In this document: one piece after another, positions 1-40,122 of the stretch
How positions within the stretch are numbered: the stretch's first letter is position 1
How the letters are laid out: each line of letters begins with the position of its first letter
Assembly: GCA_038279365.1 (NCBI GenBank)
Contig: JAYODI010000005.1
Location: forward strand, 98,457-138,578
Origin: Candidatus Latescibacterota bacterium
GTDB taxonomy: Bacteria; Latescibacterota; UBA2968
Length of the DNA: 40,122 nt
Direction: 5' to 3'
Notes under the pieces: generated by a model
Databases searched by the model: none
Seen by the model: only the letters and a program-made list of their open reading frames with translations
What the model was told of the DNA's origin: nothing
Position numbers and translations under genes: made by a program

Positions 1-609
1 TTGCGCGAACCACCCGCCGCATTGACATTGGCCCGGCTCAAATATGACGGTGGCGGCGATTGGTATAATGGCCCCACTGAAATACCCAACCTCTTGGCCT
101 TTATTGCCAAACACATACCCATTCAAACGGCCAAAGAAGAGGCACAAGTTGAAATATCCGACAACAACTTATTTGCCTATCCTGTGCTGTTTCTAACAGG
201 GCATGGCAACATTCTTTTTTCCGATGAAGAAGTTCGGCGGTTGCGTTTGTATTTAGAGCGTGGCGGATTTCTTTTTGCCAATGACGACTACGGCCTCGAC
301 AAAGCCTTTCGTCGCGAAATCAAACGCGTCTTTCCCGACAAAGAATGGGTAGAATTGCCCCCATCAGCAGAGTTATTTCAAACACCGTTTCACTTTCCGC
401 AAGGTTTGCCCAAAATACATGAGCACGATGGAGATCCCCCACAAGCCTTAGGTATTTTCCACGAAAAACGTTTGGTTATTTTTTATAATTACAGCAGTGA
501 CATTGCCGACGGATGGGATGACCCAGAAGTACATGGTGACCCACCAGACAAAAGAGAGCAAGCACTCAAAATGGGCACCAACGTCATTGTCTGGGCATTA
601 ACACAGTAA
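1..609 (+). CDS. DUF4159-family protein (5' end probably outside the window)
   Basis: Motifs LKYDGGGDWY, LFLTGHG, LRLYLERGGFLFANDDYG and ALKMGTN; frame is open from base 1; sits in a MoxR neighbourhood. Confidence 0.8.
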   Translation: MREPPAALTLARLKYDGGGDWYNGPTEIPNLLAFIAKHIPIQTAKEEAQVEISDNNLFAYPVLFLTGHGNILFSDEEVRRLRLYLERGGFLFANDDYGLDKAFRREIKRVFPDKEWVELPPSAELFQTPFHFPQGLPKIHEHDGDPPQALGIFHEKRLVIFYNYSSDIADGWDDPEVHGDPPDKREQALKMGTNVIVWALTQ

Positions 610-681
610 TCCAAATACATCATTCACTTCTATGACATTGTCCTGACACCCTATTTTTTGCTTTCATATACCCAAACAACC

Positions 682-3600
682 ATGTCACAAAACCCTTACC
701 AAACCATCGTTCAACGCATTGATCATGTGCGCACAAATCTCATACGCAACAATGTGCTTTTTGGCATGGTTCTTTCGTGTGCTTGGGCACTGGGTGTGGG
801 CTGGTTTTTGGTGGTCGTTGAGGCCTCTCTCTATTTATCCCCTACAACCAAAGTCATTCTCGAATCGCTTTTGTTTTTCAGCACTTTTTATGTGCTTATG
901 CGTTATGCCATTCTTCCGCTCTTATCACCCATCAGCCCAGAAACAATCGCCCTCCAGCTCGAAAAACATTTTGGCGGCCTGCACCAGCAACTCATCAGTG
1001 CCTTGCAATTGGGGGCCGAAAAAGATCACACAAACCAATCCCAAGCACTTATACAAGCTGCCATCAAACAGACCCAAGAACAAACGGCCCATCTCAATTT
1101 TACAGAAATCATCAACCGCAGAAAAACACAACAAGCAGCCCTTGTCTTTGTGGGCCTAGCACTTATTTGCATATTGAGCCATGCCTTGTGGCCAACCACC
1201 GTAACCGAAGCCACCCACCGTTTGTTTCAACCCCTCACGGCATTTGAGCGCCCATCAGAAACACACATTGCCTTGCGCCCAGGTGATGCAGAAATTGTAG
1301 CAGGTGATGCATTTGAAATCAGTGCCCAACTTTCGGGCATTGTTCCCCACAAGGCCCGCCTCTTGATTAGGGAAAACGAAACACAAGATTGGGCACCCAT
1401 CACCTTGACAGTGAGGCAAAAAACCACCAAATACACATTTCCAAGTGTCACCCGATCTTTCTCTTATTACCTCGTCGCACACGATGCCAAAACACGCCCT
1501 TTTACACTTTTGGTCAGACAAAGACCATTGGTCACACACGTGCGCCATCACGATACATTTCCAGCATATACCCAACTGCCCATAAGACAAAACCAAGAAG
1601 GTGGAGACATTGTGGTGCCCGTTGGCACAAAAGTCTCTTTGCACATAGAAACCAACCATGCCTTAGACAAAGCATGGTTGGTCATGGACAATGATCAACA
1701 GATTCCTGCACACGTATCAAACAACCAAGCCCAAGTCAACCTCACCATAGACAAAGACGCACGATATACCATTCAATTACAAGACCCACACATGGTTCGC
1801 AACCGCGAACCCGTTGTCTATCGCATTGTCGCCTTGCCCGATCGAGCACCCGATGTACGCCTTTTAGAACCCGGCAATGCCGAATTGGGTGAAGCCATGC
1901 AACTTGCTGTATCAGCCGAAGCCTTTGACGATTATGGCATCACCAAAATGGAAATACGCTATCAACTCAATGAACAAAAAACAGACCAAATTAAACCACT
2001 CGTGTTGACCCAACGCGCAAAAGAAACCACCGCCCAGAGCAATTGGAATTTAACCTCTTTAGATCTCTTACCCGGAGACTATATCACCTATCGCATACGT
2101 GCCTACGACAACAATCCATCACCCAACTTTGGTGAAACACAAATATTTACCATTCGATTTCCAAGCCTCTTCGAAATCCATCAGGCCACGGAAAAAGCAC
2201 AACAAGAAAGCCTCGATGAAATGAGCGATGTGCAATCGCGCAGTCAAGAACTGACCAAAGAACTCGAAACCATTTCTCGAGAATTGCTCAACGATGACAC
2301 GCTCGAATGGAAAGACAAACAACAATTAGAAGAAGCCCTTCAAACACAAGAAAAAATGAACAACCAAATGCAAAACACCGCAGAGCAACTAGCCCAAACA
2401 CTGGAAAAACTCGAAGAAAGCGGTCTTTTAAAAGACGAAACCTTACAAAAATTAGAAGAGTTGCAGGAATTACTCGACCAAATTCAATCGCCAGCCCTGC
2501 AAGAAGCCATGGAAAAATTACAAGATGCTATGCAATCTGCCAATTCTGAATTGGTGCGCGAAGCCCTTGAAGAATTCAAAAACGAACGTGAAAAATTTCA
2601 AGAATCCATTGATCGTAGCATTGCTTTGCTCAAACGTGTGCAACAACAACAAACCTTGGATGCCCTCACCAAAAAACTCGAAGCACTCACACAGTCACAA
2701 GAAAAAATAACTGAAGACATTCAAAAAGACATATCGCCCGATGCCTTGTCCAAACGCCAAGAACAAATCACCAGCGACACCGAAAAATTGCAAGACGAAT
2801 TGCAACAGTCGGCTGAGAAATTCTCCAAATCAACACCAACGGATCAACAGTTGGAGCAACTCGCACAAACCATGCAAGAAAAACAACTCACAAAACGCAT
2901 GGACCAAGTGCAAGAAAACTTAGCGGCCAATCAAAAATCACAAGCGCAAAACAAAAGTGAAAAACTCGCACAAGACTTACAACAAATGGCACAGCAAATG
3001 AATCAGGTGCGACAACAATTTTCGAACCAACAAAAAGCCGAAGTTGCCCAAGAGCTCAATCGGGCATTACACGATCTTTTAACCCTTTCTAGATCACAAG
3101 AACAAACCGCACAGCGTGCCGAAACAACACAATCGCGCGAACAAACCGCACCCTTGGCCTTAGATCAAGCACGCACCATTACGGGTGCAACCCGCATGGC
3201 ACAACGCCTGTCCGACGTATCCAAAAAGACCCTCTTTTTACCCCCTCAAGCCGGTGCGGCATTGGGCGATGCACTGCAAAAAATGGAAGACGCTGCAGGC
3301 CACCTCAACAGTGGCAACTCAAATCGCGCCGCCCAAGATGCACGCCATGCAATGCAATCTCTCAATGGTGCTGCCATGATGGTGCAACGTGCATTGGGGC
3401 GCATTTCATCATCAGAATCGGGCACAGGCTTTGAAGAAATGATGCAACAAATGGCACAACTTTCACAACAACAAGGTGATCTCAATGCTCAAACAGAAGA
3501 CATGTTTGGCAAGCCTCAACCCGGACAAGGCCAACCCGGTGGCTTGGAACAGTTGGCCGCTCAACAACGTGCCATTCAGCAAGCCTTAGAGGAGTTGCGC

Positions 3601-4002
3601 CAAGAATTGGCTCGCCAACAACAGCAAATGTTGGGTGATTTGGGCAAGGTTGCCTCCGACATGGAGCAAACCGCAAAAGAACTCCAACAACGCCATCTCA
3701 CACCCGAAACACTCAACCGCCAACAACAAATCTTATCGCGTATGCTCGATGCCCAAAAATCTATGCGTCAACGGGGTAAGAGCCGAGAACGAGAAGCAGA
3801 AAGTGGCAAAGATATGGCATATCGTGGCCCAGGTTCTTTACCTGCCAACTTAGGTGAAAGCAATAATCCACTGCGTCAATATCTGCGCGATGCACTCAAA
3901 GAAGGTTATCCCACCGAATATCAGAGCCTCATTCGCAGCTACTTTGAATCACTTATGGAAGATGCCCCCAAACAAAATAACAAACCACAGTTGCAAAATT
4001 GA
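682..4002 (+). CDS. DUF4175-like large membrane-anchored coiled-coil protein
   Basis: Three N-terminal hydrophobic segments, beta-rich middle (PDRAPDV, AFDDYGI, YRIRAYDNN), long Q/E-rich coiled coil, C-terminal YPTEYQSLIRSYF; ATG at 682 preferred to TTG at 658. Confidence 0.7.
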   Translation: MSQNPYQTIVQRIDHVRTNLIRNNVLFGMVLSCAWALGVGWFLVVVEASLYLSPTTKVILESLLFFSTFYVLMRYAILPLLSPISPETIALQLEKHFGGLHQQLISALQLGAEKDHTNQSQALIQAAIKQTQEQTAHLNFTEIINRRKTQQAALVFVGLALICILSHALWPTTVTEATHRLFQPLTAFERPSETHIALRPGDAEIVAGDAFEISAQLSGIVPHKARLLIRENETQDWAPITLTVRQKTTKYTFPSVTRSFSYYLVAHDAKTRPFTLLVRQRPLVTHVRHHDTFPAYTQLPIRQNQEGGDIVVPVGTKVSLHIETNHALDKAWLVMDNDQQIPAHVSNNQAQVNLTIDKDARYTIQLQDPHMVRNREPVVYRIVALPDRAPDVRLLEPGNAELGEAMQLAVSAEAFDDYGITKMEIRYQLNEQKTDQIKPLVLTQRAKETTAQSNWNLTSLDLLPGDYITYRIRAYDNNPSPNFGETQIFTIRFPSLFEIHQATEKAQQESLDEMSDVQSRSQELTKELETISRELLNDDTLEWKDKQQLEEALQTQEKMNNQMQNTAEQLAQTLEKLEESGLLKDETLQKLEELQELLDQIQSPALQEAMEKLQDAMQSANSELVREALEEFKNEREKFQESIDRSIALLKRVQQQQTLDALTKKLEALTQSQEKITEDIQKDISPDALSKRQEQITSDTEKLQDELQQSAEKFSKSTPTDQQLEQLAQTMQEKQLTKRMDQVQENLAANQKSQAQNKSEKLAQDLQQMAQQMNQVRQQFSNQQKAEVAQELNRALHDLLTLSRSQEQTAQRAETTQSREQTAPLALDQARTITGATRMAQRLSDVSKKTLFLPPQAGAALGDALQKMEDAAGHLNSGNSNRAAQDARHAMQSLNGAAMMVQRALGRISSSESGTGFEEMMQQMAQLSQQQGDLNAQTEDMFGKPQPGQGQPGGLEQLAAQQRAIQQALEELRQELARQQQQMLGDLGKVASDMEQTAKELQQRHLTPETLNRQQQILSRMLDAQKSMRQRGKSREREAESGKDMAYRGPGSLPANLGESNNPLRQYLRDALKEGYPTEYQSLIRSYFESLMEDAPKQNNKPQLQN

Positions 4003-4069
4003 TGTCTCTCAAAACCCTCAGAGATATCCATTTTAAAAAAACTGTATCCGTGTTTGAAAGCTGTTATTT

Positions 4070-5869
4070 ATGAAACTACTCATCGCATTTTTGTGCTTAT
4101 TCACATCGCTTGGTGCACAAACCATACCCGTTAATCAACTCCAAGCAGAAATACAAAAAGGGCTTTCTTTTGAAGCGCGCAATGATTTGGACCAAGCCTT
4201 GCACATTTATCAAAAGATCTATGCCCAATACCCCTCCCGAGGGGATATTGCCATGCGCATCGAAAGCATCTATTCACGTATTGGCCAATACGACAAAGCA
4301 GTTGCCCTACTTACCCAACACCTCAAACAATCGCCAAATGACATCACCATACATCTCAAATTGGGCGATGCGTTGTTTGCTCTGGGCAAAAAGCCCGAAG
4401 CATTTGCCCAATGGAACGGTCTGCTTAAAAATGCCACAAGCCCCAATATCTTTGCCACTGTGGCCGACCGATATCGCAAAAACAGCATTTACGATCAGGC
4501 AGAAGCCATTTACCGCCAATCCCGTACAGCACTCAATATGCCCGAGCTCTTTGCACAAGAGTTGGCCGAGTTGGCCGAGCGTCAAGCCCATTATGCCACA
4601 GCCGTTCGAGAATACATCATTTTTATACGTCAAAAACCGCAATATCGGACCATGATTGAAGCGCGTTTGCGCGACATGGCACAAAATGATGAGCAACGTC
4701 CAGAAATTTTCGGTTTGCTCTCAAATGAAGTACTCAAAGAGCCCAACAATCACAACAACTTGAGCTTGCTCATGGAATATGCCCTACCTGCTGGTTTTTC
4801 AGCTCAAATACTCCCAATATTACAAAACACAGCCCACTTACCCGCCAATAGCTGGACATATCTTCCACGCATTGCCCGATATGCATTAGAAGAAAAGAAG
4901 TTCGAAATCGCGGCACAGGCCTACCAAACCCTCTACAACCGCATAGAACAACCCGATGTGCGTGCCCGTGCGTTGCTGGGTTTGGCACAAACCAAACAAA
5001 CAGCCCAAGACATTGGGCAAGCACGCCAATATTATCAAGCTGTTGTCGATCAGTTCCCGTCACGCCCAGAAGCCGATGAAGCACGTTTTCGTTTGGGTAT
5101 TTTCCAACGCGATACCGATCAAAATCTCAAAGATGCCCAACAAACCTTTATCGAACTCATCAATACCAACCGACAAAATGAATGGCGATACCACGCTTTT
5201 TTTGAATTGGCAGATGGTTATTTACAAACCGATCAATTTGAAAATGCCGCAAAAACCTGGACCACCATTCTTTCCGAACGAAAAATAGGTCCCGAAGCAG
5301 CACGCGCCCGTTATGCCATTGCCGAATTACATTATTACACCGGAGATTTTGATGCGGCCAAGGTCATGCTCAATCTCATATTGGTAAAAGACTTGGAACA
5401 AAATGTTGCCAACGATGCCATTATGAAATTGGCCCTCATAGAAGAGAGTGAACAAAAGGATATCGATCATTTACGAAAATATGCACAAGCAGAATGTTTA
5501 CATCGCCAGCAAAAATTAAAAGAAGCACAAACAACGCTTGAAAAACTCATCCAACAATATCCCAAAACGTTTTTGGCAGACCGCATTTTATATCGGCAAG
5601 CCGAATTACTCGAACAACAAAAACAATACACACAAGCCATACAACAATACAGAAAACTCGTTTTAACCCAAAAAGACAGTCCATTGTGCCCCGCCTCCCA
5701 AATGGCACTGGCACAAATTTATGAAATCCGCCTCAGCCAATATCACGAAGCCAAAAGTGCTTACGAAACACTCTTAGTGACTTATCCACTCAGCTTCGAA
5801 GCCGACCTGGCACGTGATCGCCTTCGCATTCTGCAACAGAAAATTCAAACCCCAAAGGAAACAGGATGA
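4070..5869 (+). CDS. Exported tetratricopeptide-repeat protein
   Basis: Signal peptide MKLLIAFLCLFTSLGA; repeated helical units of the A..Y...(Y/F)P type. Confidence 0.8.
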   Translation: MKLLIAFLCLFTSLGAQTIPVNQLQAEIQKGLSFEARNDLDQALHIYQKIYAQYPSRGDIAMRIESIYSRIGQYDKAVALLTQHLKQSPNDITIHLKLGDALFALGKKPEAFAQWNGLLKNATSPNIFATVADRYRKNSIYDQAEAIYRQSRTALNMPELFAQELAELAERQAHYATAVREYIIFIRQKPQYRTMIEARLRDMAQNDEQRPEIFGLLSNEVLKEPNNHNNLSLLMEYALPAGFSAQILPILQNTAHLPANSWTYLPRIARYALEEKKFEIAAQAYQTLYNRIEQPDVRARALLGLAQTKQTAQDIGQARQYYQAVVDQFPSRPEADEARFRLGIFQRDTDQNLKDAQQTFIELINTNRQNEWRYHAFFELADGYLQTDQFENAAKTWTTILSERKIGPEAARARYAIAELHYYTGDFDAAKVMLNLILVKDLEQNVANDAIMKLALIEESEQKDIDHLRKYAQAECLHRQQKLKEAQTTLEKLIQQYPKTFLADRILYRQAELLEQQKQYTQAIQQYRKLVLTQKDSPLCPASQMALAQIYEIRLSQYHEAKSAYETLLVTYPLSFEADLARDRLRILQQKIQTPKETG

Positions 5870-7137
5870 AATCTATTCGATTCATCATGACCACACTCTT
5901 GTGTCTGGGGTGCTTGACACAAAACGCCCGCGCAGACAAACTGCTCATTGCGATGGATCTTTCTCAAAGTGATCATCTCAAAGCTTATGGCATCGCATTT
6001 TGGGCCCTCCAACAAGGCCAACCTGTCGAATGGTTGCTCAACTATAGAGGGGGGTCATTTCTCATCGATGCAACAGAAGCGCTCATATTGGAAACACGTG
6101 TACGTGCCGTCTCTTTTGAGCAAATATCCGAATCCCAAGCAACACGCATTTATGCACAAATAGAATCAGAAAACATGAACCGCATGCGCCTTGAAAAAGC
6201 GCCAAAGATAGCGGTTTATACCCCACCCAGCAAACAACCCTGGGATGATGCCGTTACGTTGGCCCTCACCTATGCCGAAATTCCCTATGATACGTTATGG
6301 GATGAAGAGGTATTAGAAGGTAAGCTTGAAGATTACGATTGGCTCCATCTGCATCATGAAGACTTTACGGGTCAATATGGCAAATTTTACAAAAGCCACG
6401 GCAACCAACCTTGGTATCGACAACAACAAGTTCACTTTGAGGCCCTTGCAAAAAAATTAGGGTTTTCCAAAGTTTCGCAACTCAAACGCGCGGTTACCGA
6501 AACCATTGCCAGTTATGTCAATGACGGTGGTTTTTTATTTGCGATGTGCTCGGCCACAGACACCTTTGACATTGCCTTGGCCGCATATAAAACCGACATA
6601 GTTGACACCATTTACGATGGTGACCCCATTGCGCCCAACGCACAACAAGCATTGGACTTTTCGCGCACATTGGCTTTTGAAAACTTTAACATTGTACTCG
6701 ACCCCATGGAATATGAATATTCAGACATAGACATCTCACCCACAGAAATGCGGCAAATACGCAATGCCCAATCCGATGCTTTTACACTTTTTGACTTTTC
6801 AGCCAAATACGACCCTGTGCCCACCATGCTCACACAAAGTCACACTCCTATCGTGCCAGGATTTTTGGGACAAACGACCGCATTTAATAAAAGCAAACTC
6901 AAAAAATCAATTACTGTAATGGGCTATATTCCCAATAAAGAACACGTCAAATACATCCATGGCAACTTGGGGCAGGGCACCTTTACATTTTATGCCGGAC
7001 ACGACCCAGAAGATTACCAACACTTTGTCAACGACCCACCCACTCAACTTGCCTTACACAAAAACTCTGTGGGATATCGCCTCATATTAAACAACATTCT
7101 TTTTCCAGCAGCCAAAAAACAAAAACGCAAAACGTAA
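5866..7137 (+). CDS. Conserved exported protein, probable class I glutamine-amidotransferase-like fold (family often mislabelled 'asparagine synthetase B')
   Basis: Signal peptide; motifs HLKAYG, WLLNYRGGSF, PWDDAV, WLHLHHEDFTGQYGKF, GGFLFAMCSATD, GHDPEDYQH; ATGA overlap with the TPR gene. Confidence 0.65.
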   Translation: MKSIRFIMTTLLCLGCLTQNARADKLLIAMDLSQSDHLKAYGIAFWALQQGQPVEWLLNYRGGSFLIDATEALILETRVRAVSFEQISESQATRIYAQIESENMNRMRLEKAPKIAVYTPPSKQPWDDAVTLALTYAEIPYDTLWDEEVLEGKLEDYDWLHLHHEDFTGQYGKFYKSHGNQPWYRQQQVHFEALAKKLGFSKVSQLKRAVTETIASYVNDGGFLFAMCSATDTFDIALAAYKTDIVDTIYDGDPIAPNAQQALDFSRTLAFENFNIVLDPMEYEYSDIDISPTEMRQIRNAQSDAFTLFDFSAKYDPVPTMLTQSHTPIVPGFLGQTTAFNKSKLKKSITVMGYIPNKEHVKYIHGNLGQGTFTFYAGHDPEDYQHFVNDPPTQLALHKNSVGYRLILNNILFPAAKKQKRKT

Positions 7138-7204
7138 AAATCACTCGCATTTCTCCAAACTTTTTTTATGTTGTGACAAACACCCCATACGTTAAGGAAA
7201 AAAA

Positions 7205-8200
7205 ATGCCTCAAGAACCCACCCATGAAGACCTCGAAACCGTTCAAGAACTCAAAGATGCCTACAACCAAATTGTGGGTGAAATTGGCAAAGTCATTATT
7301 GGCCAAAAAGACATCGTCGATCAACTCCTGATCGCACTCTTGTGTGGGGGCCATGTGCTGTTGGTCGGTGTGCCAGGATTGGCCAAAACCCTGCTCATCA
7401 GCACATTGGCGCGTGCTCTTAATCTCTCGTTTAGCCGCATTCAGTTTACCCCAGACCTCATGCCATCTGACATTACGGGCACCGAAGTCATTGAAGAAGA
7501 CCACAGCACTGGCCAAAAAGCATTTCGATTTGTGAAAGGCCCTATTTTTGCCAATATTATTCTGGCCGACGAAATCAACCGCACCCCACCCAAAACACAA
7601 GCTGCACTGTTACAAGCTATGCAAGAACATGAAGTAACCACGGGTGGAGAAACCTTCGATCTCGAAGAACCCTTTTTTGTACTTGCAACCCAAAACCCCA
7701 TTGAGCAAGAAGGTACCTATCCGTTGCCCGAAGCCCAATTGGATCGTTTCATTTTTAACTTGTGGATTGATTATCCCACAGAAGAAGAAGAAAAGCAGAT
7801 CGTGAAAGCCACCACAGGTTTTCAAGCACACGATGTTCAACCCGTTTTAAGTGCCGAGCAAATTGTCAAATTGCAACAACTCATTCGCAAAGTACCTGTT
7901 TCCGATCATGTCATAGACTATGCCGTCAAACTCGTACGCAAAACACGCCCCAACAGCCCAGATGCCCCCCAAGACATCTCTCGCCTCATCAGTTGGGGAG
8001 CTGGGCCACGAGCGTCACAATGCTTGATATTGGGTGCCAAAGCACGCGCCGTACTCGAAGGCCGATATGCCGCATCCATAGACGATGTAAATTTTGTGGC
8101 CAAACCCGTCTTACGCCATCGTATGGTCACCAGCTTTAATGCCGAAGCCGAAGGCATCACCGTTGTAGACCTCATCGACAAACTGCTACAAAAGCAATGA
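7205..8200 (+). CDS. moxR: MoxR-family AAA+ ATPase
   Basis: Walker [21 protein letters not shown], Walker [40 protein letters not shown]. Confidence 0.93.
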
Positions 8201-8316
8201 AACGCCAAACATGAAACGGCAAACGTGAAACGTCAGACAAACCAAAACCACCAATTGCCCTAACGTTTCTCGCCATCTGTCGTCTGCCATTTGCCATTTG
8301 AGTTTCTCCATTCACC
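8198..8316. repeat. Two inverted tracts of degenerate 7-bp tandem repeats
   Basis: tgaaacg-ccaaaca-tgaaacg-gcaaacg-tgaaacg-tcagaca (8198-8239), then complementary-type units cgtttct, catctgt, cgtctgc, catttgc, catttga (8264-8301). Confidence 0.75.
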
Positions 8317-8328
8317 CTTAGGATTTCT

Positions 8329-9351
8329 ATGTCAAATCCCATTCTCGAAATAGAAGATTTGCACGTTAGTTTTCGCACCATCGATGGCCTTGTCACAGCA
8401 GTCAATGGCGTCGATCTCACCTTACACCGAGGTGAAACGGTGGGCCTGGTGGGAGAGTCTGGCTCGGGCAAAAGCGTTACAGCCATGAGCATCATGCGTT
8501 TATTGGCCGAACCACCTGCGCAAATAACGGGCAGCATTCGCCTACAAGACAAAAAAGGCGAGCTCATCAATATCACCGATCTCAACCCAGACAGCCCTAA
8601 GATGCAAAACTTGCGGGGCAATGATGTGGCCATGATCTTTCAAGAACCGATGCGCGCGCTCTCACCCGTTTTTACAGTAGGTCATCAAGTGGCCGAAGCC
8701 ATTTGGTTGCATCGCACCGTAAGCAAAGACGAAGCCCTCAAAGAAGCCATTCATATGCTCGACCGAGTGGGCATTCCAGACCCAGATCGCAGAGCACGCG
8801 AATACCCCCACCAACTTTCAGGAGGGCAAAGACAACGCGTCATGATTGCCATGGCATTGGCCTGTCGCCCGGCCTTGCTTATTGCCGATGAACCTACAAC
8901 GGCCTTAGATGTCACCATTCAAGCCCAAATCATGGAATTGCTCAACGAACTCCAATCCGAGTTTAACATTGCCATTTTGCTCATCACCCACGACTTGGGC
9001 ATTGTGGCAGGTACTTGTTCACGCGTTAATGTTATGTATATGGGGCGCGTGGTCGAACAGGCCGATATCTACACCGCATTCGAAAATCCTGCTCACCCTT
9101 ACACGCAGGGTTTGCTCAAAAGTGTGCCCGTACCTGGGCAAGATCACAAAGAACGACTACCCGCCATTCGAGGCGCGGTTCCCGACCCCAAAAATTTGCC
9201 CGCAGGATGCGCCTTTGGCCCTCGGTGTGACCACTTTCAACCCGGTCTGTGTGATCAAGAAGGGGATGTAGCCCTCGTTCAAGTAACACCCAATCATCAG
9301 GCACGGTGTTATCGCACTGCCGAAGTACAGACTTTGCCTTCAACGGTTTAA
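8329..9351 (+). CDS. Oligopeptide/dipeptide ABC transporter ATP-binding subunit (OppD/DppD type)
   Basis: [43 protein letters not shown] and C-terminal Cys cluster (GCAFGPRC...C...C). Confidence 0.92.
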
Positions 9352-9372
9352 CACTTAAACAAAACAAGTCAT

Positions 9373-10386
9373 ATGATCACGCGCCGACACTTTTTACAAA
9401 ACAGCCTGTTCACACTGGGCACATTGGCATTGGCCCCATCTATCTGGGCGCAAAAAAACCCACAAGTGATGACCGTTACAGGTTCCATGAGTTTGGGAGA
9501 AATGGGATTTACCTTGCCACACGAGCACATCATGTCTCTTTTTGGTGGCCCCATTGCCCAACATGCCGAATATGACCAAAAAAAATTATTTGATGTTGTA
9601 ATTCCCTACCTTAAAAAACTCAAGGCATTGGGGCTGAGCACACTTTGTGAATGTACCACGGCCTATTTTGGCCGACGTGCAGACTTGCTTAAAACCATCT
9701 CATTGGAAACGGGCATCCACATCCTCACAAATACAGGATATTACGGTGCTGCCAATGACCGTTATGTGCCCGATCATGCCAAAACAACCTCTGTTGACCA
9801 ACTCACCAAACAATGGCTTTCAGAATGGGAAGATGGCATTGAAAACACAGGCATTCGCCCAGGTTTTATCAAAATAGGTGTAGACAATGGCAAACTGTCT
9901 GAAACAGATGCCAAATTGATTCGCGCCGCTGCCCAAACACATTTACACAGCGGTCTGGTCATTGCCGCACACACCAGTGGCAGCATAGAAGCCGCCTTTG
10001 ATCAGTTGCAAATATTGAAGGAGGAAAACGTGCATCCATCGGCATGGATTTGGGTGCATGCCAACAATGTCAAAGACAATGATGCCCTCCTGCGCGCTGC
10101 CCAAACAGGTGCTTGGATAGAATTGGACGGCGTTCGAGAAGACACACATGACCAGCATCTGGCACAAATTGCCCTTTTAAAAAAACACGGGCACATCAAC
10201 CAAGTATTGCTCTCACACGATGGCAATTCGTTTCGATATGGCAACCGCCCTTTTAAACCTTACGAATATATTTTGACCCATTTTGTCCCCCATCTCAAAG
10301 AATTGGGATACACCAGCAAAGAAATCATACAACTCACCATTGCCAACCCACGCAAAGCATTTGGTATTGCAGTTCGAAAAGCTTAA
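9373..10386 (+). CDS. Phosphotriesterase-family amidohydrolase with twin-arginine signal
   Basis: TRRHFL Tat motif; metal ligands HEH, GFIK (carboxylated Lys), AAHT, WVHA, SHD. Confidence 0.85.
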   Translation: MITRRHFLQNSLFTLGTLALAPSIWAQKNPQVMTVTGSMSLGEMGFTLPHEHIMSLFGGPIAQHAEYDQKKLFDVVIPYLKKLKALGLSTLCECTTAYFGRRADLLKTISLETGIHILTNTGYYGAANDRYVPDHAKTTSVDQLTKQWLSEWEDGIENTGIRPGFIKIGVDNGKLSETDAKLIRAAAQTHLHSGLVIAAHTSGSIEAAFDQLQILKEENVHPSAWIWVHANNVKDNDALLRAAQTGAWIELDGVREDTHDQHLAQIALLKKHGHINQVLLSHDGNSFRYGNRPFKPYEYILTHFVPHLKELGYTSKEIIQLTIANPRKAFGIAVRKA

Positions 10387-10406
10387 CAAACGACACCTGA
10401 CCAATC

Positions 10407-10444
10407 AAAACGGATGACAACCTTTCGCTGTCATCCGTTTTTTT
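10407..10444 (+). terminator. Rho-independent terminator
   Basis: aaaacggatgaca / tgtcatccgtttt inverted repeat followed by a T-run, ~20 nt after the stop. Confidence 0.85.
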
Positions 10445-10521
10445 GTATGTTTCTACTCCAACAAATAAAATAATGATACATTTTAAACACGCACTCACTT
10501 TCCAACATCTTTAAAAACACC

Positions 10522-13666
<3,145 letters not shown>

Positions 13667-13678
13667 AAGGAGGGTGTG

Positions 13679-13987
13679 ATGGCCGAACCGATCTCTGACC
13701 AAGTGGGTTCCAAATTGCTTTTTGAAAATGACCGTGTACGCGTTTGGGACCTCACCCTTGCCCCCGGAGAAAGTACAGGGATGCACCGCCACGAACACGA
13801 TTACCTCTATGTGGTCATTGGCGATGGCGCACTACAAGGTGTTTCATCTGACGGTATAAAAGGTGCCCCCCGTCTCATGAAAGATGGTGATGTAAGATGG
13901 AACACCGTAAATGGCGAAGCCATTCACGCGGCAATAAATGCCGGTGACAAACCTTGGCGCAATATCATCGTCGAATTAAAAAAGTAA
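13679..13987 (+). CDS. Small cupin-domain protein
   Basis: LLFENDRVRVW, LAPGE..MHRH, H.A.N..RNIIVELK; SD AGGAGG at 13668-13673 favours ATG 13679. Confidence 0.8.
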   Translation: MAEPISDQVGSKLLFENDRVRVWDLTLAPGESTGMHRHEHDYLYVVIGDGALQGVSSDGIKGAPRLMKDGDVRWNTVNGEAIHAAINAGDKPWRNIIVELKK

Positions 13988-14013
13988 AATCTTTTTGACA
14001 GAGCACTCTTTTC

Positions 14014-14043
14014 TTGACGAACCCCTCACTCTACTGTTAAATT
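14014..14043 (+). promoter_or_regulatory. Sigma70-type promoter of the polyamine operon
   Basis: TTGACG (14014-14019), 18 nt, extended -10 TGnTAAATT (14035-14043). Confidence 0.55.
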
Positions 14044-14061
14044 AAACGTTTCAAATTCTCG

Positions 14062-14230
14062 CTGCGCCTTTTGTTTGCAAAAAGGCAGATGCCCTTTGCC
14101 ATGTTGATAGACAACATGCAAACCAACATCGCCTTTTAAAATGTAAATATTGTTTTATAGGCGCCATATCTCATTTTCAACATGGTCTGTTTTAAGCTGG
14201 TGTGGATGCCCGACCAGTATCCATAGGAGA
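14062..14230 (+). ncRNA. Candidate cis-regulatory leader RNA (riboswitch/attenuator-like), family not recognised
   Basis: Long hairpin 14080-14137, alternative pairings with 14066-14072 and 14159-14163, and a second copy of the core motif (14201-14225) abutting the SD. Confidence 0.5.
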
Positions 14231-14236
14231 CGTTCT

Positions 14237-14779
14237 ATGTACGTTGCATCAAAGATGTTCTTGACCCGTGGTGTTGGAAGACACAAAGAAAAATTGGTCA
14301 GTTTTGAAATGGCCCTTCGCGAAGCAGGCATTGCCGCGTTTAATATTGTAACGGTGTCGAGCATCTTTCCTCCAAATTGTGAAATCATACCCGTTTCAGA
14401 AGGGCTTAAAGAGTTGTCCGAAGGCCAAATTGTGCATGCGGTTGTGGCAAAAGAAGCCACCAATGAACACAGTCGCTTAGCTGCCGCCTCCATCGGTGTG
14501 GCAATCCCCCGCGACCGCAACAAATTTGGCTTCCTGTCAGAGCATCACTCTTTTGGCGAAGAAGAATTAGATGCAGGAAACTATGCCGAAGACCTTGCAG
14601 CACAAATGCTCGCAACCATTTTGGGGTTGGAGTTTGATGCCACAACAAATTACGACGAACGCAGAGAAGTCTATCAACTCAGCGAACAAATTGTCGAATC
14701 TATGCAAATTACACAAACCGCAGAAGGCATTGGTGGCCAATGGACCACCGTGCTGGCCGCAGCGATCCTTTTGCCTTAA
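14237..14779 (+). CDS. pdaD: Pyruvoyl-dependent arginine decarboxylase
   Basis: SFEMALREAGIAAFNIVTVSSIFPP with the Ser-Ser self-cleavage site; FLSEHH; SD AGGAG at 14225-14229 before ATG 14237. Confidence 0.9.
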   Translation: MYVASKMFLTRGVGRHKEKLVSFEMALREAGIAAFNIVTVSSIFPPNCEIIPVSEGLKELSEGQIVHAVVAKEATNEHSRLAAASIGVAIPRDRNKFGFLSEHHSFGEEELDAGNYAEDLAAQMLATILGLEFDATTNYDERREVYQLSEQIVESMQITQTAEGIGGQWTTVLAAAILLP

Positions 14780-14791
14780 TAAACGGTGCTC

Positions 14792-15880
14792 ATGAACACA
14801 ACCTCCAGAAATCAACGTATCTTACCACGCCCCATTACCTCATCGACCACACTCATTGAACTGGTCGATGAGGCTCTTCTTGCCTACAATGGTGCCCGTT
14901 TGCGCGAAGCCTGTCACTTGCTTGTGCGCAAAATGCTCGCCCCCGATGTCACTGTGGGGCTCTCGCTTACGGGCGCCCTTACACCTGCGGGCCTTGGTAT
15001 GTCAGCATTGTTACCCTTAATCCGTGCAGGTTTTGTAGACTGGATCGTGAGTACGGGTGCCAACCTCTATCACGACACCCACTTTGCTTTGGGCTTAGAG
15101 TTGCGCTCAGGCTCTCCAAACATAGATGATCGGGCCTTACGAGAACAACAAGTGGTGCGCATTTACGACATCTTATTTGATTACGATGTCCTCCTGCAAA
15201 CCGATGCTTTCTTTCGAGAAGTGATTGCCGCAGATGAATTTCAAACCACCATGTCTACAGCCGAGTTCCACTACCGCATAGGGCGCTATGTTCGCCAACG
15301 CGAGCTTGCACTCGGCAGCAGTCAGGTGAGCATACTCGGCGCAGCCTATGAGGCCGGTGTGCCCATTTACACATCTTCGCCTGGTGACAGTTCCATTGGC
15401 ATGAATGTGGCTCGTCATGCCCTTGAGGGCGGCCAATTGCGTTTGGATGTGGCCCTCGATGTCAATGAAACTGCGGCCATTGTTCTCGATGCCAAACGCA
15501 AAGGGCGCAGTGCCGTATGGATTCTCGGTGGTGGCTCACCCAAAAACTTCATTTTACAAACAGAACCACAAATTCAAGAAGTACTCGGCATTGACGAACG
15601 CGGCCACGACTATTTTATGCAAATTACCGATGCACGCCCAGACACCGGCGGCTTGTCTGGCGCAACGCCATCAGAGGCCGTAACTTGGGGCAAAGTAGAT
15701 CCCGATCAGTTGCCCAATGCCATTACCTGTTACACAGACAGCACCATTGCCCTCCCCATTATGACGGCCTATGCACTACAAAGCCATGCACCCCGTCCAT
15801 TGCGTCGTCTATATGACCACCGCGCCGAAATGATGGAACACCTCAAAACAACTTTCCAAGCGTCTCAGGCATCGCAATGA
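14792..15880 (+). CDS. Deoxyhypusine-synthase-like protein (probable homospermidine biosynthesis enzyme, SpeY-like)
   Basis: [44 protein letters not shown] with the catalytic Lys; lies between the decarboxylase and agmatinase. Confidence 0.88.
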
Positions 15881-16791
15881 ACTTCATGCAAGCCAAAGAA
15901 GGCTTTCTTGGCCTTGACGACCAATGGACACATCCAGAATTGGCCAAAGCGGTCATCTTGCCCGTGCCTTACGAACAGACCACCAGTTATGGTAGCGGAA
16001 CGGCACACGGGCCAATGGCACTCATAAACGCCTCTCATCAGGTAGAACTCTACGACGAAGAATTGGACACAGAACCCTACCAGCAATGGCAAGGGGTGGC
16101 CACAGCAGAGCCCTTACAATTGGATAACCTGCAAGATGACAACGCAATCACATATATTGCCCAACAGGCTGGAGAGCTTGTCGCCAAAAACAAATTGGTT
16201 GTAGGCTTAGGTGGCGAACACACCGTTACCGCAGGGCTCATCGCTGCCCAAGTGCAAAAAAACCCGTCCTTCACCGTACTCCAAATTGATGCCCACACCG
16301 ACCTACGCGAAAGTTATGAGGGCAACCGATGGTCGCACGCCAGCGTAATGGCAAGGGTGCGTGACCTCAACCTATCCACTGTTGCCGTGGGCATTCGCAG
16401 CCAGTGTACTGAAGAAGCCGACAAAATTCGCAGTGAACGCTTGCCCGTATGGTATGCACATGATTTGCGCATCAGAGCTTTGCAAGATGGCTGGAACAGT
16501 TGGTTTGATGAGGTCATTGCCCAATTGGGAGATACGGTTTATATCACCATTGATGTAGACGGTTTTGATCCATCCATTATTCCCGCCACAGGCACACCCG
16601 AACCCGGTGGTTTGTTGTGGCACGAGGTATTGGGTCTGTTACGTCAAGTTTGCATACAACGCCAAGTGATCGCCTTCGATGTGGTTGAACTGGCCCCAAC
16701 TTCAAGTTCTCACCACTCAGAATTTACGGCCGCCAAACTGACCTACAAAATGCTGGGTTACATCGCAACAGGAAAACAAACCTTTATTTAG
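15877..16791 (+). CDS. speB: Agmatinase (ureohydrolase)
   Basis: [29 protein letters not shown] overlap with the upstream gene. Confidence 0.9.
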
Positions 16792-16839
16792 AAATAAGAG
16801 CAACGCTTGCATAAACCAGATTTTGAAGTTGACAAACTT

Positions 16840-16883
16840 GAAATAAAAATCCCGATGGTATGAACCATCGGGATTTTTATTTC
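16840..16883. terminator. Bidirectional intrinsic terminator
   Basis: Perfect 20-bp inverted repeat gaaataaaaatcccgatggt-atga-accatcgggatttttatttc between convergent speB and amt-kinase. Confidence 0.9.
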
Positions 16884-16888
16884 TGCTG

Positions 16889-19800
16889 TCATTTCACAAC
16901 ACTTAAAACACGGTGTAATGCTTGTCCTAGTCTTTCAAGGCTTAATGGCTTTTCAAGATACCCATCGTGATCTTTTACATTGTCACGACTTGTCTCGCCA
17001 ATAGGATAACCAGTCATCAGCAAAACGGGCAACTCGGGTCGTTTTTGTTTGATCGCCTTCAACAATTCTATGCCATTCATTTCTGGCATCACAACATCTG
17101 TTAAAATAGCATCAATATCGGCATGATATTTTTCATACTGCCCCAAAGCATCCTGCCCATTAAATGCCGGAATGATACGATAATTAAGTTGTCGCAACAT
17201 CCCTTCTGTTGCCTGTCGCACCGAAAAATCATCTTCAACCAACAAAACGGTCTCACCTTGTCCTTTTGGCGCTTCACCCACTTGTTCGGTATTTTTGACA
17301 TTCTTATCTTCTGAATCTGGCAAATAAATATAAAACGTTGTGCCTTGTCCTATTCCCGTTTCAATATCAATAAAACCATTGTGCTGCTTAACAATACCAT
17401 AAACTTGGGCCATTCCCAAACCCGTACCTTTTCCAACATCCTTGGTCGTAAAAAAAGGTTCAAAAATATGATTCAAAACATCATCTGAAATGCCAGTCCC
17501 CGTATCAGAAAGACTCACAAGTGACCATCGCCCCAAAGGCATATCTGCCAATGGTGGCTTGGTCTCATGATCAAAAACAACATATTTTAACGAAATATGA
17601 AGCTTGCCACCATCGGGCATCGCATCACGCGCATTTACAGCCAAATTGGTCAAAACCTGTTGCAATTGCGTGGGGTTTGCAACCACCACATGGTCATCAC
17701 CTTCTATATCTGAATCAATTTCTATCGACTCAGGTAAAATGCGTTGCAACAAACGTACCATCTCTTTAAAAAAGGGGATCAATGCCATCGGGTGGCGTTC
17801 TGCAACGGACTTTCGGCTAAAGTCCAAAATTTGCCTCACAAGCTGCGCGGCCCGATCGCCTTGAGAATAGATACGCTGCAGAATTTCTTTTGCCGGCTCA
17901 GGCATATCTGACCGCAATTCCAAAAGCTGCGCAAAACCATTAATTCCGGTCAACAAATTATTAAAATCATGTGCAATGCCTGCCGCCAATTGCCCCACAG
18001 CAGCCAAACGATCTTGTTGTTGTGCACGCTCTTGCATATCGCGCTCGGCTGTTACATTGCGAATAATAACAACCCACCCACCCCCTCTAATATGCTCAGT
18101 TAAAGCGCGACCATAAATTTCAAATGTATATGTTTCTTCCGTTACCTCAACCATCACTTCTTGTAAACGATGGCCAGATTGTCCCATCAATATATCTACC
18201 AAAGCCCGATCACCAATCCATTCCAAACGCTCACCAATATCGACCAAACATCCCAGTACATTTAAACATGTACGCCCCTCTTGATTAACCATCATCAATT
18301 CCAAATGTTCACTCAACAAACACACACCATCGGGTTGGTGTTCAATCATACTTCGCAAACGCGCTTCGCTGTTACGCAACTGTTCTTCTGCGTGTTTGCG
18401 CTCCGTAATATCGCGAAATGTGCTGGTATAGAACAATTCACCACCAGCTTCTACTTCGGTCACAACAACCTCTACAGGAAACCGTGAACCATCTATCCGT
18501 TTTCCAATAATTTCTTCTACACTCAACGCATCATCATTGACCAACCGAATAAAAGTTTGTCGATCTTCATCACGCGATAAAAATGTCGTAATGGGCATAC
18601 CAATCAAACTTCCCCCTGGTCCTTGAAACATCATTTCTGCACTGGGGTTTGCCGAAATAACAGCCATAGAATCTTTGGCAAATGTAATAATGCCATCTTT
18701 CGCAGTGCGAACAATAGCATCAATTTTCGCCACCGATTCTTCCAACGAATTCATGACCAAATTATAACGTTTGGCAATTTGTCCAATTTCCGTAAAAGGC
18801 TCAACAGGAACCCGCAAGCTCAAATCTTGTGAATGAGCCTGCAATTCCATAATATTTAACAAATCTAAAATCTCTGTCGTTGCCTTGTGTTCAACCACAT
18901 TTAAACCCAATTGTTCATCCTCACTTGATACGCGCAGAGGATAAATACGATTGATCACTTTAAACAAAAAATAAGTTGAAAGAAAAGACCATATAAAACA
19001 CACCAACACACCCAAACCTTGTACACCTAATTGTGTCAGACGGTCTAAACCCGTGTCGAGCATTTCCAAATTGCCAAAAAACCCTACCGCCAAAGTCCCC
19101 CAAATACCAGCCCCCAAATGTACGGGCACAGCCCCCACTGCATCGTCTATGCCAAATCTTTCTAAGAGCTTTGTTGAAACTGCCATAACAACAGCTCCTA
19201 TCGCACCAATAATCACAGCCTCGGGTGTATCTACAACATGGCAATTTGCAGTAATTGCCACCAACCCTGCCAAAGCACCGTTCATGGCCAAATCGACAAC
19301 CGAATAATCATAAAAAAATTGGCCAATCATAAGCCCCATACACAACCCTGCACCACCGGCAATCATCGTATTAAATACAATACCAGGCACTTTATCGTTC
19401 ATGGCCAACGTGCTGCCACCATTAAACCCAATCCACCCAAACCAAATCAGCAGCATACCCAACAAAGCCAAAGGCACATAACTGCCAGGTATTGTTTTGG
19501 GTGCTTCTCCCTTAACAAATCGCCCCAAACGTGGACCAATAATCAACAAAACGGCCAATGCTGCCCCACCTCCCACACTATGCACAACCGAAGATCCTGC
19601 AAAATCAACAAAACCCAATGCGCCCAACCACCCCGAGTCGCCCACATAAGCGCCTCCCCAAGCCCAATGCCCAAACATGGGGTAAATAAAAGCTGAAACC
19701 ACTATTGAAATCAAAAAATAAGCATTAAAACGCAACCGTTCGGCAACCGCCCCCGAAATGATGGTCACTGCCGTACCACAAAACATCACTTGAAACAAAA

Positions 19801-20077
19801 AAAATGTGGCCAACCACGATGTTTCAGCATACACAGACACAAAAAAGTGGTCGGTGCCAAACCAACCACTTTGCGAAGTACCAAACATGATCGCAAATCC
19901 AAACGCCCAAAACAGCAACATCGACAAACCAAAATCAGCAATATTTTTAAGTGCCACATTGATAGAGTTTTTGGTTCGGGTAAGCCCTGCCTCCAAGCAC
20001 AAAAAACCCGCTTGCATCATAAACACCAAGCCACAGCTTACCAAAACCCACAAAATATCTATTTGGCTTTTCACCAT
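16889..20077 (-). CDS. Ammonium transporter (Amt) fused to HAMP-like, two PAS, histidine kinase and receiver domains
   Basis: Amt: FMMQAGF..LEAG, FQVMF, HWAW, DFAGSSVVH, WFGWIGFNGGS, DDAVGAVPVH; kinase: GIAHDFNNLL, NLAVNARDAM, DTGTG, FEPFFTTK, GTGLG; receiver: VEDD, TDVVMP, EKP. Confidence 0.92.
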   Translation of the reverse strand: MVKSQIDILWVLVSCGLVFMMQAGFLCLEAGLTRTKNSINVALKNIADFGLSMLLFWAFGFAIMFGTSQSGWFGTDHFFVSVYAETSWLATFFLFQVMFCGTAVTIISGAVAERLRFNAYFLISIVVSAFIYPMFGHWAWGGAYVGDSGWLGALGFVDFAGSSVVHSVGGGAALAVLLIIGPRLGRFVKGEAPKTIPGSYVPLALLGMLLIWFGWIGFNGGSTLAMNDKVPGIVFNTMIAGGAGLCMGLMIGQFFYDYSVVDLAMNGALAGLVAITANCHVVDTPEAVIIGAIGAVVMAVSTKLLERFGIDDAVGAVPVHLGAGIWGTLAVGFFGNLEMLDTGLDRLTQLGVQGLGVLVCFIWSFLSTYFLFKVINRIYPLRVSSEDEQLGLNVVEHKATTEILDLLNIMELQAHSQDLSLRVPVEPFTEIGQIAKRYNLVMNSLEESVAKIDAIVRTAKDGIITFAKDSMAVISANPSAEMMFQGPGGSLIGMPITTFLSRDEDRQTFIRLVNDDALSVEEIIGKRIDGSRFPVEVVVTEVEAGGELFYTSTFRDITERKHAEEQLRNSEARLRSMIEHQPDGVCLLSEHLELMMVNQEGRTCLNVLGCLVDIGERLEWIGDRALVDILMGQSGHRLQEVMVEVTEETYTFEIYGRALTEHIRGGGWVVIIRNVTAERDMQERAQQQDRLAAVGQLAAGIAHDFNNLLTGINGFAQLLELRSDMPEPAKEILQRIYSQGDRAAQLVRQILDFSRKSVAERHPMALIPFFKEMVRLLQRILPESIEIDSDIEGDDHVVVANPTQLQQVLTNLAVNARDAMPDGGKLHISLKYVVFDHETKPPLADMPLGRWSLVSLSDTGTGISDDVLNHIFEPFFTTKDVGKGTGLGMAQVYGIVKQHNGFIDIETGIGQGTTFYIYLPDSEDKNVKNTEQVGEAPKGQGETVLLVEDDFSVRQATEGMLRQLNYRIIPAFNGQDALGQYEKYHADIDAILTDVVMPEMNGIELLKAIKQKRPELPVLLMTGYPIGETSRDNVKDHDGYLEKPLSLERLGQALHRVLSVVK

Positions 20078-20100
20078 GTACCAATCATCCCAATTAAAAT

Positions 20101-21153
20101 TTATTTGTCTAAACCCAAATCCAACATTTTGGGGCCATCCAAAATATAATCGTCTGTTTTAAGCTCATCCAAATCTTTCAACCGTTGGGTTACTTTGGCG
20201 ATACGCTTCACTTCTTGCTCGATCAATTGCAACCGTTCACGCACCTTATCGCTCAGCCCATCTGGTGACAACAACAACATCTGTGCCGCACCCAAAATAG
20301 TCGTCAGTGGGTTATTGACCTCATGGTTTACGGTAATGGCCGTTTCTTTAACAGCCTGCAAGCGTTCAGCAACAATCTCCACTTCGCGCAGCTCTGCCTC
20401 TAAGCGCACCCGCTCGGTTACATCTTCACACACTTGAATGGCACCAATAACATGCCCATTTTGGTCTTTTAATGGCGTCACCTCTACCGATAAGATCAAA
20501 TCACCATCGGGCGTATCATAAACACGACGTGCTTCTTCATAGGTTTTACCCTCTCCCAATACCGTATCGGTAATTTGCTCCCACCTATCGGCCGGATCAT
20601 TGGGCACCAGCTCAGCCATAGGCATACCAATGGCTTCTACCCAACTTAACCAAACACCCAATCGCTGCAAAAACAGCTCCTGCTTGCGATTCATATTGGT
20701 AATGCGCATTTCACGATTGAGCACAATAACACCCAATTGCACATTGTTCAATATATCTTCCAAAAATCGTCGTGCAGTTTCTCGGGTCTCTTCAAATTGG
20801 ATCTGTTGTGTCATATCGTGAAACAAAACCAAAAAAGATCGCTCTTCACCTCGCCCCAAAGCACCCATACTGACCTCATACGTACGCCCAGTGCGTTCCC
20901 ATCGAAAGTGCGCATCACTGCCCGGACGACGCAGTCTATCTATTGTATTTTTTAATTCTGAGACCAAACTATGATCACCTAATAAAACATCTTTAAGTGC
21001 CACCAAATCTTCAGGACTTGGATCGCGGTGTGGGCGCACCCCAAAAACAGAAAACCCCTTACGACTGCACGCAAGGGGAATCAATGTGTGATCAATCACA
21101 ATTAGAGCACAAGGCGCATATAAAATAGTTTCTTCATTTATATTCACAAACAT
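20101..21153 (-). CDS. PAS-domain protein with a HisKA/DHp helix pair but no ATPase domain
   Basis: PAS/PAC (ILNNVQLGVIVLN...TPLKDQNGHVIGAIQVCEDVTER), H-box NHEVNNPLTTI, stop ~65 aa later; alternative TTG start at 21165. Confidence 0.8.
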   Translation of the reverse strand: MFVNINEETILYAPCALIVIDHTLIPLACSRKGFSVFGVRPHRDPSPEDLVALKDVLLGDHSLVSELKNTIDRLRRPGSDAHFRWERTGRTYEVSMGALGRGEERSFLVLFHDMTQQIQFEETRETARRFLEDILNNVQLGVIVLNREMRITNMNRKQELFLQRLGVWLSWVEAIGMPMAELVPNDPADRWEQITDTVLGEGKTYEEARRVYDTPDGDLILSVEVTPLKDQNGHVIGAIQVCEDVTERVRLEAELREVEIVAERLQAVKETAITVNHEVNNPLTTILGAAQMLLLSPDGLSDKVRERLQLIEQEVKRIAKVTQRLKDLDELKTDDYILDGPKMLDLGLDK

Positions 21154-21188
21154 CCCACCAATCAAACAGGTCTATCTAAAATTTTTAC

Positions 21189-22007
21189 TTAACGAATCAT
21201 ATCTCGCAACTCATCCATCATCTCTTCCATAATCTCTTTCACATCGTCTACATCCAACTTCATCAGTTTCATAGCCTCTTCAGACAAAACAGGAATACGT
21301 CGATCACCACCAGAACCAAATCCTTCGGCACGCACCAAAATGTCTGCCAAGTGTACCACACCCGTTCTGAGTGCGTGAGTGCGCGAAGGATGAAAATCGT
21401 GATGATACATAATGGGTTCTACCAATTGACTGGGCAATTGCCATTGATCAAGCAACCACCCCCCTACAGTGGCATGGGTAATTTCCATGACTTCTTCTTC
21501 TGCTTTATAAAACAACATATCTTTTTTATTTACCAAATCCAATATGGGTTCAAATGCTTCTTTGACATGGGCTTCTAAGACCACCTTTCCCAAATCGTGT
21601 AACAAACCAATCACACTAATTTCTTCGGGATCGTCCAAATCTAAAAAACGAGCAATAATCGCACACGTTCTTGCGCAAGCCAAAGAGTGTTGCCAAAGCC
21701 CAGCCATAGAATTAGACATCATGTCCAGTACAGAAGTCGACAACACCAGTGTCTTGACCACATTAAAACCCAGCAACACCATGGCATGTTGAATGGTAGA
21801 TATCGGTTGTGAAAACCCATAAAAACCCGAATTGACCAACTTCAATACTTTAGCAGAAAGAACCTGATCTTTTTCTATTTCCCGCCCCACCTCAGCCGCT
21901 GTCGTATCTGGATCATCCAACATTTTTGTAATGCGTGTAACAGACCCCGGCAACGTGGGTAGCGACGTTACTTTTTCAACCATGCGCCGCATTTCACTGC
22001 GATCCAT
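21189..22007 (-). CDS. HDOD-domain protein
   Basis: LPTLP, DQVLSAKVLKLVNSGFYG, WQHSLACA, GLLHDLGK, HATVG..L..WQLP, YHH. Confidence 0.92.
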   Translation of the reverse strand: MDRSEMRRMVEKVTSLPTLPGSVTRITKMLDDPDTTAAEVGREIEKDQVLSAKVLKLVNSGFYGFSQPISTIQHAMVLLGFNVVKTLVLSTSVLDMMSNSMAGLWQHSLACARTCAIIARFLDLDDPEEISVIGLLHDLGKVVLEAHVKEAFEPILDLVNKKDMLFYKAEEEVMEITHATVGGWLLDQWQLPSQLVEPIMYHHDFHPSRTHALRTGVVHLADILVRAEGFGSGGDRRIPVLSEEAMKLMKLDVDDVKEIMEEMMDELRDMIR

Positions 22008-22012
22008 ATGTC

Positions 22013-22321
22013 TCAGTTCCCCTTACGCTGTAACAAATGTTCACGCGCTGTTTTTTTTATCGCCATCATCAGCTTGTTGTCTTCCAAACCTTCAAAACGG
22101 AAATCTAAGTCTTCGAGCAATTCATTTAAAGTTTTAGGAGGTGGCGCATTGGGGTCATCGCCTTCAACAACCACTTCGAGCACACCCATACGACGCATCT
22201 TTGCTATCATGGGCACAGATAATTTTGCCCCTTTGGGCAAAATCACCATGCCCCGATCGTTTTTAACCGGTTGGGCAACTTCGTCGCCAGGTTGGGCATC
22301 TTCTAAAAATATCTGTCGCAT
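22013..22321 (-). CDS. Small conserved hypothetical protein
   Basis: SD AGGAG upstream, tight spacing to HDOD; PGD.VA.PV....G.VIL..G..L pattern like N-terminal modules of HD-domain signalling proteins. Confidence 0.7.
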   Translation of the reverse strand: MRQIFLEDAQPGDEVAQPVKNDRGMVILPKGAKLSVPMIAKMRRMGVLEVVVEGDDPNAPPPKTLNELLEDLDFRFEGLEDNKLMMAIKKTAREHLLQRKGN

Positions 22322-22374
22322 CTTTTTCTCCTATAAACACCAAGCCCAACCCTTTTTAAGAAAAAAAGTCGTTA

Positions 22375-24521
<2,147 letters not shown>

Positions 24522-24558
24522 CTATTGAGTGGCTATCTACCTATGGAAACAGTTAATA

Positions 24559-24587
24559 AATATAGGGCTTGAGCCAATCGCGAGCAA
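24559..24587 (-). promoter_or_regulatory. Putative sigma70 promoter for eno
   Basis: Minus strand TTGCTC-17 nt-TATATT, ~110 nt upstream of the eno start. Confidence 0.45.
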
Positions 24588-24597
24588 GCACAAAGGC

Positions 24598-25155
24598 TTA
24601 AGCAACCTCTCCATTGAGCGTCTCTCGCAAATGACGCAAAGACACCATAACGTTTTGCATGCGCTTAGACATAATTTGGGCCAAACGATAGAGCACTTTA
24701 AAACCCATTTGAGGCTCCGTTTGAATCAGGTCAACCAAGTCGGACCTGAAAAACCCAATCAATTCACTCGATTCGGCAGTCACAATAGATGTAGACCGAG
24801 GCGCGTCATCTAACAAGGCAAACTCACCCAAAAGCTCCCCCACCCCTAAGGTGTCTAATACCAAATCTCGTGCACCCACCACATGGCGCACCACATGCAC
24901 GCGCCCCGAAACGACAGCAAACAACCCAGACCGTGGCGTAAAAGCGCGTATCACTGTTTCACCGGCCACAAAATAACGGCGGTGCACAATACGTTCCAAG
25001 GTGGCCAACTCACGCCAAGTGAGGGTATCAAAAACGGATAATTTTGCCATAATTTGAGGCAAATTAACCTTTTGGCGTTCTTGCCCTTCAAAACGACACC
25101 ATTCAGGATCATCCTCTTGTGCTAACAATGCACCCACTCCTTGACGCCATCGCAT
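24598..25155 (-). CDS. Cyclic-nucleotide-binding domain protein (no HTH)
   Basis: VVSGRV, phosphate-binding cassette GEFALLDDAPRST, C-helix then stop; start uncertain (25155 or 25161). Confidence 0.85.
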   Translation of the reverse strand: MRWRQGVGALLAQEDDPEWCRFEGQERQKVNLPQIMAKLSVFDTLTWRELATLERIVHRRYFVAGETVIRAFTPRSGLFAVVSGRVHVVRHVVGARDLVLDTLGVGELLGEFALLDDAPRSTSIVTAESSELIGFFRSDLVDLIQTEPQMGFKVLYRLAQIMSKRMQNVMVSLRHLRETLNGEVA

Positions 25156-25164
25156 CACCAAATA

Positions 25165-25674
25165 TTATTGCATAATAATATCTGTAATAAAAACGTTGAG
25201 AACACCCGGGTTCTTCAATTCGGCATTGATCATTTTGATCAAATCTTCTTTCAATTTTTTCTTTTGTGGATCTCGAAAATCTCTTTCGTCTAACAATTCC
25301 AACCGCCGCAACACCAAATCCCAAATTACGGTGTGCCGCAAGGTCAACTCTTCAATGACAGCCTGATCATCGACCTCTAACACAAGGCTCAAGCGCACCA
25401 TGCTTCTGCCACGCAATGATGTGGGCTCGACAATCAGCTCTTTCAATGCCTCATAATAAATGGGTGGGGTCCAAACAACCACCTCTTCCTCTTCTTCTGG
25501 CGCTGTTTCTTCTGGTACCTCTGGGGCAGGAATGGCTCGGTCAAGAACCCAATACCCCACAGAACCTTCAATAAGCAAGATCAGCAAAACCAAAACAAAG
25601 TATCGCCCAGGCCCACTCCCAGCTTCTGGTTTGGCACCTGTTTCGCCGTCGGCTGCCGTTTCATCTTCTGCCAT
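25165..25674 (-). CDS. fliL: FliL-like single-pass membrane protein
   Basis: MAEDE acidic N-terminus, one TM helix, Pro/Glu linker, C-terminal LKEDLIKMIN...VLNVFITDIIMQ; ATG 25674 follows GGAAAGG. Confidence 0.72.
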   Translation of the reverse strand: MAEDETAADGETGAKPEAGSGPGRYFVLVLLILLIEGSVGYWVLDRAIPAPEVPEETAPEEEEEVVVWTPPIYYEALKELIVEPTSLRGRSMVRLSLVLEVDDQAVIEELTLRHTVIWDLVLRRLELLDERDFRDPQKKKLKEDLIKMINAELKNPGVLNVFITDIIMQ

Positions 25675-25676
25675 TT

Positions 25677-26660
25677 TTAAACCTTTCCCTGCCCACTGGC
25701 CAAAAAACGCGCCAATTGCGCACGCAAATGCGCACGCAATTCGGGCTGATCGGGGTCTTGTGCAATCGCTTGTCGAATAATCTGTATCGCCCGTTCCACA
25801 TCTCCTTGGGCAAAATACAGCTCGGCCAATGTATCCAAGTAAGTTGGAGAATTGGGATTTAATCGCAAAGATCGACGAGACAACACGATCCCTTCTTCTA
25901 AGTGAACCCCTTGTGTGGCAAAGACCCACGCCAAATTATTCATACTGCTGTGATCTGCAGGATTTAACTCAATCGCCTTTTTAAAAAACTCAATCGCCAA
26001 GTCATAATTTTCTTGATCGTAATAAATATTTCCCAATGCGCTGTGTGCTTCAACAAACAAGGCATATTCGATATCGTTTGCAGGTTCAAAAGCGACAACT
26101 TTGCGAAATGCGTCAATGGCTTGCTGAGGCACTTTTAAATGCACATACAAACTGCCCAAACGAAAATATGCCCAAGTAGCATCGGGCCAACGCGCAACAG
26201 CCCCTTCCAAAAGTGCCTGTGCTTCATGATACTGTTCTTGAGCCAAATATATATTGGCCAAATCATTGTAGGTATCTTTATATGCCGGTACGGTCGCAAT
26301 GGCACTTTCTAACCACCCAATAACGCCTGCCACATTGCCTTGTGCTTCCGACACAGATGCCAAGTCTTGATACACAGCCAAATAAGCAGGTTCGAGTTGT
26401 AAGGCGGTTTGTAGGCTCACAAAAGCCGCATCATATTCTTTGCGTTGGGTATAAAACCATCCCAAGCGTCGAAGCAAATAGGCATCGTGAGGCTGTTCAT
26501 CAACGGCTGCTTGTAAATATGCCAAGGCCCCATCTTCATCACCTTGGGCCTGTGCAATCAATGACTGGTTTAAATATTGATAAGCCGTATATTGTCCACA
26601 GCCAACCAAACCCATAAACATCAGGCCTACATATAATGTAACGCGTATCATCTTGGTCAT
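25677..26660 (-). CDS. TPR-repeat lipoprotein
   Basis: Lipobox LVGC, several TPRs, MNNLAW...YLDTLAE motif; start placed just downstream of the consensus promoter. Confidence 0.8.
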   Translation of the reverse strand: MTKMIRVTLYVGLMFMGLVGCGQYTAYQYLNQSLIAQAQGDEDGALAYLQAAVDEQPHDAYLLRRLGWFYTQRKEYDAAFVSLQTALQLEPAYLAVYQDLASVSEAQGNVAGVIGWLESAIATVPAYKDTYNDLANIYLAQEQYHEAQALLEGAVARWPDATWAYFRLGSLYVHLKVPQQAIDAFRKVVAFEPANDIEYALFVEAHSALGNIYYDQENYDLAIEFFKKAIELNPADHSSMNNLAWVFATQGVHLEEGIVLSRRSLRLNPNSPTYLDTLAELYFAQGDVERAIQIIRQAIAQDPDQPELRAHLRAQLARFLASGQGKV

Positions 26661-26690
26661 CTCAATTGTCAGCAAAACGGGTTGTCCAAA

Positions 26691-26719
26691 AGTATAGAGA
26701 TCGCTTACACGGTTGTCAA
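26691..26719 (-). promoter_or_regulatory. Near-consensus sigma70 promoter for the TPR-fliL-cNMP unit
   Basis: Minus strand TTGACA-17 nt-TATACT. Confidence 0.75.
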
Positions 26720-26755
26720 GATACAATGCCAAAACACAATTTTTCCAATTTTCAC

Positions 26756-26790
26756 TTGACGCACAGATGCGGAACCGTATCATGCATCTG
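26756..26790 (+). promoter_or_regulatory. Putative promoter for TAXI-TRAP genes with overlapping inverted repeat
   Basis: TTGACG-16 nt-TATCAT; CAGATGC-N13-GCATCTG brackets the -10. Confidence 0.5.
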
Positions 26791-26831
26791 CCCAAATAAC
26801 CAAATAAAGCATAAAGTCTTACGGGGGATCT

Positions 26832-27830
26832 ATGAAACAAAAAATGTTCATTTTTACCATTATCACCATGCTCTTTGCCTGTGGTGGAACACAATCAGAT
26901 GAAAAAAGCCACAACTTCATCATTGCTACGGCAACCACCGGTGGCACATATTACCCCGTAGGCGTTGCACTGGGCACCATCATTACCCAAAAACAAGCCC
27001 CCACCCTGACGGCTTCAGCCATCAATTCGGCAGGATCGGGTGAAAATATTCAAATGCTGGTCAACAAAGAAGCCCAATTGGCTATTTTGCAAGGCCTTTA
27101 TGGGGCAATGGCATATAAAGGCAAAGGCACCTATGCTGGCCAACCCATCCAAAATATTCGGTCCATTACCATGTTGTGGGAAAATGTGGAACACTTTCTT
27201 TTACAAAGTAGCTATGCCAAAACAGGAAACATACAAGACTTACAGAATTTAAAACAGAAATATTCCATCGGCAAACGAGGCAGTGGTACAGAAGGGTCCA
27301 CACGGACAATCCTTGAAGCATTGGGCATTGAGCCAGACACAGACTTTACACCTGAATACCTCGGATATAGTCCTTCTATACAAGCCATGATCGACGGACG
27401 CATAGCGGGTGCCAGCACACCCGCAGGCCCACCCGTTGCAGCCGTTACACAAGCACTGGCCCAATTGGGTCAAGATGTGACCTTGTTGTCTTTTACAGAC
27501 GCACAACTCGAAAAAATTCGCGCAGAGTTCCCTGTGTGGACAGCCTACACTCTCCCCATCAACACCTATCCAGGCCAAACCGAAGCCATTCAAACCATTG
27601 CCCAACCCAACTTTTTGGCCTGCCATGCCGATTTACCCGAAGACGTGATTTATACCCTCACGAAAACCATTTATGACAATCTATCAGCAATACAAAACAT
27701 TCACAAAGCCACCTTGGCCATGAAACTCGAAAAAGCCATTGCTGGCCTTGCCGTTCCCTTGCACTCGGGCGCTGCAAAGTTTTACAAAGAAAAAGGCCTT
27801 ACCATCCCAGCAGATCTCATTGCGCCCTAA
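26832..27830 (+). CDS. TAXI-family TRAP transporter solute-binding lipoprotein
   Basis: Lipobox LFAC, ATATTGGTYYPVG, SAGSGEN, GSGT, PLHSGAAKFYKE. Confidence 0.92.
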   Translation: MKQKMFIFTIITMLFACGGTQSDEKSHNFIIATATTGGTYYPVGVALGTIITQKQAPTLTASAINSAGSGENIQMLVNKEAQLAILQGLYGAMAYKGKGTYAGQPIQNIRSITMLWENVEHFLLQSSYAKTGNIQDLQNLKQKYSIGKRGSGTEGSTRTILEALGIEPDTDFTPEYLGYSPSIQAMIDGRIAGASTPAGPPVAAVTQALAQLGQDVTLLSFTDAQLEKIRAEFPVWTAYTLPINTYPGQTEAIQTIAQPNFLACHADLPEDVIYTLTKTIYDNLSAIQNIHKATLAMKLEKAIAGLAVPLHSGAAKFYKEKGLTIPADLIAP

Positions 27831-27902
27831 ACGAAAACAAAAGACATACCCCATTTCAACGTTCCTTTAATCAACCATCAACCCTTTTCTGATCCATCTT
27901 TT

Positions 27903-29816
27903 ATGCCCAATCATACACCCCTCCCCACAGAAGATATCGGCGGAGAAGTCGTCACGCCCCAACGCACATTAACAGGCAAAAACCACACCATAGTGTTTGT
28001 GGTAGGTATCCTCCTCTCTCTGTTTCATTTGTGGAGCAACGCCGTTGGTGTTTTGCCCGAAATTCAGAGCAACGCCATCCACTTTGGCCTCATTCTGTTT
28101 CTAGGTTATTTACAATACCCCATCAGCCGTAAAAAAGACCTTGGATTGGGCTTTGATTATGGTTTGGCCATATTGGCCATCTTAACAGCCCTCTATCTCA
28201 TTTTTTTTGAAGATGCCCTTCACAACAGAAATGAAGTGCCCAACACAACCGACCTCATTTTTGCAGGCATGGCCCTCCTTCTCTTACTGGAAATTACGCG
28301 TCGCACCACAGGTCTGTTCATTCCCATTTTGGCGCTTTTATTCTTAACCTATGCCCTTTTTTGGGGGCAATACATTTCAGGCATCTGGAATTTTCCCGGT
28401 GTCTCCTTGTCGCGCATGCTTTACCGCATGTACTTTGCCCCCGACGGCATCTTTGGTACCATTGCAACCATCTCTTCAACCTTTGTTGCACTCTTTGTGC
28501 TTTTTGGTGCCTTCTTGCTCAAATCGGGTGCCGGCGACTTTATGATCCGCCTCGCATTGTCCATGCTTGGACGCACCGTAGGGGGGCCCGCCAAAATGGC
28601 TGTGTGCGCCAGTGGCATGCTCGGTTCCATATCGGGCAGCGCGGTTGCCAATACCGTAGGATCAGGGTCGCTCACCATTCCCATGATGAAACGCACTGGA
28701 TTTTCGGCCACCTTTGCCGGTGCCGTAGAAGCAGCCGCATCTACAGGTGGCCAACTCATGCCTCCTATTATGGGGGCAGGTGCTTTTATCATGAGCCAAT
28801 GGACACAAATTCCCTATCTCACCATTGTCGCAGTCTCAATCATTCCCGCCCTGCTCTACTTTATCAGCGTGATGTTCTTTGTGCACTTTCGAGCCCGCAA
28901 CCGAGGTATCAAACCCCTTGCAGACTCTGAGATACCCAAAATAAAAGATGTGATCAAAGAAGGTTGGCACTTTTCCATTCCTTTGTTTGTGCTGGTGGGT
29001 CTCCTCATCTATGGTTTCACACCCACCTATGCCGCTTCATTGGGTACCTTAAGCATTGTGGTTGCCAGTTGGCTCAACCCCAAAACGCGCATGAACTTCC
29101 GCGACATTTTAGATGCACTCGCCTTGGGCGCACATAACTTGGTCAGCACGGGTATCATTCTGCTTTGTTCAGGTATTGTGGTGGGTGTGGTTTTGATGGT
29201 GGGCGTGGGCATTAAATTTTCACTGCTCATCTCTGCAGTTGCTGGCAGCAGCGTATTGCTCGCCATTATACTCATTGCACTGGCCTCCCTTGTCTTGGGC
29301 ATGGGCTTACCCGTTACGGCCTCATACATTGTGCTGGCCGTGCTGGCTGCCCCTGCACTGACCAACTTGGGCGTGGGCCTCTTAGCCGCCCACTTGCTCA
29401 TCTTTTGGTACTCACAAGATGCCAATGTCACACCACCTGTTTGTTTGGCGGCCTACTCCGCAGCAGGCATTTCTGGGGCCAATCCCTTACAAACAGGATT
29501 TGAATCTTGGCGCATTGCCAAAGGCCTCTATCTCATTCCACTTCTATTTTGTTATACGCCCATTCTTTTTGAAGGCACTTGGTGGCAAGTGGCCGATACC
29601 ACCCTTAGTGCTTTTTTCGGTTTGTTGGCATTTGCTGCCGCCTCCGAAGGTTTTCATATGCGGTCTTTAACGGTGCCCATTCGCATTCTTTTTTTGGGTT
29701 CTGCCACCTTGCTTTTATGGCCTGCGTTTTTTGCACATGTCATTGGCTTAGCCTTCTTGATTGCATTAACCCTGTGGCAAAAAATCACATTAAAAAAGGA
29801 TCTGAACCCTTCATAA
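27903..29816 (+). CDS. TRAP transporter fused 4TM/12TM permease
   Basis: GGPAK, GSAVAN, EAAASTGGQLMPPIMGAGAF, LGMGLP, TPPV; highly hydrophobic. Confidence 0.92.
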   Translation: MPNHTPLPTEDIGGEVVTPQRTLTGKNHTIVFVVGILLSLFHLWSNAVGVLPEIQSNAIHFGLILFLGYLQYPISRKKDLGLGFDYGLAILAILTALYLIFFEDALHNRNEVPNTTDLIFAGMALLLLLEITRRTTGLFIPILALLFLTYALFWGQYISGIWNFPGVSLSRMLYRMYFAPDGIFGTIATISSTFVALFVLFGAFLLKSGAGDFMIRLALSMLGRTVGGPAKMAVCASGMLGSISGSAVANTVGSGSLTIPMMKRTGFSATFAGAVEAAASTGGQLMPPIMGAGAFIMSQWTQIPYLTIVAVSIIPALLYFISVMFFVHFRARNRGIKPLADSEIPKIKDVIKEGWHFSIPLFVLVGLLIYGFTPTYAASLGTLSIVVASWLNPKTRMNFRDILDALALGAHNLVSTGIILLCSGIVVGVVLMVGVGIKFSLLISAVAGSSVLLAIILIALASLVLGMGLPVTASYIVLAVLAAPALTNLGVGLLAAHLLIFWYSQDANVTPPVCLAAYSAAGISGANPLQTGFESWRIAKGLYLIPLLFCYTPILFEGTWWQVADTTLSAFFGLLAFAAASEGFHMRSLTVPIRILFLGSATLLLWPAFFAHVIGLAFLIALTLWQKITLKKDLNPS

Positions 29817-29856
29817 ACGAAACAGACAACACCCATTTTAATCGAAGGAATCTTCC

Positions 29857-30834
29857 ATGAAATATGCCATCTGCTTCCTTTGTTTGTTTGCCCTTGCGTG
29901 CAGCAGTGAACACCCCGCCCCCACCAAAACCACCATTGCCGTTATTCCCAAAGGAACCACCCATGAGTTTTGGAAATCCATTCATGCTGGTGCCATCAAA
30001 GCCCAACGCGAACTCAATGTAGACATCATCTGGAAAGGGCCGTTAAAAGAAGACAACCGCGAAGACCAAATTGCCTTGGTCGAAAATTTCATCTCTCGCG
30101 GTGTATCTGGCATTGTGTTGGCCCCACTGGATGACACGGCCCTACGCGTGCCCGTTTCCAATGCCGTTCGCAGTGAGATTCCCGTGGTAATCATCGACTC
30201 GGGCCTCAAAAGTGATGCCTATGTCTCCTTTGTGGCCACCGACAATTATCAAGGCGGAAAAATGGCAGGCACCGATATGGCCAAACGTCTCAACAATACA
30301 GGCAAAGTGATCATGCTTCGCTATCAAGAAGGCTCGGCCAGCACCATGGAACGCGAACAAGGCTTTCTCGATGCCATTGCAGAATCAGCTCATATCCAAG
30401 TGGTTTCCTCTAACCAACATGGCGGCGCCACCACCGAAAGTGCCTACCAAGCCAGTGAAAATCTGCTTGCACCATATAAAGATGCACAAGGCAAACTCAC
30501 CATTGATGGCATCTTTTGTCCCAACGAATCCACCACCTTTGGCATGCTTCGAGCCCTGCAAGATGCGGGGCTTGCCGGCAGTGTGACCTTTATCGGATTT
30601 GACAGCTCAGAAAAATTGGTTGAAGCACTCGAAAATGATCAAATCCACGGACTCATTTTACAAAATCCGTTTAAAATGGGATATCTGGGTGTCAAAACTA
30701 TGGTTGCACACCTCAATGGCCAACCGGTAGAAAAACGCATTGACACAGGTGTTGCATTGGTGACAAAAACCAATATGAATGATCCCGAAATCAAAGCGAT
30801 ACTCGTACCCGACTTAGATCAATGGCTGAAATAG
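29857..30834 (+). CDS. Monosaccharide ABC transporter substrate-binding lipoprotein (RbsB-like)
   Basis: Lipobox LAC, IPKGTTHEFW, VATDN, IGFD, QNPFKMGY. Confidence 0.88.
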   Translation: MKYAICFLCLFALACSSEHPAPTKTTIAVIPKGTTHEFWKSIHAGAIKAQRELNVDIIWKGPLKEDNREDQIALVENFISRGVSGIVLAPLDDTALRVPVSNAVRSEIPVVIIDSGLKSDAYVSFVATDNYQGGKMAGTDMAKRLNNTGKVIMLRYQEGSASTMEREQGFLDAIAESAHIQVVSSNQHGGATTESAYQASENLLAPYKDAQGKLTIDGIFCPNESTTFGMLRALQDAGLAGSVTFIGFDSSEKLVEALENDQIHGLILQNPFKMGYLGVKTMVAHLNGQPVEKRIDTGVALVTKTNMNDPEIKAILVPDLDQWLK

Positions 30835-32321
30835 TGCACAATGCGGTTTTGCGATTTTGCATGCAAAATATCACCAAGCGATTTGGTGCAACCACCGCAC
30901 TCAACGGCCTAAATTTTTCGGTGCCAGCAGGGGAAGTACACGCCCTTATCGGTGAAAATGGCGCAGGCAAAAGCACGCTCATGAAAATTCTATCAGGAGC
31001 ACTCAAACCCGATTCGGGCAGCATGCAAATCAATGGTGTTGCTTATGCCCCCACCACCCCTATGCAAGCACGCACCTTGGGCGTGGCGATGATTTACCAA
31101 GAACTTTCACTGGCGCCACACCTCACTGTAGTCGAAAATATTTTTTTAGGTATCGAAAAAACAAACCGCGGGATGTTGCAAAAAAAGCAGATGCATCAAG
31201 CCGCCCAAAAAGCCCTGATTGAACTTGAACATCCCGAAATCAACCCAAACACCCCCATTCACACCCTGCCAATTGCCCTTCAACAAATTGTAGAAATTGC
31301 ACGCGCACTTGTTGTTGAATGTCAGATTTTGGTATTGGATGAACCCACCAGCAGCCTCACACGCACCGACGCCCAACGCCTCTTTCGAGTGATTGCACGC
31401 CTAAAAGAACGTGGCCTTGCCATTGTTTACATTTCACATTTTTTAGAAGAAGTCAAACAAATTGCCGACCAATTTACCGTACTGCGAGACGGATACACAG
31501 TGGGTTCTGGCTCTGTCTCTACAACCCCCATTCATGACATTGTTCAGCTTATGGTAGGCAGGCACATCGAAAACCTTTTTCCCAAATCGAACCACACCCA
31601 GTATGATCCGATTCTCTCCCTTTCATCACTTTCGGGTAGCCCTCTGCCCAAAGACGCATCACTCACCTTGCACAAAGGCGAAGTCTTTGGCATTGCAGGG
31701 TTAATTGGTGCAGGTCGTACAGAGTTGTTGCGCACGCTCTTTGGGCTTCATCCCATACAAAGTGGCCACATCACATTTGCAACATACACAGGCAGTGCAT
31801 CCCCCCACCAACGCCTTCAGCAAGGCATGGGCTTGCTCAGTGAAGATCGCAAAATGGAAGGCCTTGCTCAAACAATGTCTGTTTCAGACAACCTCACGCT
31901 CTCCAAATTGCCATCATTTCCTTTAACTTCTCCCAAAATGGATGAAATCACACAGCGCTGGATCAAACATCTCCGTATTCGCGTGGAAAAACCCAACCAA
32001 CCCATTGCAACACTGTCAGGTGGCAACCAACAAAAAGTGGCCCTTGCACGCCTGCTCCATCACGATGTAGACCTGTTCTTACTCGACGAACCCACACGCG
32101 GTATTGATATTGCCAGCAAAGCCGATATTTATCATCTCATTGACCAACTGGCCCAACAAGGCAAAGCCATATTGCTCATCAGCAGTTACTTGCCCGAACT
32201 ATTGGGTATCTGTGATCGCATTGCTGTGATGTCTCGTGGATCTCTCACCCCCGCACGCCCCGCATCACAATGCACCGAACACAGCCTCATGGTCGAAGCC
32301 ACAGGGCAGGAGGCCACATGA
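30822..32321 (+). CDS. Monosaccharide ABC transporter ATP-binding protein (RbsA-like, two NBDs)
   Basis: GENGAGKS, LDEPT, GAGRTE, EDRK, LSGGNQQKV; start could be ATG 30861. Confidence 0.9.
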   Translation: MAEIVHNAVLRFCMQNITKRFGATTALNGLNFSVPAGEVHALIGENGAGKSTLMKILSGALKPDSGSMQINGVAYAPTTPMQARTLGVAMIYQELSLAPHLTVVENIFLGIEKTNRGMLQKKQMHQAAQKALIELEHPEINPNTPIHTLPIALQQIVEIARALVVECQILVLDEPTSSLTRTDAQRLFRVIARLKERGLAIVYISHFLEEVKQIADQFTVLRDGYTVGSGSVSTTPIHDIVQLMVGRHIENLFPKSNHTQYDPILSLSSLSGSPLPKDASLTLHKGEVFGIAGLIGAGRTELLRTLFGLHPIQSGHITFATYTGSASPHQRLQQGMGLLSEDRKMEGLAQTMSVSDNLTLSKLPSFPLTSPKMDEITQRWIKHLRIRVEKPNQPIATLSGGNQQKVALARLLHHDVDLFLLDEPTRGIDIASKADIYHLIDQLAQQGKAILLISSYLPELLGICDRIAVMSRGSLTPARPASQCTEHSLMVEATGQEAT

Positions 32322-33259
32322 ACGCCCTCCAAAAACTGGCTCCCGTCTTGGGCCTCATTGCCGTTTATGTCCTTTTTGCGATCTTGGGCCCCGACAGTTT
32401 TACCAGTGGGCGCAACCTCGAAACCATTGCCCGCCAAACCGCCATTGTGGGCACTGCCGCCTTAGGGATGACGCTGGTTATTATGGCCGGTGGCATTGAC
32501 CTTTCTGTAGGCTCCATCATTGCCCTCACCACAGTGACCATTGCCGCCACACTGCAATCGGGTTTTGGCCCCCTCACCGCTGTGTGTATTGGCATAGGTT
32601 CAGGAGCCGTGTGTGGGCTCATCAATGGTCTGATCATTACGCGTTTGCAAGTGGTGCCATTTATTGTCACGCTGGGGACATTATTGGTTGTACGCGGTGT
32701 GGCCAAAGGTCTGGCCCACGAGCAAAAAATAGACGCGCCCCTCACATGGCTGATTGATTTGCTTGCGGCCTTACCGCGTGGCTCTTGGTGGATATTTCCC
32801 ATAGGAGTTTGGCTGCTTATTGTGCTTGCCTTGCTCACGGGTGGTTTTCTGTCCTTTACCCGTATGGGCAAACACATCGTTGCCATTGGCTCCAACGAAA
32901 ACACGGCACGCTTATGTGGTATACGTGTAGAACGTGTCAAACTGTTCGTTTATACATTGGCAGGTGCATCCGCAGGTATTGCAGGCCTGCTTCAATTTTC
33001 ACGCCTTACAGTGGGCGATCCAACTGTGGCAGCGGGTTTAGAACTGGATGTTATTGCTGCCGTGGTCATTGGCGGAGGCAGTCTTTCGGGGGGAGAAGGA
33101 TCTATTTTGGGCAGTGTGGTTGGTGCACTCATTATGACGGTTATTCGCTCAGGTTGTTCACAAATAGGCTTACCCAATTGGGTGCAAGAAATTGTAACCG
33201 GTATCATTATCGTCGTTGCAGTAGCCGTTGATCGACTTCGGCATCGAACAGGAGATTAA
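32318..33259 (+). CDS. Monosaccharide ABC transporter permease (RbsC-like)
   Basis: GIDLSVGS, PFIVTLG, AIGSN..ARLCGI, ELDVIAAVVIGG.S..GG; SD AGGAGG and ATGA overlap at 32318. Confidence 0.9.
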   Translation: MNALQKLAPVLGLIAVYVLFAILGPDSFTSGRNLETIARQTAIVGTAALGMTLVIMAGGIDLSVGSIIALTTVTIAATLQSGFGPLTAVCIGIGSGAVCGLINGLIITRLQVVPFIVTLGTLLVVRGVAKGLAHEQKIDAPLTWLIDLLAALPRGSWWIFPIGVWLLIVLALLTGGFLSFTRMGKHIVAIGSNENTARLCGIRVERVKLFVYTLAGASAGIAGLLQFSRLTVGDPTVAAGLELDVIAAVVIGGGSLSGGEGSILGSVVGALIMTVIRSGCSQIGLPNWVQEIVTGIIIVVAVAVDRLRHRTGD

Positions 33260-33262
33260 ACC

Positions 33263-34546
33263 ATGGATGAACAAAAAGATTTGGCCATTCAAATGAGCAC
33301 CTCCAATTTGCGCTTTGGGCCAGGTATCACACGTGAAATTGGGATGGACCTCAGCGATCAAAACATCAAGCGCGTGCTGGTTGTGACCGATTCCAATCTG
33401 GTCCATTTGCCTCCCGTTCAGGTAGCACGTGAATCACTTGAAACAGAAGGCATTGCATATGATCTGTTTGATCAGGCGCGTGTAGAACCCACAGACATCT
33501 CTTTTAAAGACGCCATTCAGGTGGCCACAGAAGGCAAGTATGAAGCCTATGTTGCCATTGGGGGAGGCTCGGCCATTGATACGGCCAAAGCCGCCAATTT
33601 GTATGCCACCTATCCCGATGATTTTTTTGCCTACATCAATGCCCCCATCGGGCAAGGCAAGCCGGTTCCCGGCCCAGTCAAACCCTTATTTGCCATTCCC
33701 ACCACCGCCGGAACAGGCAGTGAAACCACGGGTGTTGCCATTATGGACTTGTCAGACCGCCATGTTAAAACTGGCATTGCCCATCGTTATCTCAAACCCA
33801 CCCTTGGCATTGTAGACCCCGAAAACACCCGCACCATGCCCGCCGTTATTGCCGCAGCAACAGGCTTAGATGTGCTTTGCCATGCATTAGAATCATATAC
33901 CGCCATACCCTATAACCAACGCCCCAAACCCAATCGCCCCATCGAACGTCCCGCTTACCAAGGATCAAACCCCATCAGCGACATCTGGTCGCTTAAAGCC
34001 ATCGAATATGTTACCCAATATCTTGTGCGGGCGGTGCGCAACCCCAAAGACGATGAAGCCCGTGGTGCCATGATGTTGGCTGCTTCTATGGCTGGCATGG
34101 GATTTGGCAATGCTGGCGTTCACTTGTGTCATGGCATGTCCTATCCCGTTTCTGGCATGGTTCGCAGTTTTAAACCCGATGGCATGATGACCAATCACCC
34201 GATCATACCCCATGGCATGTCTGTTGCGCTCAACGCGCCTCCCGTCTTTCGATTCACCGGACAAGCTTGCCCCGAACGTCATCTACATGCCGCCTCGGTT
34301 ATGGGTGCAAACATTGCCAAGGCCACCCTTGATGAAGCAGGTGATATCCTTGCAGATCAGATCATTTCCATCATGAAACAGCTCGAAATGCCCAATGGTC
34401 TTTCGGCTGTTGGATTCACCCATGACGACATTCCCAAACTTGTAGAAGGCACTCTGCCCCAACACCGTGTGACCAAACTTTCACCGCGCCCAGCCGAAGC
34501 TGAAGATTATGAAATCATGTTTAAAGAAGCGATGAAATTGTGGTAA
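33263..34546 (+). CDS. Hydroxyacid-oxoacid transhydrogenase (iron-containing ADH family, ADHFE1/HOT-like)
   Basis: VEPTD.SF, GGGSAIDTAKAANL, PTTAGTGSETT, GLDVLCHALES, RPAYQGSNPISD, GNAGVHLCHGMSYP. Confidence 0.88.
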   Translation: MDEQKDLAIQMSTSNLRFGPGITREIGMDLSDQNIKRVLVVTDSNLVHLPPVQVARESLETEGIAYDLFDQARVEPTDISFKDAIQVATEGKYEAYVAIGGGSAIDTAKAANLYATYPDDFFAYINAPIGQGKPVPGPVKPLFAIPTTAGTGSETTGVAIMDLSDRHVKTGIAHRYLKPTLGIVDPENTRTMPAVIAAATGLDVLCHALESYTAIPYNQRPKPNRPIERPAYQGSNPISDIWSLKAIEYVTQYLVRAVRNPKDDEARGAMMLAASMAGMGFGNAGVHLCHGMSYPVSGMVRSFKPDGMMTNHPIIPHGMSVALNAPPVFRFTGQACPERHLHAASVMGANIAKATLDEAGDILADQIISIMKQLEMPNGLSAVGFTHDDIPKLVEGTLPQHRVTKLSPRPAEAEDYEIMFKEAMKLW

Positions 34547-34550
34547 ATCT

Positions 34551-35549
34551 ATGAATACATCTCATCAAATCAGCGTGGGAGAACGTGCACCTGACTTCGT
34601 TTTGCCCATTCACAATGGAACACCCACACGGTTTTATGCCCATGCAGGTGGTAAACCAACCGTACTCATTTTTACACCTGACTCAAACACGCACGTCTAT
34701 TCACTAATTGAACAGCTCCAAATACAAGAACAAACACCCGACCTATTCATTGTTCAATCAGTACAAGAGATCACAGATCAAACCGTCACCACCTTTGCCG
34801 ACACAGAAGGCAAAGTTCGCCAAGCGTATCGCATCAACCAACCCCACCAAACCATCATCCTCTTACTCAACCCCAATTTGCGCGTTTTATCTTCACACAT
34901 ACTCAATGATCCAAACCGTGTCGCAGTACAGATTGCCCAAACCATTGCCCAGCAACCCCATCCAACACCCCAAAAAATCACCACACAGGCACCCGTTCTC
35001 CTCATTCCAAACATACTCACCAACGACATTTGCCAAGCCCTCATCAACGTATGGCACACACAAGGCAATGAAGAAACGGGTGTAGAGCAATCGGTTCACC
35101 AACACAGAGCAAACATCATTGACCACACCAATAAAAAACGCCGAGACCATGTGGTCACCGACGAAAAATTAATGCGTTTAATCTCTACCACCGTTGGCCG
35201 ACGTGTGATGCCCGAACTCAAAAAAGCCTTTCATTTTGAGGCCACCCGATTTGAGGGATTCAAAATTGTGTGTTACAAAGCTGAAGATCGCGGTTTCTTT
35301 CACGCCCACCGCGACAACTTGAGCCCATCTACAGCGCACCGCCGATTTGCCCTTACACTCAACCTCAATACCAATTACGAGGGTGGATACCTCACCTTTC
35401 CCGAATATGGCCCACATTTCTACAAACCCGATGCGGGGGGTGCCATTCTCTTTTCCAGCTCTCACCTACACGAAGTCACACCCGTTACCCAAGGCCAACG
35501 CTTCACACTCTTATCTTTCCTCTTTGGCGAAAACGATATTCGAACATAA
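34551..35549 (+). CDS. AhpC/TSA-like thioredoxin-fold plus 2OG-Fe(II) oxygenase fusion
   Basis: N-terminal VGERAPDFVLP; C-terminal HRD, YEGG.L.FPE, LHEVTPVTQGQRF. Confidence 0.82.
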   Translation: MNTSHQISVGERAPDFVLPIHNGTPTRFYAHAGGKPTVLIFTPDSNTHVYSLIEQLQIQEQTPDLFIVQSVQEITDQTVTTFADTEGKVRQAYRINQPHQTIILLLNPNLRVLSSHILNDPNRVAVQIAQTIAQQPHPTPQKITTQAPVLLIPNILTNDICQALINVWHTQGNEETGVEQSVHQHRANIIDHTNKKRRDHVVTDEKLMRLISTTVGRRVMPELKKAFHFEATRFEGFKIVCYKAEDRGFFHAHRDNLSPSTAHRRFALTLNLNTNYEGGYLTFPEYGPHFYKPDAGGAILFSSSHLHEVTPVTQGQRFTLLSFLFGENDIRT

Positions 35550-35816
35550 AACGACATCTTTTCGCCGATCTTGGCGTAATCTGCCACGGACATAACGCCG
35601 TACCAGCAACTGATAAATGGTCATCAGTGTCGCAACAAAAATAACAATAACGGGGGGATGCCTTTCACCATGGGTCCATTCCACCCGAATAAATTCCACC
35701 ATCAAAAAAATCGCACAAAAACTCATCACCCCCGCAACCACTGCCAACCGCAATTGTTGACCGAGTAAAATTTCGCGCGACAATTGATCTTGAAATTTCT
35801 GTTTCCCAACATCCAT
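35511..35816 (-). pseudogene. Small membrane ORF, possibly a truncated N-terminal sensor region of an adenylate/guanylate cyclase-type protein
   Basis: Two hydrophobic helices after F...L.REIL...LR; the 3' end runs 39 nt into the convergent oxygenase gene. Confidence 0.35.
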
Positions 35817-35876
35817 ACCTATTCCGATCTCACGCCATAACCACAGGCATCAAAAATGCTTATCGACATAATTCCA

Positions 35877-35905
35877 TTGCTCTTTTGTCTTTAAGATATT
35901 ATGAT
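35877..35905 (+). promoter_or_regulatory. Putative sigma70 promoter for the symporter
   Basis: TTGCTC-17 nt-TATGAT. Confidence 0.45.
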
Positions 35906-36037
35906 GTGTGCGCAAAACCAAACGCATAGTATCACGCCACAATTCATTCACTCGTCATCATCTGATACATCAAAAAACATCAGACCGTAAATTGTAGAGA
36001 TGTTTTCGAGTTGAAGGATCATAAAGGGAGGGTAAAC

Positions 36038-37981
36038 GTGGAAGCAAAATTAATCTGGCTTTTTGCATTTGTCGGATTGTATTGGGCCTATTGTCTCTTT
36101 TGGGGCATCAAAGGCGCAATCACATCAAAAACATCTGCCGACTATTTTGTGGCAGGGCGTTCCATTGGCATTTGGGTTTTTGTATTGGCCGCAACAGCCA
36201 CCAGTTTTTCAGGGTGGACCTTTGTGGGGCATCCAGGCAAAATTCTTACCGATGGTTTGCCCTATGCCTTTGCCTCATTTTATGCACTCACGATCCCTTT
36301 TACGGGTGTGCTCTTTTTGCGCCGCCAATGGGTCGTGGGGCGTGCATTCAATCACATCACCCCAGGTGAAATGTATAGCAACTATTATGGCGGCAATACC
36401 ATACGCCTTCTCACTGTGCTTGTTGCCTTTCTCTTTAGCGTGCCCTATCTCGGTGTACAATTGCGCGCATCGGGTGATCTATTCAACGTGCTCACAGATG
36501 GTCTCATTGGCATAGAAGTCGGTATGTTTGCCCTCTCCGCTGTCGTGATGATTTACGTGGCCTCTGGCGGTTTGCGATCTGTGGCATATGTCGATTGTGC
36601 CCAATGTGTGCTGCTTGCTTTGGGCATTGTCATATTGGGTTTTATTGTCATCAGTTATTCAGGTGGTTGGAATGGTTTCATTGAAGGCATTGCGGCTTAT
36701 GTCACCGCCGATGTGGCCGCTGGGCAAAAACTCACGCCCGATGGCCACTCGCACGTCGTGGCGATACCCGGCGCCATTCAAATGGTCTCATCGGGTGCCC
36801 AGGCCCAAGGTGGGGTGTGGACCGGTATGATGTGCCTCACTTACATGTTTGCGCTTATGGGCATCCAATCATCACCCGCCTTTTCAATGTGGTGCTTTGC
36901 CAACAAAACCAGCAAGCCCTTTCGCTGGCAACAAGTGGTGGCATCTTCCATCGTCATTGGCATCATCCTCTTCACATTCACCATCTTCCAAGGCTTGGGT
37001 GGCAATGTTTTGGTGGCCTTGGGCGTTTTTGACAGTGTGACCGACAAAACACTCGTGCCCAAACTCATCAACCTGCTCTCAGATGCGGCACCGTGGTTGG
37101 TCGGTTTGCTCGCCGTTTGTGCACTGGCCGCCATGCAATCAACGGGTGCGGCTTATATGTCTACTTTTTCAGGCATGGTCACACGCGATCTTTATAAACA
37201 GTATATTGCCCCCGATGCGTCAGACAATGTACAAAAACTCTGTGGCCGCATTTTTGTCATCGTTGTTGCAGTGGCTGCTCTTTTTGTTGCCGCGCAATTT
37301 ACAGGTGCCATAGTAATGCTCGGTGGTCTTGCTGTTGCTTATGGTTTTCAAATGTATCCGGCATTGATGGGCGTGTGTTATTTTAAATGGCTCACGCGCA
37401 AAGGTGTGGTTTGGGGGTTAATTGCGGGCCTGATTGCCGTCACACTCACAGACCGCACGGTCACCTTGTTGCCCATCATCTTTGGGGCATTTTTACCCGA
37501 ACATTTGCGCAACCTTGGCGAATGGTATTGGGGAGCTTTTCCACTCACCATTCACAGCGCAGGATGGGGTATATTTGCCAACCTCATTGTGGCCATCCTC
37601 GTCTCTAAGTTTGGAGAAGATGATCCACAAGAAAGTGCCTCGCGCCACAAACACCATACTTTTATCCAAGCCATTTCGGGCCTCAATGAAGATCAAAAAA
37701 AATGGGTTACACCTGCTTGGATACTCACCATCTTTTGGTTCTTGGTTGGGTTTGGCCCATTTGCCACAATTGGCAACACCCTCTTCTCAACACCCAATGA
37801 CCCAACCACTTGGGCACCTTTGGGGTTGCCCTCACTTTGGGTTTGGCAATTGCTCATGCTCGCATTTGGCGTCTTTGTGATGTGGATGCTCGCATTTAAA
37901 GTGGGTCTCTCTCAACCCATTTCGCCAGAGCGCGTTGAAGCGGCAAGCAAGGAATATTATCCTGACCTTGTTACAAAATAA
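36038..37981 (+). CDS. Sodium:solute symporter (SSS) family protein
   Basis: DYFVAGRS, ATSFSGWTF.GHPG, Y...GGLRSVAYVD, LAAMQST; many TM helices; GTG 36038 after SD GGGAGG. Confidence 0.9.
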   Translation: MEAKLIWLFAFVGLYWAYCLFWGIKGAITSKTSADYFVAGRSIGIWVFVLAATATSFSGWTFVGHPGKILTDGLPYAFASFYALTIPFTGVLFLRRQWVVGRAFNHITPGEMYSNYYGGNTIRLLTVLVAFLFSVPYLGVQLRASGDLFNVLTDGLIGIEVGMFALSAVVMIYVASGGLRSVAYVDCAQCVLLALGIVILGFIVISYSGGWNGFIEGIAAYVTADVAAGQKLTPDGHSHVVAIPGAIQMVSSGAQAQGGVWTGMMCLTYMFALMGIQSSPAFSMWCFANKTSKPFRWQQVVASSIVIGIILFTFTIFQGLGGNVLVALGVFDSVTDKTLVPKLINLLSDAAPWLVGLLAVCALAAMQSTGAAYMSTFSGMVTRDLYKQYIAPDASDNVQKLCGRIFVIVVAVAALFVAAQFTGAIVMLGGLAVAYGFQMYPALMGVCYFKWLTRKGVVWGLIAGLIAVTLTDRTVTLLPIIFGAFLPEHLRNLGEWYWGAFPLTIHSAGWGIFANLIVAILVSKFGEDDPQESASRHKHHTFIQAISGLNEDQKKWVTPAWILTIFWFLVGFGPFATIGNTLFSTPNDPTTWAPLGLPSLWVWQLLMLAFGVFVMWMLAFKVGLSQPISPERVEAASKEYYPDLVTK

Positions 37982-38000
37982 TTACTGCACATAAATTTAC

Positions 38001-38045
38001 AAAAAAGAGCCATCCCGAACGCGTATTCGAGATGGCTCTTTTTTT
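38001..38045. terminator. Bidirectional intrinsic terminator
   Basis: aaaaaagagccatc / gatggctctttttt inverted repeat between convergent genes. Confidence 0.88.
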
Positions 38046-38083
38046 GATAACATCATATTGAAACAGACAGAATTTACTTACGT

Positions 38084-40024
38084 TTAATCATTGTCTGTAT
38101 GAATCACTCGTGCAATGGCCTCCGATAATTCGTCAAACCGAATCGGCTTAGACACATAATCATCCATGCCAGCTTCCAAACATTGCTCGCGGTCCCCTTT
38201 CATTGCATTGGCAGTTAGCGCAATAATGGGGATATGGGTGTGAGTGACTTGTTCTTTTTTACGAATGACGCGGGTGGCCTCAAATCCATCCATTTCTGGC
38301 ATCTGAACATCCATCAAAATCAAATCCAAAACATGGGTATCAAATGCTTCAACAGCTTCTTGACCATTTCCTGCCAATATGACCCTATGCCCTGCACGTT
38401 CAAGCAAACGCGTGGCTAATTTTTGATTGACCATATTATCTTCTGCCAACAAAACTTGCAATTTTTTCTGTGCTTCTCTAAGGGAATGTCGTGTCACCAG
38501 TTTTTGGGGAGCTTCTTTCGTTTGCTCGCCAAAAAGCGTTTGCATGGCCATTAACAATTCTGAACCTTTAACTGGCTTTAATAAGTAAGCATTAATACCT
38601 AATTTTTTACACCGTACCGCATCGCCAGTTTGCCCGGCAGATGTCACCATCATCACTGGCATATTAAAAAGTGGCGCCTGTTGACGCATCTTTTCAACAA
38701 ATGCAAATCCATCCATTTCTGGCATTTGACAATCTGTGAGAACCAAATCAAAAGTCTGTGCTTGTTCCATCTTGAGGGCCAATATCTCCAAAGCATCTTT
38801 TGCGCACGTCACAACAGTCGTTTTCATTTGCCACCCAGCAAGCATATTTTTAAGTATCGTACAGTTTGTTTCATTGTCATCCACTATTAAAACGGAACGT
38901 CCTGCAACCGTTACGGGCAAAATACGCACCGACGCCGCCAAGTTTTTTTGCACCTCCAAATTGGCCTCAAAAGAAAACGTACTGCCTTCACCGATTTTAC
39001 TTTCGACACCCAACTGACCACCCATGAGTTGAGCCAATCTTGCCGAAATAGACAACCCCAAACCCGTGCCACCAAAACGACGCGTAATGCCACCATCGGC
39101 CTGTGAAAAGGCTTGAAAAATATGTTCTTTTTGTTCTTCCGATATACCAATGCCCGTATCTGAAACAGAAAATCTCAAACAGACAGAATCTTCATCTTGC
39201 TTAACCAGTGTCACATGGAATGCGACTTCACCCTGGTCTGTAAACTTTATGGCATTCCCCACCAAATTGATCCATATTTGTCGCAACCGCCCCGCATCAC
39301 CAATAAGGGCATCGGGTACATCGGGTGCAACATCATATACCAATTCCAAACCTTTGTTGTGTGCCCTTAAACCCAATGCCTTTAGTGTGTCGGCCACACT
39401 GTCTCGCAGCAAAAAGTCATAGGGATCTAAATCGAGTTTTCCAGCCTCAATTTTGGAAAAATCGAGAATATCATTTATAATCTCAAGCAAAGAATAAGCC
39501 GATGTCTTGACCAACCCCAAATACTCTTTTTGTTCGGGTGACAAATCGGTTTCCAAAGCCAAATCGGTCATACCAATCACACCATTCATTGGGGTGCGAA
39601 TCTAATGGCTCATATTGGCCAAAAATTCACTCTTTGTGCGACTGGCATCCAACGCCTGATCGCGAGCTTCTTTTAGTTGCTCTGAAGTGATTTCCAAAAT
39701 TTCTTTAGATACGGTTGTTTGAAGCAAATCTTCAATGGTCAATTGACCTGTTTGCACAACCAAATAAACAAATAATGCCCCAAATAAAAAAATAACCCCC
39801 GTTAAACCAACAAGAAGGTGTGTCATACCAGCAGCAATCAGCCCAATTACGATGAGATATCCAATTAAAAAAAAGATCATTAAAAATATGAGCAAACGCC
39901 AAGACCTGGCATATCGCCCATCTTTAAGTAAAGTCAGAATACGCGCTGTCTTAAAAATAGACAGCCCCATCATAATACTACCCAGGCCAATCAAAAAACT
40001 GGTCAACATATATTGAAACGTCAT
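38084..40024 (-). pseudogene. Membrane-bound hybrid histidine kinase (3 TM, HisKA, HATPase, two receivers) interrupted by one in-frame TAG at 39604-39602
   Basis: ORFs 39602-40030 and 38084-39589 share a frame and read KSEFLANMSH*IRTPMNGVIG, the canonical H-box with Glu replaced by amber; N, G1, F, G2 boxes and both receivers are intact. Confidence 0.85.
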
Positions 40025-40122
40025 ATACAAAAACTTTCTTTTTTAAGGAAGCAAAAAACATCGAAAGAAAAACATAAACCGCTTTTTAAAATCATTTTGA
40101 GAGAAAATACATTTACCATTTA

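Follow-up and report, generated by a model that had tools for sequence, protein, structure and literature searches.

A constrained, strongly folded and lineage-restricted mRNA leader precedes the arginine decarboxylase gene of a predicted homospermidine operon in a Latescibacterota bacterium

What is the role of the long, hairpin-rich spacer ahead of the polyamine operon in this Candidatus Latescibacterota bacterium? A preliminary description, made from the sequence alone, had proposed an undescribed riboswitch-like leader in which a motif recurring in two hairpins (A and B) senses a polyamine, agmatine or arginine, or binds a protein, and controls translation of the first gene, pdaD. We followed up this proposal in the whole 40,122-nt stretch of DNA (the window; coordinates count from its first letter). 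The operon contains three genes and ends in a terminator:

14237..14779, plus strand: pdaD, pyruvoyl-dependent arginine decarboxylase (Pfam PvlArgDC, E 2.3e-55)
14786..15880, plus strand: deoxyhypusine-synthase homologue, SpeY-like (Pfam DS, E 2.5e-71)
15877..16791, plus strand: arginase-family ureohydrolase, agmatinase-like (Pfam Arginase, E 1.4e-60)
16841..16882, no strand assigned: canonical bidirectional terminator with an A-run, a perfect 10-bp stem (16850-59/16864-73) and a U-run, by direct reading

The terminator at 16841-16882 was missed by the terminator scan and was identified by reading the sequence. Beyond it lies a convergent gene encoding an Amt-PAS-histidine-kinase-receiver fusion, and Pfam searches of the window revealed no regulator gene adjacent to the operon. 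The pdaD, SpeY and ureohydrolase trio corresponds to the agmatine/SpeY route to homospermidine, in which SpeY joins two agmatine molecules into N1,N9-bis(guanidino)homospermidine, from which a dedicated ureohydrolase then produces homospermidine (PMC13625781). Because the gene trio matches this route, the predicted operon product is, by analogy, homospermidine made from arginine via agmatine. Upstream, a spacer of 249 nt separates pdaD from a cupin-like ORF, the last gene of a bioA-bioD-methyltransferase-cupin operon:

10522-11889, plus strand: class-III aminotransferase, in the upstream gene run
11886-12596, plus strand: BioD-like P-loop protein, in the upstream gene run
12593-13666, plus strand: RlmKL-like methyltransferase, in the upstream gene run
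13676-13987, plus strand: small cupin-like ORF (Pfam score under the cut-off)

To which relatives can this spacer be compared? PdaD is patchily distributed, occurring in 6 of 61 related genomes with the window's own included; it was found in neither of the two same-genus genomes (88-90% complete) and in none of the 30 same-family genomes, those two among them. The SpeY homologue was found in the same genomes as PdaD, plus one match at 30% identity. Scanning genome contigs for PdaD yielded 80 loci with protein identities of at most 68%, and a scan of metagenomes yielded one locus, L087, at 98% protein identity, with all others at most 67%. These two scans thus gave no PdaD relatives between 68% and 98% identity, leaving no intermediates for covariation. 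L087 has the same upstream genes and the entire spacer, and since this single relative carries the leader, comparisons with it are without independent replication.

Sequence and profile searches returned little else. Searching the bacterium's own genome and 166 loci with blastn-short and with nhmmer, using a profile of the two leaders, recovered only the window, its own copy among the loci (L001) and L087. A covariance model of the leader (199 positions, 41 pairs) matched only the own copy in the own genome and only L087 among 165 loci; in 150 relatives it gave two matches, with E 0.55 and 0.71, which we treated as chance. BLAST against 168 genomes of the phylum gave 20-30-nt matches only. Two of the similarities encountered were examined and set aside: 14097-14126 matches dnaB codons at 26/30 positions, and 14189-14218 matches, also at 26/30, the antisense strand of a sister-genus gene of the arginase family, and neither extends beyond 30 nt. 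These 26/30 similarities were taken as chance because the number of independent matches, three, is close to the roughly one expected. By blastn, nhmmer and covariance model, the 6.03-Mb assembly contains one copy of the leader, which is not a dispersed repeat of the REP or MITE kind. As judged by these searches, the leader is private to one lineage, uncultured and estuarine or marine. Long spacers are common ahead of pdaD (median 175 nt; at least 150 nt in 92 of 148), and a Nitrospirota-type pdaD group has its own conserved leader-like block, unrelated to that of the window.

We next consider whether the spacer is transcribed as a leader and whether it is constrained. A promoter scan placed a sigma70-like promoter within it, in agreement with the preliminary description, which had placed such a promoter and a leader of about 190 nt before the decarboxylase:

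14014..14043, plus strand: sigma70-like promoter, TTGACG (14014-19), 18-nt spacer, TAAATT (14038-43), with TG ahead of the -10
14050..14236, plus strand: 5' leader of the pdaD operon, about 187 nt, its 5' end inferred from the predicted promoter
14225-29, plus strand: SD AGGAG, ahead of the pdaD ATG at 14237

Both promoter hexamers and the TAAACG that follows are identical in L087, and five bases of the promoter spacer differ; invariant hexamers around a variable spacer are the pattern expected of a working promoter. Over the leader, 165 of 187 aligned positions (88%) are identical between the window and L087, and L087 has three inserted bases. Four-fold degenerate sites in three flanking genes are identical at 203 of 286 positions (71%; 110/158, 33/45 and 60/83), so that the leader is more conserved than these sites (Fisher odds ratio 3.07, p 8.3e-6), and the excess spans all 187 nt, beyond the promoter and the SD. 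Because of the promoter pattern and this slower change than at four-fold sites, the pdaD spacer is, on comparative grounds, functional sequence whose hairpins would lie within a 5' UTR of about 187 nt, with its start inferred from the promoter. RNA-library contigs of three runs (X13, X14 and X17) cover pdaD. The X13 contig spans the leader (13948-14279) and starts upstream of the predicted promoter, so that it may derive from transcription running on out of the cupin gene or from carried-over DNA; those of X14 and X17 do not extend over the leader, which carries no weight either way. Such contigs cannot reveal RNA ends, and the start at 14050 is the one given by the promoter.

The leader is also strongly folded. 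The whole leader (14050-14245) folds at -55.1 kcal/mol (z -3.97), a value matched by a single shuffle in 200; the full L087 leader reaches only z -0.74. The fold of the 5' part consists of a long rod, together with a hairpin that competes with it:

14064..14164, plus strand: long rod in the window MFE, in which the outer stem GCGCCU/AGGCGC and a second tier (14072-79/14142-49) enclose hairpin A
14080..14137, plus strand: hairpin A, 22 bp in four helices, with a 3x4 internal loop CCC/CCAA and an apical loop AUAGA
14066..14086, plus strand: alternative 5' hairpin GCCUUUU/AAAAGGC, competing with the base of hairpin A (-8.5 kcal/mol alone)

The outer helices of hairpin A are AAAAGGC 14080-86/GCCTTTT 14131-37 and GATG 14088-91/CATC 14127-30, and the inner helices are TTTGC 14095-99/GCAAA 14118-22 and ATGTTG 14101-06/CAACAT 14112-17. 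None of 200 shuffles folded as well as hairpin A of the window (-21.2 kcal/mol, z -5.58), and its L087 counterpart is also very stable (-15.8 kcal/mol, z -4.26), so the stability of hairpin A is well above chance. The rod as a whole (14060-14168) reaches -36.5 kcal/mol (z -5.17, 0/200 shuffles as good) in the window and z -2.47 in L087. Relative to the window, L087 breaks three pairs of hairpin A, replaces C14099-G14118 by a compensated U-A and turns one pair into G-U; upon refolding, the L087 hairpin shifts register and keeps its stability. In the outer tiers of the rod, four one-sided changes keep pairing and one breaks it. Stability in both sequences suggests that the structure of hairpin A is conserved, as far as one relative can indicate. 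The base of hairpin A also has mutually exclusive partners, with CGCCT (14130-34) able to pair with AGGCG (14159-63) and GCCTTTT (14066-72) with AAAAGGC; with the 14066-14086 hairpin enforced, the fold of 14050-14200 is 3.2 kcal/mol less stable than its MFE.

In an RNAalifold consensus of the window and L087, all 41 pairs are kept, with seven one-sided and two double (compensatory) changes, but such a consensus omits broken pairs, and a structure taken from the window alone is the fairer test. We therefore took that structure and redistributed the 22 substitutions between the two sequences over bases of the same type. Pairs broken in L087 numbered 4 against 5.4 expected for the rod (P 0.30), 3 against 3.5 for hairpin A (P 0.52), 1 against 2.0 for the outer tiers (P 0.37) and 4 against 6.6 for the rod plus hairpin B (P 0.12). 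Broken pairs are thus not below expectation (P 0.12-0.52, two sequences only), and the covariation to which the preliminary description had looked for support is not significant.

The 3' part of the leader, adjoining the start of pdaD, can adopt three further hairpins, one of them (C) absent from the preliminary description:

14201..14225, plus strand: hairpin B (UGUGGAUG / UAUCCAUA), arms 14201-08/14218-25, its 3' end adjoining the SD
14196..14218, plus strand: hairpin B' (GCUGGU.UGG / CCGACCAGU), competitor of B, in the window MFE
14222..14239, plus strand: hairpin C, CAUAGGA-GACG-UUCUAUG, in which the SD is paired with the start codon

The coordinates, pairings and exclusive alternatives that had been described for hairpin A, and those of hairpin B with its SD contact and its CTGGT (14197-201)/ACCAG (14213-17) competitor, all proved correct on reading the sequence; that competitor is the B' listed here, and it is weaker in L087 through G14217A. 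All four differences between the window and L087 in hairpin B keep or strengthen pairing (G.U to A-U, G.U to G-C, and C14210/G14217 to U/A), which suggests that its structure is conserved, in an analysis that was post hoc and drew on one relative. The thermodynamics of hairpin B and the 3' domain are not beyond chance (z -2.09 with 6 of 200 shuffles as good in the window, z -0.57 in L087). Hairpin C pairs CAUAGGA (14222-28) with UUCUAUG (14233-39) across a GACG loop; its 7 bp are identical in L087, and without substitutions it can give no covariation, in a region where the SD and first codons would be conserved anyway.

Because both B and C need CAUA (14222-25), the two hairpins are mutually exclusive; B' is compatible with C. 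In the window, B' plus C folds at -16.7 kcal/mol and at -13.0 with B enforced; in L087, B folds at -11.3 kcal/mol and at -9.3 with C enforced. The predicted ground state is B' plus C in the window and B in L087, and the gap between the two arrangements is 2-4 kcal/mol in both sequences. Near-degenerate alternative folds of this kind are frequent in RNA. In the full-leader ensemble, the unpaired probability is 0.03-0.12 for AGGA and 0.10 for AUG. In a -60..+20 context, the pdaD AUG is unpaired at 0.023; of 1131 SD-bearing long ORFs from the same genome, only 4.1% have so low a value or a lower one. The SD value of 0.31 is unremarkable (29th percentile). The pdaD start is thus paired more than in typical genes, as in an SD-sequestering translational hairpin. 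Because the start is unusually occluded, translational control of pdaD is plausible, and hairpins B and C are a plausible two-state platform for it.

Taking these results together, we tentatively favor a lineage-restricted cis-regulatory leader that would set pdaD translation through the balance between hairpins B and C, a reading we consider a real possibility short of probable. The sigma70-type promoter at 14014-14043 would give a leader of about 187 nt, whose 5' two-thirds would form a stable 100-nt rod with hairpin A as its core and may serve as a stabilizing, pausing or processing element. When hairpin C forms, possibly together with B', the SD would be paired to the AUG and initiation blocked; when hairpin B forms, it would take the CAUA that C needs and leave the SD and AUG free. 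Switching between these folds in vivo is our inference, as is its trigger, which may be a polyamine-pathway metabolite, a general effect of polyamines or Mg on helices, a protein or sRNA, or the translation of a mini-ORF described below. No pairing that couples the rod to the 3' B/C platform was found in the leader.

The rod admits a different reading, that hairpin A is a leaky intrinsic terminator and the GCCUUUU/AAAAGGC hairpin its antiterminator. Its role would be that of an attenuator of pdaD, of the sole terminator-like structure after the bioA-bioD-methyltransferase-cupin operon, or of both; we consider this reading as a whole unlikely. Like the bidirectional terminator at 16841-16882, hairpin A has A5 on one side and U4A4 on the other, and from the cupin stop at 13987 to pdaD there is no second terminator-like site. 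The competing 5' hairpin (-8.5 kcal/mol) is transcribed first. However, only four U follow the stem (UUUUAAAA), and the 58-nt stem is interrupted, unlike the operon's perfect terminator; an intrinsic terminator would have a G+C-rich uninterrupted stem and, after it, at least 5 U in 8 nt, and the scan called 0 terminator-like sites in 13500-14700. The RNA-library contig 13948-14279 also crosses hairpin A. Furthermore, the U-run of the 14066-14086 hairpin shows two natural variants: L087 has an additional A, and one RNA-library contig carries T14070A. Both positions belong to an internal loop of the rod, and the variants agree better with the rod than with an antiterminator.

Alternatively, the spacer may have no dedicated regulatory function, being an ordinary long UTR or intergenic spacer with a chance palindrome whose conservation derives from the promoter, the SD and general mRNA needs. 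That long pdaD spacers are usual (the median of 175 nt and 92 of 148 given above), that the covariation tests were non-significant, that the leader is confined to one lineage and that the full L087 leader folds at only z -0.74 all speak for this reading. Against it stand the z values of hairpin A in both sequences (-5.58 and -4.26), conservation above that of four-fold sites over the whole 187 nt and a start codon occluded at the 4th percentile, and we judge it, too, to be unlikely.

Could translation within the leader, rather than its folding alone, control pdaD? Two short ORFs coincide with the hairpins, and GATGCCC includes AUG CCC in both of its copies:

14089..14139, plus strand: uORF1 (MPFAMLIDNMQTNIAF*), wholly within hairpin A; the ORF listing gives a TTG start
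14206..14226, plus strand: mini-ORF AUG CCC GAC CAG UAU CCA UAG (MPDQYP*), its UAG overlapping the SD, by direct reading

Ribosomes on the mini-ORF might melt hairpin C and reinitiate at the pdaD AUG 11 nt on, or stall at its Pro-stop on a polyamine-pathway metabolite. The overlap of its UAG with the SD, its extent over hairpin B and the 5' arm of C, and the retention in L087 (MLDQHP*) of its frame, length and M-x-D-Q-x-P-stop pattern fit this scheme. Conversely, its AUG is in a stem and has no convincing SD, and two of its six residues are replaced in L087, each of which RNA pairing explains equally well. Several other coding candidates were rejected. uORF1 is open in L087, but its peptide is not conserved, since five of the 16 residues differ there and only one change is synonymous; uORF2 (14 codons, start 14182), longer than the mini-ORF, loses its AUG in L087; and an in-frame extension of pdaD from TTG 14150 loses its start there. 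Comparing the window with L087, no short ORF in the leader has a convincing SD or shows purifying selection, and neither uORF1, uORF2 nor the mini-ORF combines a peptide that is conserved, above all at the C-terminus, with a usable ribosome-binding site, as leader peptides of the speFL and mdtU type do. We consider mini-ORF control improbable and retain it as a minor rival because in speFL and mdtU the response to polyamines does depend on uORFs (PMC7815308). We would place about as little confidence in a lineage-specific sensor for the pathway of agmatine and homospermidine, which might be a small riboswitch on the rod loops or metabolite-dependent stalling on the M-x-D-Q-x-P-stop uORF coupled to pdaD initiation. 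The stalling form, if real, would be a bacterial counterpart of the control of eukaryotic AdoMetDC by a hexapeptide uORF.

In the original proposal of a new riboswitch, or of an RNA that binds a protein, the unpaired CCC and CCAR of the two hairpins would be the sites that bind a polyamine, agmatine or arginine, and everything depends on the tandem GATG-CCC...CCAR-YATC motif. L087 has GATG-CCC...CCCA-CATT as its copy A and GATG-CTC-GA-CCAA-CATC as its copy B, so the pattern GATGCCC-N-CCARYATC is kept in neither of the two copies and one half survives in each. The unpaired bases, which had been thought to be kept as a binding motif, are changed at 3 of 14 positions against 19 of 173 in the rest of the leader (p 0.22) and are, in this comparison, not more conserved than the rest. 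Two of the changes, C14210T and G14217A, together exchange a C-G for a U-A and make hairpin B one pair longer, which suggests pairing rather than ligand contact. Recurrence upstream of homologous operons, which the preliminary description had envisaged, was also not borne out: of 156 regions ahead of pdaD, each 200 nt or longer (excluding L004 and L005, which have the opposite orientation, and eight loci with less than 200 nt), only the window's copy matches and none of the 155 others does. The regions of L064 and L164 contain GATGCCC alone. Over the two strands of the 6.03-Mb genome there are 10 exact matches to the pattern, and all eight of those outside the leader are within open frames of 335-969 aa.

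How readily would such a resemblance arise by chance? We counted a coincidence when a repeated 7-mer had its first 4 nt closable by a 4-bp stem in both copies and the same 3 nt ahead of the 3' stem in both. Analogous coincidences arose in 258 of 20000 dinucleotide shuffles of the leader (1.3%) and in 1630 of 40000 random 187-nt windows of the genome (4.1%); several are therefore expected per 40-kb window, and the resemblance of A and B (GATGCCC...CCA.ATC) is probably coincidence.

A riboswitch would be in keeping with a long structured leader ahead of biosynthetic genes, with the constraint on that leader and with alternative pairings within 3.2 kcal/mol of the MFE, and natural spermidine riboswitches do control polyamine genes (PMC10853860). 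Searches of the window with 4227 models (Rfam 15) gave 0 matches at gathering score; with E up to 10, the region 13950-14300 gave only two chance-level matches, SscA (18.4 bits against a threshold of 60, minus strand) and a nematode snoRNA, and none to the SAM clan. The preliminary description had likewise recognized no named riboswitch class. Yet the rod, with its small internal loops, has no multi-stem junction or pseudoknot, the profile and covariance model found only the window (L001 included) and L087, the motif is absent from the 155 other upstreams, and a coincidence like it turns up in 1-4% of 187-nt windows by chance. Neither protected binding-site bases nor recurrence across several lineages, as generally seen in riboswitches, was found in these comparisons. 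Because the underlying motif fails its first comparative tests, the riboswitch reading is weakened, and we now regard a ligand-sensing riboswitch as very unlikely. Of the RNA switch that had been proposed to control pdaD translation, the translational control survives as plausible, given the occluded start, and the tandem binding motif is lost in L087. Finally, a DNA operator at the apical palindrome GTTG-ATAGA-CAAC (14103-14115), where a dimeric repressor would act as a roadblock some 55-65 bp past the start, is highly improbable, for although a 14-nt block (14103-14116) is identical in L087 with the flanks altered on both sides, the 58-nt extent of the palindrome and its A-run and U-run flanks go unexplained and no regulator gene is adjacent.

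The pdaD leader is real, constrained, strongly folded and lineage-restricted. It is a modest lead and not a discovery, being confined to one lineage, with candidate effectors only and a tandem motif that is probably coincidence. The agmatine/SpeY route to homospermidine has been defined recently and its regulation is undescribed, and the occluded start, together with the constraint on the leader and its strong folding, makes this operon a reasonable place to seek post-transcriptional feedback. In the literature found there is no description of pdaD leaders or of the untranslated region of a pyruvoyl-dependent arginine decarboxylase gene, and the only validated polyamine riboswitch is a SAM-I variant.

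How does the pdaD leader compare with known systems? The speF leader is present in Rfam, and like it and other Rfam orphan leaders the pdaD leader is a folded RNA preceding the gene for a polyamine decarboxylase; it matches none of the 4227 models at gathering score. The spermidine riboswitch is a SAM-I variant whose four-stem junction drives a terminator (Salvail et al. 2023, PMC10853860). The two are alike in being leaders before polyamine biosynthesis genes with an expected off switch, but the pdaD leader is an unbranched rod with no SAM-clan match and no terminator called, and it does not qualify as a SAM-I variant. In E. coli, oppA, speFL and mdtU are under post-transcriptional polyamine control, through the 5' UTR for oppA and through uORFs for speFL and mdtU (PMC7815308). 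With these the pdaD leader shares a long 5' UTR near polyamine genes and short ORFs overlapping the structure at the ribosome-binding site; in contrast, it has no sequence similarity to them, and its uORF peptides are not conserved between the window and L087.

The pdaD leader combines a 7-bp hairpin pairing AGGA with UCUAUG and an exclusive upstream hairpin that shares 4 nt with it and lies 2-4 kcal/mol apart. A hairpin that sequesters the SD or start codon, with a competing hairpin upstream, is a generic platform used in translational riboswitches, in RNA thermometers and in protein- or sRNA-controlled leaders. Unlike such leaders, that of pdaD has no family-level conservation and no recognized sensor domain; the comparison is one of principle. 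By analogy, then, the closest functional counterpart of the pdaD leader would be the generic SD/AUG-sequestering leader, and the closest thematic counterparts would be the oppA, speFL and mdtU leaders of E. coli.

Within the polyamine operon (pdaD, the SpeY-like gene and a ureohydrolase gene), pdaD and the SpeY-like gene have a patchy distribution among the relatives of the host. A search for homologues of these two genes (window 14237-16791) found none in the two same-genus genomes, G001 and G002 (88-90% complete), or in 28 further members of family set f1, save for one 30% match to DS, the Pfam domain of the SpeY-like deoxyhypusine-synthase homologue. The best PdaD relatives belong to other phyla, with identities of at most 68%. 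Together, these distributions suggest that the operon was acquired horizontally. The leader (14050-14236) and the operon lie among the following features:

13676-13987, upstream of the leader: cupin-like ORF of 103 aa (Cupin_2, 24.0 bits, below the Pfam cut-off of 27.2)
16841-16882: bidirectional terminator read from the sequence, with a perfect 10-bp stem, an ATGA loop and flanking A- and U-runs
16889-20077, minus strand, convergent to the polyamine operon: ammonium transporter-PAS-HisKA-HATPase-receiver fusion of 1062 aa, assigned by domain matches

The cupin-like ORF is conserved in L087, the single close relative that shares the leader, with 96% identity at first and 93% at second codon positions. 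The terminator was absent from the output of a terminator scan of window positions 1-20000. Across the whole window (1-40122), GC skew was negative in 19 of 20 2-kb bins and 0.000 in the remaining one (range -0.33 to 0.00), and AT skew was mostly positive, despite the many plus-strand genes there.

DNA contigs from sequencing run X11 agreed with the window sequence at every base over 13913-14139, and over 14155-14397 at all but one base, which lies inside pdaD. The RNA-library contig from run X13 (13948-14279, depth 3.6) carried T14070A, and this substitution and the A inserted in L087 fall in one U-run.

Each of two 30-nt segments in the leader agrees at 26 of 30 positions with coding sequence from genomes of a sister genus (loci L178-L181). 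The first, 14097-14126, resembles the dnaB codons for GAMLIDNMAIN, and the peptide of uORF1, a short frame inside hairpin A, reads AMLIDNM there. The second, 14189-14218, resembles, in antisense, the HWSGINTFLK codons of an arginase-family gene, whose copy in the window's own genome is truncated by the end of contig C183. Both similarities probably arose by chance.

The PdaD lineages nearest to that of the window (63-67% identity) are labelled Nitrospirota or Thermodesulfovibrionales. In the roughly 250 nt upstream of pdaD, they have a conserved block of their own (loci L008-L010 and L090-L097; also L007, L011, L013, L014 and L088). This block is promoter-like, TTGCATTGAAA...TTCTGTAATAAA, and precedes a leader some 100-130 nt long in which a GGGAAGGGTTTCCC hairpin sits directly 5' of the SD. 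Its sequence shows no relation to the leader in the window.
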